Shown: positions 1 to 64,000 of the stretch, one piece after another | Layout of the letters: the number at the start of each line of letters is the position of its first letter | How positions within the stretch are numbered: position 1 is the stretch's first letter | Source: an uncultured delta proteobacterium | GTDB lineage: Bacteria > Desulfobacterota > Desulfobacteria > Desulfobacterales > SG8-13 | DNA: 64,000 nt | Direction: 5' to 3' | Assembly: GCA_963848135.1 (NCBI GenBank) | Contig: CAWKCK010000018.1 | Coordinates: forward strand, 634,938-698,937 | Position numbers and translations under genes: made by a program | The notes under the pieces: model-generated | The model's input: the letters and a program-made list of their open reading frames with translations, nothing else | Told to the model about the DNA's origin: nothing | Database searches by the model: none

Positions 1-2766
1 CTGCAGCACAACGAGGTTGAAGCCTTTATTGCCCAAGTAAATGAGCCCGGTGACCCGGTTATCCGGATCGGAGATGGAGGTCATTGCGTTATCGGGGTCG
101 TAAATCAACAATTGGTGCAGTTTATCCTTCGGAAGTTTATCCGCCTGTTGGAACAATATATTGAGAATACGGCTGAGAAAGCGATCGAGTTGCTGGAGCC
201 CCAGTGAAGAGGCGATGCGATCTCGTGAAAATATTTCTGAAATTCGAAGCTTGTTTTTCTCGCGATCTATACTGGTCCCATTATCACTGGGAATATATTT
301 GCACAGGACTTGGTCATTGGGAATCTTATCCAAAATGCGATTGAGGTTTTCTTCATGAATGTTATGAAAGTAATCGTTGATGATATTTTTAACCGCAGCA
401 GCGAATCCCTTGAAGATGTCCAGGTACTGGGTGAAAGTGAATGCTTTTACTTCCAATGAATGCGCCAGCAGGTCGAGCTGACGCTCGATTTCAACTGATG
501 AAATCCCATCAAGATGTAAAGCCTTATCAAACAGGCGCAGGCGGGCATAGATCTGGTAAAAAGTTGCCTTGGTAATAAGGCTCAAGTCAATGCTTTCAAT
601 CAACTCTTCGAAGAGAACATTGACCAAGGACTCAAGGCGATAAGTCAATCCGAGAGCATCGAACTTCAACTCGTGGTAACTGCCGTACATGGATGGGATA
701 TCGATCGTGATATGCCTTTTCTTATATATATCTTCCCGCACTTCAAATTTATCAGAAGATAGAATGATGCCCTTAAGTTGCCCCAGATAATCCAGCAGCA
801 TGAACATCTTCCTTTTGAGGTCCGGTTCAGATAAAGCGCTTCGGAGCCGGTTGAGATCCGAAAATGCCTCGGTGGACAACTGGGAAATATAACTCTTCAA
901 TTCAACGTAATCGACGCTGTATTTTTGATGAAGCAATTTGTAGAAGGCGACAATCAGAAGAACTCGCTGACGATCTTCCTCGCTCGCATCACCATTCGTA
1001 TCGTCAATCATTCGGCGAAGTTGATCTTCCGGCAGCGTCAACAGGGTTTGGAGAGCAATTTCTTTACGTTTCAGTTGATCCATGATCGCGTGGACCCCGT
1101 CGATATAGGGTCCGTGGGTATCGATCCGCTCGTAGACATCGGGTGGAACGACCTGTTTCAACATTTTCTTGTCGCGGGTCGCCCAGAAATAGAGCGTCGC
1201 TTCCATGAATGCGATAATCTGGTTGCTGCTCTCTACATGACTCTGCTTGCGTAAAAAGTGGATCAGGATGTCGCGGCGGCGCGTTATTTCATCGATACGG
1301 GTCGATATGTCTCGAAGGCGTCCTTCTGCACCAATATCATTGAAGTAGGACGGAAATAGTCGTGTCATTTGTTTAGTTAGGTTGTATACCGGACCGACGT
1401 CACTGTTCAGAAATCGGGTGATGTCGCGTGGGAAAAGGTCGGTATCCCTTATGAATACGCCACTCAGTGCCAGGTGGATAATGAGAACCGATATGAGCCG
1501 GGTCGACCACTTGGGGTTTAGCTCGATCAACGCCAGCCAGGTTCGAATGTTCTGTATGTGGGCATTGTTAACCTTGATCTGCCAGTCTTCATCGACGCCT
1601 CTGATGCGTGGTGCTTGAAACGGCAACTCGATGACCTGATCGATAAAAAAATTGACCAGTTCACTATCATCGGTTCTATAGACGCCTTTGCCCATGGTCA
1701 GCACACAGTTCAATGCCGTGGCAGGAAAACTGAGCGCTTGTTTTTGAAGGATGGTGAAAGTCTTGCGGATCAGTCTGCGGATATTCAGATCCGATTCATT
1801 TGAAATAAGCCAACTGACGGTTCGGTTAATATCCCGCAAAGCCTCTTCGTGAATGATCGAAAGCCCGGAGGTGGCCATCATGTGAAACAGGAATATAATT
1901 TTCCATTGATTTCCATGAGTTTTTCCACCGGCTACCAACAGTTTCTGGGGTGTCTGACGGTATATCTCAACGATTTGTCCGTATCCGGGGAGCGCGAGCA
2001 AATCCCGCAATAATTCAGGAGCATCGGCAGGCCCCTTGGCACTGATTTCTTGTCGCCGGATTTCGAGGTGCCTTATTTTGTCATGGCTAATTTCTTTAAA
2101 AATAGGGGTAACCTGCTCCAGGTTACCGAAGTCATCCGTTTCACTGGCCTCGGCCGCAAACCAGTCGAGTGGGTCCCTGACAGCAAGCCAGTATTCATAG
2201 TTGCTCTGAAAATACCGCAATAGCAGCGCATTGATGGCATTGAAGTCGCCATTGATCGCATCCAGTCTCTGCAGCAGCATCTCCCCCAGGCGTTTGAGCT
2301 GATAAAAGCTTTTTACGAAAAGTAAAAAGTTGTCTCTGTCCAAATTTCGCACGTTGTCGAAGGCCTCGTTAAGTGTCGGTACAAAACGATCGAGCCCCGA
2401 ACGAGATTCATTGATGATTTTTTGAAGAAACAGCACGAGATTGTCGACCGCCTCGACCTTGACACTGTCCTCTCTGGCAGAATGAATGGCGTCGATGAAG
2501 ATCTCGACAAAAAGACGGGCGCCTTCCGGACCGTCGGTATGACCGTCCATCAGGTGGAAGTATTCGAGAGTGTAACGTCTGGCTTCGGCAATAATGAAAT
2601 TCCAGTTCCGGTAGGGATGGGATAGTTCTTCCAGAAAGGTGTTGAACCCTTCCATCAACCCAAAATACCGCGACATAATATCCTGGAGCGTTGCATACTT
2701 CGGGTCGATGTCGACATCGATCCGGGATCCCGCCAAATTGACTTCGAGGGCTTTAGACTTAATCAT
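1..2766 (-). CDS. Large PEP/pyruvate-binding-domain protein (PPDK/PEP-synthase-like); 3' end runs off the window
   Basis: Absent from the ORF track because it has no stop in the window. ATG at 2766 gives MIKSKALEVNLAGSRIDVDIDPKY. The window edge in the same frame reads GLIYLGNKGFNLVVLQ, resembling the LGGKGANL start of the PPDK/PEP-synthase nucleotide-binding domain. Both ends were translated by hand; the interior was not checked codon by codon. Confidence 0.8.
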   Translation of the reverse strand, partial: MIKSKALEVNLAGSRIDVDIDPKYATLQDIMSRYFGLMEGFNTFLEELSHPYRNWNFIIAEARRYTLEYFHLMDGHTDGPEGARLFVEIFIDAIHSAREDSVKVEAVDNLVLFLQKIINESRSGLDRFVPTLNEAFDNVRNLDRDNFLLFVKSFYQLKRLGEMLLQRLDAINGDFNAINALLLRYFQSNYEYWLAVRDPLDWFAAEASETDDFGNLEQVTPIFKEISHDKIRHLEIRRQEISAKGPADAPELLRDLLALPGYGQIVEIYRQTPQKLLVAGGKTHGNQWKIIFLFHMMATSGLSIIHEEALRDINRTVSWLISNESDLNIRRLIRKTFTILQKQALSFPATALNCVLTMGKGVYRTDDSELVNFFIDQVIELPFQAPRIRGVDEDWQIKVNNAHIQNIRTWLALIELNPKWSTRLISVLIIHLALSGVFIRDTDLFPRDITRFLNSDVGPVYNLTKQMTRLFPSYFNDIGAEGRLRDISTRIDEITRRRDILIHFLRKQSHVESSNQIIAFMEATLYFWATRDKKMLKQVVPPDVYERIDTHGPYIDGVHAIMDQLKRKEIALQTLLTLPEDQLRRMIDDTNGDASEEDRQRVLLIVAFYKLLHQKYSVDYVELKSYISQLSTEAFSDLNRLRSALSEPDLKRKMFMLLDYLGQLKGIILSSDKFEVREDIYKKRHITIDIPSMYGSYHELKFDALGLTYRLESLVNVLFEELIESIDLSLITKATFYQIYARLRLFDKALHLDGISSVEIERQLDLLAHSLEVKAFTFTQYLDIFKGFAAAVKNIINDYFHNIHEENLNRILDKIPNDQVLCKYIPSDNGTSIDREKNKLRISEIFSRDRIASSLGLQQLDRFLSRILNILFQQADKLPKDKLHQLLIYDPDNAMTSISDPDNRVTGLIYLGNKGFNLVVLQ

Positions 2767-2830
2767 GGACGCCAATCTTTCCAATTCGGATGAGCAAATA
2801 GCGTGTCGGTGTTCTTAGAGTGAATAGATT

Positions 2831-2920
2831 CAATGACCTCCGCCAAAGCCGGGGGGATGGCTTGTGAACCGCTCGAAGCGTTTATTGAAAAACATTCCTT
2901 CGGCCAACCGGCCGGTCATT
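2831..2920. repeat. Hairpin repeat resembling an IS200/IS605-type end (copy 1)
   Basis: caatgacctccgccaaagccggggggatggcttgtgaaccgctcgaagcg is homologous to the sequence at 43742. Confidence 0.55.
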
Positions 2921-3157
2921 GAAAAATGCTTTTTAAAAATATATTTCGAAATAAGGATAGTGACTGTTGCAAAAATCGTTCGCATAACTGAACGTTTAAT
3001 GACAACCACGATAAGGGACACACTCCCCTGCACCTCATAGTTTAGGCTAACAAAGGTTATGATCGTTTTCAAGGCCTCCAACAATCCCCACGGGGTCTGA
3101 GTGTTGATTTCTCAATGCCCCGGGGTATAACTGGTGGTATTCCCGCCGTATTTAACA

Positions 3158-3321
3158 AGGCTGTTGAAAAGGCTATTGCATTTGACAATACGGCGTTAAT
3201 GGCTGAACCGCGGGGCCCTACCCCCGTTTCAGCGAAAATGCTCATTTATCACACATAAACTCCGCTTTTTCGTCGGATTTTGCCTTGTCTTGCCGGCGCT
3301 CTTGACGTTTTTCAACACCCT
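3158..3321. mobile_element. MITE-like element of about 165 bp (copy 1)
   Basis: Terminal inverted repeats aggctgttgaaaa / ttttcaacaccct; closely similar copy at 59370-59533. Confidence 0.8.
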
Positions 3322-3509
3322 CTTCTAAAGATCCGCCGGCAAATCCCGATATATATCCAGTTACCTATTATATCATATGTTATCCTTGTTCCCATGCACA
3401 ACCCGGGTTTTGACTCCGGACGACATCCGCTCATAGCGATAATTGTTTAGTGCCAGATGGATACGGGTATCCATAAACGGCATCACCCGAACCGGAAGGG
3501 CGGTAATTC

Positions 3510-4895
3510 TTGAAACAACGCATCAATATCGATCATCTCATCGACCTTGTAAGTAACGGCGGAATTATCAGAACCGGCGTTGACATAATCAACGCTAAGG
3601 GCGTCCTGCTGTTAGAAAAACATGTTCCGGTCAGCAAGGTTCGCGCCTTGCTGGCCATCAAAGCATTTGGAATCACTCATCTCGAAATCGATCCCGAGAC
3701 CGCCGGCGGCATGTGGGATGGCAATGGAAACCCATTACCGGTCTCTGAGGGGAACGGCGAGGCGCTTGCCCGCCCCGATCATGACGTAGAGTTATCGGAT
3801 GTTGAATTGAAGATCAGGAAAATCAACCGCCAGAAATCCGAAGCCGTCTCGAAATACCATAAAGCCAAAGAAAGCATTAAACGCGTCATTTCAGATATTC
3901 GCGAAACAGGGGGTGAATTCGATTATACCTTGGTCGAGCACACCGTATCCGACATTTTCAATTTTCTCACAGGCAACAGTTCGGCTTTTCTGTATTTGAC
4001 CAAAGAAATATTCACTTACGATGATTATCTTTATAATCACTCCGTAAACGTCTGCACCATCGGCACGGCCGTATTGAACCGCTTCAACGACCACTTTTCG
4101 GAAATCGTCAATAACTTTCTCAACGATTTTTATGCCGGCAATTCGAGCCACTCCCAGGATCCGAACAGGGAGTCATATATCAATTACCTGCCGGTGGATC
4201 TTCAGGACATCGCTATCGGGTATTTTCTGCATGATATCGGAAAGGTCCTAATACCTGAAGAGATTCTAAACAAGCCCGGGCGCCTGACAGCAGAAGAATT
4301 TGATCTTATCAAAACCCATTCGTACGTAAAAGGGATCGAAATCCTTAACCGCAACCGTCTTAAAAACCTGCCCGTGGAGACCATTGTGAAATATCACCAC
4401 AGTGCACTTTACCGTGGCGAGACCAATTGCTATCCGACCGACAAGTTGCCGATCGAGTTGCCACCATATGTCAAAGTGGCGAAACTGGTCGACATTTATG
4501 ATGCAATGACCTCTAAAAGGTGCTACAAAGAGGCCCTCAACCCGGTCAGCGTTGTAACGGATATATTCCGAAAATACGCCGAGAAAGATCGTATGCTGCA
4601 GTTCATATTGCACTCTTTTGTGAAAACACTGGGTATTTGCCCACCCGGCAGTATCATCTCGTTGCGAAACGGGCAGCAATGCTATGTGTTGACAGGGGAG
4701 GGACCGATCGTTTTGCCGGTTACCGATAACAGTGGACAACCGTTGCGTTCCAAACCGGACCCCATCGATTTGGGGAAGCCGGAAGCCGAAATCAACGGTT
4801 TGAGGATCGACCGGCGCCAACCGCTGCAAAATCCTATTGATATCTACGATCGTCTACCGGCATATGTGCAGCAAGCGATTCGGCAGGATTTGTAA
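3510..4895 (+). CDS. HD-GYP domain protein (putative cyclic di-nucleotide phosphodiesterase)
   Basis: HSVNV, HDIGK, HH and DIYDAMTSKRCYK motifs; the GYP motif reads CYP. Confidence 0.85.
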   Translation: MKQRINIDHLIDLVSNGGIIRTGVDIINAKGVLLLEKHVPVSKVRALLAIKAFGITHLEIDPETAGGMWDGNGNPLPVSEGNGEALARPDHDVELSDVELKIRKINRQKSEAVSKYHKAKESIKRVISDIRETGGEFDYTLVEHTVSDIFNFLTGNSSAFLYLTKEIFTYDDYLYNHSVNVCTIGTAVLNRFNDHFSEIVNNFLNDFYAGNSSHSQDPNRESYINYLPVDLQDIAIGYFLHDIGKVLIPEEILNKPGRLTAEEFDLIKTHSYVKGIEILNRNRLKNLPVETIVKYHHSALYRGETNCYPTDKLPIELPPYVKVAKLVDIYDAMTSKRCYKEALNPVSVVTDIFRKYAEKDRMLQFILHSFVKTLGICPPGSIISLRNGQQCYVLTGEGPIVLPVTDNSGQPLRSKPDPIDLGKPEAEINGLRIDRRQPLQNPIDIYDRLPAYVQQAIRQDL

Positions 4896-5139
4896 CTCTT
4901 ATGTATCAAAGATAAATGGAGACATTGATCAGAGAGGTTTGCCATTTCAATGCCTTGACGCGGAAATGTAATTTCGCCACCCTGAAAAAAAAACCCGCTG
5001 GTCAAGTTCCAGTTACTGATGCTTCAATCCCCTCCGCCACCCGGTGCTAACCGAAATTCTGACGCATCGCTTTCGAACATTTACGAAACGCGCCGGTCCG
5101 CACGCCCATTCACCTCATCTGGACTTGGAAAGAAGATTA

Positions 5140-5649
5140 ATGCCATTCAAACAACTTTTAGGCAAAGGAATCCGTGAATCGCTGGGAATCGTAATTCTAT
5201 CAGGCTGCATCGCCTTCGGAATCAACCTTGCCAGGCAAAAACCTCTCGACCTTTTCGGGTCTGCGCCTCTTCCGGTTGAATCACCCGCCATCTTTAAACC
5301 CGAAGTGGCAGCAGGCGTCCAGGAAATTTCATTAGTCGAGGCGATTGACCACTTCCGTCAAGGCTCTGCCCTGTTCGTGGATGCCCGTTCGGTCGATGAT
5401 TACCGGAGCGGTCATATCGACGGTGCCATCAACATCCCCGACCAAATTTTCGAAGAATATATTGGTCCCTTTCTGGCAGCGACTGCTCCGGATACGGTGC
5501 TGATCACCTATTGTGAGGGAAAGGGTTGTGCCCTGTCGCAAAATCTGGCCGAAAAACTCATTCTGGCCGGATTTGACAAAGTGTATCATATCAGAGACGG
5601 CTGGGGGGAATGGAAACGGAACGACCTGCCGATGAGCCGGGGGAGTTAA
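5140..5649 (+). CDS. Membrane-anchored rhodanese-like domain protein
   Basis: N-terminal TM segment, FVDARS..Y..GHIDGAINIP, YCEGKGC, GWGEW; start moved to the ATG at 5140. Confidence 0.85.
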   Translation: MPFKQLLGKGIRESLGIVILSGCIAFGINLARQKPLDLFGSAPLPVESPAIFKPEVAAGVQEISLVEAIDHFRQGSALFVDARSVDDYRSGHIDGAINIPDQIFEEYIGPFLAATAPDTVLITYCEGKGCALSQNLAEKLILAGFDKVYHIRDGWGEWKRNDLPMSRGS

Positions 5650-5792
5650 TAAATTTAAAAATAAATTCCGAAACACATAAAGGGTGGTATCAGTGGTTTG
5701 TGAAAAACCAGCCGAAAAACGTCTCGTTTTTTTGACGACCAATAGACACCGATTGTTCGTCAAATAAAGATGAACTGAAAAACGAAATAAAC

Positions 5793-5822
5793 AGAGCCCC
5801 ACCACAACGAAGGCGGGGCTCT
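5793..5822 (-). terminator. Probable intrinsic terminator after acsE
   Basis: agagcccc...ggggctct stem between convergent genes. Confidence 0.55.
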
Positions 5823-5894
5823 ATTTTATCTATTCCACGGTGCGAGCATGCGCATTAGAATTCCCACTCGCAAAACACCGTTCTATCCTGTTAT

Positions 5895-6791
5895 CTACAG
5901 TTCCAGCCAGGAATCAGAATAGAGGGACTTTCCAAGTATGACATTCACGGTCTTGGCATAGTCCTGCAATTCTTTCGGCAGACCCGCAATGTCCGGTTCG
6001 TTGCCGTCCATCATCCCATAGATAAGGTCGACAATATCCTGCCGCTTGCCTTTGGCAATGTCAATCAGCTGGTCGTCAAGCGGATCCGCAATCACCGATA
6101 TCATACCGCATTTTTCAAGCATGACCATATAGGTCTGATTCAAGATCGGCCGCAAGTGGTCCGGCGGCCCATTGGAAATGTTGGACAGACCGCAGGTGCT
6201 CTTGGCGCCGGGGGCGATGTCCTGCAGCATTTTCTGGAATTCCATCAGGCTTATGGCCTGCGGCTGTTGAATGTTGACCGGCGTAACGATGCCGTCGACC
6301 CAGATCTTTTCGTTTGGAATACCGGCTTCATTGGCGAAATAGAGGAGTTCGACGCACAGGGCCGCACGCTCGTTTTCGTCGCGTGGCAATCCTTCGGGTC
6401 CCCACATCAGAGCGATGAAATCCGCGCCATGCTCAGCCGCGATCGGCACCATCCGTTCGTAGCGTTCTGGGCGCACCATGATCGAATTGACCATATGGCC
6501 AGCGCCGTTGGTGGAGGGTTTGATCACTTTGAGCGCGGCTTCTATGGCGTCAATGTTGGACGTGTCCAGGGCCAGAGGAAGGTCATCGACAACTTCCTGT
6601 ACGGTTTGAACCACCCATGGCATCAACTCGGGTCCGTCTTTTTTCGCCGGCCCCAGGTTGATATCGATGAAGTCCATTTCCTTTTTACGCTGGAAAATGG
6701 CTTCCTCTTGAATCGGTTTGGGATCACGTTCTTTGAACGCTTTTCCGATTTTTTTCGAAATAACGTTTAAACTCTCGCCTATCAGCAGCAT
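5895..6791 (-). CDS. acsE: Methyltetrahydrofolate:corrinoid Fe-S protein methyltransferase
   Basis: Pterin-binding fold (IGESLN, LDTSN, GLSNISNG); last gene of the acs operon. Confidence 0.92.
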   Translation of the reverse strand: MLLIGESLNVISKKIGKAFKERDPKPIQEEAIFQRKKEMDFIDINLGPAKKDGPELMPWVVQTVQEVVDDLPLALDTSNIDAIEAALKVIKPSTNGAGHMVNSIMVRPERYERMVPIAAEHGADFIALMWGPEGLPRDENERAALCVELLYFANEAGIPNEKIWVDGIVTPVNIQQPQAISLMEFQKMLQDIAPGAKSTCGLSNISNGPPDHLRPILNQTYMVMLEKCGMISVIADPLDDQLIDIAKGKRQDIVDLIYGMMDGNEPDIAGLPKELQDYAKTVNVILGKSLYSDSWLEL

Positions 6792-6884
6792 TGGCTCTCC
6801 CTCCTATCTGGCTTGTCGATAATGTTATCCGGCCGTCGGTTGCAGAATGGCCATTCGGGCCATTCTGCAACCGACGCGTTGTTG

Positions 6885-8225
6885 TCACTTGCTTTTGAGA
6901 AACCCGGGGATATGGGCCGCTTCACGCGGACCCACGGTGATTGTCCAGCCGGGAAGCTCCTCTTCCACGTCGCCGGCAATCGCAGCGGCATAGCCGGGGA
7001 TGACGACTTCCTGGTGTTTGACTTTGTCGGCAATACCGCTCTTTTTTATAAACATTCCGACATCGTCACCGGAAAATTTTCCGGCGGCCCAGGCGGTCAT
7101 CACCGAAAGGCCTTCAGCGTCTTTTATCAGGAGCCAGGAAGGAACGCGGCTGCCTTCGATTTCGCCGGATACGATAAAGTAGGTCAGGGCAAAGTTGGTC
7201 GTGACCATTATCGGAGAATTTTCATCCGGATTGCCGATTTCGTAAATTCCTTCTGTTACGGTCATCGGACGCTGCGGATCGGTGTAAATGTTCAGCCGCT
7301 CGAGCAACAGCGGGAAAAGGCTTTCGCTCTTGAAATCCGAAAAGACGACGAGCCCGCCGTACTTGGCCACGAACATGGCCCCGATCATGGTTTCAACGTC
7401 AAGGTTGGACGCCATCTCGCACGGAAAGACGATGGTCGGGAATCCGACCGCCCGGTTGCCGTCTTTCAAAGCGGCTCGACGCATCGCCACCTGGTCGGCA
7501 AAGGATTGTCTGATTTCTCTGGAACCCGGATCGATCACGAGTTCTTTCAATCCCATTTCAGCCAGTTTCTCCGTCAGAGGCACCAGAGCCTCAACGGAAT
7601 CGGCCTTGACGGCAAGCGGCAAGTCGTTTTCCTTTGCCAGGCTGCCAAAGGCATCGAAATTGTCCGCTGTCGCCGCATACATCAGGGGTCGTTTGAATTT
7701 ACTGGCTTCTACACCGGCTTTCATGACGTCAGGATCTTCGGTCATGAGAATCAGGTTGAATTCGGAACTTTCGGCGATCTTTTTTGCTTTTTCGGCAAAA
7801 GCGGCCGCGTCTCCGCCAACATCCTTCAGAGCGACCAGTTCAGGACGAAGATTCAATCCGACCCGCTCAAACTGGAAGGCATTCCACACCGCCAGTTTCT
7901 TTTCGAGGTCTGCCAGGGGAATATCCGAACCGACACAGGCCGCCAGGCCCGTGGGATTGTAAAATGTTTTTTCGTGGCGATATTGAACGGTTTCACCACC
8001 GACGGTTAACTTGCGCACACCCTTGCCGATCGACACCGGACGGATGGGCGGTGCTGAGGCTTCAGCCAGTTGCTCACGTGCTTCATCAGACACGTAAGGA
8101 CAGCTGTCAAGTTCAGCCTTACCCGAAGCCAGGTTCATGGCAAATGCCAGACAGGTCGGAACCCCGCATTCTTTGCAGTTGGTCTTCGGCAGGAGTTTGA
8201 AAATCTGAATACCGGTTAATGCCAT
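6885..8225 (-). CDS. acsC: Corrinoid iron-sulfur protein large (gamma) subunit
   Basis: MALTGIQIFKLLPKTNCKECGVPTCLAFA Fe-S motif and TTNFALTYF; start corrected to 8225. Confidence 0.96.
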   Translation of the reverse strand: MALTGIQIFKLLPKTNCKECGVPTCLAFAMNLASGKAELDSCPYVSDEAREQLAEASAPPIRPVSIGKGVRKLTVGGETVQYRHEKTFYNPTGLAACVGSDIPLADLEKKLAVWNAFQFERVGLNLRPELVALKDVGGDAAAFAEKAKKIAESSEFNLILMTEDPDVMKAGVEASKFKRPLMYAATADNFDAFGSLAKENDLPLAVKADSVEALVPLTEKLAEMGLKELVIDPGSREIRQSFADQVAMRRAALKDGNRAVGFPTIVFPCEMASNLDVETMIGAMFVAKYGGLVVFSDFKSESLFPLLLERLNIYTDPQRPMTVTEGIYEIGNPDENSPIMVTTNFALTYFIVSGEIEGSRVPSWLLIKDAEGLSVMTAWAAGKFSGDDVGMFIKKSGIADKVKHQEVVIPGYAAAIAGDVEEELPGWTITVGPREAAHIPGFLKSK

Positions 8226-8345
8226 TTTTGTCTCCTTCAGTCGAGTTTCGAGTTGCCGGTTCCAGGCTGTGCACTGTGCCGGGCGGGCCGAATCAGATCG
8301 GCCCGCGCCGCACCCAGTGCGCAACACGCGACATGTCTTTAATAT

Positions 8346-10559
8346 TTATTTGATAATCGAGTCCATGGACAGCGCTGGATGACCCTTTTCCTTGAGAAAA
8401 GGCATAATTTCTTCCTCGGTGATCCCTACGGTCTCATCGGCAATCATGTCGTAAAGATCGGGAACGCCCATTTCCTTTCCTCTCTTGATTATGCGCTCCT
8501 TGATCTCCTCCTTCAGGCTCTTGGGCATCCACACCATCCGCAAGAGTCCCCCGTCACCGAGGATGAACTTGCCCTGGGTGATGTTGAACTTCGAGTGTCC
8601 GACAAAACCCGGTGAGGACCCCCCACCGCCCATAACACCGGCAAGGGTCGTAAACTTCATACCGCAAGGGGTTTCCCCGGCATAATCCCGGTGGACGGTC
8701 ATAACGCCATTACATGACGGCAGCATCGCCGCGATGCATTCGCAGCAGCCACAGGTGGTCATGGGGTCGACAACCATGGAGTAAAAGTTGTAGTGGTCGA
8801 TGGCCCCCCGAGAGGCTTTGGAGATAAAATCGTTGACACCTTTCCACTGGCCCAGTTTCGCATCGAGGCATTCGCCCTTTTCGATCGGCTGGTTCGGCCC
8901 GGTGGGATTGATCTCGAAGGACGCTTTGCAGTCCATCCAGTTGTAAGCGCCGCATAGCCCTGTTCGTTCCGGACTGACCGTGCAGACGTGGGTGGGGGCG
9001 AATGACTGACACAGGGTGCAGGAGTAATAAGTCTCCACGTCCTCGTCGGTCATTTTCTCGACCCGCTCGTCCCGCAACTTATATTCGCCCCGGGCTCTCT
9101 TGGTCAACTCGTCGACCTTCTTTTTATCGGTTATCAGGGTCACTTGGACCTTGTCGAGAATGTTGCCGAAGTCCTGATGAAATTTGGCGTGCAGCACGAC
9201 ACCGATGTCTTTGATCGTAAAGCCCTTCTCGATGGCGGCTTTGCCGACGCGGACCCAGGCGATATCGCGCTGGCCGATGTGCATCACACCCTGGATGTAG
9301 TTGATCAGGTGGTGGATTTGGCGCTCGATGATCGGCTCGAAATCGGTCTGGAACTCACGCCCGGCCACTTGGACATAAATACCCAGTGGCAAGGTTTCCC
9401 CCTCTTTCAGATCGGAGACATCGGGTCCGTCGACAATCACCTTGCCGTCATCGATCTCGTTCATCTCTGCCATCTTGACCAGCTCGGTGGCCTGGGTTTT
9501 GCCGCCGCCCATCTGGCAGAACAGATCGGCGCCACGGACACGCTCGCCCTCATAGGCTGGACCGAAGGCACACGGAATTTCGATCTGGGAGACCGTGGTC
9601 TTCAAGCCGCGGACCTCCACCGATCTTTCAACCATTTTATCATGGGCCACGTTGGCCACGACGTGCTCATAAGTGCAGACGCCGGTGGGCAGGATCTCGG
9701 GGATGTCGGTATCGGCCAGGGTCGGGAAACCCCAGTTAACCGCGCCGGCCGCCGCGGCCGCCCATTCGGCGTTGACGTCACCGAGGGCATTGACGAAGGC
9801 AAAGATCCGGTCCTTGTTGTAGAGCAGCATCTTTTTGTAGTCGCCCGGTTTGACACCACCGAAGGCCATGGCGGCCCGGTTGGCGAACCCGAGGGCGAAG
9901 ATGGCCGATGAGATGTCCGGCCCGAAGGGAACGATACGGGTGTTCCAGCCCACCTGAACCCCGGCCTGGATGAGTTGCTCGATCACGGTTGTACCGTTCT
10001 GATTGGCCGCGCAGAAAATGTACAAGCTGCGGCGTTGGTATTCTTCCACGATCATCTTGGCGGTTTCCGCATCGGGTGCCGAACCGACGATGGCCGCAAA
10101 CCCGGGTGCCGAGCCGTCGACGAACTCGACACCTCTTTTACGGAAAACTGTATCGTCTGCCGCGCCGAGCCAGATCTTGCCGGCTTCGATATCCGGTTCT
10201 TCGGAATGGAGGTAAAAATCCGGTTCCTCTAGATATCTCAGGGCTTCGTCGAGTTCGAACGCCAGCAGGGCCGCCATACCGGCGTCCAGCAGTGGTCCGA
10301 GGTACGGTATATGGTTGTGGCCTTTTACGTGGGGCGGCAACAACCCGCGGGCAAAATCCAATGGTTTTTTCATGTCCTCCAATGTTTCGACCTTCAGGCC
10401 GAGCAGGGAATATATGACCGGCAGATAGTATGCGGTGTTGGGAAATCCAACTTTGGTGTCCGCATTGTAGGTCTGTAAAGCTTTATTGTATCTTCCTTCA
10501 ACCTTGGAAACAATGTTGTAACCACCCTGAATGGCGGCGAATGCAACAAGTCTTGACAT
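8346..10559 (-). CDS. acsB: Acetyl-CoA synthase (ACS/CODH complex)
   Basis: A-cluster ligands CTLCQSFAPTHVC...GLCG and TTCGC; N-terminal FPNTAYYLP. Confidence 0.96.
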   Translation of the reverse strand: MSRLVAFAAIQGGYNIVSKVEGRYNKALQTYNADTKVGFPNTAYYLPVIYSLLGLKVETLEDMKKPLDFARGLLPPHVKGHNHIPYLGPLLDAGMAALLAFELDEALRYLEEPDFYLHSEEPDIEAGKIWLGAADDTVFRKRGVEFVDGSAPGFAAIVGSAPDAETAKMIVEEYQRRSLYIFCAANQNGTTVIEQLIQAGVQVGWNTRIVPFGPDISSAIFALGFANRAAMAFGGVKPGDYKKMLLYNKDRIFAFVNALGDVNAEWAAAAAGAVNWGFPTLADTDIPEILPTGVCTYEHVVANVAHDKMVERSVEVRGLKTTVSQIEIPCAFGPAYEGERVRGADLFCQMGGGKTQATELVKMAEMNEIDDGKVIVDGPDVSDLKEGETLPLGIYVQVAGREFQTDFEPIIERQIHHLINYIQGVMHIGQRDIAWVRVGKAAIEKGFTIKDIGVVLHAKFHQDFGNILDKVQVTLITDKKKVDELTKRARGEYKLRDERVEKMTDEDVETYYSCTLCQSFAPTHVCTVSPERTGLCGAYNWMDCKASFEINPTGPNQPIEKGECLDAKLGQWKGVNDFISKASRGAIDHYNFYSMVVDPMTTCGCCECIAAMLPSCNGVMTVHRDYAGETPCGMKFTTLAGVMGGGGSSPGFVGHSKFNITQGKFILGDGGLLRMVWMPKSLKEEIKERIIKRGKEMGVPDLYDMIADETVGITEEEIMPFLKEKGHPALSMDSIIK

Positions 10560-10612
10560 GCTTTCCTCCTCCTTTGTTGAGGATAATTGTGGTTAACGAG
10601 AAGCTCGAATCT

Positions 10613-12163
10613 CTACATAATGCGCTTGTGGATACGGTCCGCTTTGTAGAGCATCTTTTCCAGTTGCGTCATCTGATCACCAGCCGGTGTTAGGCCGATT
10701 TTGTTCTCCTTGGCCGCTTTCTTACGCTCCGCGGCCAATGCCTCACGTTCGGCGGCACGTTTGGCGCGGATTTTGGTTTCCTCGGCCTCGGTTTTGGCCT
10801 TGGCTTCGGCGGCCGCCTTGGCCGTGGCTTCGGCTTCCGCTTTGGCCTTGGCTTCAGCATCCGCCGCGGCCTTGGCTTCGGCATCCGCCTTGGCTTTGGC
10901 TTCGGCCTCTACCTTGGCTTTGGCTTCGGCCTCTACCTTGGCCTTGGCTTCGGCTTCTACCTTGGCGGCATCCACCGCGGGAGCCGCCGGTTGGGGAGCA
11001 GCCGCTGGTTTGGCCTCGGCAGCCGGTTTTGGTGCCGGTGCCGCCTTGGGCGCCTCCGCGGGTTTGGCCGGAGCAGCCTTGGCCGGAGCGGCCTTGGCCA
11101 CCGGAGCGGGTTTCTTTTCCTCTTCGATGGTCAGATCCAACTTCGGGGCAAGGGCCGCGAAGTCGATATCGACGTCGTCAAGAGCCTTGCCGATAGGAGC
11201 GATATCGGCGGCTGATCCACCGTCCGTAATCAGATCGATGTAAGCTTTCGTCAGGCGGATGGCCTCCGGATGACGCATGATCAGAATGTCGGATCCCGAC
11301 ATGAGGTAGGACACGGCACCGACGGCCTCCATCAGGACGGCTCGCCGCTCGGGATCGCCTAAAAGCGGCGCACTTTCCACCGTTTCCTTGGCTTCCTTAC
11401 ATTTCCAGACCTCGTTGGCCAGATTGTTGACAATCGGCAGTTGCAACTTGTCGTCACCCTGGTTGAGTGCGGCCATGCGAATACGCTCCATAACGGAGTA
11501 AGAGTATTCCAGTCCATAACCCAGCCCGCCGGTGGTGGGATCGATCATGATCCGATCGGTGGGCATACCAAGGTTTTCCAGCAGGATATTGACCTGTTTG
11601 GCGAGATTGACGTCGATCGGGGAAGAGGAAATGATCGTATGGCCGTAACCCATTGCCGCCGCACCGATACCCTTGTGATTTTTGTCCTCAACCGGACCGA
11701 TGACCAGCGGTTTGTCCTGGCAGACTTCAGCAACTTTTTTCAGGACCTCTTCGTCCTTCTGGACATTCGCGCATCCCCAAACGATCAGTGGCACATCGAT
11801 GGCAGCGGCAACCTTTTTGACCGTTGCGGCGGCATCATCAGCGCTCGTATTCTGGCCGTTCGGATCGATGCTCTTTAACTGTAAAACGATCAGCTCGGCA
11901 CCGTAGTCTTTAACGCATTTTTTGGCCCAGGCAGCCGGATCGGAAAGCACGCCCTTGAATGGGGCCAGGGCGGCTTCCGGCCAGTCTTCCGGCTCCATGT
12001 CCCAGACTTCCATGGCAATTCTGGGCTTATGGGGCACTTCACCTTCGAACTGGTAGAACGGATAGCTGGTCTCACCACCCACGGTCACCGCTTTGGCGCC
12101 CGTCCCCAGGGTGATCTCTTTGATCTTTCCCGTGTACGATTCCTTGTAAAATTCGAAGCCCAA
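10613..12163 (-). CDS. acsD: Corrinoid iron-sulfur protein small (delta) subunit with long Ala/Lys/Glu-rich C-terminal extension
   Basis: DPTTGGLGYGLEYSYSVMERIR; TTG start after a GGAGG RBS. Confidence 0.93.
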   Translation of the reverse strand: MGFEFYKESYTGKIKEITLGTGAKAVTVGGETSYPFYQFEGEVPHKPRIAMEVWDMEPEDWPEAALAPFKGVLSDPAAWAKKCVKDYGAELIVLQLKSIDPNGQNTSADDAAATVKKVAAAIDVPLIVWGCANVQKDEEVLKKVAEVCQDKPLVIGPVEDKNHKGIGAAAMGYGHTIISSSPIDVNLAKQVNILLENLGMPTDRIMIDPTTGGLGYGLEYSYSVMERIRMAALNQGDDKLQLPIVNNLANEVWKCKEAKETVESAPLLGDPERRAVLMEAVGAVSYLMSGSDILIMRHPEAIRLTKAYIDLITDGGSAADIAPIGKALDDVDIDFAALAPKLDLTIEEEKKPAPVAKAAPAKAAPAKPAEAPKAAPAPKPAAEAKPAAAPQPAAPAVDAAKVEAEAKAKVEAEAKAKVEAEAKAKADAEAKAAADAEAKAKAEAEATAKAAAEAKAKTEAEETKIRAKRAAEREALAAERKKAAKENKIGLTPAGDQMTQLEKMLYKADRIHKRIM

Positions 12164-12524
12164 TGTTACCTCCTTAATCTCAATAAATTTAATAATTCGT
12201 TGAGGTTACACACTACGCAAACAATGCGCACCCACCGGACGCAGGTAAGGCCGCCCGGAAAATCGAAGTGTCTTATCCCCTCCTTTCGTATATTGAATTT
12301 TCCAGTATATCTACCGATCTATAGTGCAGATGAAAAAACAGATTATATATGTAACGGTCAGATGACTGCAGTCGTGTCGTCTTTAGTGATGAGGGTATGG
12401 GCAAAAGAATGTGACTATCCATCGCATTGATTGGTTTGGTACCAAGGATAACCCTTTATATTGGGATATTATTTTTGTCAATAGAGGAGTCCAATAAATC
12501 GGTCTAATTTCGGCATTGTCGACG

Positions 12525-14471
12525 CTATTTTTTCATCATGGTATTGCGCATTTCCAAGCGCCTCTTGAGTTCGGGAAACTGGTTCAGATCTGTGTGAGGC
12601 AGAAACAGAGCTGCCACATAGTTGTCCATGTATGAGGTTGTTTCAGACAGTTCGAAATTGGTCATTTTGCGGGTCACTTCGACCACGTCGCGCCGGATGC
12701 GATTTGTCAGGGCACTCATCTTGGCACCCATCAACGAACCGTTACCGACGAAAATGACCCGCTCCGGATCGATTTCCGGCAGGAGTCCGATGGTCATTGC
12801 TTTGGCCAGATCGACATAACTGCCGAATCCACCGGCCAGAACAATGTGTTCGATATCCTGGATCCCCATGCCCACTTCCGTGAGCAGCGTCATGCAGGCG
12901 CTGTATATGGCAGCTTTGGCCCGGATGAAATTCTCGATGTCGATTTCCGAAATGATAATGTCCCGATCAATCTGGGTCTCGTCTTTCCATGCCAGAACAT
13001 ATTCCCAAATCCCCTCGACCTCTCGGATACGGAGCGTATCGAGGTCACGGTTGAATTTGCCTTGATGGTCGATGATACCCATTTCGAACATCGTGGCCAC
13101 AATGATGATCAAACCGGAGCCACAGATCCCCTTGGGACGGACATTTCCGATGGTGATGATCATCGGCTCCTGGCTCAGCGGGTCAATCGAAAAATCCTCG
13201 ATGGCCCCTTTGGTCGCGCGCATTCCAAAGGTAATTCCTCCCCCTTCAAATGCCGGCCCGGCTGATGCCGCCGCACACGCCAGCCAGTCTTTGTTACCGA
13301 TCACGATCTCGGCATTGGTCCCGATATCGATAAAAAGGGTCAGCGCCTCGGTACGGTAGACACCCGACCCCATGACACCGGCGACGATGTCTCCGCCCAC
13401 GTAGCTGGATACAGAGGGAAAAACCAGCGCGGATGCGTGATCCGCCAATTCCAATCCCAAGTCGGTGGCCGTGATCGGTGGATAAAGGGTAGATGCAGGC
13501 ACGTAAGGCGATCGCCGGATGTAACGGGGGTTCACATTTAGAAGCATTTGGGTCATGGTGGTGTTGCCGGCCAGGGTAATTGACGAAACCTCTTCTGCGT
13601 CGAGACTCGCCCGGCGAAGGACCTTGCGAATGACCGCATTGACGGTCTGGATCACCACCGCATGCAACCGCTTCAGACCACCGGGTTTCTCAGCGTAAAC
13701 GATCCGGCTGATCACGTCCTCCCCGTAGCTGATCTGACCGTTGAACTCTCCATATTGGGCCAGCACCTCCCCGCTGATCAGGTCGATCAATTGAGCATAA
13801 ACGGTAGTGGTCCCGATATCGACGGCAATGGCGTAATTCCGATCGGTGGTATCGCCGGGTTGTACGTCGATGATTCGGGTTTTACGGCCCTTGTGAACCG
13901 GTCTGGCCAGGGTAGCGGTCAACCTGAAATTATCCTGCCGCAGAACATCGGGAAGCTTCCGAATTACGGGCAACTCTACCACCAGACGGTGTTCGCCATG
14001 CTGCAACTTTAAAAAACTAACCAAACGGGTCGCATCGGCCAGGTTATCCTGAGCGGTGGGTGGGGGCAATTCCAGGTATTTCTTCTCCACCGGCGGCATG
14101 AACAATCCCTGATCTTTCAATTCCTCCAGGTTCATCTCCTGGATTCGCGCTGTCCGCCTTGGGGTGGCCTGCATGTTCAGTACCGCCGCATCGACCTCTG
14201 ATTCAACCGGAATGCGCACCGCGATATCTTCGGTAACGGTGCTCCGGCATGCCAACCGGTAGCCCTCGTCGATATCCTGACGATTGAGCCTGTCGCTGAG
14301 GCCGCCTTCGACCATACCTTTCTCGATAATAACGCGGCATTTTCCGCATACCCCTTCGCCGCCACAGGAGGCGTTCACGTGCACACCGGCTTCCATGGCC
14401 ACCCGAATGAGAATATCTCCTTTTGCCGCCTGAATGTCTTTATTATGGGGTAAAAACGTAACTTTTGGCAT
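12525..14471 (-). CDS. acsV: Reductive activator of corrinoid protein (RACo/AcsV; 2Fe-2S plus ASKHA ATPase)
   Basis: CGGEGVCGKC, DIGTTT, DIGTNAE, AGPAFEG, GICGSG. Confidence 0.88.
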   Translation of the reverse strand: MPKVTFLPHNKDIQAAKGDILIRVAMEAGVHVNASCGGEGVCGKCRVIIEKGMVEGGLSDRLNRQDIDEGYRLACRSTVTEDIAVRIPVESEVDAAVLNMQATPRRTARIQEMNLEELKDQGLFMPPVEKKYLELPPPTAQDNLADATRLVSFLKLQHGEHRLVVELPVIRKLPDVLRQDNFRLTATLARPVHKGRKTRIIDVQPGDTTDRNYAIAVDIGTTTVYAQLIDLISGEVLAQYGEFNGQISYGEDVISRIVYAEKPGGLKRLHAVVIQTVNAVIRKVLRRASLDAEEVSSITLAGNTTMTQMLLNVNPRYIRRSPYVPASTLYPPITATDLGLELADHASALVFPSVSSYVGGDIVAGVMGSGVYRTEALTLFIDIGTNAEIVIGNKDWLACAAASAGPAFEGGGITFGMRATKGAIEDFSIDPLSQEPMIITIGNVRPKGICGSGLIIIVATMFEMGIIDHQGKFNRDLDTLRIREVEGIWEYVLAWKDETQIDRDIIISEIDIENFIRAKAAIYSACMTLLTEVGMGIQDIEHIVLAGGFGSYVDLAKAMTIGLLPEIDPERVIFVGNGSLMGAKMSALTNRIRRDVVEVTRKMTNFELSETTSYMDNYVAALFLPHTDLNQFPELKRRLEMRNTMMKK

Positions 14472-14477
14472 TTCGTA

Positions 14478-16367
14478 TCATATCCTTAACTCATCGAACC
14501 GGCAGCTGAGTTTCAGCATTTCACCGTCGAAAAAGGTTTTGATTTGAAACGGCAGGCTGCTGAACAGCTTGATCATGCCCTGGTTCTGTGGAATCGTATA
14601 GGCCGTAAAGCCGGCTATGCCGTTTTCCCTTGCCGCTGCACTGAGCTTGTTGATTAGTATTTTTCCCAAGCCTTTTCCCTGATAGTCTTTACTGATGGAA
14701 AAAGCCACTTCAGCCATGTTGTTAGCCGGATCGAGCAGGTATTCGCCGATACCGACCACCCGCCGGAATCCGAAATCACCGACGACAGCCAATATCGTCA
14801 GGTCATTCATATAATCGATCAGGGAAACGCCTTCGATTTCGGCACGATCGAAGTAGGTTTTTTCGTGAAAAAAACGTGCAACAACATCCTTTTCGTCGAG
14901 GTTATAAAAATGTTCCTGAATACGACGGGCGTCGACCGGCTTGGCCGGCCGGATGACCACTTCCTGGCCATCGATTCTAATGGTTTCCTCCAAGTGAACC
15001 GGATAAACCCCATGGAGCGATTCGGTCACGGTACGCTTCCGACTAAGGAGCCCCCTTTCCTTGGCTTCCTCTAAAAGCTGATCTCGGAAGTCGGGGTGGG
15101 CGATGCTGATCATGGCCAAAGCCCTTTCCTGCAGGCTCTTACCGAAAAGGTTGACCGCCCCGTATTCGGTCACCACGTATGACGTGTCGCTACGCGGTAT
15201 GACCGTAGCCGTATCGGACAGCATCGGCACGACATGGCTGACCTTGCCGTTATGGGTGGTGGATCTGAGCATAAGAATCGATTTCCCGTTTTCTGCCTGG
15301 GAAGCTCCCCTGACAAAGTCGAGCATACCCGTAATGCCGGAAAACAGGTTTGACGGCAGGGCATCGGCGGCGACCTGTCCGGTCAGATCGATGGTCATGG
15401 CCACGTTCATGGATACCATTTTATTATGACGGGCAATGACGGCCGGGTCGTTGACATAGTCGGACGGATGGAGCTCGATTCCTGGATTATCGTGTATGTA
15501 TTCATACAGGCTCTTGCTGCCGATGGCGGTGCCGGCAATGATCTTCCCGTCATTGAATCCTTTTCTACGATTGGTCACCACCCCCCGGGCGACCAGGTGC
15601 ATGATATCATCCGTAAGGAACTGCGTATGAATGCCCAAATCGTTCTTTTCGGACAGTGCCAACATCACCGCCTGGGATGTTGTCCCCATACCGATCTGAA
15701 TGGTGGATCCGTCGTCTATAAGTCGTGTAATTTGACTGGCGAGAAGGTTGGCCTGCTGTGATTCCAACGATGTATCGATGGTCAGCAACTCCTCGTCGTA
15801 TTCGACGATGACATCGACATCGTTGACATGGATGAAACTGCGCCCGAGGGATCGGGGCATGTTGGCGTTGACCTGGGCAATGACGATATCAGCCGACTGC
15901 GCCGCCGCTAGAGTAATGTCGACCGAAACGCCCAGGCTCATCCAACCGAAGTCGTCCGGCGGCGAAACCTGAATCAGAGCGGCGTGAATCGGAAGCCGGC
16001 GTGTTTTGAACAAACGCGGTACCGCGGAAAGGTTGAGGGGCGTGATGAACCGTTGATTTTGGGCAAGCCCGCGCGGTTTGGCCGAGCCGGCGTAAAATAA
16101 GCGGATGTTGAGCGCCTCGCTCCTTGATTTTTTGGCCATAAGAGTCAGTGGGGCACTCTCAAGCGCCATCAGGCGGACGATTTCAAGGTCCTGCAATCGT
16201 TCGACTTCTTCCGACAGGATCCGCACCAGATGCTGCGGTTCACCGGAAGCCGCGCCGATGAATACCCGTTGGCCCGATCGTAGCAGCGTCATGGCTTCCC
16301 GGGCCGTTCGTTGACGCTGGATGTATAGATCGGCCCAGTAGCCCCGCCTTTTCATCATAGACATCAT
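14478..16367 (-). CDS. Acetyl-CoA hydrolase/transferase-like domain fused to a C-terminal GNAT acetyltransferase
   Basis: QVSPPDDFGWMSLG, VVTEYG and IAHPDFR; GNAT motif AEVAFSISKDYQGKGLG. Confidence 0.9.
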   Translation of the reverse strand: MMSMMKRRGYWADLYIQRQRTAREAMTLLRSGQRVFIGAASGEPQHLVRILSEEVERLQDLEIVRLMALESAPLTLMAKKSRSEALNIRLFYAGSAKPRGLAQNQRFITPLNLSAVPRLFKTRRLPIHAALIQVSPPDDFGWMSLGVSVDITLAAAQSADIVIAQVNANMPRSLGRSFIHVNDVDVIVEYDEELLTIDTSLESQQANLLASQITRLIDDGSTIQIGMGTTSQAVMLALSEKNDLGIHTQFLTDDIMHLVARGVVTNRRKGFNDGKIIAGTAIGSKSLYEYIHDNPGIELHPSDYVNDPAVIARHNKMVSMNVAMTIDLTGQVAADALPSNLFSGITGMLDFVRGASQAENGKSILMLRSTTHNGKVSHVVPMLSDTATVIPRSDTSYVVTEYGAVNLFGKSLQERALAMISIAHPDFRDQLLEEAKERGLLSRKRTVTESLHGVYPVHLEETIRIDGQEVVIRPAKPVDARRIQEHFYNLDEKDVVARFFHEKTYFDRAEIEGVSLIDYMNDLTILAVVGDFGFRRVVGIGEYLLDPANNMAEVAFSISKDYQGKGLGKILINKLSAAARENGIAGFTAYTIPQNQGMIKLFSSLPFQIKTFFDGEMLKLSCRFDELRI

Positions 16368-17225
16368 TGGTTCCTCATTAGTAAACTCGACCCCTTTTTG
16401 GAAAAACCGATTCGATTTGCACCGACTTTCGCATTACGGCAATGCCGGAATAGTGGGATACAAGACCGGAAAGTGGAACAACTCATTTGTAACAAACGAA
16501 CGCATCCCCATAAATCCATCCCTTCCGACACCCCATCTCTTGACTATGGCCTGTCTCCATGGCGGGTTTCCTGGACAGACCCTGAGGGTCTGAATCTCCT
16601 GTTGATTGGATCAATTTTCCCGATGGATGCCGACCATCAATGCAAACAGAACCGCAATGATTGCCTGACCACTCCGCGATTGACCCTTTTTGGCTGTACA
16701 ATTGCCGGATGCCTCCGTCTTTTCGACATATCCATTGGTTTCGGTAGCCGGCAAAGAGATTTTTCTATCAGCAACAATGGATGGCGTCAACCGCTCGCTT
16801 TTCTGAATCTCAGTACCCGATAAGATCCTGTTTTACCAACCTTTACCAACCCTGCGGCTTCTCGGCGTGGATCCGACCAGGGCTTGACTCTAAAGGGTCT
16901 TTTCCCCATAGTCCTCATCCACCATTTTCTAAAGGGATGCATTAGGACCTATGGTGCCTTAATGTAACGTCCACTAGATTATAACTGTATTTTGCTTCAT
17001 GACTTGACTTTTTTCAGCTCGTAAATTAGATAATTTATCATGTTTTGGCACGAGATTACACAGATAATCAGCGACAAGCTCGAACCTATCTGCAGGTCTG
17101 TGGTTATTGGAATATCAACGTGCCACTTTGAGATGCTGTCAGAATAGTAACTCAAAATCCACCTGACAAATTGGAATTTTGCAGTAAATCTGTTGTTCTA
17201 TCAACCCTACATTAGGAGGAATGCT

Positions 17226-18320
17226 ATGAAAAGACGGGAATTTATCAAGAAAGCTGGTGCTGGGGCTGTTGCAGCTGGAGCCGTGATTGCAGGAGCTCCT
17301 TTTGTACATGCACAAAAGACGATAGAAATTACAATGGTGACTACGTGGCCGCGTGATTTTCCTGGTCTGGGTACTGGCGCGCAACGTTTTGCAAAGCGAT
17401 TGTCCGATATGACCAATGGTCGTATGAAAGTGAACTATTTTGCCGCTGGTGAACGGGTAAAGGCCTTTGATTCCTTCGATGAAGTTGCCTCGGGCAATGC
17501 CCAGATATATCATGCCGCCGAATACTATTGGAAAGGCAAGCACCCGGGTTGGCCTTTTTTCTGTTCTGTTCCTTTTGGTTTAACCGTCAACGAATTTAAC
17601 GCCTGGATTCGCTTCGGCGGAGGCCAGGAATTATGGGATGAACTGGGTGCTGAATTTGGAATCAAAGGATTGATGTGCGGCAATACCGGCTCGCAGATGG
17701 GCGGATGGTTTCGCAAGGAAATCAACTCTGTCGATGACCTGAAGGGGCTCAAAATGCGTATTCCGGGCCTTGGCGGTGATGTCATGGCCAAGCTGGGCGT
17801 TTCCCCTGTTTCCCTTCCCGGTGGCCAGATTTATGAAAACCTGATTTCCGGATCAATTGATGCGACGGAGTGGGTTGGCCCCTGGAATGATGCATTCATG
17901 AAGTTCTATGAAGCCGCCAAGTATTACTACTATCCGGGCATGCATGAGCCAGGGTCGATGCTTGATATTGGCATGAACAAAAAATGGTGGGATGGCCTTT
18001 CAAAATCTGACCAAATGACCATTGAAACCGCCGCATCCATGGAAAATGATGTCATGATGGCTGAATTCAATTGGAAGAATGGCACAGCCCTTAAAAAACT
18101 GGTCACCGAGCAAGGCGTAAAACTACGAGAATTTAACGATGATATCTACGATGCTTTTGGTGAAGCCGCTGCGGAAGTGTTTGCAGAGACAAGAAAACAT
18201 AGTAAATTGGCAGCAAGAATCTATGACAGTTTTGACAACGCACGCAAAGAGGTGGGAAGCTGGATGAAGGTCTCCGATCAGGCCTACCTTAACCAGCGGA
18301 ACCGTGTACTTGGTCTCTGA
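17226..18320 (+). CDS. dctP: TRAP transporter substrate-binding protein (DctP, TakP-like), twin-arginine signal
   Basis: MKRREF signal, GNTGSQMGGWF, KMRIPGLGG, EWVGP. Confidence 0.92.
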   Translation: MKRREFIKKAGAGAVAAGAVIAGAPFVHAQKTIEITMVTTWPRDFPGLGTGAQRFAKRLSDMTNGRMKVNYFAAGERVKAFDSFDEVASGNAQIYHAAEYYWKGKHPGWPFFCSVPFGLTVNEFNAWIRFGGGQELWDELGAEFGIKGLMCGNTGSQMGGWFRKEINSVDDLKGLKMRIPGLGGDVMAKLGVSPVSLPGGQIYENLISGSIDATEWVGPWNDAFMKFYEAAKYYYYPGMHEPGSMLDIGMNKKWWDGLSKSDQMTIETAASMENDVMMAEFNWKNGTALKKLVTEQGVKLREFNDDIYDAFGEAAAEVFAETRKHSKLAARIYDSFDNARKEVGSWMKVSDQAYLNQRNRVLGL

Positions 18321-18344
18321 TCGATAGGTAAAAGTCTCCCATTG

Positions 18345-18377
18345 AAATATGGTACCCCCAAGGGGTACCATATTTTT
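18345..18377 (+). terminator. Stem-loop after dctP
   Basis: aaatatggtacccc-caa-ggggtaccatattt followed by T residues. Confidence 0.65.
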
Positions 18378-18462
18378 CGTCTATAGGGGATGTTTCAAAT
18401 AACCCATTCGGCTGTCCGGCTTCGTACCGCCGCACAATCACCATCCATCTGCTACCTCACAT

Positions 18463-19551
18463 ATGAACAGCCCACAACTTATGAGCTCACCAGACGCCAT
18501 CGATACTAATGATTTGTCAGGCACAGCTATAAAGAACGATGGTTCAGGCCATAAAGTCATTATTTTGGGGATACGCGCATTTGCAGTATCGATTGTCGCG
18601 ATCATGCTGCTTTTTCTGTTTAACAACTACCTGAATGTCTGGAGGCAGTGGCCTGGATTGCCATCTTTTTTTTCACACCATGGCTGGTTTGGCCTGGAAG
18701 CCTTGCGCACCCCTCTCGTGGACAACCAGATTACCAAAGGGTGGCTTCAGCTTCTGAGTTACTTGGGAGCGGTTGTGCTTGCTATCCTTTATGTTCTGTG
18801 GACCCGCAAACGGCCCTTGCGCGCGGATGCGGCTTTACTGTCCAGATTCGCGGCCTATATCATTCGAGCGGCCTTCTGGATCGTACTGATTATAGGCTTC
18901 GTCGATATCATTATCTCTTTTCTCAGGGTCGAGAACTTCCTGTCAGCACTGGTTGGTGATGAGTTAACCCAAGCCCTTGGGCGCCCCCAATTTCGCGGCA
19001 TGTATGTGCACTTTCCATTGATCCTGCTATCGTTTGTCATCGCTATTTTTAATCGATCGCTGGGATTTACCTGGTTGGCCTTTCTGGTCGTATTGGCAGA
19101 GTTCCAGATTGTTATTTCCCGATTTGTTTTTTCCTACGAACAGCCTTTCATGGGGGATCTCGTCCGTTTTTGGTATGCGGCACTATTTCTTTTTGCCAGT
19201 GCCTATACGTTGGTTCATGACGGACATGTCCGTGTCGATGTTCTTTATTCGCGATTCAATAAACGCAGCAAGGCATGGACCAATGCGGTCGGCACATTGC
19301 TGTTGGGCTTGCCAATGGGCTGGATTATCCTCATGACCGGCATGTGGGATAAAACCAGCAGTATCAACAGTCCGATACAAAGTTTCGAAGTTTCACAATC
19401 GGGTTATGGATTGTATGTGAAGTACCTGATGGTTGGTTTTTTAGCCGTTTACGCGGTGTCCATGATCATACAATTTGCCAGTTACTTGCTCGACAAGGTC
19501 GCTGACCTTCGTCAGGAACCAGGTGGTGATCAGTTAGCCGTTAAGTCCTAA
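18463..19551 (+). CDS. dctQ: TRAP transporter small permease (DctQ) with extra N-terminal TM segments
   Basis: AYTLVHDGHVRVDVLY motif; lies between dctP and dctM. Confidence 0.85.
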   Translation: MNSPQLMSSPDAIDTNDLSGTAIKNDGSGHKVIILGIRAFAVSIVAIMLLFLFNNYLNVWRQWPGLPSFFSHHGWFGLEALRTPLVDNQITKGWLQLLSYLGAVVLAILYVLWTRKRPLRADAALLSRFAAYIIRAAFWIVLIIGFVDIIISFLRVENFLSALVGDELTQALGRPQFRGMYVHFPLILLSFVIAIFNRSLGFTWLAFLVVLAEFQIVISRFVFSYEQPFMGDLVRFWYAALFLFASAYTLVHDGHVRVDVLYSRFNKRSKAWTNAVGTLLLGLPMGWIILMTGMWDKTSSINSPIQSFEVSQSGYGLYVKYLMVGFLAVYAVSMIIQFASYLLDKVADLRQEPGGDQLAVKS

Positions 19552-19579
19552 ACGATCAAAAAATAAAAAGGATCACTAC

Positions 19580-22240
19580 ATGGAAGTAGTCTTTATCGCT
19601 ATTCTCCTTTTAACGATGATGGTTGCGCTTTCTTCTGGTTTCCCGGTCGCCTTCTCATTGCCGGGCGCTGCCATTTTATCCATTGGCTTAGCATCGCTAT
19701 GTGGGTATCTGTTTGCAGGAGATCCCAGCGCCTACTTCGTAGAAGGGGGCCCCTTAACCTGGCTCAGTGCCGGCGTGACCAATTTTCGAAGTCTCTATTG
19801 GAATGTCGAACGGGATACCCTGATCGCGGTTCCATTGTTTATTTTCATGGGCATTATGCTCCAACGTTCCAAGATCGCAGAAGATCTGTTGGTTGCGATG
19901 GCCCAATTGTTCGGGCCGGTACCCGGAGGGTTGGGAATCTCCGTTGTCCTGGTCGGCGCACTGCTTGCGGCGACGACCGGTATCGTCGGGGCAACGGTCA
20001 TTGCCATGGGATTGATTTCACTTCCGGCAATGTTGCGAAACAATTATTCCAAACCATTGGCAACGGGCACCATTTGCGCCTCGGGCACGCTCGGCCAGAT
20101 AATTCCCCCCTCGATCGTCCTGATTATCCTTTCCGACCAGTTATCCGGTGCTTCCGATCAAGCCAGTACGATCCGCAAAGCAGCTTATAAAGCGGCAACC
20201 GGTGAATTTAGCATGCCTTCGGTCCTGGATGTCACCTCCACCAGCGCCGGCGAAATGTTTATGGGGGCCCTGGTACCCGGTTTGGTGCTTGTAGGGATAT
20301 ATATCTTTTATATCCTGATGGTAGCCTTATTTCGGAAAGGGTCAGCGCCGCCGGTACCTTATGAAGGCAAATTCGATCGAACATTCGCCAAACGTGTTGC
20401 TTTGGCGTTGACACCACCGTTGGCCCTTATTCTTCTGGTGCTCGGTTCCATCATACTCGGCGTGGCCACCGTCAATCAAGCCGGTGCGGTTGGTGCCGTT
20501 GGCGCCATGATCATGGGGGGGTATCGCCTTACCGAAGGTCAACGCAACTCCTATTACCCTGCAATTCTGGCAGTCGTCTCGACCGTTGTCATTGGGATTG
20601 TACTCGCCTTTTATGACCTGAACGTCAAGAGTATCAAGGAGGGAGATGCAATCGGTATCTTCCTGGCTGCGGTTGCTGTCACGGGTCTGTTGATGGCCGT
20701 GGCCTGGAGTGCCTGGCGGATATATAAAGTTGAAGATACCCTCAACTCGGTCATGATTGAAACGGCCAAAACGACATCCATGGTTTTTATTATTCTTATT
20801 GGGGCTGCCATGTTGACCGCTGCCTTTCGTGGTTTTGGAGGGGAAGAATTGGTCAAGCATTTTTTAACCAATCTGGAAGGCGGCTTCTGGGTTCAATTTG
20901 TCGTCGTCATGGCGGTGATGTTTATTCTGGGTTTTTTCATTGATTTTCTCGAAATAGCTGTCGTCGTCGTCCCAATTGTCGCACCCATTCTGCTTGCCGA
21001 CCCTGGTGCCAACGTGACAGCCGTGTGGTTTGGCGTGATGGTTGGTCTTAATCTTCAGACTTCATTTCTGACACCACCCTTTGGTTTTTCTTTGTTTTAC
21101 CTTCGTGGCGTTGCACCCTCCAGCGTTAAAACAACGCAAATTTATCGTGGGGCTATTCCCTTTATTGGATTGCAGCTGGTTGCATTGGTGATTGTTGCTG
21201 TTACGCCCGCAATGGTGAACTACCTGCCCAATCGTATTTCTCTAACTGCTGAAACAGCGCCACCGCCAATAAATCCGCGAATGCAGTACTGTATTGAAGA
21301 ATATCTCTTTGATTACTATGATATTCACGGTGAGCAGTTGCGCAGCCATGTCGAAACGTTGCGTGCCAAGGATCTCAGTGTGTTACCAGAAAAACGACAG
21401 AAAGCGTTGAACGAAAGCCTGGATCGAACCTTGAATACTTTCGATTTGGTCGCCAAGGTTCGCATGGCTGAAGAAAATCTTGTCGGCTATTCACCTGAAT
21501 ACCGTCCACAGCATCAGCGTGTTCGCAGTTTGCAATCAGAAATGCGAATTATCAGATTGAAAATCGTTGAATTGAAACAGGCTTTGACGAGAAATTCTCA
21601 GAGCGATTCTCCAGACAGGGATGATCTCACCCGAGTTAAAGCAGAAATCGAGAAAGCCGAGGCGGCGATAACAGACCTTGAAAACCAGATTCCTGAGAGC
21701 TGGGCTGGAGTCAACAAACGTTATGCAGAATTGGAAAAGGCCGAAGAGCAGGCACGTCGAAATTACCGCAACAACGTCGACCAAGCTTATGCAACGATAG
21801 TGGAGTTACGAGAGGACATCGATGGAGCAAATGCACTGGCTGGTCTTGAACAACAAATGAACACTCTCGAAACAGCAATCGTCAATGAGCCGGCTGAAGT
21901 TGCCATTGAACGGATTGAAAAAACAGAAAAGGCTCTTGGTCAGGTTGCCGGAACAAGTGCAATTAAGTCCAAGCTTTCCAAAGCACGCAGGGCTCTTAAA
22001 GGAAATGAACCAGATCCGGAAAAGGCGATTCAGATTCTGAGCGAAGGCATAGAGTTATATGCGGCCGAAGTCGATTGGCGTCATCGCGCAGCAGCTGAAA
22101 TTGCCCCTGCTCTTGCTTCCTATGACAATGCCATCAAGGATTCCATCGGCCTTCGATTGCAGCGACGGTTGACGGCTGATCAGATCAAAGAGGTTGCCAG
22201 TTGCCAGTCGGTCCACCGCGATTTTTCATTGCAATTCTAA
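19580..22240 (+). CDS. dctM: TRAP transporter large permease (DctM) with a soluble C-terminal extension of about 330 aa
   Basis: GTLGQIIPPS and NLQTSFLTPPFGFSLFYLRG. Confidence 0.9.
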   Translation: MEVVFIAILLLTMMVALSSGFPVAFSLPGAAILSIGLASLCGYLFAGDPSAYFVEGGPLTWLSAGVTNFRSLYWNVERDTLIAVPLFIFMGIMLQRSKIAEDLLVAMAQLFGPVPGGLGISVVLVGALLAATTGIVGATVIAMGLISLPAMLRNNYSKPLATGTICASGTLGQIIPPSIVLIILSDQLSGASDQASTIRKAAYKAATGEFSMPSVLDVTSTSAGEMFMGALVPGLVLVGIYIFYILMVALFRKGSAPPVPYEGKFDRTFAKRVALALTPPLALILLVLGSIILGVATVNQAGAVGAVGAMIMGGYRLTEGQRNSYYPAILAVVSTVVIGIVLAFYDLNVKSIKEGDAIGIFLAAVAVTGLLMAVAWSAWRIYKVEDTLNSVMIETAKTTSMVFIILIGAAMLTAAFRGFGGEELVKHFLTNLEGGFWVQFVVVMAVMFILGFFIDFLEIAVVVVPIVAPILLADPGANVTAVWFGVMVGLNLQTSFLTPPFGFSLFYLRGVAPSSVKTTQIYRGAIPFIGLQLVALVIVAVTPAMVNYLPNRISLTAETAPPPINPRMQYCIEEYLFDYYDIHGEQLRSHVETLRAKDLSVLPEKRQKALNESLDRTLNTFDLVAKVRMAEENLVGYSPEYRPQHQRVRSLQSEMRIIRLKIVELKQALTRNSQSDSPDRDDLTRVKAEIEKAEAAITDLENQIPESWAGVNKRYAELEKAEEQARRNYRNNVDQAYATIVELREDIDGANALAGLEQQMNTLETAIVNEPAEVAIERIEKTEKALGQVAGTSAIKSKLSKARRALKGNEPDPEKAIQILSEGIELYAAEVDWRHRAAAEIAPALASYDNAIKDSIGLRLQRRLTADQIKEVASCQSVHRDFSLQF

Positions 22241-22438
22241 TCTCTCGCGGTCGCAAAAACCGACGGTTAAAGAAGTTGCCGTATCTTTCAAGAATATTCG
22301 GAATGTGGGGGGACCTGGGGAACGACTTCAGAAAAAGCCTACTATAAAGTCATCCAACCGAAATATTCCTTGAAAGGATAAGGTATTATCGGACCGTTGT
22401 CGGCGCTAGGAACCTGCTTCCGGCCATATGGGTAAATC

Positions 22439-22473
22439 GCCAGCCGGCTGTATTGAGCCGGCTGGCTTTTTTC
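22439..22473 (+). terminator. Terminator-like hairpin directly upstream of the usp gene
   Basis: gccagccggct-gtattg-agccggctggc followed by tttttt. Confidence 0.6.
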
Positions 22474-22485
22474 TTGGAGCAAAAC

Positions 22486-22998
22486 ATGACTATGATTCCG
22501 GATATAAAAAAAATCCTTTATGCGACCGACATGTCACCCAACGCCCGCTACGCCTTTGGTTACGCCGCGAGCCTGGCAAACCGGTACGATGCCAAAATCA
22601 CGATCATCCATGTGGTGGAGGAGCTATCTCCAACGGCCCAGTTGCTCATCGGTGATATCATCGGAGAGAAACGCTGGTCATCCATGAAGGGTGAAAAGGA
22701 ACACACGATCATCACAACCATCCGTGAACGTCTGGGCGACTTTTGCGAGACATTCTACCAGGAAATGCCGCATTGCCGTCTGGCCATAGAGCGGGTAATG
22801 GTTGAAAATGGTCCGGCAGTGGGTCGGATCATCGAGGCTGCGGAATCGACGGATGCCGACGTCATCGTTATGGGATCCCACGGCCAGGGGATGCTGCAGG
22901 AGGTCATGATCGGCAGCACCTCCCGCCGCGTTCTGAGGCGCTGTAAAAAGCCGGTGCTGATCGTCCGGCTTCCTGAAAACGGTGATGCACAAACGTAA
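22486..22998 (+). CDS. Universal stress protein
   Basis: KKILYATDMS, IVMGSHG, IGSTSRRVLRRCKKPVLIV. Confidence 0.92.
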   Translation: MTMIPDIKKILYATDMSPNARYAFGYAASLANRYDAKITIIHVVEELSPTAQLLIGDIIGEKRWSSMKGEKEHTIITTIRERLGDFCETFYQEMPHCRLAIERVMVENGPAVGRIIEAAESTDADVIVMGSHGQGMLQEVMIGSTSRRVLRRCKKPVLIVRLPENGDAQT

Positions 22999-23004
22999 AC
23001 GGAT

Positions 23005-24384
23005 TTAACCGGTCAACGAGTTGACCGGCCGGTGCCTGTCAGCGGTGTCAATCATCGGTTCATCCAATGGCGCATCCTGGATCTTACTCAATTTGCGGGT
23101 AATCACCCGGGTTCGCACCTGGGCACTGTCTATGGAATTGCTGGCCTCCTGAAGCTTCTTCTTGGTTTTGGCCAGAACGTCTCCAAATTTGCCGAATTCG
23201 GCTTTTACCGCACCCAGAAGCTGCCAGACTTCACTGGAACGTTTTTCAACAGCCAGTGTTCTGAATCCCATCTGCAAACTGTTGAGCAATGCTGCCAACG
23301 TCGTCGGTCCGGTCACAACGACCCGGTATTCACGCTGCAAAAAATCACAAAGCCCGGGTCGCCGTAAAACCTCGGCATAAAGCCCTTCAACCGGCAGGAA
23401 CATGATACCGAAATCGGTGGTGTGCGGTGGGTCGATATACTTCTCACGTATATTCTTGGCCTCGCCCTTGATTCGCACCTCGAGACTTCGGAAGGACTTG
23501 TCAGCCTGCTCCCGGTCAGCCGCTTCCTGTGCGTCCACCAAACGCTGATAATCTTCCTGGGGAAACTTGGCATCTATGGGTAACCACACCGTTTCTGAAG
23601 GATCCTGACCCGGTAGGCGGACAGCGTATTCCACGCGATCGCTACTGCCTTTCCGCGTTGCCACGTTAACACCATACTCATCCGGCGTCAGGATTTGCTC
23701 GAGAATGGCCCCGAGTCGGATTTCCCCCCATGTACCGCGGGTTTTGACGTTGGTAAGCACTTTTTTCAGATCCCCGACCCCGACAGCCAGACGACGCATT
23801 TCGCCCAACCCCTTGTAGACCTGTTCCAGACGCTCGCTGACTTGTCGGAAGGATTCCCCCAAGCGTTTTTCCAATGTGTCATGCAGCTTCTCGTCGACCG
23901 TGGCCCGCATCTGTTCCAGCTTACGATTGTTGTCTGCTTGCAGATCCTGCAAACGCCTATCCACGGTATGGCGCAGGGCCTCGGACCTTTCTTCCTGCAA
24001 GCGGGTCAGTTCCATGATCTGTTTTGAGAACGAATCGAGTTGGTCTTTCTGCATACCGGCGTTTTCGGTCATGCGCCTGAGCAAGGCGTCATCGGAATCT
24101 TTCAGCGCCAGGCGTAATTCTTCGCGCAACTCCCGCGCACTGGTTGATGCTTGCTGCCGGTCCCGGATCAATTCGTCCTTGACCGCCCCTTCCATATGCT
24201 GCAGACGTTGTTCGAAACCGGCCACCCGGTCCCCAAGAAACGAAATTGAACCCGCAGGCAGGCGACTGAACAAACGGATCACCAATACAAAGACCGCCAG
24301 GAGCATGAAGGCTAAAGCGAACAAAAGCAGTTCGATTCGCCAGGTGCGAAACAGTTCCAAAACCGATTGGATGGCAGGATCCAT
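23005..24384 (-). CDS. rmuC: DNA recombination protein RmuC
   Basis: KTRGTWGE, LPIDAKFP, MFLPVEGLYAE, GPTTLAALLNSLQMGF. Confidence 0.95.
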   Translation of the reverse strand: MDPAIQSVLELFRTWRIELLLFALAFMLLAVFVLVIRLFSRLPAGSISFLGDRVAGFEQRLQHMEGAVKDELIRDRQQASTSARELREELRLALKDSDDALLRRMTENAGMQKDQLDSFSKQIMELTRLQEERSEALRHTVDRRLQDLQADNNRKLEQMRATVDEKLHDTLEKRLGESFRQVSERLEQVYKGLGEMRRLAVGVGDLKKVLTNVKTRGTWGEIRLGAILEQILTPDEYGVNVATRKGSSDRVEYAVRLPGQDPSETVWLPIDAKFPQEDYQRLVDAQEAADREQADKSFRSLEVRIKGEAKNIREKYIDPPHTTDFGIMFLPVEGLYAEVLRRPGLCDFLQREYRVVVTGPTTLAALLNSLQMGFRTLAVEKRSSEVWQLLGAVKAEFGKFGDVLAKTKKKLQEASNSIDSAQVRTRVITRKLSKIQDAPLDEPMIDTADRHRPVNSLTG

Positions 24385-24428
24385 AGTGACAACCTCATTT
24401 AATCGGAAGGTCGTTGAGCTTTTCCATT

Positions 24429-24444
24429 ATACAACATGTTGTAT
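24429..24444. promoter_or_regulatory. Perfect 16-bp palindrome in the rmuC/mutM divergent region
   Basis: atacaacatgttgtat. Confidence 0.4.
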
Positions 24445-24514
24445 TTTTTAGCATTTGATTGTACAAGAAGATGTAGTAAGCGTCAAGACAGGAGTCAATG
24501 GAGACTATTTCGAG

Positions 24515-25345
24515 ATGCCCGAACTACCCGAAGTTCAGACCCTGGTCAACGACTTGAATACAGCCGACCTGGTCGGCGCCACTTTCACCAGAGCGCGGGT
24601 ATACTGGCCACGGACAATTGCCACGCCTTCCGTCAGCGACTTCCAGCGTGTCATCAGGGCGAAAAGGATCACCGCCATCCGACGGCGGGGGAAATTCATT
24701 GTAATGGATCTGGCCCCGGCCGGTTATCTGCTGATACACCTGCGGATGTCGGGCCGCCTGCACCTGGTGTCTGCCGGTGTGAAAAGGTCCCGGCACGAAC
24801 ATGTGGTCTTTGAACTTGAGAATACCGGCGAATTGCGTTTTCACGACACACGCAAGTTCGGACGTGTATTCCTGGTTCGGGATCCGGATAGCGTCCTGGG
24901 GAATCTGGGTATGGAACCGTTGACGTCCGCGTTCAACGTCGCAACGCTCAAGGCGTCGTTGACGTCCCGCAAACGGTTGCTCAAGCCGCTCCTTCTCGAT
25001 CAATCCGTCATCGCCGGTCTGGGAAATATCTACGTCGATGAAGCCCTCTGGGATGCCGGGCTTCACCCCTGCCGGCGTTCGCACACGATCTGCGGTCCTG
25101 AGATCAACGCACTGCGTTGGGCGATTCCGCGTGTCCTCAAACGCGGCCTTAAAAACCTTGGGACCACCCTTGGCACCGGCAAAGCCAACTTCTATTCCAT
25201 CGCCCGCCACCGTGGGCGCAATCAGGATCAGCTTCACGTGTTCCGCCGTACCGGATCCCCCTGCCCCCGCTGCCGACAACCGATCCAACGCATCATCGTC
25301 GGTCAACGAAGCACCCATATCTGTCCGAAATGCCAGCCCATCTGA
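24515..25345 (+). CDS. mutM: Formamidopyrimidine-DNA glycosylase
   Basis: MPELPEV start, HLRMSG, GLGNIY, C-terminal CPRC...CPKCQ zinc finger. Confidence 0.97.
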   Translation: MPELPEVQTLVNDLNTADLVGATFTRARVYWPRTIATPSVSDFQRVIRAKRITAIRRRGKFIVMDLAPAGYLLIHLRMSGRLHLVSAGVKRSRHEHVVFELENTGELRFHDTRKFGRVFLVRDPDSVLGNLGMEPLTSAFNVATLKASLTSRKRLLKPLLLDQSVIAGLGNIYVDEALWDAGLHPCRRSHTICGPEINALRWAIPRVLKRGLKNLGTTLGTGKANFYSIARHRGRNQDQLHVFRRTGSPCPRCRQPIQRIIVGQRSTHICPKCQPI

Positions 25346-25357
25346 CAACCCCCACTA

Positions 25358-25399
25358 CCCACAGCCCGCAACGCGCAACTCGGAACCCGCAACGCGCAA
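25358..25399 (+). repeat. Degenerate heptamer tandem repeat
   Basis: cccacag cccgcaa cgcgcaa ctcggaa cccgcaa cgcgcaa. Confidence 0.7.
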
Positions 25400-25471
25400 A
25401 CCGTATCTCCCCAACCGCACTCCCGAGTCGACGCAATTGGTCAACCAACCGATCCCGATATCTTAACAATA

Positions 25472-25518
25472 TTTACATTGACATTTACATTGACATTTAC
25501 ATTACCGGGTGATATTTT
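25472..25518 (+). promoter_or_regulatory. lexA promoter with five tandem TT(T/G)ACA hexamers overlapping the -35 box
   Basis: tttaca ttgaca tttaca ttgaca tttaca; TTGACA (25490-95), 17 bp spacer, TATTTT (25513-18) preceded by TG. Confidence 0.7.
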
Positions 25519-25552
25519 TTCGACAGACCGATACGGAAGAGGAGAACTCACC

Positions 25553-26185
25553 ATGTTGCCGGACATCACATCGAAGCAGCAGCGCTTCCTGGGCTATCTG
25601 GAACAGGAACTCAACCGCAGCGGCAAGACGCCCAGCCTGCGGCAGGCGGCCCGTGATCTGGGCGTGAGCCATGCCGCCATCTCGCAGATGCTCAAATCCC
25701 TGGAAGCCAGGGGATTCGTACGGCGCGACGGTCGCTACAGTCGCACCGTTCATCTACTCAACCGCACCGGAGAGCCCGCGGCGGCAATGCGCTGGCTGGA
25801 GGTGCCAATCATCGGCAGAATCGCCGCCGGCCTGCCCCTGTATGCCCAGCCGGAGTGGAGCGGAAGCCTGGTGGTCGACGCCGCCGTGTACCGCAGCCCC
25901 CACTTGTTTGCCCTCCGGGTCAAAGGCGAATCGATGAAAAACGCCGCCATCCTGGACGGCGACCTGGTCATCTGCGCACCCCGTCAGTACGCGGAAAACA
26001 GAGAAATCGTCGTGGCGCTGATCCGGCAGGAGGAGGCCACGGTCAAACGGTTTTTCCGCCGCAAGGACCACATCGAATTACACCCGGAAAATCCGGCCTA
26101 TCCGCCCCAGCGTTACCGGTTCGATGACATCCTGGTCCAGGGTAAGGTGGTCGGCGTTCATCGGGGGCCGGAAGGCATAAAGTAA
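25553..26185 (+). CDS. lexA: LexA repressor
   Basis: N-terminal wHTH, cleavage site IAAGLP, catalytic GESM and TVKR. Confidence 0.93.
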   Translation: MLPDITSKQQRFLGYLEQELNRSGKTPSLRQAARDLGVSHAAISQMLKSLEARGFVRRDGRYSRTVHLLNRTGEPAAAMRWLEVPIIGRIAAGLPLYAQPEWSGSLVVDAAVYRSPHLFALRVKGESMKNAAILDGDLVICAPRQYAENREIVVALIRQEEATVKRFFRRKDHIELHPENPAYPPQRYRFDDILVQGKVVGVHRGPEGIK

Positions 26186-26326
26186 TGGCCATCCATAAAT
26201 GGCCTTTTTTACGCTGGTCGGCGTTCTCCGCAGGTTTCCGGCTGCGGCGTACGAAAAGTACGCCTCGCCGGAAACCTTTGTGCGGCCTTGCCCAGCGAAA
26301 AAAATTCTCATTTATGAATTGGACAT
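26185..26326. mobile_element. MITE-like palindromic element between lexA and DUF72
   Basis: Ends atggccatccataaatg / catttatgaattggacat; central ggcgtac-gaaaa-gtacgcc hairpin. Confidence 0.65.
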
Positions 26327-26334
26327 ACATTCAG

Positions 26335-26414
26335 AACTCAAAGCTGAAAGCAAAGGAAGTTGCCGGCCGGTCTTTGATCTATAGCTCTCGACTTTGAGCT
26401 TTGAGCTTTCAGCT
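26335..26414. repeat. Inverted heptamer repeat cluster
   Basis: ctcaaag ctgaaag ... ctttgag ctttgag ctttcag. Confidence 0.6.
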
Positions 26415-26458
26415 CTCGCAAACAGCATCGGAGCAAGAGTGCATCTTGGACGTACCGT

Positions 26459-27289
26459 ATGGAAGCCAAACCATCCCATACCCCTTGCCGTATCCACGTT
26501 GGCACCAGCGGCTATGCCTACACCGAATGGGTCACGGCCGGGTTTTACCCCGCCGGCACCACAACGGACCGGATGCTGGCGCTGTATGCCCGCCGCTTTT
26601 CCGTAACCGAACTCAACGCCACGGCCTATCAGCTTCCCCGGGCCGAGACGGTGGAGCGGCGCCGTCGGCAGGTTCCACCGGATTTCCTGTTCGCTGTCCG
26701 GCTGACGCGCACCCTGACACATGAAATCGACTTCCAGCGCTGGCCCGACCTGGCCTTGGCGTACCGGGACGGCCTCGCGCCCTTGATTCAGACCCGCCAG
26801 TTGGTGGTTGTTTTGATTCAGTTCCCGTCGACTTTCGACCGCACCCCGATTCATCGCAGACACCTGGCCGCCCTTCTCGACGCACTCCAGGGACTGCCCC
26901 TGGCGGTCGAGTTCCGCCACCGTTCCTGGGCCACGGACCGTGTGTTGCACGAACTTGAAAAGCGCCGGACAGCGCTGGTGGTCGTCGACGGTCCACCCCT
27001 GCCGGACATGTTTCCGGTCTGGGAAGCCGTCACCAACCCGGAGCTTTTCTGCGTCCGCTTTTACGGCCGCAACACCGGGGGCTGGCATTCGGGCAAACCG
27101 TCCCGGCAGTTCGACTACTGCTATGCCGATGATGAATTGTGCGAATGGATCGAGAGCCGGATCGAACCGTTGAGTTGCCGCGCCCGCAAGGGGATTCTGC
27201 TGTTCGGCAACCACGTGCGGGCCCAGGCGCCGCAGAATGCACAACGGATGATACGCCTGCTGCGGAGAAGCGGTCTGAAAGTGACGTGA
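26459..27289 (+). CDS. DUF72 (YecE-like) protein
   Basis: IHVGTSGYAYTEW...FYP, ELNATAY, LIQFP, AVEFRHRSW, VRFYGRN, GNH. Confidence 0.9.
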   Translation: MEAKPSHTPCRIHVGTSGYAYTEWVTAGFYPAGTTTDRMLALYARRFSVTELNATAYQLPRAETVERRRRQVPPDFLFAVRLTRTLTHEIDFQRWPDLALAYRDGLAPLIQTRQLVVVLIQFPSTFDRTPIHRRHLAALLDALQGLPLAVEFRHRSWATDRVLHELEKRRTALVVVDGPPLPDMFPVWEAVTNPELFCVRFYGRNTGGWHSGKPSRQFDYCYADDELCEWIESRIEPLSCRARKGILLFGNHVRAQAPQNAQRMIRLLRRSGLKVT

Positions 27290-27296
27290 TTTGCAC

Positions 27297-27522
27297 TCAC
27301 CACAGAGCACGCAGGGGACGCAGAGAATAAGTCGTTTTTGCTTTCCGCTGAGAGGGCGGAAAGCAAAAAGAATCTGGCCCGTGGAACAGTTTGATTTTAG
27401 TACCTACAAAAAACTTTTCACGAGTGTTCCGAGGGACAACCGTCAAAGGTTTTCCGTTGCCGGCCTCTCACCGGCAACGGAAAAATTTGATTATCTTTGC
27501 GGTCTCCGCGCCTCTGCGGTGA
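27297..27522. mobile_element. Empty paired-hairpin element (TGAGAGG-loop family)
   Basis: Outer inverted repeat tcaccacagag...ctctgcggtga; two inner hairpins with loops tgagagg and cctctca. Confidence 0.75.
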
Positions 27523-27542
27523 ATCCTTCGATAGGTGACGGC

Positions 27543-28727
27543 ATGGGTTTGACGCATGAACGGTCGATCATTCACTTGAATGTGGCCGACTTTGCCGTAG
27601 CGGTGGAGCGCGTGGTAGACAGCCGATTGCAGGGCCGACCGGTCATCATCGCGCCCGAAGGCGCTGCCCGCGCTGCCGTATATGACATGAGCGAAGAGGC
27701 CTATCAATCCGGCGTCCGCAAGGGAATGGCCCTGCGCCGGGCCTTGCGGTACTGCCGTGGCGCCGCCGTGCTGCCGCCGCATCCCGATCGCTACGAACGG
27801 GCCATGGCCGGTTTTCTCAAACACGCCCTGCCCTATTCGCCTCTGGTTGAAATAACCGATCACAAAGGCCATCTGTTCATCGACGTCACCGGAACGGGGC
27901 GGCTCTTCGGTCCGCCCCCGGACCTGGCCGCACACATCCGCCAGGCCGTGTGCAGCGACCTGGGATTTAACCCGATTTGGTCCGTCGCAACCAACAAGCT
28001 GGTGGCCAAAGCCGCTTCGCGCACCGTCAAACCGGACGGCGAATCCGTTGTCCCGCCGGGCAACGAGGCCAATTTTCTGGCGCCGCTGCCCCTCCATCTG
28101 ATTCCCGGAATCGAATCCGAAGACCTCAGCCGCCTGCGTGAGTTCAATCTGGTCAATGCCGGCCAGGTGGCCCGTCTTTCGGCAGTCCAGCTATCGGTGG
28201 CTTTCGGCCGGCGGAACGGGGAACTGTATGACGCGGTCCGTGGTGTCGACCCATCGCCAGTCATACCCGCCGGCCAGGCACCGGCGGCCGTCCAGGTCTT
28301 ACATGCATTCGGGAACGACACCAACGATACAACCGTTGCGGAAGGGGTTCTCTACCGACTGGTGGAACAGGCCGGCGCCGATCTGCGCCGTCGCCGCCTG
28401 GCCGCGCGGCGGGTAGGAATTATGCTCGACTACTCCGACGGCGCGCGCCTGGTGCGCCAGGCAACCGTGCATCCGGCAACCGCCAGTGATCCACGCCTGT
28501 TCGCTGCCGCCCGAACAGCGCTCTACCGTGCTTGGTCGCGTCGCATCCGGATTCGAAACCTGCGGTTGGTTTGCGACCGTCTGACCTATCCCCCGGCCCA
28601 GTTGTCACTTTTTGCCGCAGAAAACGCTGCACAGCAAAAAAACGACCGGTTGGTTGCCGCCCTCGACGCTATCCGTGGCCGTTTCGGCAGAGGGGCCGTA
28701 AGCGTCGGCCGTACGTTGTCCGTTTAG
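27543..28727 (+). CDS. imuB: Y-family polymerase homologue lacking catalytic acidic residues (ImuB-like)
   Basis: IIHLNVADFAVAVE where DinB has HVDMDAFYASVE; no SIDE motif; clamp-binding QLSLF present; start corrected to 27543. Confidence 0.8.
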   Translation: MGLTHERSIIHLNVADFAVAVERVVDSRLQGRPVIIAPEGAARAAVYDMSEEAYQSGVRKGMALRRALRYCRGAAVLPPHPDRYERAMAGFLKHALPYSPLVEITDHKGHLFIDVTGTGRLFGPPPDLAAHIRQAVCSDLGFNPIWSVATNKLVAKAASRTVKPDGESVVPPGNEANFLAPLPLHLIPGIESEDLSRLREFNLVNAGQVARLSAVQLSVAFGRRNGELYDAVRGVDPSPVIPAGQAPAAVQVLHAFGNDTNDTTVAEGVLYRLVEQAGADLRRRRLAARRVGIMLDYSDGARLVRQATVHPATASDPRLFAAARTALYRAWSRRIRIRNLRLVCDRLTYPPAQLSLFAAENAAQQKNDRLVAALDAIRGRFGRGAVSVGRTLSV

Positions 28728-28730
28728 GGC

Positions 28731-29320
28731 TCACCGCCGAGACGCAAAGGACGCAGAGAAATAAATTTTTCTCTTGCCGTTGAGAGGACGGCAAGAGAAA
28801 AGGATTGCCTTTTTCTATTCTACAAGAACCGGAGGCTTCATGGATATTAACAAATTAAGCAGTAAAATCATCGGGGCAGCGATTGAAGTTCATAAGACCC
28901 TGGGACCCGGTCTCCTTGAATCCGCATACGAAGAATACCTGTGTCACGAACTTAATCGAAACAACTTGTCTTTTGAGCGTCAAAAAGCGCCACCCATTTG
29001 TATACAAAGGAAAAAGGCTCGATTGCGGATATAAATTGGACATCGTCGTTGAAAACACGATCGTCCTCGAACTCAAATCCTGCAAACAGATTGAACCGAT
29101 TCATAAAGCTCAACTTTTAACATACCTGAAGTTATCCGACTTAACTTTGGGATTGCTGCTGAACTTCAGGGTGTCAGTCATGCGTGACGGTATTGTCAGA
29201 ATCGTAAACAGGCTAAAAGAATAAGGCTCCTCAGAAGAGACGATTCCTTTTGCTTTTCGCCCTCTCAGCGAAAAGCAAAAAATAATCTCTTCTCAGCGCT
29301 CTCGGCGTCTCTGCGGTAAA
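28731..29320. mobile_element. Paired-hairpin element (TGAGAGG-loop family) enclosing a GxxExxY gene
   Basis: Same outer inverted repeat and hairpin loops as 27297-27522, with a gene between the arms. Confidence 0.75.
28840..29224 (+). pseudogene. GxxExxY protein (PD-(D/E)XK-like), split by a +1 frameshift near 28995
   Basis: [30 protein letters not shown] in one frame; [17 protein letters not shown]...ELKS...AQLLTYLK...GLLLNF in another. Confidence 0.88.
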
Positions 29321-29330
29321 ATTGACAACT

Positions 29331-32300
29331 ATGATCCCACTCATCGTCCACTCCTATTACTCCCTCATGTGGGGAACGCGGTCCCCGGGCAAGATCTGCG
29401 CCGTGGCCCGAAGGCTGGGCTACCGAAAGCTGGCGCTGACCGATACCGATAATCTCTACGGACTGTGGCCGTTTTTGGATGCCTGCCGGCAGGAGGGCAT
29501 CACCCCCATTGTCGGTGCCGAGTTGACCGACCCGGCATCCGATCACCGAGCGGTTTGCCTGGTGGAAAACGACACCGGCTACCGCAACCTTTGCCGCCTG
29601 ATTACCCGCCGCCGGTTCGCGGAAAAAGCCCCCTTCGCATTCGAAACCGCGGTGGCCGATCTGGCCGAGGGACTGGTGGTGTTGACCCGGAATGCCGATT
29701 TGATGCGATCCTGGCATGCGGCCGGTGTCACTGTAGTCGGAAACGCGCAGGGTCGGCCCGATGGCCCGGCGCTGCGCCTGCGGCAGGCGGCCCGTCAACT
29801 CGGGTTGCCGGTTGCCGCCACCCCAGGTAGCTTCTTTCTCGAGCCGGAAGACGCGAAGGTCCACTGCCTGCTCAGAGCCATCGACGGCAACACAACCTTC
29901 TCCCGCCTGGCGACGGTTGATACCGCCCCGGCCGATGCCTGGCTAGCCCCACCCTCTGTCTATGACCGGTTGTTCGCCATGTGGCCGGACACCATCCGCA
30001 CGACCCATGAAATTGCCGAACGTCTGACGTTCGCCGGCCCTCACAACGATATGGTTCTACCACCGATGCTCGACTCCCGGGGTGAAACGACCGCCCACCT
30101 TCTGCGACAGGCCGCCTACACCGGTGCCCGGCGCCGCTATGGCGACGACCTATCGGAACCGGTGGTTGAACGACTGGAACACGAACTGCGCATTATCCGG
30201 CAGATGGGTTTTTGTTCTTACTTCCTGGTGGTTCAGGACATCGTGGCCCGCAGCCCGCGTATCTGCGGTCGGGGTAGTGGCGCCGCATCGCTGGTTGCCT
30301 ACAGCATGGGGATCACAAACGTCTGTCCCATCAAGCATAACCTCTACTTCGAACGATTCCTCAACCCCGGGCGTCAGGATCCGCCCGACATCGACGTTGA
30401 TTTCGCCTGGGATGAACGTGACGGGGTCATCGATTCGGTTCTGAACCAGTACCCCGGTCACGCAGCCATGGTCTGCAACCACGTGGCCTTCCGGCCCCGC
30501 ATGGCCATTCGTGAAACGGCCAAGGTATACGGATTGACCAACCGCGAGATCGGCCAGGTGTCGCGGCGGCTGCCCTGGTTCTGGAAAGCCGCCAGTGAGG
30601 ACGACGACCTGTTAACCCGGCTCAGAGAGCTGCCTGAGTTGAGTCAGATCGATTTCCCGGAACCCTGGCCCGAGATCATCCACCTGGCCCAGCGCATCAT
30701 CGGGCTGCCGCGTCACATTTCGGTTCATCCCGGAGGCATTATTATCACGCCCAATCCCATCGACGAGTACGTGCCGATTGAGCCGGCGCCCAAAGGCGTG
30801 CCGATCATCCAGTGGGAAAAGGATGCCACGGAAACGGCCGGGCTGGTCAAGATCGATCTTCTCGGTAACCGCAGCCTGGGAGTGATCCGCGATGCCGTCG
30901 CCAATGTCCGCAAAAACGGTATCGGTTTTGACGAACGCAAATGGGAGCCGGAAGACGACCGGGCCACGCAACGCACCGTGGCTGCGGGACACACTATGGG
31001 TTGCTTCTATATCGAAAGCCCGGCCACACGTCTGTTGCAGCAAAAATCAAAGGTCGGAGATTTCGAGCACATCGTCATCCACAGCAGTATTATCCGGCCG
31101 GCGGCCAATACCTTCATCCGCGAGTACATCCGTCGCCTTCGCGGCGGTCGATGGGAACCGCTCCATCCACTGCTCGCAGATGTTCTCGACGAAACCTACG
31201 GCATTATGGTCTACCAGGAGGATGTCTCCAAAACCGCTATGGCTGTGGCCGGTTTTGATCACGTGGAAGCCGACGGATTGCGAAAGGTCCTGTCTAAAAA
31301 AGACAAGGCCCGCCGTTTGGCTGACTACCGGCAGCAGTTTTTTTCCGGTGCCCGTGTCCGTGGAGTGGAAGATGTAAAAATTGAAGAAATCTGGCAAATG
31401 ATGATGAGCTTTGCGGGCTACTCCTTTTGCAAGCCTCACAGCGCCAGTTTTGCCCGGGTCTCGTTCCAGTCCGCCTATTTGAAGACCCACCACCCGGCTG
31501 AATTCATGGCAGCAGTAATAAGCAACCAGGGCGGATTCTATAGTACTTTTGCCTACGTCTCCGAAGCACGACGCATGGGCCTGACGGTCCTGCCGCCGGA
31601 TGTCAACCGCGCCGATATTCGCTGGCAGGGTCACGGCAACGCCCTTCAGGTCGGTCTGTTATCGGTAACCGATATCGGAACGGCAACGCAGCAGCGGATC
31701 GTTTATTGTCGGAAAGATGCGCCGTACCACAATCTGGCAGATTTTCTGAAGCGGGTGCGACCCGAGGAACCGGAGGCCCGTCGCCTGATCCATGCCGGGG
31801 CTTTCGACGTCCTTCATCCGCAAAAAAACCGGGCCGCTCTTATGTGGCAGCTGGCCGCCTGGCAGCAACGGCGCTGCGAGCGCTCGCAACCGCCCGACTT
31901 GTTCGGTGGGCAGATGGCCGCCGCAACGCCAAAACCCTTGCTGCCGCCGGACAACGCGCTTGACCGGATGCGCCGTGAATATAGGGCCCTGGGGTTTTTG
32001 TGCGACCGGCATCCAATGCTGCTCTTCAAAGAACAGCTGATGAAGTACGGTGTCGTCAAAGCAATCGATTTAAAAAAATTTGCCGGACGACGGGTGCGGG
32101 TGGCCGGCTTGTTGATCACCGGTAAAATTGTTAGCACAAAACATGGCGACCCCATGGAATTTCTGACCTTCGAGGACGAAACCGGTCTGGTGGAAACAAC
32201 CTTTTTCCCACAGGCCTACCGCCGATTCTGCGCCATACTCGACCGCTACCGGCCCTACATCCTATCCGGCAAGGTGGACGAAGACTTCGGCGCGGTGACC

Positions 32301-32336
32301 CTGACGGTCGAAAAAGTGGAATGGATCCGCCGTTAG
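29331..32336 (+). CDS. dnaE2: Error-prone DNA polymerase III alpha subunit (DnaE2/ImuC-type)
   Basis: PHP domain HSYYS, GRGSGAAS, PDIDVDF, HPGG, KIDLLG, YSFCKPHS; about 1000 aa; downstream of lexA and an imuB-like gene. Confidence 0.88.
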   Translation: MIPLIVHSYYSLMWGTRSPGKICAVARRLGYRKLALTDTDNLYGLWPFLDACRQEGITPIVGAELTDPASDHRAVCLVENDTGYRNLCRLITRRRFAEKAPFAFETAVADLAEGLVVLTRNADLMRSWHAAGVTVVGNAQGRPDGPALRLRQAARQLGLPVAATPGSFFLEPEDAKVHCLLRAIDGNTTFSRLATVDTAPADAWLAPPSVYDRLFAMWPDTIRTTHEIAERLTFAGPHNDMVLPPMLDSRGETTAHLLRQAAYTGARRRYGDDLSEPVVERLEHELRIIRQMGFCSYFLVVQDIVARSPRICGRGSGAASLVAYSMGITNVCPIKHNLYFERFLNPGRQDPPDIDVDFAWDERDGVIDSVLNQYPGHAAMVCNHVAFRPRMAIRETAKVYGLTNREIGQVSRRLPWFWKAASEDDDLLTRLRELPELSQIDFPEPWPEIIHLAQRIIGLPRHISVHPGGIIITPNPIDEYVPIEPAPKGVPIIQWEKDATETAGLVKIDLLGNRSLGVIRDAVANVRKNGIGFDERKWEPEDDRATQRTVAAGHTMGCFYIESPATRLLQQKSKVGDFEHIVIHSSIIRPAANTFIREYIRRLRGGRWEPLHPLLADVLDETYGIMVYQEDVSKTAMAVAGFDHVEADGLRKVLSKKDKARRLADYRQQFFSGARVRGVEDVKIEEIWQMMMSFAGYSFCKPHSASFARVSFQSAYLKTHHPAEFMAAVISNQGGFYSTFAYVSEARRMGLTVLPPDVNRADIRWQGHGNALQVGLLSVTDIGTATQQRIVYCRKDAPYHNLADFLKRVRPEEPEARRLIHAGAFDVLHPQKNRAALMWQLAAWQQRRCERSQPPDLFGGQMAAATPKPLLPPDNALDRMRREYRALGFLCDRHPMLLFKEQLMKYGVVKAIDLKKFAGRRVRVAGLLITGKIVSTKHGDPMEFLTFEDETGLVETTFFPQAYRRFCAILDRYRPYILSGKVDEDFGAVTLTVEKVEWIRR

Positions 32337-32586
32337 GTCACAATTCTCGAACATATTTAGGCTCCAACAACGGCTTCCCCGGAGACATGACCCTGCCCGC
32401 ACAGGCTGTTCTATCAACCCAAGGTCCCCCAGCTGACATTATATTGCAACCGTCGCACAGACGTGGGATGATGGGCATCGGAGAGGACATGATGAATCCG
32501 TGTCCGATAAACAACCCAGAATTTCAGATCCATCCGTTTTCCAAAAGCGCGTTCTTTTCAATCAATTCGATTGCATATCAATCCTC

Positions 32587-33885
32587 ATGAACTTTAATTC
32601 AATCGTCGCTATCGCATGGGTTACCGGAATGATGGTCTCTCCGGAGGTCTTGATGTTGCAAGGCAATATTGTCGGCACAAGCGGCCCGGCCTACTTCGTT
32701 GCTATTTTGGCAGCGATGGCATTGCATGGTTTTAATGCGAAAGTCTATCAACTTATCCCTACCCAAACAAATCCTCAATCAGGCGAAATTATTCTCCTCA
32801 AAGATACCTTCGGATCACTGACCGCCTCAACGTTGCTTCTTTTATCGCGTCCTGTCTTGGCGGTATGTTTAGGAACCGCGATCTTAATTGCAGCAGGATT
32901 TGTCTTCAATGAAGTCTTTATTTACTGGTTCCCAAATTTCGGTTTTGCAGTGGTGTTAATGTTGACCCTACTGACACTCAATCTCATCGGCGGGCGAACC
33001 GCCGCAATGGCCCAGGTCATCTTTGTCACTGTTGCCGTTTGCGGTTTACTTGTGCTGTCGGTATCGGCAATCTATTTATGGTTTCAAAGCGGTGATATAC
33101 CATATCAAGAGCCCGTTCCATTCAATATTAAAAGTCTCGCACTCGCCGCATTACTATTTATCGGGTATGATTTGCTCAACTTTACAAACGCTGCCGGTAC
33201 AAATATCAAAGTAGCCACTAAAATGATTACCGGAATTTCCCTCATCGGTCTTTTAACCATACTTTGGGGATTCGCCGCTTATCTTTATGTCGCTCCTGAA
33301 AGACTGGCGGATACCACATTGCCGCATATTCTGACCGCTAAAAAAATTGGCGGCCAAACCGGACGGGTCATCATCGGTATCGTCGTTATTGCCGGGACCT
33401 GTGCAGCGGTCAATGTTCTGTTTCACGCCGTATCCCGGATGATGACACAGATGGCTGCTAACCGTCTTTTACCCGCCGTATTCACCCTGTTTTTAGGCCG
33501 TCCGCTACTGCCCCTTTTTTGTCTGGCCGGCAGCATCGGAATTTTGATGGCCTTAGGGTTCGCAGGCTCTGATCTTCTCGACAAAAGTATTCGTGCGGGA
33601 TTGTCGTTCTGGCTATTGAGTTACGCGATGACGCATTTGGCTCTTTTTATCCGATGGCATAAGAAAAGCCCTCCGTATCAAAGACCTCGCCCCTCCTATT
33701 GGCCCAAGCGCCATATGGTTGTGTTTTTGGCCATGTTAATCTGTTCTTTGGGCCTGGTTCTTATCGATGATAATATCGCCCAACTGCTGCTCACCATGCT
33801 GGTTATTTTCGTTATTTCTTTATTCATGGCCTGTTTAGGTTTGTTTTTGGCAAAATCTTCATTTGCAAACCGTCAACACAAATGA
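32587..33885 (+). CDS. APC-family (amino acid) permease-like membrane protein
   Basis: About 12 hydrophobic segments; AVSRMMTQMAANRLLP resembles the APC SR..MA...LP motif; start uncertain (32500 or 32587). Confidence 0.7.
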   Translation: MNFNSIVAIAWVTGMMVSPEVLMLQGNIVGTSGPAYFVAILAAMALHGFNAKVYQLIPTQTNPQSGEIILLKDTFGSLTASTLLLLSRPVLAVCLGTAILIAAGFVFNEVFIYWFPNFGFAVVLMLTLLTLNLIGGRTAAMAQVIFVTVAVCGLLVLSVSAIYLWFQSGDIPYQEPVPFNIKSLALAALLFIGYDLLNFTNAAGTNIKVATKMITGISLIGLLTILWGFAAYLYVAPERLADTTLPHILTAKKIGGQTGRVIIGIVVIAGTCAAVNVLFHAVSRMMTQMAANRLLPAVFTLFLGRPLLPLFCLAGSIGILMALGFAGSDLLDKSIRAGLSFWLLSYAMTHLALFIRWHKKSPPYQRPRPSYWPKRHMVVFLAMLICSLGLVLIDDNIAQLLLTMLVIFVISLFMACLGLFLAKSSFANRQHK

Positions 33886-33959
33886 ATTTTAAACACCTCT
33901 ATTTATACACAACGTCAGTACAACATGCGCATTTGCGAATTTACTATTTGGCAAGTTAT

Positions 33960-34169
33960 TCATCGCAGAGTCGCAGATGACACAGCGTATTGTTTTTATT
34001 TTTCATTTGCCGCCGAGACGCCCCGCAGGGCGGAATGACCGATCGGATCTTATAAATAATGGTCGGCCTCCGGCAAATGAAAACCATCATGCCTTCGGCA
34101 ATTTAAGTACAATTGATGCCTGCCCGTTAGGACTGGCGTTTATTCCTTTTCGCCCCCTCAGTGAAAAGG
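33960..34169. repeat. Degenerate third copy of the TGAGAGG-loop element
   Basis: tcatcgcagagtcgcag left end; ttttcatttgccg...cggcaaatgaaaa stem with an insert; ccttttcgc-cccctca-gtgaaaagg hairpin. Confidence 0.55.
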
Positions 34170-34369
34170 TATTGATATATTTCCCAAAGGGTTGACTGAA
34201 TGCCACAATGTGGTATGTTCAACATAGGTATTGACGTATGGTATCAACTGTATCTCCCTCAGATTATCCTTCCGACATGAATTCTCAGACACCCCGTTAA
34301 TATCGTCGTCCTTAAAATCGATGTTCTGAAACAGCACAGGATACGGCCGTCGAGGCAAGGAGGAATAAA

Positions 34370-34765
34370 ATGACGATATTTAAAAATTACAAAAGGCTAA
34401 TTCTTTCGGCCCTGCTAACCGTGATCTTTCTGGCATTCGCAAATGTTGGCGCCATGGCAACGGATGCGACGGGCACAGAGGTCTATGGCGTGGCAATTAA
34501 AGGATACGACCCCGTGGCCTATTTCACTGAAAATCGTGCCGTCAAAGGCAATAGCGAGTTCGCCTATAATTGGAATGAGGCCAGTTGGTATTTTTCGAAG
34601 GCTGAAAACCGCGATCTGTTTGCGGCGAATCCAATAAAATATAAACCTCATCACGGGGGTTTCTGAGCGGTTAGTCTCTTAGCCGGCAAGGTTGCCGCAG
34701 AAAACCCTGAAGAATGGAAAATCATCAATGGAAAACTCTATTTGGGTTGGGAGAAACCTGAATAG
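34370..34765 (+). CDS. YHS-domain selenoprotein (UGA at 34664-34666 read as Sec), with signal peptide
   Basis: AIKGYDPVAYF...P.HGGF-UGA-AVSLLAGKVAAENPEEWKIINGKLYL; UGA sits at the conserved Cys of the GGYCA motif and homology continues past it. Confidence 0.88.
34684..34697 (+). promoter_or_regulatory. Candidate bacterial SECIS hairpin (YHS gene)
   Basis: cggca-aggt-tgccg; G-containing loop about 22 nt after the UGA. Confidence 0.6.
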
Positions 34766-34973
34766 CAAGGGTCCCTTCAGTTTAAGACTTAATAGCCGCG
34801 TACCCCCCAATAACGAAAATACCACCGCAGTGGTTTGTTTTTTGGTCAGCAGTACTCTTTCTCGCGATCCGAAACGCTATTGCCGGTGGAAATTCGAGTC
34901 CTATTTACTGCCGGCCTATTTGGCGAAATCCTAATGACGGTTATGACATGGGGCCGGTCGCTACGGAGATTTT

Positions 34974-35387
34974 ATGACAAAAAAATTACCGTTACATCTT
35001 AATATATCCGTCCTGTTCATCGTCACATTTTCAATGTTATCGGGTTTCGCCGCGGCGGACACCATACCGCTGATGACGAAAGAAGAGCTAAAGACGCACC
35101 TCGGTGACGATGACATCTCTATCTTGGATGTCCGCGCGGGAAGAGACTGGAAGTCCAGTGAGTTTAAAATTACGGGAGCGCAAAGAGTTGAGCCAGCGGC
35201 GAATAATCAGTGGGCCAATCAATTCAACAAAGACAAGACTTACGTATTCTATTGTGCTTGACCGGATGAAGCAACGAGTGCCTGGATGGCATCTCAAATG
35301 AAGTCCAAAGGATTCACCAAAGTCTATGCTTTAAAGGGCGGGTGGCACGAATGGTTCCGGAACAAATATCCCGTCGTTGAAAGATAA
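34974..35387 (+). CDS. Rhodanese-related selenoprotein (CxU motif; UGA at 35259-35261), with signal peptide
   Basis: ILDVR...YVFYCA-UGA-PDEATSAWMASQMKSKGFTKVYALKGGWHEW...YPV; the rhodanese C-terminal signature lies after the UGA. Confidence 0.92.
35276..35295 (+). promoter_or_regulatory. Candidate bacterial SECIS hairpin (rhodanese gene)
   Basis: gagtgcc-tggat-ggca(t)ctc with one bulged U; loop about 21 nt after the UGA. Confidence 0.6.
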
Positions 35388-35391
35388 ACCG

Positions 35392-37279
35392 ATGCCTGAT
35401 CGTCGATTCAAAAGAAAACTGACGGCCATACTCAGTGCGGATGTCGAAGGGTACAGCCGTTTGATGAGTTTGGACGACGCCGAAACGGTTAACACCCTCA
35501 AGTCTTACAGGGAAAAAATAAGTCACCGGGTTCAAACCCTTCGTGGCAGGGTTGTTGATTCTCCGGGTGACAATATATTGGCCGAATTTGTCAGTGTTGT
35601 CGATGCTGTGAAATGTGCCTTGGAGATTCAGGATGAAATAAAAAAATCTAACGCCTCACTGCCGATTGATCGCAAAATGGTTTTCAGAATCGGCGTCAAT
35701 CTCGGCGATGTAATCGAGGATGGCAACCGCATATACGGCGACGGCGTCAACATTGCGGCGCGGATGGAGGGTCTGGCAAAGGGCGGCGGCATTTGCATAT
35801 CGGGCAACACATACGAGCAAATTCAAAATAAAGTTCCTTTGGGATGTGAATTCATAGGAAAGCAAACCGTAAAAAATATCCCCCACCCTGTTCCCGCCTA
35901 TAGAATTTGGAAGGACCCCGATGCAACCACATGCACGGCTAATATTGCCGTGCCACGAAAATCGAAAAAGACCTTTCTGGCCGCAGCGGCAGTGGTGGTC
36001 ATTATACTTGGCGGCGGCACAGCGTTGATGAAATATTCGCTCACTTCGACCTCTCATCCGGCAAGTGATAATGTCGCCCGGTCGCTTGAAAATCTGTCTC
36101 CGGCCAAGTCTTCCATCGCCGTTTTACCCTTTGCAAACCTGAGCAATGATGCCGATCAAGAATATTTCAGCGACGGGATTACCCAAGATATCATTACCGA
36201 CCTGTCCAAGTTCCGCGAGCTGGCCGTGACGGCCAGTACGACCGTTTTCAAATACAAAGGGAAAACACCGAATATCAGAGAGTTAGGGGACGAACTGAAT
36301 GTGAAGTACATTCTCGAAGGCAGCGTTCAAAAAGCGGGGGATCAGGTCCGCATCAATGCGCAGCTCATCGATACTGCCAGCGGGAATCATATTTGGGCCC
36401 AGCGATTTGACCGTCAAATCGAGGATATTTTCGAACTGCAGGATGAAATCATAGAGACGACCGTCAGAAAGCTGGCCCTAAAGGTGGATCAGTCTGAACG
36501 GGCGTTGGCCATGAGCAAAAGCACGGGCAGCCTGGAAGCCTACGATTATTACCTGCAGGCCTATCATCATCACTTTAAACGGACCAGCGACGGCAATATT
36601 GAAGCGCGGAAATTATTTCAAAAAGCGATAGAGCTTGATCCAAATTACGCCGCTGCCTTTGTGGGTCTTGCCAAAGTAAGAACCTGGGCTGTCAACTACG
36701 GTTGGACCGAATTTCCCAATGTTGCGCTCCAGGAGGCGCTGGATCTGGCGAAAAAAGCGGTTCAATTGGACGATTCCAACGCCAGCGCCCGTGCTGATAT
36801 TAGGCTATATCTACATGCGTTTCGGGGAGTATGATCTCGCCAAGGTCGAGCTTCAAAAGGCCATCGATCTGAACCCGAACGACTATATCAGCTTTCGGCA
36901 TATAGGTGCCGTGCAGTTATATTCCGGCCACCCCGATAAATCGCTCGAGTGGTACACTAAGGTATTGGAATTTGATCCCTATCTCTCTCCAGGATCGTAT
37001 ATGAATATCGGCATTGCGCACTATCTCAAAGGCGATACCGACCAGGCGATTCATTGGTTAAGGCAGGCGACAACCAAATGGCCGACTTTTTTAGGCGGCC
37101 ACATTCTTTTAGCGTCAATCTATGCCCAAACCGGTCAAATGGATCTCGCCGCGGCTGAGAAGGCCGAAATTTTGAAGATTTCGCCCTTTTTCAAGGTCGA
37201 TTTCTATGGCCAAGCCTATCAAAATCCCGCCCATCGTGAAAAGATTGTCGCCGGACTCCGAAAAGCGGGGTTGAATTGA
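35392..37279 (+). pseudogene. Class III adenylate/guanylate cyclase + TM + TolB-like + TPR protein, frameshifted near 36795
   Basis: AILSADVEGYSRLM, GDGVNIAARME, SIAVLPFANLS; TPRs continue in the 36719..37279 frame. Confidence 0.8.
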
Positions 37280-37611
37280 TCGTGACAAACAAATTTTTGA
37301 TTTTGCCGACCGAAAAACAGCCGTCTGCCCTCAAGAGTTTCAAACCTTAGGCTTTGTTTCGGATTTTGATATTCGATTTTCGGAATTAACAGTGATCGCC
37401 CCACACGCCATAGTACGTGGTCTCCTGCTCTTATTTCTTAATGAATCCCGACCCCCTTGACGATCAATTGGGCTTGACAAACCTAGTCGTCCTCCGATAA
37501 TTCCGCATCCAACTCTCCGCTCATATCGGCTTTACCGATTATCAGTGCCGATGAAACATATCAAAGCTCGTATTGCCACCCTGTTTTTAATTACCAGAGA
37601 AAGAGTTGTTG

Positions 37612-38475
37612 ATGAACCGCTTACCCGTCTTGGACCGATTGGCCGATTGGATGGTGCGACGCGTATCTGACGAAAGCGCTCGCCGCAAATTGGCGCAACG
37701 GCGATTCTACAGCAAGTTACGCGGGCAGCTACCACAAAGTTTCCAAGCCCTGGACCCGGGGCCAGCCGCACCGGAACAGCTCATTGGGACCACTGCGGGA
37801 ATGACGAAAACCGAGGTTGAACGGTGGCTGAATCCGGACTTCTACTTTCGCACCGGTTTTGAACAGATGATCGAATTCATCCAGGCGCTGGAGGGTGTTG
37901 CCTTCAATATTCGGACCGTCGGCTCTGTCTTCGAACTCGGCTGTGGTTCGGCCCGTCTTCTGCGGCATCTCCGTTGCATCCAGGGGGTCCGGCTTGTCGG
38001 TTCGGACGTCAATGATGATTGCGTCCAATGGTGTCGGAAGCACATCGCCGGTATTGAATTTCATCAAAATGGATTGCAGCCGCCGCTGACTTTTTTAGAA
38101 ATTGATACCGTCGACCTTATCATGGCATCGTCGGTTTTCACCCATATTCCCATTGAATGGCAGCGGCCCTGGCTCGAGGAATTGCATCGCGTTTTGAGGC
38201 CCGGAGGCATATTTCTCTGTACCGTTCTGGGACGCAGCTACGAGAAGACCATGCTCACCGCAGAGGACCGTGAGAAATTGCAAGCGGACGGGCATCTCGT
38301 TCTCAACGCTCGGGACGATAAAGCCTCGTTGGCCACTCAACACGCGGGTTCGTGCGATGTATTTCAGACTCGGGCGGAAGTTGTCACCGTCTTTGGATCC
38401 GTATTTCAAATCCTGGATTACCTCGACCGCGGCGCCGGTGGGCAGGATTTACTTGTTCTTCGAAAACACCGGTAG
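37612..38475 (+). CDS. Class I SAM-dependent methyltransferase
   Basis: VFELGCGSAR, SVFTH, ELHRVLRPGG. Confidence 0.88.
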   Translation: MNRLPVLDRLADWMVRRVSDESARRKLAQRRFYSKLRGQLPQSFQALDPGPAAPEQLIGTTAGMTKTEVERWLNPDFYFRTGFEQMIEFIQALEGVAFNIRTVGSVFELGCGSARLLRHLRCIQGVRLVGSDVNDDCVQWCRKHIAGIEFHQNGLQPPLTFLEIDTVDLIMASSVFTHIPIEWQRPWLEELHRVLRPGGIFLCTVLGRSYEKTMLTAEDREKLQADGHLVLNARDDKASLATQHAGSCDVFQTRAEVVTVFGSVFQILDYLDRGAGGQDLLVLRKHR

Positions 38476-38495
38476 CTTTGGAGAGAAACAAACGA

Positions 38496-38831
38496 ATGGT
38501 CAAGGTATTCGCCTGTGCCATCGGTTTGACCGGCCTGGGTGTCATCATCGCCGAAGTGATCAACTCGCTGGGATGGCTCGAATTCCACCTGGCACCGCTT
38601 ATCGTTACGGTACCAATGTTGTCTTTCTATGGTTTGTACGAAATCGTTGTCCATGGAATGGAACAACCGCCAAAATCAATTCAAGCTCAAACGGCCAGCA
38701 GGTTCATTAAATGGACCAATGTCATTCTCAGTCTGATCGGTCTCATTTTCCTGTTGAGCATCCCCTTGCTGTGGTGGGGCGTTATCAAAAGACTCGCACA
38801 ATCGGCTTCTCAGGGGGACCGTTTTTTCTGA
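38496..38831 (+). CDS. Hypothetical membrane protein (about 3 TM)
   Basis: ATG shortly after the methyltransferase stop with an upstream GGAG; hydrophobic segments. Confidence 0.6.
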   Translation: MVKVFACAIGLTGLGVIIAEVINSLGWLEFHLAPLIVTVPMLSFYGLYEIVVHGMEQPPKSIQAQTASRFIKWTNVILSLIGLIFLLSIPLLWWGVIKRLAQSASQGDRFF

Positions 38832-38857
38832 CAGGAAAAAACCGACCCGGTTTCCGG

Positions 38858-40087
38858 TCAAATATTCCCTGCTGCAAGCCGTGCGACCGGGCGTTCGCGT
38901 ATCGGCCAATGTAAGACCGCAGCAATGACCCCCAATACCACACCCAACCACCAGACCCCATCGTAGCTGCCGGTTCTATCGTAAAGCCAGCCCCCGAGCC
39001 AGACGCCACTGAAACTGCCAATCTGGTGACCGAGAAACACAATGCCGTAGAGCATGGCCATGTAACGCGTACCGAACATGACCGCTACCAAACCCGAAGT
39101 GGCCGGAACGGTGGCAAGCCACAAAAAACCCATGACGGCACTGAATGCATAAACCGATGCCAGACTGACTGGAATCAATAGGAACAGGCTGATTGCCACA
39201 GCACGACTCAAGTAGATAAACACCAGTACGTGCCGCTTGAGGATCCTGCCGGATAGAATGCCCGACAAATAGGCCCCGATAACGTTGCAGAGGCCGATAA
39301 GCGCGATACTCCATGCACCGACCTGGGCGTCGAAACCGATGTCGCTGAGAAAAGCCGGCATATGAGCGGTAATAAAAGCGACGTGAAATCCGCAGACAAA
39401 AAACCCCGATACCAGCAGAAGGAAGGATTTATAATTCAGGGCCTCATGCAAGGCTTCGGGAACCGTTTGACTTATATTCTGCAGCGAAACGTCATGGCTG
39501 CCCGAATAGGGTGCCAGCGGCATGGCAAACGCGGCCATCGTAAGCGCTGAACAGGCCAGCAGATTGAGTGCTGTCATCCAACCGTAGGCATCTATGAGAA
39601 CCTGTGCGACCGGAACCACGGCAAACTGGCCCAGAGATCCAGCGGCAGTTCCAAGCCCGAGTGCCCACTGGCGGCGATCTTCGCCGACCGCCCGGGCCAT
39701 TGCCGGCAGAACGATGCCAAATGATGTCCCGGCTATCCCAGCACCGACCAGAATACCGGCCGATGTGTTCAGCATCCAAGGGTTCTCTACGCCAGACATA
39801 AGAGCCATACCGAGGACGTAAACCAGCGTACCGGCCAGGATGACCTTCACATTGCCGAAACGGTCAGCCAGCCCACCGGCAAAAACAGCCACTATGCCCC
39901 AAACAATATTTTGAAGTGCCAGGGCCGTGGAAATGACCTCCCGTCCCCAGCCATTGGCCTCGCTAATCGGTTTAACGAAAAGTCCGAATCCGGAACGGTA
40001 CCCGAAGGAAAGAAGTAAAAGCAGGCAAGCCGATAAAACAAGCCATTTGCTGAATTCCTTATCATCTGCGGTTTCGGTTTTATGCAT
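38858..40087 (-). CDS. MFS transporter
   Basis: GGLADRFG motif A, GFFVCGFHVAF, about 12 TM. Confidence 0.92.
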   Translation of the reverse strand: MHKTETADDKEFSKWLVLSACLLLLLSFGYRSGFGLFVKPISEANGWGREVISTALALQNIVWGIVAVFAGGLADRFGNVKVILAGTLVYVLGMALMSGVENPWMLNTSAGILVGAGIAGTSFGIVLPAMARAVGEDRRQWALGLGTAAGSLGQFAVVPVAQVLIDAYGWMTALNLLACSALTMAAFAMPLAPYSGSHDVSLQNISQTVPEALHEALNYKSFLLLVSGFFVCGFHVAFITAHMPAFLSDIGFDAQVGAWSIALIGLCNVIGAYLSGILSGRILKRHVLVFIYLSRAVAISLFLLIPVSLASVYAFSAVMGFLWLATVPATSGLVAVMFGTRYMAMLYGIVFLGHQIGSFSGVWLGGWLYDRTGSYDGVWWLGVVLGVIAAVLHWPIRERPVARLAAGNI

Positions 40088-40305
40088 CGTGATACGATTC
40101 CTTAATGAATCTCCCTGCAGCGAGCTACAGGGAATGGTCAAGTTTAATCGTTTTACAGCCGCAAAGCAGCGAATCAGACAGTCGGAGACAAGAACATCTC
40201 TTCACTGAGCTGGCTTTTGAAAGATGGCAATGGTTTTAGGGTAAACACCTATAGTGGTTTTTCAAGGCGAGAAAGCGTTGGAATGTATAGCGCCTGCAGG
40301 TAGAG

Positions 40306-40734
40306 TTAAGTTGGACTTTTTTCCAGCACTTTTATCTTGGGGGTTTTTCTCAAGCGATATATCGGACAGGATTCACATTTAATAACAGCCGATGAGTTTA
40401 AACGCTGAAGAGCATCATAGCAGGGGGCATCGAGGCTCTGGGCGGCCGGACAGATGTCTTTTTTTTTGCAGTCGAAAATATTCCAGCAAGCCGCTGAAAC
40501 CAGGAGATATTTCAGGCAGGCCAGAGTGAATCCGTGATCGTGTATAAGCGCGTTGACGCGTTGAATCTGGCGAATGTCAAATTCGGTGTAGAGTCTGTTG
40601 TTGGTCGCTCGATCCCGCCGCGGCGCAATGAATCCTTCTTTCTCATATTCGCGGATGCGTTTTTGCGACAATCCCACTTGATGGGAAACATCACCGATGA
40701 GGAATAGATTTTCTCGTTCACCAGATCTTTTCAC
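40306..40734 (-). CDS. MerR-family regulator with Cys-rich C-terminus
   Basis: IGDVSHQVGLSQKRIREYEKEGFIAPRR...RLY; GTG start after AGGAG. Confidence 0.85.
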   Translation of the reverse strand: MKRSGERENLFLIGDVSHQVGLSQKRIREYEKEGFIAPRRDRATNNRLYTEFDIRQIQRVNALIHDHGFTLACLKYLLVSAACWNIFDCKKKDICPAAQSLDAPCYDALQRLNSSAVIKCESCPIYRLRKTPKIKVLEKSPT

Positions 40735-40756
40735 CCTTCTCTCCTTACTTATACTC

Positions 40757-40879
40757 AAATTGAGCGATTTTCAAGTATGCCGCAGCAGGCACAAGGAAAA
40801 TGTCGTTCCGCTATAGTGAACTATGCGGGACGTCATTTGACGCCGTAGATGCAGTGAAATTGGAAATCCCGTATGGTTT
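40757..40879. mobile_element. Short intergenic repeat (inverted homologue of 55301-55451)
   Basis: Shared ttgagcgatt, caaggaa.atgtcgtt, ctatgcgggacg and tgacgccgtagat blocks. Confidence 0.7.
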
Positions 40880-40928
40880 TATATTTTCGATATTCCGATG
40901 GGTAGAATTCCCTATTTTTATTGTTGAT

Positions 40929-40951
40929 TTTCATATTTCGGAAATATGAAA
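40929..40951. promoter_or_regulatory. Perfect 11-1-11 inverted repeat upstream of the MerR gene
   Basis: tttcatatttc-g-gaaatatgaaa. Confidence 0.45.
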
Positions 40952-41740
40952 CGCTCAACTTGGGTTATATACTCGCCTTCCCTACTTGTTACATCCAGTC
41001 ATCTGTCTGAAAAACCTGATGGACACTTTCCCCCTATCACCTGTTGCAACAATTAACAATCCTTAAAGAAATGCATGGTCGGGAATGATACCCCCCGGTC
41101 CCCGGCAACAATCCCCGACGTTTGACAGGGTGCCATCTGACCAAAATCACGTTTAAACGCTGGCCATGTCGCCATGTGTCGAAACAAATCGTCAATGCAA
41201 ATTCAGGTTACAATGTCTGGTCACGCATTATACCTGACTGTCGCAACCCTCTGCGGCGATATTGTGCAGGGAAACTCATTCACTTCAGGTGACGTTATTT
41301 TGCCATTCTTTTAACGGTCCGTTATGTAAGAAAAAACGAATTTAGAAAAACCTTCACCTCTCCAATATATCCCCAAGTTGGGAGGATCGAGTTATTTATC
41401 ATTTCATCCTTATAATATGTAACGTCCGTATTTTTCTAAGCCTGATCTGCGCATTGCACATATTCGTTTTTTCTCCCTTCCAATTACACCATGGTAACCC
41501 GAAGTCCGTTGTCCGCCGTGGCTTTAACGTCTTCCACCTTCGCTGCGATCCGTATGAAAACTTCTTATATTCAGACGGGAAAAGTCTAAATTCAAACCGT
41601 TAAATCTGAACTTGCCCCTGCCTGCAAAACTATTTTGGTCACCTGGCATCAATTTTGTATATACGTTGTATCTTTAATGTAATTCGCGGATAGATTGCAT
41701 CACGTCTGTAACTATTACACTCAAGAAAAAGGAGGATCGA

Positions 41741-43570
41741 ATGCGAAAAGCGATGTTCATCTTTTTTATTGGACTGGCCTTATCCATCGGGTTTTACGGT
41801 CATGTATATGCATATCCAAGCAAAGGGTGCGACTGTACTCGCTGTCATGGTAGCAGTGAGGGACCGAGTCAATGTGAGCCCCCGCCCCCCCCATCCAACA
41901 TACCACCGGTGGCCGTTATCAACTTTCCTGGACCCACACCAAAAGTCAATGATACAGTCATGCTGGTCGGTAGTGATTCTTGGGATGCGGACGAGGACGA
42001 AATATTCTATGCTTGGATTGTGACATCGCCCGACGACACTGAAACTACCTTTACGGATGTCAATCCCACTTTTGTAATCGATCAAAGCGGCGATTATTAT
42101 GTGCAGCTTACTGTCTATGACTACCTAGATTCCAGCGTAACGAAGGAATTAACCGTCACTACTGCGAATACACCTCCGGTTGCCGATGCCGGATTGGATG
42201 ATACGGTTACAGTCGGCCAAACCGTCGAACTGAGTGGCAGTGGTTCTTCCGACGTGGATGGCGACCAACTGAACTATCGATGGTCGTTTGTCAACAGTCC
42301 CTCTGGTACCAGCACGACACTGTCAGATTCAACAACGGTTATGCCTTCTTTTGAAATCGATCGCCCCGGCACGTATACGCTTCAGTTGATCGTCAATGAT
42401 GGAACGGTCGATAGTAACCCGGATACAGTCAATATCACCACCATTAATTCACCACCGGTGGCCGATGCCGGATTAGATGACTCGGTCGTAATCGGTCAAA
42501 AGGTCATTCTTGACGGTCGTAGTTCCTACGACCCTGACGGCGATGCTTTCGACTATAGTTGGTCTATAACTGACAAACCGAAAGATAGTGTCGCGGCATT
42601 GTCCAATCCAGGTGCTGAAATTACCGATTTCATCGTTGATGCAGCTGGAACATATGTGGCCCAGTTGATTGTCAATGACGGAACAATCGATAGCAAGGCT
42701 GATACGGTGATAATTACCACCGAAAATTCGGCGCCAATGGCTGATGCCGGTCCGGACACCTATATAATAGCTGGCGAAACCGCTACTCTTGATGGAAGTG
42801 CCTCGAGCGATGCGGATGCCGACCCACTCACCTGCACCTGGTCCTTTACTTCAAAGCCGGATGAAAGCACTGCCGCAATAGCGGCGCCACATGAAATTGG
42901 GACGTCCTTTGATGCCGATGCGGCAGGGATATATGTGGTCCAGCTCATTGTCAATGACGGCACTGTTAACAGCCCGGCGGTGACGGTGACCATAACTGTT
43001 GAGCCGCCACCAGTTAAAGAACCGATCTGTGGTGACAGCGTTTTAGATCCCAATGAGCAGTGTGACGACGGCAATAATACCAACGATGACGGCTGCACAG
43101 CAACCTGCTCAATTGAGCCGAAACCCATTGTCGAGCCGGATCCCATCGTTGAGCCGGAACCGATCGTCGAGCCGAAACCCATTGTCGAGCCTGATCCGAT
43201 CGTGAAGCCGGATCCGATCGTCGAGCCGAAGCCCATTGTCGAACCTGATCCGATCGTGAAGCCGGAACCGATCGTTGAGCCGAAGCCCATTGTCGAACCT
43301 GATCCGATCGTGAAGCCGGAACCGATCGTCGAGCCGAAACCCATTGTCGAACCTGATCCGATCGTGAAGCCGGAACCGATCGTCGAGCCGAAACCCATTG
43401 TTCGCGGTGACGATGAGGAAGACGATGATGCCGATGATGATCGCAAGGACGAAATCGATGACGACGACGAGCGCGATGACGATGGCAGAAAATATCGTTC
43501 AAAGCACCGCCGGACATATCGCAGTTTTTTCAGATATCTCTGGTCGAAATACTTCTTTTACAGAAGATAA
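41741..43570 (+). CDS. Secreted protein: CxxCH motif, four PKD/Ig-like repeats, Myxococcus-type Cys-rich repeat, Pro-rich linker, acidic then basic tail
   Basis: Signal peptide, CTRCH, NxPPVADAG repeats, CGDSVLDPNEQCDDGN...GC...C. Confidence 0.85.
   Translation: MRKAMFIFFIGLALSIGFYGHVYAYPSKGCDCTRCHGSSEGPSQCEPPPPPSNIPPVAVINFPGPTPKVNDTVMLVGSDSWDADEDEIFYAWIVTSPDDTETTFTDVNPTFVIDQSGDYYVQLTVYDYLDSSVTKELTVTTANTPPVADAGLDDTVTVGQTVELSGSGSSDVDGDQLNYRWSFVNSPSGTSTTLSDSTTVMPSFEIDRPGTYTLQLIVNDGTVDSNPDTVNITTINSPPVADAGLDDSVVIGQKVILDGRSSYDPDGDAFDYSWSITDKPKDSVAALSNPGAEITDFIVDAAGTYVAQLIVNDGTIDSKADTVIITTENSAPMADAGPDTYIIAGETATLDGSASSDADADPLTCTWSFTSKPDESTAAIAAPHEIGTSFDADAAGIYVVQLIVNDGTVNSPAVTVTITVEPPPVKEPICGDSVLDPNEQCDDGNNTNDDGCTATCSIEPKPIVEPDPIVEPEPIVEPKPIVEPDPIVKPDPIVEPKPIVEPDPIVKPEPIVEPKPIVEPDPIVKPEPIVEPKPIVEPDPIVKPEPIVEPKPIVRGDDEEDDDADDDRKDEIDDDDERDDDGRKYRSKHRRTYRSFFRYLWSKYFFYRR
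43115..43402 (+). repeat. 16 x 18-bp coding tandem repeat, (E/K)P(K/D/E)PIV, with a 54-bp higher-order period
   Basis: Counted from the translation and DNA. Confidence 0.9.
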
Positions 43571-43663
43571 AACCATGCCTGCCTTAAGATAACAGAAAAT
43601 AGGCAGTAACTCAGCACCCGACCGTTTGAAACAACTTCGTATGAATCAGGTCGGTCCGAACCG

Positions 43664-43702
43664 GAAAGCCCTGCCGCGGTGTCGATGCGGCAGGGCCTTT
43701 CT
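43664..43702 (+). terminator. Probable intrinsic terminator
   Basis: gccctgccgc...gcggcagggc followed by ctttct. Confidence 0.65.
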
Positions 43703-43741
43703 GTTTCTATCCGCAATTAAATTAGCTCCCCGGGGGGTACT

Positions 43742-43920
43742 CAATGGCCTCCGGCTAAGCCGGAGGAATGGTCTGTGAACCCCTCAAAGCGGTCTTTTAA
43801 AACCATTATTCCGGGGAAACAAACGGCCACTGAATTATAATAATGATCGCCACCGGTCATTGATAACTACTGGATCTGTCGAATTTTGGGCGTCTCCCCA
43901 GCAAAGTTGGGGGTTTACCG
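43742..43920. mobile_element. Non-autonomous element with hairpins at both ends (IS200/IS605-like ends)
   Basis: cctccggc-taa-gccggagg at left and ccccagc-aaa-gttgggg at right; left part homologous to 2831. Confidence 0.55.
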
Positions 43921-44184
43921 ATGATTATTATTTGAAATAATAAATTTGAGTGGTCGAAGTTGCATACCCACGCCCCTGCTTCCCTTTATCCAAGAAATAG
44001 CGTATTAATGTTGCTAAGGGGGTAAATTGTTCTATATTTACTAAAAAAATGCGCTTGATGAGGACCATGGTTTACGGTTACAGAATGGTAATTCGACGTC
44101 CGTGCGCTTGGTTATATTGTTGCTGGGGTAATAGAAAAACTCGTTGCGGCTGGCATTTGAACCGACCATAAAAAAATAGAGGGA

Positions 44185-45606
44185 ATGTTGGTAAAGCAAA
44201 CCATCACCGGAGTGGTTATTTTCATAATGCTGCTGAACGCCTGCAGTCCATTTGCACCGGATGTTCGCAGATCTCCGGCTGAGGATCTGCCCCGAACTTT
44301 TTCTCTTTTCACGGGTGATGCGGAACCGATGCAGCATTGGTGGGAAAGCTTTGAGGACCAAAAGCTTAATGAATTGATATCGACAGCATTGGCCGGCAAT
44401 TTCACACTCAAAGAAGCCTGGGCGCGTTTAAATCAGGCCCGCGCACTGGCTGTCCAGGCCGGTGCCGAGCTCTACCCCCAGCTTGATGGAAATGGCGATG
44501 CGTTCGTGGGACGGCAGAGATTTGAAGGGGATCCAACCAGCCCTTTCACTATCGAAGATTACAGCCTCGGATTGATTGCCCGGTACGAAGTCGACCTGTG
44601 GGGCCGCATCCGTGCCCAAAGGGATTCTGCAACGCTGCGGGCTTCGGCCACACAGGAGGACCTGTACACGGCTGCCATTACGATAGCCGCCGAAGTAGCG
44701 AACCGCTGGGTCTTTATCATTTCCCAGCGAATGCAGAAGCAGCTTCTGCAAGAACAGCTGCGCATCAACGAAACGTTACTGGAATTGGTGGAGCTGCGTT
44801 TCCGAATGGCAATGGTTTCAGCCCTGGATGTGTACCAGCAGCAACAGGTTGTGGAAAACGTCAGAGCCGAAATCCCTCTGGTCGAAAGAAATGAGCAGTT
44901 GTTGCGTCACGAGCTTGCGGTGTTATTAGGCAAACCGCCCATGGCAGACATCGACATTAGCCGCTCCGAGTTGCCCCAGCCTCCGGCATTGCCCGCTACG
45001 GGACTGCCGGCCGACCTATTATCGGCCCGGCCGGATGTAAGAAGTGCAGGCTTACGACTTCAGGCTGCTGACTGGCAGATCGCTGCGGCAAGGGCGGCCC
45101 GCCTGCCGGCCCTCAGTCTCAATGCCGGCGCCCGGTACGGCCAAGGCGATTTTGAGGTTTTGTTCAGCAACTGGCTGCTGAGCCTGTCGGCCAACCTCAC
45201 CGCGCCGCTTCTGGATGGTGGGAGGAGAGCCGCCGAGGTCGACCGCGTGCGGGCTCTGGCCGATGAAAATTTAGCCGCTTACTACAATACGGTACTAACG
45301 GCCGTTAAAGAGGTCGAGGACGCACTCATCAGCGAAGCGAAACAAAAGGAGCATATCGAGGGGTTACAAAAAGTTGTTGATAGCGCCCGCAAAGCCCTCG
45401 AAGAAGCCGGCGTGCGCTACCGCAACGGCCTGAACGACTACCTGCCGGTATTGACACAGCTGCTGACCGTGCAAGGCCTTGAAAGAGACCTGATTCGCAG
45501 ACAGGCCGATCTACTCGCTGCAAGAGTTCTGCTGCACCGCGCTCTGGGTGGAACGTGGCCACAGGAGCTGACCCCACCGGAATTACAAAAGGATTCCGCT
45601 GGATGA
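44185..45606 (+). CDS. Outer-membrane efflux lipoprotein (NodT/OprM family)
   Basis: LLNAC lipobox, YEVDLWGR, PADLLSARPDVR, RALGGTW. Confidence 0.93.
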   Translation: MLVKQTITGVVIFIMLLNACSPFAPDVRRSPAEDLPRTFSLFTGDAEPMQHWWESFEDQKLNELISTALAGNFTLKEAWARLNQARALAVQAGAELYPQLDGNGDAFVGRQRFEGDPTSPFTIEDYSLGLIARYEVDLWGRIRAQRDSATLRASATQEDLYTAAITIAAEVANRWVFIISQRMQKQLLQEQLRINETLLELVELRFRMAMVSALDVYQQQQVVENVRAEIPLVERNEQLLRHELAVLLGKPPMADIDISRSELPQPPALPATGLPADLLSARPDVRSAGLRLQAADWQIAAARAARLPALSLNAGARYGQGDFEVLFSNWLLSLSANLTAPLLDGGRRAAEVDRVRALADENLAAYYNTVLTAVKEVEDALISEAKQKEHIEGLQKVVDSARKALEEAGVRYRNGLNDYLPVLTQLLTVQGLERDLIRRQADLLAARVLLHRALGGTWPQELTPPELQKDSAG

Positions 45607-45633
45607 AACAATTGCGAACACGTCGAAATAGAT

Positions 45634-45884
45634 ACCCGGGTCCAGAGGGCCCGGCACTAGTTCCTCCCTGAAAGGGAGTGTTGGTTTTATTACATCAAAG
45701 TGACTAAAGTGAACTAAATGAGCTAAAGTGCCTAAAGTTAAGGAATTCTATTCCTTTTTATAAACGACAGAGCGAAGCGATACGTAAACTTTAGATCACT
45801 TATAACTCATTTTAGTTCACTCCACACTTTGTATTATTTTCTTGGCAGAGCCCATTATCTCTGACCTGGCCCAAAGGACCAGGT
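45634..45884. repeat. Nested inverted-repeat element with (c)taaagtg-type short repeats
   Basis: Outer hairpins ccgggtcc..gggcccgg and cctggccc..ggaccagg; inner ctaaagtg repeats mirrored by cactt/ttag repeats. Confidence 0.65.
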
Positions 45885-45906
45885 GTTGGATACAGAATAA
45901 TAAATA

Positions 45907-47190
45907 ATGAACCCATTGCCCCAAAATCACCCGGAAATACCAACAGAACTACCACCGGTGCGCTGGTGGAAACGCCTTTTGCGCATCCTGGCCGCGGTTA
46001 TCATCGTCGTTGCCGGCATTGCCGGAGCTGCCTATTTGCAAAAATCCGCCACCAGACCCCAGAAACGCCCCCCCACCAAATGGGTGCCGGTTGTAGAAAC
46101 CCAGGCGCTTCAACGCACGTCTCACCGGGTTACTCTCACCGCTATGGGTACCGTCATCCCGGCCCGCACGGTTTTGCTGAAGTCACGCGTATCCGGTCAG
46201 GTCGTGACTATAAACCCTGAATTTACCGATGGCGGCTTCTTGAAAAATGGGAGCGTGGTCGTTCAACTGGACGACAATGACTACAAACTTACTCTGGCTC
46301 AGAAAAAAAGTGAGCTGGTCAATGCCCAGTACGGGTTGAAGCTGGAAATGGGACGCCAAGAGGTCGCCCAACGGGAGTGGCAGTTGCTCAACGGTAATCG
46401 AGGCAAAGAAGCCTTCGATTCCGATCTGGCCTTGCGCAAACCGCACCTGGACAAAGCCAGGGCCGATATAGACTCTGCAAAGGCAGCGGTCGAGCGAGCG
46501 GCCCTCGATCTGGATCGCACCCGGATCATTGCTCCTTTCAATGCCGTCGTACGATCAAAATCAGTGGATGTGGGATCCCAAGTTTCCGTCGGTGAGTCCA
46601 TGGCCGAATTGGTGGGGACAGATGCCTTTTGGGTTCAGGCCTCCATTCCGGTGGACCGGCTGGAATGGATTCACATTCCGCAGCGGAAAAACGAAAAGGG
46701 CTCTGTTGCCAAAATCTACTATTCAGGAGGCCACACCGTCAAAGGAAAAGTCGTCCGCCTTATGGGGGATCTGGCCAGTGAAGGTCGTATGGCCCGTATC
46801 CTCATAGAAGTCAAAGACCCCATGCAGCATAAGGCCAAGGAGCGAACAGTCCCGCCACTATTGATCGGAGAGTACGTGCGGGTAGAGATGGAGGGACGGC
46901 AATTGGACGACGTATTTGTCATCCCACGTACGACGCTGCGAGATGGAAACTCGGTCTGGATAATGAACGACGACATGACGCTATCGATTCGGAAGGTAAA
47001 CCCTGTCTGGAGAAGCGATACGACCGTCGTTATTCAGAACGACCTAAAGCAAGGGCAGCAACTCGTCGTTTCTGACCTACCGGCACCGGTCGAAGGTATG
47101 GCGATCCGGCACAAACCCGAACAGGAACAACCCGACACAGCGAAATCATCAGAAGACCACAACACTCGAGTTTCAGGTAATGGTAAATAA
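45907..47190 (+). CDS. RND efflux periplasmic adaptor subunit
   Basis: N-terminal TM, SRVSGQV, LDRTRIIAPFNA. Confidence 0.92.
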   Translation: MNPLPQNHPEIPTELPPVRWWKRLLRILAAVIIVVAGIAGAAYLQKSATRPQKRPPTKWVPVVETQALQRTSHRVTLTAMGTVIPARTVLLKSRVSGQVVTINPEFTDGGFLKNGSVVVQLDDNDYKLTLAQKKSELVNAQYGLKLEMGRQEVAQREWQLLNGNRGKEAFDSDLALRKPHLDKARADIDSAKAAVERAALDLDRTRIIAPFNAVVRSKSVDVGSQVSVGESMAELVGTDAFWVQASIPVDRLEWIHIPQRKNEKGSVAKIYYSGGHTVKGKVVRLMGDLASEGRMARILIEVKDPMQHKAKERTVPPLLIGEYVRVEMEGRQLDDVFVIPRTTLRDGNSVWIMNDDMTLSIRKVNPVWRSDTTVVIQNDLKQGQQLVVSDLPAPVEGMAIRHKPEQEQPDTAKSSEDHNTRVSGNGK

Positions 47191-50100
47191 GGATACAGCC
47201 TCTTCAAACATCAAAGGTCCTATCAGCTGGATGGCCGGTCATCCCGTGGCCGCTAACCTGCTTATGCTTGTCCTGCTGGTGGGCGGTTTGTTTTGGGCCA
47301 CCCGTATCAAGCAGGAAGTGTTTCCCGACTTTGAACTGGATATTGTAAACATCACTGTCCCTTATCCCGGTGCCAGTCCCCAGGAGGTCGAACGGGGAAT
47401 ACTGTTGGCGGTCGAAGAGGCCGTCTCAGGCCTGGAAGGAATCGAGAAAGTCACCGCCATCGCACGGGAGGGTTCGGGAACCGTGACAGTGGAAATGATC
47501 GAAGGCGAAGACATACAACGTTTGGCCCAGGATATCAAAGCCGAGGTGGACCGCATATCTTCACTCCCGGAGGAGGCTGAAGAGCCAAAGGTCACCATCG
47601 CCAACCGCAAACGCTATGTTGTCTCACTGGCGCTCTATGGTGACCAGAACGAGCAGGTCCTGCGGGAGTATGCTGAAATCGCACGCGAGCGCCTGCTGCA
47701 AGATCCCCAAATTACCCAAGTGGATTTGAGTAATGTTCGTGCATACGAAATCAGCATCGAAATTTCTCAAAATACCTTACGTACCTATAATTTAACCTTG
47801 GGTGATGTGGCCCAACGTTTGCGACAGGCCAGTGTAGAACTACCGGGCGGCGCCATCAAAACCCCCGGCGGTGACATCCTGGTGCGTATGAAAGAGCGAC
47901 GGGACTACGGTCGCGAGTTCGGCCGGATCCCCATCATCACGGCCAGCGACGGCACCCAGGTGCTGCTGGAAGATATCGCTGTCATCAAAGACGGCTTCGA
48001 GGAGACCGACCAGCAGGCAACCTATAACGGCCAGCCCACCGTATTCATTGAAATTTACCGTGTGGGCGAACAGACGCCTCTCTCCGTTTCCGATGCTGTC
48101 AAACGCGTGGTTACCGAACTGAAAGAAACCCTTCCGGCCGGGCTGTATATCGACCTGCGCAATGACCGTTCGGAAATTTACCGCCAACGGTTGGGGCTCC
48201 TCCTGAAAAATGGCCTTTTGGGACTGGCACTGGTGTTCGTTCTCCTGGCCCTCTTTCTTGAACCGAGACTCGCGTTTTGGGTGAGCCTGGGCATTCCCAT
48301 ATCTTTCCTGGGATCCCTGCTATTCCTGATTTCTTTGGGTGTCAGCATCAACATGGTTTCCATGTTTGCGTTCATTGTGACCCTTGGTATCGTGGTAGAC
48401 GATGCCATCGTGGTCGGAGAGAACGTCTACTCCCACCGTCAGGAAGGCAAGGCATGGTTTGATGCCGCAGTGGCTGGCACGCGTGAAATTTCCATGCCCG
48501 TGAATTTTAGCGTACTTACCAACATGGTGGCTTTCCTGCCCATGTTGTTCATTCCCGGTTTTATGGGAAAAGTATTCAAGCAGATCCCCATGGTCGTTAT
48601 CTGTGTGTTCGCCATATCGCTGATCGAGAGTCTGCTGATCCTGCCAGCCCACCTGGGTCACCAAAAATCCCACCCGCGCTACAAACTTTTGGTGTGGCTG
48701 GAGAAGTGGCAGGGTCGTTTCAGCCGGGCCTTCATGGCAGCGGTGCATCGCTTCTATACGCCTTTTCTGGGACTCATCTTGCGCTGGCGTTATGTATCAT
48801 TAGGGATTGCCCTGGCGATTCTTATCGTCACCATCGGATTCATACGAAGCGGACGGTTGGGTTTCGAACTTTTTCCCAAGATCGAATCCGACTACGCGAA
48901 GGTGACCGCGACCTTGCCTTTCGGCAGCGCCTTTTCTAAAACTGAAACTGTCCAGCAAAAACTTGTCTCGGAGGCCAAGGCCGTGGCAGCCGTCAACGGG
49001 GGGAATCGACTCGTGGAAGGCATCTATGCCCGCGTCAATAGCAATGTCGCCGAGGTGCGCGTCTACCTTCAGCCTCCAGGGATACGGCCCATGTCCACCA
49101 CTGCCTATACCGACCTATGGCGCAAGCGGGTCGGTATGTTGCCAGGACTCGAATCGCTCCGATTCGAGTCGGATGCCGGCGGTCCGGGCCGGGGCTCGGC
49201 CATCAGCATCGAACTCAGCCACCAGCGTATGGACCTGCTGGAGCAGGCCAGTGGCGAACTTGCCGAAGCGCTGGTGTATTATCCCAATGTGGAAGATGTC
49301 GATGATGGCTTTGCCCCCGGCAAACAGCAGATCGATTTTCAGCTGCGTCCCGACGCCCGCAGCCTGGGGTTGACCTCGCGAGACGTGGCGCAGCAGATGC
49401 GTTATTCATTTTATGGTGCCGAGGTCTTGCGCCAACAGCGCGGCCGCAACGAAATTAAAGTCATGGTGCGTCTGCCAAAAGAGGAACGAATTTCGGAATA
49501 TAACCTGGAAGAAATGATTTTACACACACCCGGCGGCGGCGAAACGCCCCTGCGATCCGCCGTGATCGTCAGTCGGGGACGAGCCTACACCGATATCATT
49601 CGCCGCAACGGCCGACGAATCGTTACCGTTACAGCGGACGTCCGCCCGCGCAGCAAGGCCGGAGATATTCTGTCGGCGGTAAAATCGGAGACTCTTCCCA
49701 CTCTGCTGAACCGTTACCCGGGTTTGGAATTTAGTTTCGAGGGACGTCAAGCCGACCAGCGCAAGAGCATGCAGAGCCTGTTCCAAGGACTCGTCATCGT
49801 TTTGATCGTAATTTATGCCATTTTGGCTGTACCTTTGAACAGTTATATCCAGCCCGCCATTATCATGGCATCGATCCCTTTTGGAATCGTGGGGGCAGTG
49901 ATCGGCCACATGATTATGGGCTACAGCCTGAGCGTCATCAGTATGTTCGGTGTGTTGGCTTTGACCGGTGTCGTCATCAACGATTCGCTGGTGCTTATCG
50001 ATATGGCCAATCGTAAGCGGCGCAGTGGTTTGTCACCCTACCCGTCTATCTTGCAGGCCGGACTGCAACGCTTTCGCCCGATAATCTTGACCACGCTGAC

Positions 50101-50323
50101 GACATTCGGCGGGCTGACGCCGATGATTTTCGAAACATCCCGCCAGGCGCGCTTTCTGATCCCCATGGCGGTGTCCCTCGGCTTTGGCGTTTTGTTTGCC
50201 ACCATGATTACCCTGGCTCTGGTCCCCTGTATCTATTTAATCGTGGAAGATTTAAAAGAACTTTACCGCAGGGCGACCGGTGCCGGAAAATCCCGTACGA
50301 AGCTTGCCAAACCGGCCGCCTGA
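47180..50323 (+). CDS. RND efflux permease (AcrB-like)
   Basis: GIVVDDAIVVGEN and RFRPIILTTLTT. Confidence 0.95.
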   Translation: MVNKDTASSNIKGPISWMAGHPVAANLLMLVLLVGGLFWATRIKQEVFPDFELDIVNITVPYPGASPQEVERGILLAVEEAVSGLEGIEKVTAIAREGSGTVTVEMIEGEDIQRLAQDIKAEVDRISSLPEEAEEPKVTIANRKRYVVSLALYGDQNEQVLREYAEIARERLLQDPQITQVDLSNVRAYEISIEISQNTLRTYNLTLGDVAQRLRQASVELPGGAIKTPGGDILVRMKERRDYGREFGRIPIITASDGTQVLLEDIAVIKDGFEETDQQATYNGQPTVFIEIYRVGEQTPLSVSDAVKRVVTELKETLPAGLYIDLRNDRSEIYRQRLGLLLKNGLLGLALVFVLLALFLEPRLAFWVSLGIPISFLGSLLFLISLGVSINMVSMFAFIVTLGIVVDDAIVVGENVYSHRQEGKAWFDAAVAGTREISMPVNFSVLTNMVAFLPMLFIPGFMGKVFKQIPMVVICVFAISLIESLLILPAHLGHQKSHPRYKLLVWLEKWQGRFSRAFMAAVHRFYTPFLGLILRWRYVSLGIALAILIVTIGFIRSGRLGFELFPKIESDYAKVTATLPFGSAFSKTETVQQKLVSEAKAVAAVNGGNRLVEGIYARVNSNVAEVRVYLQPPGIRPMSTTAYTDLWRKRVGMLPGLESLRFESDAGGPGRGSAISIELSHQRMDLLEQASGELAEALVYYPNVEDVDDGFAPGKQQIDFQLRPDARSLGLTSRDVAQQMRYSFYGAEVLRQQRGRNEIKVMVRLPKEERISEYNLEEMILHTPGGGETPLRSAVIVSRGRAYTDIIRRNGRRIVTVTADVRPRSKAGDILSAVKSETLPTLLNRYPGLEFSFEGRQADQRKSMQSLFQGLVIVLIVIYAILAVPLNSYIQPAIIMASIPFGIVGAVIGHMIMGYSLSVISMFGVLALTGVVINDSLVLIDMANRKRRSGLSPYPSILQAGLQRFRPIILTTLTTFGGLTPMIFETSRQARFLIPMAVSLGFGVLFATMITLALVPCIYLIVEDLKELYRRATGAGKSRTKLAKPAA

Positions 50324-50737
50324 ATTGGCGGACATAGTTCTGCCCGTTTCCCCCAAATTTAAGCCAGAACCTGATCCACCCTGATTGTGTACCGAGGCGT
50401 CACCGGCTGGATTGAAATAATCAGGTCAATATTACCCTGCAGTACCCGCGCTCACCGCTCCCGCTTCTCTTTGCGACACGTTCCATGTCTGGCGCTGAAA
50501 TTAAGATCCCTGGGTCATACAGGTAGAATCAATTCAATCTGGTGGGGGTACTGCATTGAATAAATCAAAGAGGTTACAAACGGTGTGGCCCAATCTTAGC
50601 GGGAAGAACAATTTCGTCGTTTAATTCAACCTTTGATCCTGCTTTTGTCTGTCGAACCATCTCCTTCAAAATATATACGCCCGTCACCACCAATCAATAG
50701 GACCGGACGGGGTTTTACGGAGAATACAAAAATAATT

Positions 50738-52708
50738 TTAGTTGCAGCCCACTTTACCGAAATCGGCTGAAAACGTTATGAGATCAAGTTTTCCCGGGTC
50801 GGCGACCAACTCAAATAGATCGGCACCGTCGACATCGCCGTCGGTGGGTTCAAAATCTCCGTTACAATGCAACGAATACGCCACTGTCAAGGTCGGACGA
50901 TCATCTATCGGGCCAACCTCGCTGGACCAGAAATCAACGCCGTCCGAGTCGGTCGGCCGAAATATCCAGCCGTGATTGACTGAAGGGTTGTTGACCCAGG
51001 CGACCAGGCTCGAAGTTACATCGAGTGAGTGAACCCCAGCTGGAGAACCGAAGGCAGTCCCCACCGATGCTCCGTATTCATCGGGCTGCACGCCGGGCTC
51101 ACCGCCAAAGGAGTCGTAGGTGACGGCCTCATCCCAGTCGATCGTCACTTCGTTGACATCACCTGCAACACCGGCGTTTTCGACGACATAGGACAGGGTG
51201 GCTGTCTGGATAGTAGCCCCCAATGGGACTCGGCTGATTCCCGATCCGATGATGTTGTCAAACCGAATCAGACCATACTTCAGATAGCCTGATCCATAGG
51301 GGTTGTCCGTATCCCATCCGACCCAAGTGTTATCGCCGTTTGGCAGATTGGGAGCGCTGGCCAAAAGAGACGTATCGATCATATCAGCGTATCCACCGAC
51401 GCCCTGGATGAAAGTCACTATGGTGGGCCCCGGTAATGTCGTCGCACATTGCACGGTCGTATACGACGATGGTCCCGCACCATTTGTCGCTCGAATTCGA
51501 TAGCAGTATTCGGTGTCCGCCATCAACGCTTCATGGCTGTAATTTTCGGTATCAGGCGCCACCGTTCCGAGGTGGCTGAAGTCGACACCACCGTTTACGG
51601 ACCATTCGATTTGATACCCGGCTTCATCGTCTGAATTGTCGGTCCAGTTCAGATCGACCTGGGTCGACAATCCGGCTGTGGCACTGAACCCCGTCGGTTC
51701 CGTTGGTGGACTTGTCGGCCCGCTGCTCATGTCATACGTCAAGTTAAAAGGAGCGGATATTGTAAAAGACCCCATCAGATCGGGATTATCGGAACCGAAG
51801 TCGTTTAGCCAGGGAGAATAGGTCGTGACAGTAATCGTATCTGCTAGCGGGGAGAATGTCATGTAACGTAGCCAACCGCTGCCGCCGTTTGCTAAACCTT
51901 GATAATTTGACAACAGGGTGTAAATCGTGTTGCCGTTAAAAATATCAGTTCGCATTTCCTCAGTGCCGTTATGGCCACAAAGTATGAGAAACAGGTTTGG
52001 ATTGTCTTTCAGTGCATCGAATATCAACTGCCCATCTACGGTAAAATTACCCGGATCGTTGGGATTTAAACCGACACTCAATGCATTATGGGCCACAACA
52101 ATAGCTCGTCGGGCCGACCAGGATTTCAAAAGATCATCAGCCCAATCGAGCACATCGGGATCAAGAGCAGCTTGATGGGCCAGGTTGATCACGATGAAAT
52201 CCAGCCCGCCGGCGCTAAAAAGCGTGAAGTTGTTATCGTTATTGTCGACAGCGTAGCTGCCACCATAATAATTTCTGCCAAGAAACCTTGCCGGGTCGAA
52301 ATACTGGTTATACAGGTTGGTTGGTTGATCGTGATTTCCCGGTAACACGCCATAAGGAATGCCGTCATCCAGGTTCGTCGTAAATGGATCCTCCAAAGCA
52401 TACATAGCAATATCAGCAATCTGCCATTCGGATACCACAGATGCATTTTCGACGATGTCGCCAAGATGAGCCGTATAAACGATTTTCTGCGCGTCTTTGT
52501 TTTCGACGATCCATTGGGTCTGACTATAAAAGATATCCGGGAATAATTCCGAATAATACTGCGTATCCGGCAGCACGACGATCGTAAAATCATCTCCGGG
52601 AGCCGCATGAACAAATGCCGTAAAAGCATTTGTCAAAATTAGGATAGCCAAAAAGGTTCCCGTTGTAGCCAGGGCCCTTAATCTGTGCGTGTTGAAGTGC
52701 TTTCCCAT
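50738..52708 (-). CDS. Secreted metallophosphoesterase with FN3, DNRLRE-like and C-terminal dockerin/EF-hand-like modules
   Basis: PDTQ, HLGDIV, GNHD, GH motifs; WTDNSDDE...YCYRIRATN; GDVDGADL; start set at 52708. Confidence 0.8.
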   Translation of the reverse strand: MGKHFNTHRLRALATTGTFLAILILTNAFTAFVHAAPGDDFTIVVLPDTQYYSELFPDIFYSQTQWIVENKDAQKIVYTAHLGDIVENASVVSEWQIADIAMYALEDPFTTNLDDGIPYGVLPGNHDQPTNLYNQYFDPARFLGRNYYGGSYAVDNNDNNFTLFSAGGLDFIVINLAHQAALDPDVLDWADDLLKSWSARRAIVVAHNALSVGLNPNDPGNFTVDGQLIFDALKDNPNLFLILCGHNGTEEMRTDIFNGNTIYTLLSNYQGLANGGSGWLRYMTFSPLADTITVTTYSPWLNDFGSDNPDLMGSFTISAPFNLTYDMSSGPTSPPTEPTGFSATAGLSTQVDLNWTDNSDDEAGYQIEWSVNGGVDFSHLGTVAPDTENYSHEALMADTEYCYRIRATNGAGPSSYTTVQCATTLPGPTIVTFIQGVGGYADMIDTSLLASAPNLPNGDNTWVGWDTDNPYGSGYLKYGLIRFDNIIGSGISRVPLGATIQTATLSYVVENAGVAGDVNEVTIDWDEAVTYDSFGGEPGVQPDEYGASVGTAFGSPAGVHSLDVTSSLVAWVNNPSVNHGWIFRPTDSDGVDFWSSEVGPIDDRPTLTVAYSLHCNGDFEPTDGDVDGADLFELVADPGKLDLITFSADFGKVGCN

Positions 52709-53194
52709 GACCCACCCATCATATCGATATCGACGCATACAACCAGTAGCGTATAGTTTCTTCTTTTTCCACAGATGCCCCATCCCAATGAAACTGAGCA
52801 ATATGTATGCCATTTGCCATATTTTCGGCCGCAACACTCAGAAGGTCACGTTCATCGTTCAGTGATAAGGCATATATGCTCTGACATCGGTAGCCAAATC
52901 CTATTAGAAATGATCGAATAATTATAATAACATTGCCTGCAATGAAGGAATGTCAACCCTTCTCATTCTAGTAACCTCGCCATATAGTGAAAAACAACCC
53001 CATTTTTCACTTTTACATTCCAGCAAAAATCAGTTATTATTATACAAAGAAACGTATTAGCAATACATTGAATGACATCTGTGCGCACTGTTATGTAAAA
53101 CAGTTAATACTTTTTGAGTACTTTGTGAAAGAGACGGTTGAAACCCGCCATGATGATATTTGGGTGAAACTTACGGCTGAATCCTGCAGCAGAG

Positions 53195-54301
53195 TTGATA
53201 TTGAAACCTCAAAAACCTGACCATCTCCGATCGATTGTACGCATACTTCTGCTCTTTTTCGTTATTTTCAGCATTATTTCCTGCAATTATCACCCACAAC
53301 AAAAAAGGCTGCAGAATGCATCGGATTTTTCCAGACTGATGGAACTCATCCAGCTCGAGAACAGATACGAACCGCTCTTTGCGTTCAACGACTACGAGGA
53401 AAAATTCGACGTGGAATGCCACGAAGCTTCTCTCGAATACCTGAAGCAGAACCCCGCCTTAATCCGGCAGATCAAATCGGATCTGGACAGCACCAAACTG
53501 AAATGGGAAATGGTGACGAGCCGAAAGCGGATCGCATTTGTACCGGAAAGACGCCGTGACTACGCTGAATTGTACCTCCGCTATTGCCGGGAAATTATTG
53601 ATTTTATCATCACCGAAACGAAGCTTGAAAACCCTTATATCCAGATCCGCCACCCGGGTGGAAGTTTTCCCGATATACCGGAGACTGAAAACCGCGTTAC
53701 GGTTTTTCTCGTCCACAACCTGGCCAAGCAGTACGTAGAAACCTATTTGTTTTCAAGCGATTCAGACGAAAACAAGGTCAACATCTCCCTATCTGGAACG
53801 GTGTATACCGGTGAAATCGGTTCTTACGCATCGATGCTGGCGATACAGGGAAACGGCCAGCTGGCATTCGCACGAAATAACTACACGATCTGGCAAAACA
53901 GCGCAAAATCCCCGGTCAACACATTGATACTCCCCCTGGAAGAGACGCTGCATATTGCGCTCAGACCGTATACAGAAAGCGCCATTGACGATCAATGGAA
54001 TCATTCAGCAGAAAAAACGCTGGATGAGGCCAGACGGATAACCGCTCAATGGATCGCCGTCGAAGAGGCCATTGCCGGCGGGCTGGCGCACCATTATTTC
54101 CCCCGGGTAGCAGATAAGTATATAAAAAATCTGGAAACTTCGGAAATCAAACAGGCTCTCGACAAGCGAGCGGAAAAAGAAAAATACAGATATCTGAAGA
54201 AAGGGATACGAATCATCCAAAGCGAGGGTCCGGATACGGTCCTGGACATGTATCGCAGCGCCCCCCGCAGATTTCGGGACCTGCTCGTAGAACAGGGCTG
54301 A
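53195..54301 (+). CDS. Hypothetical probable lipoprotein
   Basis: 368-aa ORF, hydrophobic N-terminus ending IISC; start uncertain. Confidence 0.7.
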   Translation: MILKPQKPDHLRSIVRILLLFFVIFSIISCNYHPQQKRLQNASDFSRLMELIQLENRYEPLFAFNDYEEKFDVECHEASLEYLKQNPALIRQIKSDLDSTKLKWEMVTSRKRIAFVPERRRDYAELYLRYCREIIDFIITETKLENPYIQIRHPGGSFPDIPETENRVTVFLVHNLAKQYVETYLFSSDSDENKVNISLSGTVYTGEIGSYASMLAIQGNGQLAFARNNYTIWQNSAKSPVNTLILPLEETLHIALRPYTESAIDDQWNHSAEKTLDEARRITAQWIAVEEAIAGGLAHHYFPRVADKYIKNLETSEIKQALDKRAEKEKYRYLKKGIRIIQSEGPDTVLDMYRSAPRRFRDLLVEQG

Positions 54302-54329
54302 ACTCAACCAGGACACACCGTTGGCATAG

Positions 54330-54370
54330 AAAACACAAAAGGGAGAGTTTTATATCCCCCTTTTGTGTTT
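54330..54370. terminator. Bidirectional terminator
   Basis: aaacacaaaaggg...cccttttgtgttt between convergent genes. Confidence 0.7.
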
Positions 54371-54401
54371 CAACTAACCGAAAAGGCTGGCTTCAGGTCG
54401 T

Positions 54402-54686
54402 TTATTCCATTACTTTGTAAGATTCGATCACAATGGTTTTTGAGCCGTCAGTGGCTTCTTCGACCATGCCCATAACCTCAACCTTCTTGCCGTTCATCGT
54501 GACGACATCGCCGCCCTTTTCACTTTCGCCAATCATATAAACGGCTCCGGACTCGTCAGTGATGGTATTATCTTCGCCGATAGTGCCCACCACAGTCATG
54601 CTGCCGGCCATTGCATAGCCGACAAAACCTAAGATCAACATTACCATTAATAGCCCATAGCCAGAATTTCTAAAATTGCGATTCAC
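54402..54686 (-). CDS. Small secreted beta-rich protein (94 aa)
   Basis: AAGGAGG RBS with GTG start; signal peptide ending YAMA. Confidence 0.75.
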   Translation of the reverse strand: MNRNFRNSGYGLLMVMLILGFVGYAMAGSMTVVGTIGEDNTITDESGAVYMIGESEKGGDVVTMNGKKVEVMGMVEEATDGSKTIVIESYKVME

Positions 54687-54762
54687 TTGTAGTTCCTCCT
54701 TATTTGTGTTGATTTGGATTACCCTCAGTAAAATAGTGCCTCGAGGATAAGGAGTAAAGGGA

Positions 54763-54778
54763 AGCAAAGAGCATGCCA
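54763..54778 (-). promoter_or_regulatory. Sigma-54 (-24/-12) promoter
   Basis: Minus strand TGGCATGCTCTTTGCT matches TGGCAYG-N4-TTGCW. Confidence 0.75.
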
Positions 54779-55300
54779 CACTATAATATGCTGATATCAT
54801 TGGTACTATTTTTACATGACGAAAACAGGGAATTTTCAATTCCGAAGAAAGTCTTGTTTTTAGAGCCTTGAATATGAAAAGTGGCCAAAACGGCGAATTT
54901 AAGGTCCCGAACCGGCGGGATAAATTGATCGTGCTGTAATGTCCGGAACTGGTAGTTCTTATTTTGTCGATCCGGTGGAACCGGAAGGTCTCCGCATACG
55001 TTTACAGTACAAATACAGTACAAAAATTACCGGCTTCAGACGGCAACGCCGTCAGAGCGTGCCTCCGCCGACAACGGGTCTGCTACCTGCTGCACTTCTG
55101 ATGACAAGCTCTCCGACCGACGAAAAAATCATCCTTGACAATTAATTGCGCGAACGTTTATTTGTGCTACCTTGCTTTGTAGCAAACTCTGCGTGTGGCC
55201 CTGGCCATACTTTAACCTAAAGTGAGCGTTTCACATTTTAAATAGATGGGGAACTGCTTTATATTCAAGGAATCCTATCATCGTTTGATTTTATAATTTG

Positions 55301-55451
55301 AAACCGCTTCGGGATTACCGATCTTTATCCGCCTCTGGAGGGTTGCCGTATCTACGGCGTCATATGCCGTCCCGCATAGCTGATCCCGCCAGCGGCGGGA
55401 CGAAACGACATCTTCCTTGTACCTGCGGCAACCTCGTCAATCGCTCAAATT
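55301..55451. mobile_element. Short intergenic repeat (inverted homologue of 40757-40879)
   Basis: See 40757; carries an extra tcccgcc-agc-ggcggga hairpin. Confidence 0.7.
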
Positions 55452-55524
55452 AGGTTTAACAATCTTGTGGGCCGGTGGCTACTGCCGCTGATCACGTTCC
55501 AGCCGACATCAACAGGAGATATCA

Positions 55525-56718
55525 ATGCACTTTGCCGACCGCATCGCCCGATTAGGAACTGAAACCGCTTTTGCCGTCTCAGCCGAAGCGGCGGTCTTTG
55601 CTGCCAGTGGCAGGAAGGTCTACCCCTTTCATATCGGTGATCTGAATTTTAAGACCCCCGCCCATATTATGGCGGCTGCCGTAAAGGCCATGCATGACGG
55701 TAAAACCGGATACTGCCCCAATGCCGGTATACCGCAATTGCGAGGCGTATTGGCGGAACATATCCAGACCACCCGCGGAATTATCTGCAGCATGGAGAAT
55801 GTGGCAATACAACCGGGAGGTAAACCGACCATCAGTAAATTCCTGATGACCCTCATGAACCCTGGAGACGAGGTCCTTTACCCGAACCCCGGATTCCCGA
55901 TCTACGAGTCCCAGATCGAGTTTCATGGCGGTAAAGCCATTCCCTACGGATACCTCGAAGGGGAAGAGAACTTTATAATTGACCTCGAACGGCTGCAAAG
56001 CAGTATCACCCCGCGGACAAAGCTTTTGATTCTCAATGACCTCCACAACCCTACCGGAGCGGAATGTACGACGCCAGAGCTCGAGAAACTGGCTGATCTG
56101 GTCGACAGGCACAATTTATTCGTGCTTTGCGATGAAGCCTATTTCGATATCCGCTACCAGGGCCTGAGTCGATCCTTTGCCGCGCTTCCCGGCATGACCT
56201 CACGGTGCGTGATCCTTTATACTTTCTCAAAACGGTTTGCCATGACCGGTTGGCGGCTTGGCGCAACCATCGGCCCTAAGGAAATCATCGATGTCATCAT
56301 CAGACTTAACGTCAACGACGAGTCCTGCTCGAACCACTTCATTCAGTATGCCGCCATCGAAGGGTTAACCGGAGATCAGACCGAGACAAACGAGATGCTT
56401 GCAATTCTCGAAGAAAGGCGGGATACAGCGGCAAACATATTGAATTCTATTGAAGGGGTGCATTGCTACAGGCCCCAGGCAACATTTTATCTCTATCCGA
56501 ATGTCACTGGTGTTATGCATAAGATGGGCTTTAACAGTTATGACGATTTTCGCCTGGCTTTGCTGCACGAAACGGGGGTATCGGTATGCACCCGCACCCA
56601 CTTCGGCCGACCGATCAAAGACGAAAAGAATCGATATGTCCGTGTGGCCTATGCCGGCATCGATACACCGGCGATTAAAGAAGGGCTCGGAAAATTCAAA
56701 GCCTTCGTCAACGGATAA
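55525..56718 (+). CDS. PLP-dependent aminotransferase class I/II
   Basis: HNPTG, DEAY, TFSKRFAMTGWRLG. Confidence 0.93.
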   Translation: MHFADRIARLGTETAFAVSAEAAVFAASGRKVYPFHIGDLNFKTPAHIMAAAVKAMHDGKTGYCPNAGIPQLRGVLAEHIQTTRGIICSMENVAIQPGGKPTISKFLMTLMNPGDEVLYPNPGFPIYESQIEFHGGKAIPYGYLEGEENFIIDLERLQSSITPRTKLLILNDLHNPTGAECTTPELEKLADLVDRHNLFVLCDEAYFDIRYQGLSRSFAALPGMTSRCVILYTFSKRFAMTGWRLGATIGPKEIIDVIIRLNVNDESCSNHFIQYAAIEGLTGDQTETNEMLAILEERRDTAANILNSIEGVHCYRPQATFYLYPNVTGVMHKMGFNSYDDFRLALLHETGVSVCTRTHFGRPIKDEKNRYVRVAYAGIDTPAIKEGLGKFKAFVNG

Positions 56719-56745
56719 CGCCTTTTTATCTTCTTTTACTTCACT

Positions 56746-56790
56746 AAAAAAGGGAAACTGCCCGGTTACCGTTAGGCGTTTCCCCTTTTT
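56746..56790. terminator. Probable bidirectional terminator
   Basis: aaaaaagggaaac...gtttccccttttt. Confidence 0.6.
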
Positions 56791-56900
56791 CTTTTGTACT
56801 ATTTTTCAAAAATAGTATTCGAAGGGTGTTGTAAGGGGTTGCTAAGAAAACGGTCGAATAACTGACGTTTTATTGACAACCACGAAGAGATATCTCGATT

Positions 56901-57830
56901 TCAGGCTTTAATCTTGTCTATCGTCACCCCCTGAAAGATCACCGTCTTCCCGCTGTACTTTTCAGCAAACTTTTTCGCATCCGCATTTTTGTCAAAAGCA
57001 AATGCCTCCTTACCCATCGGGCCGGACTGGTTGGAACCCACGACATAGTAAGCCGTGCGACCACTGATCCAAACGCCATATTCAAAATCAACGACCCAAA
57101 TGAGGAACGGTTTTACATCTTTGCCTGCGTATTTAGTTGAATCGGCTAAAAATGCAAAAAGACACTGGGTGGAGCAAAAATGATAAACGTCCTGACCTTT
57201 GGTTTGTATCTGGCCCTTATTATTTGGGTAGCGGGCTGGATACATTCCGCAGACCGGGCACCTGTCTTTGTTGTCGACAGGCTCGACAATTTTTCCTTTT
57301 TTCAACCGGCGCTGAACGATCATTTGATTCTCTTTTTTGATTCCCTCTTTCGCAAACTGGAGGGCTTCAGCAAATCCCATGACGCTGCCACCGCACTCTT
57401 TGGCAAAGTTTTCGGCCTCGGATTTGGTCGCAAACGCTATCTTGCTTTTCATGGTCATGGTACCCGGCGCTTTCGACCCGACGACATAGAAAGCCTTTTC
57501 AGCCGGAATCATTTTCTGCGGCGCGGTATACAGGGCAACCTGCACGTTTTTGGGATCATCACCGGATTTCAGCGCCACATCTGCCAGGCAATGAAAGGAG
57601 CACGCCTCAGATTTGCCTTCGGCATTTTCAAACGTTTTCCATGTCCTGGCCCACATGGGTCTCACCATCCCGCAGTTGGGACATTGCCCGGGCATGCTCT
57701 TATCCGGAGGCATTAATGGGTGCTGAATGGCGCAGGGGTTGGCGGCATAAGCGTAAAGCGGATAAACAGACAGAGCGGCGGCACTTTTCAGGGTAAGGGA
57801 CAGGAACTTCCGTCTCGATTCTGAATGCAT
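56901..57830 (-). CDS. Tandem NosL-family protein with twin-arginine signal
   Basis: SRRKFL; CPNCGM and CPVCGM; FYVVGS...GTM and YYVVGS...GPMG. Confidence 0.85.
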   Translation of the reverse strand: MHSESRRKFLSLTLKSAAALSVYPLYAYAANPCAIQHPLMPPDKSMPGQCPNCGMVRPMWARTWKTFENAEGKSEACSFHCLADVALKSGDDPKNVQVALYTAPQKMIPAEKAFYVVGSKAPGTMTMKSKIAFATKSEAENFAKECGGSVMGFAEALQFAKEGIKKENQMIVQRRLKKGKIVEPVDNKDRCPVCGMYPARYPNNKGQIQTKGQDVYHFCSTQCLFAFLADSTKYAGKDVKPFLIWVVDFEYGVWISGRTAYYVVGSNQSGPMGKEAFAFDKNADAKKFAEKYSGKTVIFQGVTIDKIKA

Positions 57831-58051
57831 AATCTAAACCCTCCTTTTTCTTGCATAAATTAAATCATACAATATTACTATGGATTTACTTCACCAATTC
57901 AATATTTCGTTGATCTTTCACCACATCGTGGCAGTATATTCTGTTTGTAATGCGCTGTTTTTAAATAAAATGTGTATTATACTGCTAAGACGGAAGAGAA
58001 ATCAAGCCTATTTGTATGTGCTCTTATTCGGCAGTATATATAACTCAGTGG

Positions 58052-58315
58052 TCGGGGAGTTTTTCCCGCCAATGCTGAACCAGAGGGGAGGGAGTGATCA
58101 GCAGCGAAAGCGAGCACTGTCCGAATGCAATAGGCAACTTTGGGAAAGATCAGCGGGAACCCCGGTTATCAGATTCGGATCATAATAGGCAAATTGATCT
58201 CAACGGTTTTATATCATTATGAAATCTGTTCTTTACTTAGGTTGCCTTATGCATGAGTTTGCGCGCTGAAGTCGCTGAGTATTCCCTCCGCTACCGGATG
58301 GTGAAAACTCCCCGA
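58052..58315. mobile_element. Long imperfect inverted-repeat element of about 265 bp
   Basis: tcggggagtttt / aaaactccccga ends; paired inner arms; right arm homologous to 63775 onward. Confidence 0.75.
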
Positions 58316-58335
58316 GGGCTCATATAACTATTACC

Positions 58336-58381
58336 GCAAAGAGAAAGGCAGGGCCTTTAAAGGTCCTGCCTTTCTCTTTGC
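58336..58381. terminator. Strong hairpin downstream of the YegP-like gene
   Basis: gcaaagagaaaggcagg...cctgcctttctctttgc. Confidence 0.65.
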
Positions 58382-58476
58382 ACATTTGAGCGATTCTATT
58401 TCGGAGTAATTCAACCTCCCCAATGAGTTCGCTTTAAATCCTAATCCGCTCGAAACCTTCTGATAATGACGCAGTA

Positions 58477-58662
58477 TTACTTCTTTGTTTGGTCATCGAT
58501 TTCAGCACCAGGCGTATTTTTTTGGATTGATTCTATTGCGCTTATGGCCGATTGCTTTTGTTTGTACCCCTGTCCGGAAAACATCACCTCTTTATTAGGT
58601 GCAACGAATCTGAATCGGTACTCCCCGCTTTTGTCGGTGTAAACTTCGAATTTATAGGGCAT
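58477..58662 (-). CDS. YegP/DUF1508 family protein
   Basis: FEVYTDKSGEYRFRF.A.N.E....GQGY...AI.SI.KN. Confidence 0.88.
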   Translation of the reverse strand: MPYKFEVYTDKSGEYRFRFVAPNKEVMFSGQGYKQKQSAISAIESIQKNTPGAEIDDQTKK

Positions 58663-58729
58663 TTTCTCTCCTTTCGCTCAACTGGTTATCAGTAATGAAC
58701 AAATACTCTGGCGCCATCACCATTGTAGA

Positions 58730-58886
58730 AGTGGTTTCAAAACCCCATCTAATTACCAATCCTCCGAAGGCAGACGAGCCACTGTGTTGTGGACCTCCTA
58801 AAAATACTCACATACGACCTTGTATGCTATTTTTTTCTTCGACCCACGCCTTGTTCTTGGGAGTGACCTGAGGTTTTTAAACCACT
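58730..58886. mobile_element. MITE-like element
   Basis: Ends agtggtttcaaaacc / ggtttttaaaccact; central catac-gacctt-gtatg hairpin. Confidence 0.65.
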
Positions 58887-58897
58887 ATGGTAATATT

Positions 58898-59332
58898 TCA
58901 ATCCAATGGGATGCGGATCTTCTGCCCCACAAAGATGAGATCCGGATCCTTGATGACCTCGCGGTTGGCCTCGAAAATGCGTGGGTACAATTTGAAGTCG
59001 CCATAGTACCGTTTCGCGATTGCAGATAGCGTATCACCCTTTTCAATAACGTAAAATTCTATCTTGATTTCTTCGGCGGGTCTTTTCAGGTTATCTACGT
59101 TAACTTCCGAAACCCCCCTGACATTGCCGGCAATAAGAACCGCTTTTTCCATTGCTTCCAGGCTGTCAGCATCACCAGAAAGTGAAACGACACCGTCTTC
59201 ATAGGTGACACCGACATTCTTGACTCCCGGATTGCTATCCTCCAGATGTTTTTTTATTTTCTCAGCTGCTTCATCATCCCGATTGAAAATTTTGTTTCCA
59301 ATCTCCTTCACAAAATCTAATAATCCCATCAT
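58898..59332 (-). CDS. BON + LysM protein (Kbp/YgaU-like)
   Basis: MGLLDFVKEIG, AGNVRGV, YVIEKGDTLSAIAKRYYG...IFEANR. Confidence 0.92.
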   Translation of the reverse strand: MMGLLDFVKEIGNKIFNRDDEAAEKIKKHLEDSNPGVKNVGVTYEDGVVSLSGDADSLEAMEKAVLIAGNVRGVSEVNVDNLKRPAEEIKIEFYVIEKGDTLSAIAKRYYGDFKLYPRIFEANREVIKDPDLIFVGQKIRIPLD

Positions 59333-59369
59333 GTACCTCCTCTGTTAATAAGATGCCAGGACGTTTAGC

Positions 59370-59533
59370 AGGCTGTTGAAAAACTATTGCGCTTGACAAT
59401 GCGGCGTTAATGGCTGAACCGGGGTGCCCTGCCCCCGCTTCAGCGAAAATGCTTATTTTTAACAAATAAAATCCGCTTTTTAAGTCGGATTTTGCCCTGT
59501 CTTGCCGGCGCTCGTGACGTTTTTCAACACCCT
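59370..59533. mobile_element. MITE-like element of about 165 bp (copy 2)
   Basis: Homologous to 3158-3321 along its length. Confidence 0.8.
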
Positions 59534-59534
59534 G

Positions 59535-60314
59535 TTAGTGGTTCAATCCCATTAATTTGTGAATATTCATCACCGCACCAGATTCGAGTCCAAGACCCTT
59601 GGCCAGGTCCTGCATGTATTGTTTTTCAGCTGGTGTGTCTACCCGAATTGCCAAAAGCGAGGCCGCATACACTTGGGCCCCGAGTTCAGGACTATTCACT
59701 TCTCTAATGATCGCAGCGAGATCACCCGGCTTTCCCATTTCCCGGAGGACGAAACTCCGCGCCTCATCACCGGCGCCAGTCTCTTCCAGTTTTCCCGTTA
59801 TCCGCTCGATCTCCATTTGATCAATCTGCCCATCGGCCTTGGCAGCATTTATCATGGCCAGGAGAATCAACTGGGCATTATTTTGAAGCTCTTGTTGTTC
59901 TTTTTCATTTTCGGGCTCTCGCAATCCCAATGGCAACGATCCCGCTTCGGCAGTGTCTACCGGCCGGTTCATGTTTTTTATTGCCGAAAAAGCCAAACTG
60001 CCCAGCACTGCCATCAGTCCACCGCCCAATGCGCCTCGCCCGGCGCCTCTGCCACCGCCGAGCAACGCACCGGCCAAGGCACCGATACCTCCGGTAGCGA
60101 GTTTGTTGCCGCCGATCATCTTTTCGGCAATGCGTCCAATGTCGCCGAACCCACCACCGGAAGCACCCGATTGAAGCCCGCCCAAAAGGTCGGATAGCAT
60201 GCCACCGGCACCTCCCAGCCCGCGATCACCTATAGCATGCTTGATACGATCTTGCCCGGTACGACTTATGCCGGACTGCATGATCTGTCCCAGCAAATCT
60301 GTAAAATCAATCAT
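59535..60314 (-). CDS. DUF533/YebE (TerB-like) protein
   Basis: Gly-rich N-terminus; AMINAAKADGQID; QVYAASLLAI. Confidence 0.88.
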   Translation of the reverse strand: MIDFTDLLGQIMQSGISRTGQDRIKHAIGDRGLGGAGGMLSDLLGGLQSGASGGGFGDIGRIAEKMIGGNKLATGGIGALAGALLGGGRGAGRGALGGGLMAVLGSLAFSAIKNMNRPVDTAEAGSLPLGLREPENEKEQQELQNNAQLILLAMINAAKADGQIDQMEIERITGKLEETGAGDEARSFVLREMGKPGDLAAIIREVNSPELGAQVYAASLLAIRVDTPAEKQYMQDLAKGLGLESGAVMNIHKLMGLNH

Positions 60315-60719
60315 CGCTATCCTCCTCTTCTGTTATAATTTGGAATAATCGAAATTAAGCAAGGTAGTACTTTGAGAGGCTTCCGGTCCAAAGCAAGATT
60401 CGCAGGTGCAATTGATAAACAAGTGACTCTATAATTAGGCCAAACCCATACACAGTCAAGAATAATTTTTCGGGAGAGGAATCCCGGGTCATGGTTTCAT
60501 GTCACAGCCACGAATTCTATAGTAACGCGACACGCTCATGCGCCCACTATCCTGCATATATCATTGACCTCCGGGTACACCACTGTTATCTTGATGGTCA
60601 TGTCCATTTTCCGAAACCATGGCACCGGTTCCCCTGAATCACAACACGATTTAAAGAAGTAGACGTTTGGAAATCTACTGCAAGAAAACAATTATCTTCT
60701 AATAATCGAGGGCCTGATT

Positions 60720-61883
60720 TTGAGTCGACTCAGTCGCAAAACCTTCAGTTGGGCATTACTGGTGGTAAGCATAAGCGCCATCGCTGCCATCACCTGGTAC
60801 GTTACACGTCCGGATCCTGTGGAAGTCATTGTTCGACCGGCAGAGATTGGAAAGGTCGAAAGAATCGTATCCAACACACGGGCAGGTACAGTCGAAGCCT
60901 GCCGGCGTGCGAAACTCTCACCCAGCATCGGCGGGCAGATTGCCCGTTTACCCGTCAAGGAGGGCGACACCGTCGCCGCCGGCCAGCTTCTGCTGGAATT
61001 GTGGAACAAGGACCTGGTCGCTCAAATCGCTCTGGCTGAAAGCGAAACGGATGCCGCCGAATCCAGGTCGCAAGCCGCCTGTCTTCAAGCGCAAGTCGCT
61101 CGGAGAGAGGCCAATCGCCAGGTGAAACTGCGAAAAACAGGCGCCGCTTCAGAAGAGCAGGCCGACAGGACTGAAACCCGGGCCAAGGCTTTGCAGGCAG
61201 ACTGCAATGCAACAAAAACTTCGGTGGAGACCAAACGGGCCCAGGTCGGAGTGATCCGAGCAAACTTGGACCGAACGATCCTGACGGCGCCGTTCGATGG
61301 CATCATCGCCCAAATTAACGGTGAACTCAACGAGTACGTCACCCCGTCACCGATCGGCGTTGCGACACCACCGGCTGTAGACATTGTGGATACCTCCTGC
61401 TTCTATCTGACCGCACCCATCGACGAGGTGGATGCCGCCGCCATTGCGGTGGGGCTGCCGGCCAGGATCAGCCTCGATGCATTCGGAGACAAACACTTTT
61501 CAGGGCGTATCCGCCGTATCGCCCCCTATGTGCTCGACCGTGAAAAACAAGCCCGGACTGTGGATGTGGAAGTTGATTTTACGCAACCGGAAGATTTCAA
61601 ACGCCTTCTGGCCGGTTATAGCGCCGATGTGGAAATCATTCTGGATTCCCGGCCGAAGACGCTGAGGATACCGACCCATGCGATCCTGGACAGCGAACGG
61701 GTTTTCGTTTACCAGCCCGAACTCAAACGGATAAACGAACGTAAAATCCAGATTGGGATTTCTAACTGGGAATACACCGAAGTCATTAACGGACTGCGGC
61801 CGGGAGAACGCGTCGTGCTCAATGCCGATCACGCTGGTATTGAAGATGATGCGCCCGCCATCGAATTGAAGGAGACGCCTTGA
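60720..61883 (+). CDS. Efflux periplasmic adaptor (MacA-like)
   Basis: N-terminal TM; LTAPFDGII; adjacent to ABC genes. Confidence 0.9.
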   Translation: MSRLSRKTFSWALLVVSISAIAAITWYVTRPDPVEVIVRPAEIGKVERIVSNTRAGTVEACRRAKLSPSIGGQIARLPVKEGDTVAAGQLLLELWNKDLVAQIALAESETDAAESRSQAACLQAQVARREANRQVKLRKTGAASEEQADRTETRAKALQADCNATKTSVETKRAQVGVIRANLDRTILTAPFDGIIAQINGELNEYVTPSPIGVATPPAVDIVDTSCFYLTAPIDEVDAAAIAVGLPARISLDAFGDKHFSGRIRRIAPYVLDREKQARTVDVEVDFTQPEDFKRLLAGYSADVEIILDSRPKTLRIPTHAILDSERVFVYQPELKRINERKIQIGISNWEYTEVINGLRPGERVVLNADHAGIEDDAPAIELKETP

Positions 61884-62560
61884 TCGAGTTGTCGGGTATC
61901 GAGCGTAAATTCCAGGTCGGCAGTGAAACCGTGCACGCGCTTCAGAATCTCGATCTCACGGTGCCGCCCGGCGAATACCTGTCCGTTATGGGGCCGTCAG
62001 GTTCCGGCAAATCCACTTTACTGAATATTATCGGTTTACTGGATCGGCCCGATGACGGGGTTTATCTGCTGGATCGAGTGAACACGACCGAACTGAACGA
62101 TGCCCGGCAGGCCTCTGTCAGACGTCACAAGATTGGGTTCGTCTTCCAGTTTTTCCATTTGGTGCCGCGTCTGACGGCGGCTGAAAACGTCGAGTTGCCG
62201 TTGGTCCTGGCAGGAATCGATCCGGCTGAAAGGAAAAAACGCCTCGGCACGGCTCTTGAATCGCTGGGTATTGACGATCGGGCACGGCACCGGCCGGATC
62301 AATTGTCGGGGGGGCAGCGCCAGAGAGTCGCCATCGCGCGGGCCACTATTATGCAACCCAATATCATTCTTGCGGACGAGCCAACCGGAAACCTGGATCG
62401 CGCCTCCGGTACAGATGTTATCGACATCCTGGAGCAATTGAACAGCCAGGGTAAAATTTTGATCATGGTTACCCACGATCCGGCGATCGGCCAGAGGGCA
62501 AAGCGTCAGATCCACATGCTCGACGGCCGGATTGGATCGGATTCAGGAGCGTCGACTTGA
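61880..62560 (+). CDS. ABC transporter ATP-binding protein (MacB/LolD-like)
   Basis: GPSGSGKS, LSGGQRQR, ADEPTGNLD, VTHD. Confidence 0.95.
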   Translation: MIELSGIERKFQVGSETVHALQNLDLTVPPGEYLSVMGPSGSGKSTLLNIIGLLDRPDDGVYLLDRVNTTELNDARQASVRRHKIGFVFQFFHLVPRLTAAENVELPLVLAGIDPAERKKRLGTALESLGIDDRARHRPDQLSGGQRQRVAIARATIMQPNIILADEPTGNLDRASGTDVIDILEQLNSQGKILIMVTHDPAIGQRAKRQIHMLDGRIGSDSGAST

Positions 62561-63762
62561 AAGCCTTAGACACCTTCCAATTCAGTTTTCGGGCCGCCTC
62601 CGGGTATCCGGCACGCACCGCTCTCATTCTGCTTGCCATGGCCATCGGCGTGGGGGCGGTTATATTGCTGACGGCTCTGGGTGAAGGTGCCCGCCGCTAC
62701 GTGACCCGGGAATTTACTTCTCTCGGCACCCATCTGTTGATTGTCATCCCGGGACGGTCGGAAACGACCGGCGGGCCCCCGCCCCTGCTGGGCGAAACGC
62801 CACGGGATTTGACGCTCGAAGATGCTTTGGCGTTGAAGCGCAGTGCGAGCATTCGACGTGTCGCTCCAATTGCCCTGGGTAGTGCACCCGTTGTCTGGAA
62901 GCAGCTTAACCGGGAAGTGACCATCATGGGTTCCACAGAAGCGCTGTATGGCATTCGGCAACTGACGATGGCTCAGGGGCGCTTTCTGCCGCCTGACAAT
63001 CCATCCCGGGGTACGGCCGTTTGTGTGCTGGGGTACAAAATTAAAAATGAACTTTTCGGCAACGGCTCACCCCTGGGCGAATGGGTGCGCATCGGCGGCC
63101 GGCGATTCCGGGTTATAGGCGTGCTGGCGCCGAAAGGGCAGAGCCTGGGATTGGACATGGGCGATATTGCCATTATTCCTGTGGCTTCGGCCCAGGCGCT
63201 TTTCAACACCTCATCCCTGTTCCGGATCATGATTCAGGCTACCGGACGGGATTCTGTTCTGTTGGCAAAAAAAGCCATCCTTAAAACGATCCGGGACCGA
63301 CATGAAGGCGAGGATGACGTGACGGTCATTACTCAGGACGCCCTGTTGAAAACGTTTGACCGAATATTCACCGCCCTGACACTGACCGTCGGCGGAATAG
63401 CGGCCATCAGCCTGGCGGTGGCGGGAATTTTGATCATGAACGTCATGATGATTTCCGTGTCCCAGCGGAAAGCTGAAATCGGCCTTCTTAAGGCCATCGG
63501 CTCTCCCAGAGACCAGATCTTGCGACTGTTTCTCTCCGAATCTGCAATATTGTCGCTCATCGGCTCTCTATTGGGTGTGCTTCTGGCACTCTTCGGTACC
63601 TGGATCAGTTTACGACTCTATCCCAACTTCCCGGTCACGATACCGTGGTGGGCATTGAGCGCCGCTATCGGGGTAGGCCTGATCACCGGGCTTGTTTTTG
63701 GTGTGCTTCCGGCCCGAAAAGCCGCCGCGTTGGAACCGGTTGAGGCGCTGTCCAGGCGTTAA
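62557..63762 (+). CDS. ABC transporter permease (MacB/FtsX-like)
   Basis: GILIMNVMMISVSQRKAEIGLLKAIG; PARKAA.L.PVEAL. Confidence 0.93.
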   Translation: MKALDTFQFSFRAASGYPARTALILLAMAIGVGAVILLTALGEGARRYVTREFTSLGTHLLIVIPGRSETTGGPPPLLGETPRDLTLEDALALKRSASIRRVAPIALGSAPVVWKQLNREVTIMGSTEALYGIRQLTMAQGRFLPPDNPSRGTAVCVLGYKIKNELFGNGSPLGEWVRIGGRRFRVIGVLAPKGQSLGLDMGDIAIIPVASAQALFNTSSLFRIMIQATGRDSVLLAKKAILKTIRDRHEGEDDVTVITQDALLKTFDRIFTALTLTVGGIAAISLAVAGILIMNVMMISVSQRKAEIGLLKAIGSPRDQILRLFLSESAILSLIGSLLGVLLALFGTWISLRLYPNFPVTIPWWALSAAIGVGLITGLVFGVLPARKAAALEPVEALSRR

Positions 63763-63774
63763 ATAGTTGAGCCA

Positions 63775-63863
63775 TCGGGGAGTTTTCGTTAATCCTGGAG
63801 CGGAAAGGGTAATCAGCGACTTCAGCGCGCAAACGCATGCATAAGGCAGCGTAACGAAAGAAC
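63775..63863. mobile_element. Arm of a second copy of the 58052-58315 element; may extend past the window
   Basis: Close match to the reverse complement of 58228-58315, including tcagcgacttcagcgcgcaaac.catgcataaggca. Confidence 0.75.
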
Positions 63864-64000
63864 AGTGTTCCATTCTATACCGGAAACTGGCCAGTGCGAT
63901 TTATGAAACTGTAGGTGGGCACTAATTAGTCATCCGTCAATTGTAAGGGGTTATTCCGCTAGGATCTCATGCGGAGTAGAAAAGTACGCTATGAGCTTTC

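Follow-up and report, generated by a model that had tools for sequence, protein, structure and literature searches.

Paired-hairpin repeat cassettes enclosing GxxExxY nuclease genes at the DUF72-imuB-dnaE2 locus of an uncultured delta proteobacterium and in its relatives

REP sequences carry a GTAG-type tetranucleotide 5' of the palindrome. As in the REP/REPIN-RAYT systems, the repeat family described here is made of short palindromic units that pair up in inverted doublets; a genome may have anything from tens of copies to at least 73 arms, a single-copy gene lies between two inverted units, and doublets lacking a gene are far more numerous. In contrast to REP, there is no GTAG here; phased heptamer words are combined with a conserved loop, the two ends are unlike, and the enzyme has a PD-(D/E)XK fold where RAYT is HUH/Y1. 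IS110-family elements insert into REP sequences, according to a passage in PMC8450116, and IS110-family insertion is also seen in the present arms. The IS110-family transposase gene concerned is nested in arms that are its target, and is the only enzyme gene so nested here. The REP/RAYT parallel had been drawn in a sequence-only reading of this DNA; it holds only as an analogy, and a Y1 transposase flanked by arms was found in 0 cases. RAYT/IS200 was rejected as the partner enzyme: none of the four Y1_Tnp (PF01797) matches in the genome lies between arms, and the nearest (C5:696129-696389) is an unflanked 86-aa fragment 1.1 kb from one arm. For IS200/IS605 elements, subterminal hairpins on one strand are expected, whereas here the motif is mirrored between the ends and the TnpA gene is absent inside the elements.

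Integron attC sites are recognised through covarying stems and fixed unpaired bases. The present units share the apparent recognition of a folded strand and bracket small cassettes, including toxin-antitoxin pairs, but unlike attC they occur in mirrored pairs with one dominant cargo family. Like MITEs, the elements are small and transposase-free, have terminal inverted repeats, show copy bursts in some genomes, and share their ends with a longer gene-bearing parent, partly via internal deletion; they differ in that no target-site duplication was recognised at the copies compared, the parent has no recognised transposase, and the ends are word arrays plus a hairpin rather than a simple inverted repeat. 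The intervening sequences of 23S rRNA (Leptospira, Coxiella; S23p/four-helix-bundle proteins) likewise have a long terminal inverted-repeat stem, tandem heptamers and one small ORF, and cassettes with their protein family use the same intergenic sites in relatives. In Coxiella the terminal stem spans 28 bp, the tandem heptamers read GACAGAT, an ORF is present and RNase III excises the sequence; ORF-bearing intervening sequences have been under suspicion as selfish elements since the 1990s (PMC4990558). The present elements, in contrast, lie in operon spacers between protein-coding genes and not in an rRNA helix, carry a nuclease as cargo, and have extra subterminal hairpins with a conserved loop. 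We found no published description of the repeat family or of GxxExxY cassettes.

The window, a 64,000-nt stretch of contig CAWKCK010000018.1 from the 6.03-Mb genome of an uncultured delta proteobacterium, contains two such elements, E1 and E2 (positions are those of the window). The DUF72 gene (26459..27289, + strand; PF01904, E 4.1e-51; stop 27287-27289) is the intact upstream neighbour. E1 (27297-27522) starts 8 nt past this stop and ends 20 nt ahead of the ATG (27543) of imuB, an intact Y-family polymerase-like gene (27543..28727, + strand; PF00817 and PF11799) that separates the two elements. E2 (28731-29319) starts 4 nt past the stop codon of imuB (28725-28727), and its end is 11 nt ahead of the ATG (29331) of the intact dnaE2-like gene (29331..32336, + strand; ORF 29322-32336, ATG in frame), whose name is taken from the sequence-only reading and the gene order. 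The placement of both elements just after a stop codon, with flanking genes intact, was thus confirmed. The gene order DUF72-imuB-dnaE2 was present wherever the locus was reached (13 loci of the family).

In both elements the outer arms are inverted relative to each other; each arm comprises three CGCAGAG-like words and is accompanied by a single perfect hairpin of 13-14 bp. The left outer arm of E1 (27297..27327, + strand) begins with TCACC followed by three CRCAGRG words (arm-model match 27287-27375, 79.5 bits). The left hairpin (27335..27369, + strand) has a 14-bp, 100% complementary stem (27335-27348/27356-27369) of the TTCCGC class around the loop TGAGAGG (27349-27355). A gene-free inner segment of 80 nt (27370..27449), which forms a short central hairpin in a single-strand fold, leads to the right hairpin (27450..27484, - strand), an inverted repeat of the TGCCGG class with a 14-bp stem (27450-27463/27471-27484) and the + strand loop CCTCTCA (27464-27470). 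The right outer arm (27494..27522, - strand) mirrors the left arm and ends in ...CTCTGCGGTGA (model match 27444-27532, 82.1 bits). In E2, the left outer arm (28731..28760, + strand; direct and inverted repeat; model match 28721-28807, 87.2 bits) is followed by a TGCCGT-class hairpin (28767..28801, + strand; 14-bp stem 28767-28780/28788-28801, loop TGAGAGG 28781-28787) adjoining the 5' end of the GxxExxY gene. The right hairpin (29248..29280, - strand; inverted repeat; 13-bp stem 29248-29260/29268-29280, + strand loop CCTCTCA 29261-29267, TTTCGC class) adjoins the 3' end, and the right outer arm (29290..29319, - strand) is an inverted repeat with a model match at 29241-29329 (82.6 bits). An inverted-repeat search paired the E2 arms 28733-28760 and 29290-29317 (28 nt, 79% complementary). 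The four perfect hairpins, their 7-nt loops (TGAGAGG on the left, CCTCTCA on the right) and the outer inverted repeats were therefore as first described, both in the sequence itself and in the repeat search. Folded whole, E1 and E2 each gave a rod from which two hairpins branch off (z -8.6 and -5.7). Genome-wide, 7 of 364 TGAGAGG/CCTCTCA words have perfect flanking stems of 12-14 bp, against ~2e-5 expected, and the hairpins are thus not due to chance. A covariance model run on the 64-kb window returned exactly the four E1/E2 arms (79-87 bits), the next matches being at most 20 bits. Rfam gave four matches at 26000-31000, all sub-threshold (best 19 bits against a threshold of 55.5).

E1 is empty and E2 encloses a GxxExxY (PDDEXK_3) gene (28840..29224, + strand), as the sequence-only reading had stated, and the E2 gene is moreover frameshifted. 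It is 385 nt long, compared with 384 nt in the intact G016 orthologue, and its PF13366 match is split over two frames, at 50.2 and 78.4 bits (cut-off 22); a +1 frameshift near 28997 means that this copy lacks an intact frame. One base at 28997 is missing from contigs of sequencing runs X2 and X19, the four runs used being available as assembled contigs. The intact 127-aa G016 orthologue matches TIGR04256 at 157 bits (cut-off 35) and PF13366 at 151.3 bits. Six residues (G22, E27, Y30, D67, N108 and F109) do not vary among 68 sequences, and conservation at E77 and K79 is 90% or higher, so the D...E.K motif is kept in relatives. At E≤0.001 the family comprised 23,524 cluster representatives; two-domain tandem forms head the list, a hint of a dimer. 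To our knowledge, no activity is known for any GxxExxY protein, nor a role for this large orphan family. A section of a 2012 superfamily survey lists PF13366 as 'Unknown' (PMC3424549). Neither single-protein nor profile queries found a sequence relative of GxxExxY in the Protein Data Bank, an Atlas search gave zero matches, and a single-sequence AlphaFold prediction was unusable (pLDDT 34.6). Of 68 members, 37 resembled the Cas4 core weakly and below threshold (best E 0.0024), which serves only as a lead.

E1 and E2 belong to a widespread repeat family. This genome has at least 39 arms at E≤0.01 in the covariance model, for which 150 of 2162 candidates were scored. Of 20 genomes of the family, 18 contained arms at E≤1e-6. 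Sampling across the order at E≤1e-10 placed arms in 30 of 151 genomes, and in 20 of 109 genera. G128 has at least 73 arms and G125 at least 62. Strict 9-bp word detectors yielded 1 and 0 arrays and were replaced by a two-word regular expression, because word spacing (8-10 nt) and the words themselves were too variable. The sampled loci held 41 hairpin pairs, 36 empty and five gene-sized. Single arms are also clustered at C4:215-222 kb and C5:686-695 kb, where they lie among toxin-antitoxin-like genes.

The stems covary. Across 104 aligned arms, which are rows chosen for perfect stems, 98.4% of stem cells were paired and 12 of 14 pairs had changed on both sides; the covariation score for these arms was 0.556, whereas shuffles gave 0.143 and slid partners no more than 0.141. 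An unbiased check at stem positions 7-13 used the 96 pattern seeds that remained after a too strict 'family' filter had set aside 36 of 132 (~14 chance-like, the others resembling true members), and gave 647 Watson-Crick, 6 G-T and 19 mismatched cells out of 672. Between G000 and G016, one pair of the E1 right hairpin has changed from C-G to T-A on both sides with pairing kept, and the E2 right hairpin shows one compensatory pair change relative to G016. The alignment further revealed an AT-rich spacer and TTTT ahead of the stem, with GTAG absent. The two hairpins of a pair were never of the same class (0/41), and in all five gene-sized pairs a T-class hairpin abuts the 3' end of the gene (TTCCGY in four, TTTCGC in E2). 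Loop conservation over many copies with covarying stems was thus upheld by the covariance model and the aligned arms. The claim that the loop is invariant stands for the four hairpins of the window and fails family-wide, where TGAGACG, TGAGGGG, GGAGACGA and GAGATA also occur.

The loop echoes the word of its arm, an observation new to this study. In a sample of distinct stems that was not chosen by loop, arms with GAC words had GAC within the first 4 loop nt in 15 of 18 cases and GAG in none, and arms with GAG words had GAG loops in 19 of 27 and GAC in 1 of 27. In 30 further genomes, eight of nine perfect hairpins after GAC words had a GAC loop. The GAG and GAC families may each have one ancestor, in which case the echo could represent a single historical event. 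Loop-loop kissing was rejected as the cause of loop conservation: mixed TGAGAGG/TGAGACG pairs are common, so complementarity of the two loops is not needed.

All five gene-sized hairpin pairs enclose GxxExxY, and in 22 of 80 GxxExxY relatives arm matches were found on both sides in the expected orientation (seven strong). The enrichment of GxxExxY between arms that had been predicted is therefore seen in these pairs and on both sides of the gene in the closest relatives. Inverted repeats in the flanks beat all 20 shuffles at 68 of 76 GxxExxY relative loci from many phyla. The hairpin module was found in ~14 of the 80, all of them closest relatives in Desulfobacterota-type genomes, and the three intact GxxExxY paralogues of this genome have word arms without hairpins. 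The proposed pairing of hairpin and GxxExxY consequently holds for the closest relatives and is not general; as an accessory module, the hairpin is restricted to the closest relatives, those from Desulfobacterota, which is also reported here for the first time.

Arms occurred in 8 of the 10 genomes that have a relative of 64% identity or more and in 20 of 139 others. They were also found without any PF13366 match in G103 (14 arms, one contig), G158 (13), G135 (2), G002 (25), G010 (26) and G017 (11), and G166 and G060 have arms with PF13366 fragments only. The sequence-only reading had proposed GxxExxY as cognate enzyme or cargo: its enclosure by arms agrees with this, and arms in genomes without PF13366, like the Phd/ParE-like pair between the arms of G014, qualify the cognate-enzyme part. 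Because arms persist where the gene is absent, GxxExxY is a candidate mobilising enzyme and not an established one. Recency was compared in five genomes. In G128, 23 of 153 element pairs were at least 90% identical, and in G042 it was 4 of 105; the gene is intact in both genomes and shares 78-79% identity with the query. There were no such pairs among the 21 of this genome (broken gene), the 231 of G125 (best relative 54%) or the 21 of G103 (gene absent). Copies at least 90% identical are thus confined to the two examined genomes with an intact close GxxExxY gene, again a new observation. Internally deleted GxxExxY genes lie between intact ends in G007 (locus L131) and G128 (locus L335), so some gene-less copies demonstrably arose via internal deletion of the gene. 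These derivatives, and the ends that empty and gene-bearing copies have in common, support the earlier description of empty copies as non-autonomous forms.

Alignment of DUF72-imuB-dnaE2 loci revealed presence/absence at orthologous sites, as anticipated. The sites are empty in one related genus and hold different cassettes in other relatives; in G018 the spacers at the E1 and E2 sites measure 21 nt and 43 nt, imuB-dnaE2 spacer lengths in relatives being good to a few bases only. At the orthologous site where G000 and G016 have GxxExxY, arms of E1/E2 type in G014 enclose a Phd/ParE-like gene pair, and in G017, G015 and G013 the orthologous sites hold cassettes of the four-helix-bundle (intervening-sequence protein) family with CCGGTT-type words. 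The third element of this genome belongs to a 365-nt unit that is found again in five unrelated contexts; G012 and G017, whose flanks are 84-90% identical, lack the unit. Near-identical copies occur in unrelated contexts in G128 and G042, G103 has decayed copies, and the 22 elements of G125 are a median 69% alike with arms that still score 80-94 bits. Together, these results show that cassettes enter short intergenic spacers, operon spacers included, without breaking the neighbouring genes, and that they turn over at the same sites. No target-site duplication was recognised at the filled/empty comparison or among six copies of one unit. Copies that are near-identical also agree over 30-70 nt outside TCACC, which may therefore not mark the true element end. 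Joints in the sequencing data (e.g. 28802 to 29248, shorter side 32 letters) were rejected as excision products and come from other repeat copies.

The account that we favour, and to which we give an even chance, is that E1 and E2 are old resident copies of small palindromic selfish cassettes whose own nuclease probably recognises the words and the loop. A full copy opens with a terminal TCACC and roughly three phased CRCAGAG words, continues through a short AT-rich spacer and a 14-bp hairpin to the gene for a 127-aa GxxExxY (PD-(D/E)XK) nuclease, and closes with a second hairpin unlike the first and the mirrored arm. E1 and other copies without the gene keep both ends and behave as non-autonomous relatives. 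The hairpin would be read as folded DNA, single-stranded or cruciform, and not as RNA. Loop and words share a 3-nt signature (GAG or GAC), suggesting that one factor may read both; the likeliest candidate is the nuclease that the cassette encodes, which would act in trans and as a dimer. By cutting at or near the arms, the nuclease could start copying or homing that host repair finishes. We know of no strand-transfer activity in a lone PD-(D/E)XK nuclease, so insertion at a new site would require something more. Once the gene decays, as in the window, multiplication would stop and the copies would remain as fossils with hairpins still paired. Overall, the interpretation given in the sequence-only reading is partly supported.

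The arms and hairpins might instead be cassette junctions, that is, folded-DNA recombination sites like attC served by a separate recombinase, with GxxExxY as the commonest cargo beside toxin-antitoxin pairs and other small genes. Stems that covary around fixed unpaired bases follow attC-type logic, cargo differs between orthologous arms (GxxExxY in G000/G016, the Phd/ParE-like pair in G014), single arms are interleaved with toxin-antitoxin-like genes in the C4 and C5 clusters, and arms remain without GxxExxY. We nevertheless consider this unlikely. No recombinase gene was seen consistently beside the arms, the nested IS110-family transposase merely targeting them, and a GTTRRRY-type R/L core, as in attC, was not visible by eye at the E1/E2 ends, nor was an IntI gene noticed. 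GxxExxY, moreover, fills every gene-sized pair with its polarity fixed relative to both ends, and recent copies follow an intact GxxExxY gene in 5/5 examined genomes. Host-kept structural or regulatory palindromes, as proposed for REP (protein binding, mRNA stabilisation, domain organisation), inherited vertically and immobile with the nuclease gene as a passenger, seem very improbable. The patchy distribution (20/109 genera), presence/absence between flanks 84-90% identical, near-identical copies in unrelated contexts in G128 and G042, and the decayed copies of G103 all argue against them. The G000/G016 orthologous copies did stay paired through two compensatory changes, and the strong arms of the diverged G125 elements suggest selection in place; gene conversion between copies could equally keep stems paired.

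An RNA-level element, in which the arm duplex is cut from the operon transcript by RNase III and the hairpins both cap and stabilise released or flanking RNAs, would make insertion harmless. The whole element folds as an arm-closed rod, the Coxiella intervening sequence parallels the architecture in the part of its description cited above (PMC4990558), and in G017, G015 and G013 the orthologous sites are taken by four-helix-bundle cassettes. A 679-nt contig from the X19 RNA library runs from imuB through the E2 left arm into the gene and stops at the right hairpin; being known as a contig only, it does not prove transcription. Against this, G-T is without clear excess among non-pairs (6/25 cells), and the mirrored loop motif means that a transcript displays the motif in just one of its two hairpins. 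Among empty copies with co-directional neighbours, both orientations are seen. An intrinsic-terminator reading was rejected, with four terminator-like sites against 4.2 expected and a stem that ends in A with no U-tract. Processing accounts for tolerance and not for the spread of copies. Overall, we see only a slim likelihood for this explanation.

Under the selfish-cassette account, the role of the GxxExxY family is likely that of a part of a selfish genetic element. This gives a very large orphan family a concrete hypothesis that is suited to oligonucleotides and one purified protein: a repeat-bounded cassette that multiplies and decays, with turnover at fixed intergenic sites and a motif common to its arms and hairpin loop. 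More tentatively, and with more doubt than expectation, GxxExxY proteins could be the mobilising or homing enzymes of a palindromic class found in many phyla, with a GAG/GAC code in the words and, in Desulfobacterota, in the loops. They would then be a PD-(D/E)XK counterpart of REP/RAYT, with ORF-bearing 23S rRNA intervening sequences as a sister branch. The findings also tie the GxxExxY family to these unexplained sequences. The repeats also account for assembly breaks in sediment Desulfobacterota, as at least seven arm matches in G128 lie at contig ends.

Both spacers of the DUF72-imuB-dnaE2 operon in the window are occupied by mirror-symmetric elements. The DUF72 gene (26459-27289), imuB (27543-28727) and the dnaE2-like gene (ATG at 29331) all run in the same direction. 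The gene-less element, E1 (27297-27522), consists of TCACC and three CRCAGRG words, a 14-bp hairpin with a TGAGAGG loop, 80 nt of inner sequence and a mirror half, in which a second 14-bp hairpin, its loop reading CCTCTCA on the + strand, is followed by the mirrored arm. In E2 (28731-29319), the same ends enclose a 385-nt, frameshifted GxxExxY gene (28840-29224). A repeat search of the window revealed that all four stems pair perfectly, each with a different sequence, confirming the paired-hairpin elements with mirrored outer arms described in the sequence-only reading. The four arms were the sole matches above 20 bits in the window to a covariance model of the arm, and Rfam returned no family match to the elements in the window. 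Across the genome of the window, G000, 7 of 364 TGAGAGG/CCTCTCA words lie in such hairpins, namely the four of E1 and E2, those of the third element, which is empty and lies on contig C5, and that of one single arm.

A pattern derived from the hairpins detected at least 119 loci in one-per-species genomes, nearly all of them Desulfobacterales-type MAGs; about 14 of the 132 pattern seeds look like chance, and by our own arithmetic ~69 chance hits are expected in the whole collection. The arm alignment (88 positions) reads TTCACCGCAGAG-nCGCAGAG-nnCGCAGAG, an AT-rich spacer and TTTT-stem-TGAGAGG-stem-AAAA. The covariance model built from the hairpins and run on G000 and its relatives confirmed the family: 18 of the 20 genomes from the taxonomic family had arms, as did 30 of the 151 sampled across the order (20 genera of 109 sampled); at least 39 arms were found in G000, 73 in G128 and 62 in G125. 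The proposal that stems covary around a fixed loop held for the stems but not for the loop. Among rows selected for perfect stems, 98.4% of positions were paired, both sides had changed in 12 of 14 pairs, and covariation was 0.556 compared to 0.143 when shuffled. The supposedly invariant loop varies: TGAGACG is about as frequent as TGAGAGG in G000, and GGAGACGA and GAGATA are also present. At stem positions not fixed by the pattern (672 cells), 647 were Watson-Crick pairs, 6 were G-T and 19 were mismatches. Since there is no clear excess of G-T among the non-pairs, a hairpin acting as DNA would fit better than one acting as RNA.

Most hairpin pairs (36 of 41) are empty, with 43-155 nt between loops. 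The five gene-sized pairs (453-641 nt) all contain a GxxExxY gene, truncated in one case (L072). The two hairpins of a pair never belong to the same class (0/41), and the hairpin adjoining the 3' end of the gene is T-class in all five (TTCCGY in four, TTTCGC in E2), so the elements have two distinct ends and a fixed polarity. In the reverse test, we took 80 GxxExxY relatives, 54-83% identical and from many phyla. Of these, 22 had model arms to either side, oriented as expected (7 strongly), and 18 had them on one side, leaving 40 with none. By a generic test, the inverted repeat between the flanks exceeded all 20 shuffles at 68 of 76 loci, and the median flank repeat score was 21.5 compared to 9.0 in a direct-orientation control. 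The predicted enrichment of GxxExxY genes between such arms is thus borne out by the gene-sized pairs and by the arms to either side of the closest relatives. Perfect subterminal hairpins occur in ~14 of the 80 relatives, only the closest, and so are an addition, specific to that lineage, to a far more widespread type of cassette with word arms. In G000, the three intact GxxExxY genes have CACAGAC-type word arms without such a hairpin. In one full-length element (L388, G042:C13:5561-6279), a short GC-rich palindrome occurs twice next to the nuclease gene (TTCCCCGCTGCTTGCGGCGGGG).

To compare orthologous DUF72-imuB-dnaE2 loci, we used 12 relatives. G018, from another genus, has spacers of 21 and 43 nt without an element; in G002 the genes overlap at the first site and the second holds 153 nt with AACCAAT words. 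G016 has both elements and an intact gene of 127 aa, G012 carries E2 with the identical frameshift beside a decayed E1, the E2 gene of G007 is internally deleted, and G005 has an intact gene with hairpins plus a second, nested element. In G014, arms orthologous to those of E2 enclose a gene for a Phd-family antitoxin and a ParE-like ORF (L132:2865-3424), which replace both the nuclease gene and the hairpins. G017, G015, G013, G008 and G009 have CCGGTT-type word arrays with a gene for a four-helix bundle (TIGR02436, the protein family of 23S intervening sequences) or its remnants; inverted arrays of CCGGTT/GCCCGTT-type 9-nt words flank these genes, which lie at the same two sites (L128:924-1373 in G017, L130, L133, L137, L139). 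One such gene in G017 lies beside a CGCAGAG-type left-arm remnant. The longest imuB frame in G017 (L128:1495-2730) extends upstream through the word array, giving QPANRQTGQPANGLT, so word arrays can share the reading frame of an adjacent gene.

At a second locus, where their flanks are 84-90% identical, G012 and G017 lack a 365-nt unit that contains the third G000 element. This unit is found again, with the same ends, in G010 and G017, across five unrelated contexts. Together with the empty G018 locus, this establishes the anticipated presence/absence at orthologous sites. A target-site duplication was not found in the filled/empty comparison or among copies of one unit. Near-identical G128 copies share 30-70 nt past TCACC, so the true element ends may lie beyond it. 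Where the neighbours are co-directional, empty copies are found in either orientation, and a crude context scan placed 16 of 22 elements between co-directional genes, about as for any intergenic site. Between orthologous copies in G000 and G016, two stem pairs had changed on both sides and were still paired, three other changes broke a pair, and the left E1 loop was one base off (TGAAAGG in G016). Either selection or gene conversion keeps these hairpins folded long after insertion.

Whole empty elements were compared within five genomes at a cut-off of at least 90% identity per pair. G128, whose close gene is intact and 78% identical to the query, had 23 of 153 pairs at this level, and 16 of its 18 elements had a copy of at least 89% identity elsewhere; G042, with an intact gene at 79%, had 4 of 105. 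No such pairs were found in G000, where the gene is frameshifted (0/21, maximum 85%), in G125, whose best relative is 54% identical (0/231), or in G103, a one-contig genome that has no PF13366 match and whose elements show decayed loops and stems (0/21). The trend in these five genomes is consistent with a non-autonomous/autonomous relation. In the order sample, arms were present in 8 of the 10 genomes that have a relative of at least 64% identity, compared to 20 of 139 others, an association inflated by kinship. The mobile-element reading is supported for the family; that GxxExxY would be its enzyme, and by what mechanism, we infer.

The hairpin-clade proteins are 127 aa long, with eight intact examples closely alike, and the best 120 database matches share 77-98% identity with the G016 protein. 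Conservation is complete at G22, E27, Y30, D67, N108 and F109 and almost complete at E77 and K79, a pattern as expected for an active PD-(D/E)XK nuclease. Neither the single protein nor a profile found a sequence relative of solved structure in the Protein Data Bank. Two-domain tandem forms of ~275 aa lead the representative list; the highest-scoring cluster representatives (P0121-P0130, ~270-295 aa) have two tandem GxxExxY domains. A 679-nt RNA-library contig from a close relative, which as an assembled contig is not evidence of transcription, reaches from the 3' end of imuB across the left arm of E2 and the gene to the start of the right hairpin, where it stops. The extra base at 28997 is missing from it, so the frameshift is specific to the G000 lineage.

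The loop echoes the arm words. In a sample not selected by loop, with each distinct stem counted once, GAC stood in the first 4 loop nt of 15 of 18 stems with ...AGAC words and GAG in none; with ...AGAG words (27 stems), GAC stood there in 1 and GAG in 19, with 4 more having GAG one base further in. Triple CRCAGAC words were detected in 33 of the 151 genomes (148 copies in G114, 57 in G032, 33 in G035, 20 in G069), compared to 3 hits in all 151 for the reversed control. Among 30 further genomes picked by these words, 8 of 9 perfect hairpins had a GAC loop, and several shorter ones had GACCT or GACTT. Word and loop motifs lie on one strand in one direction, which points to a single putative reader of both. 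The GAG and GAC families may each trace to one ancestor, in which case the association may equal few independent events.

In the literature passage that uses it, 'GxxExxY' is an annotation label only. The relevant part of a 2012 superfamily survey lists the function of PDDEXK_3/PF13366 as unknown (PMC3424549), and the closest described relative in architecture is documented in a section of a Coxiella paper (PMC4990558). A literature search, confined to material outside supplements, found no published description of repeat-flanked GxxExxY cassettes. New here are the hairpin module, the two end classes and the word-loop echo, as well as the replacement of one cassette type by another at the same sites and the association of recent copies with an intact gene.

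An IS110-family insertion sequence (PF01548 + PF02371, 417 aa) at G000:C4:220110-221363 (L184:1111-2361), near C5:693122 and near C17:793335 splits the arm at the same position in all three, just ahead of the second word, so the arms are a specific target for it. Two repeats are unrelated to the arms: one of 123 nt (L143:2979-3101; at least 16 G000 copies, 92-95% identity) and one of 143 nt (L143:2151-2293), for which most of the 16 genomes in the genus have a listed match. A 1.3-kb repeat (L144:26-1346, G000:C5:317725-319045) is found again at 100% identity, in full or in part, at four other sites in G000. Its end lies ~150 nt from the single arm at C5:319201-319288, and it has probably taken the place of the second half of the element to which this arm belongs. 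Single arms also form clusters, predominantly on one strand, among small toxin-antitoxin-like genes at G000:C4:214500-222500 and C5:685500-696000.
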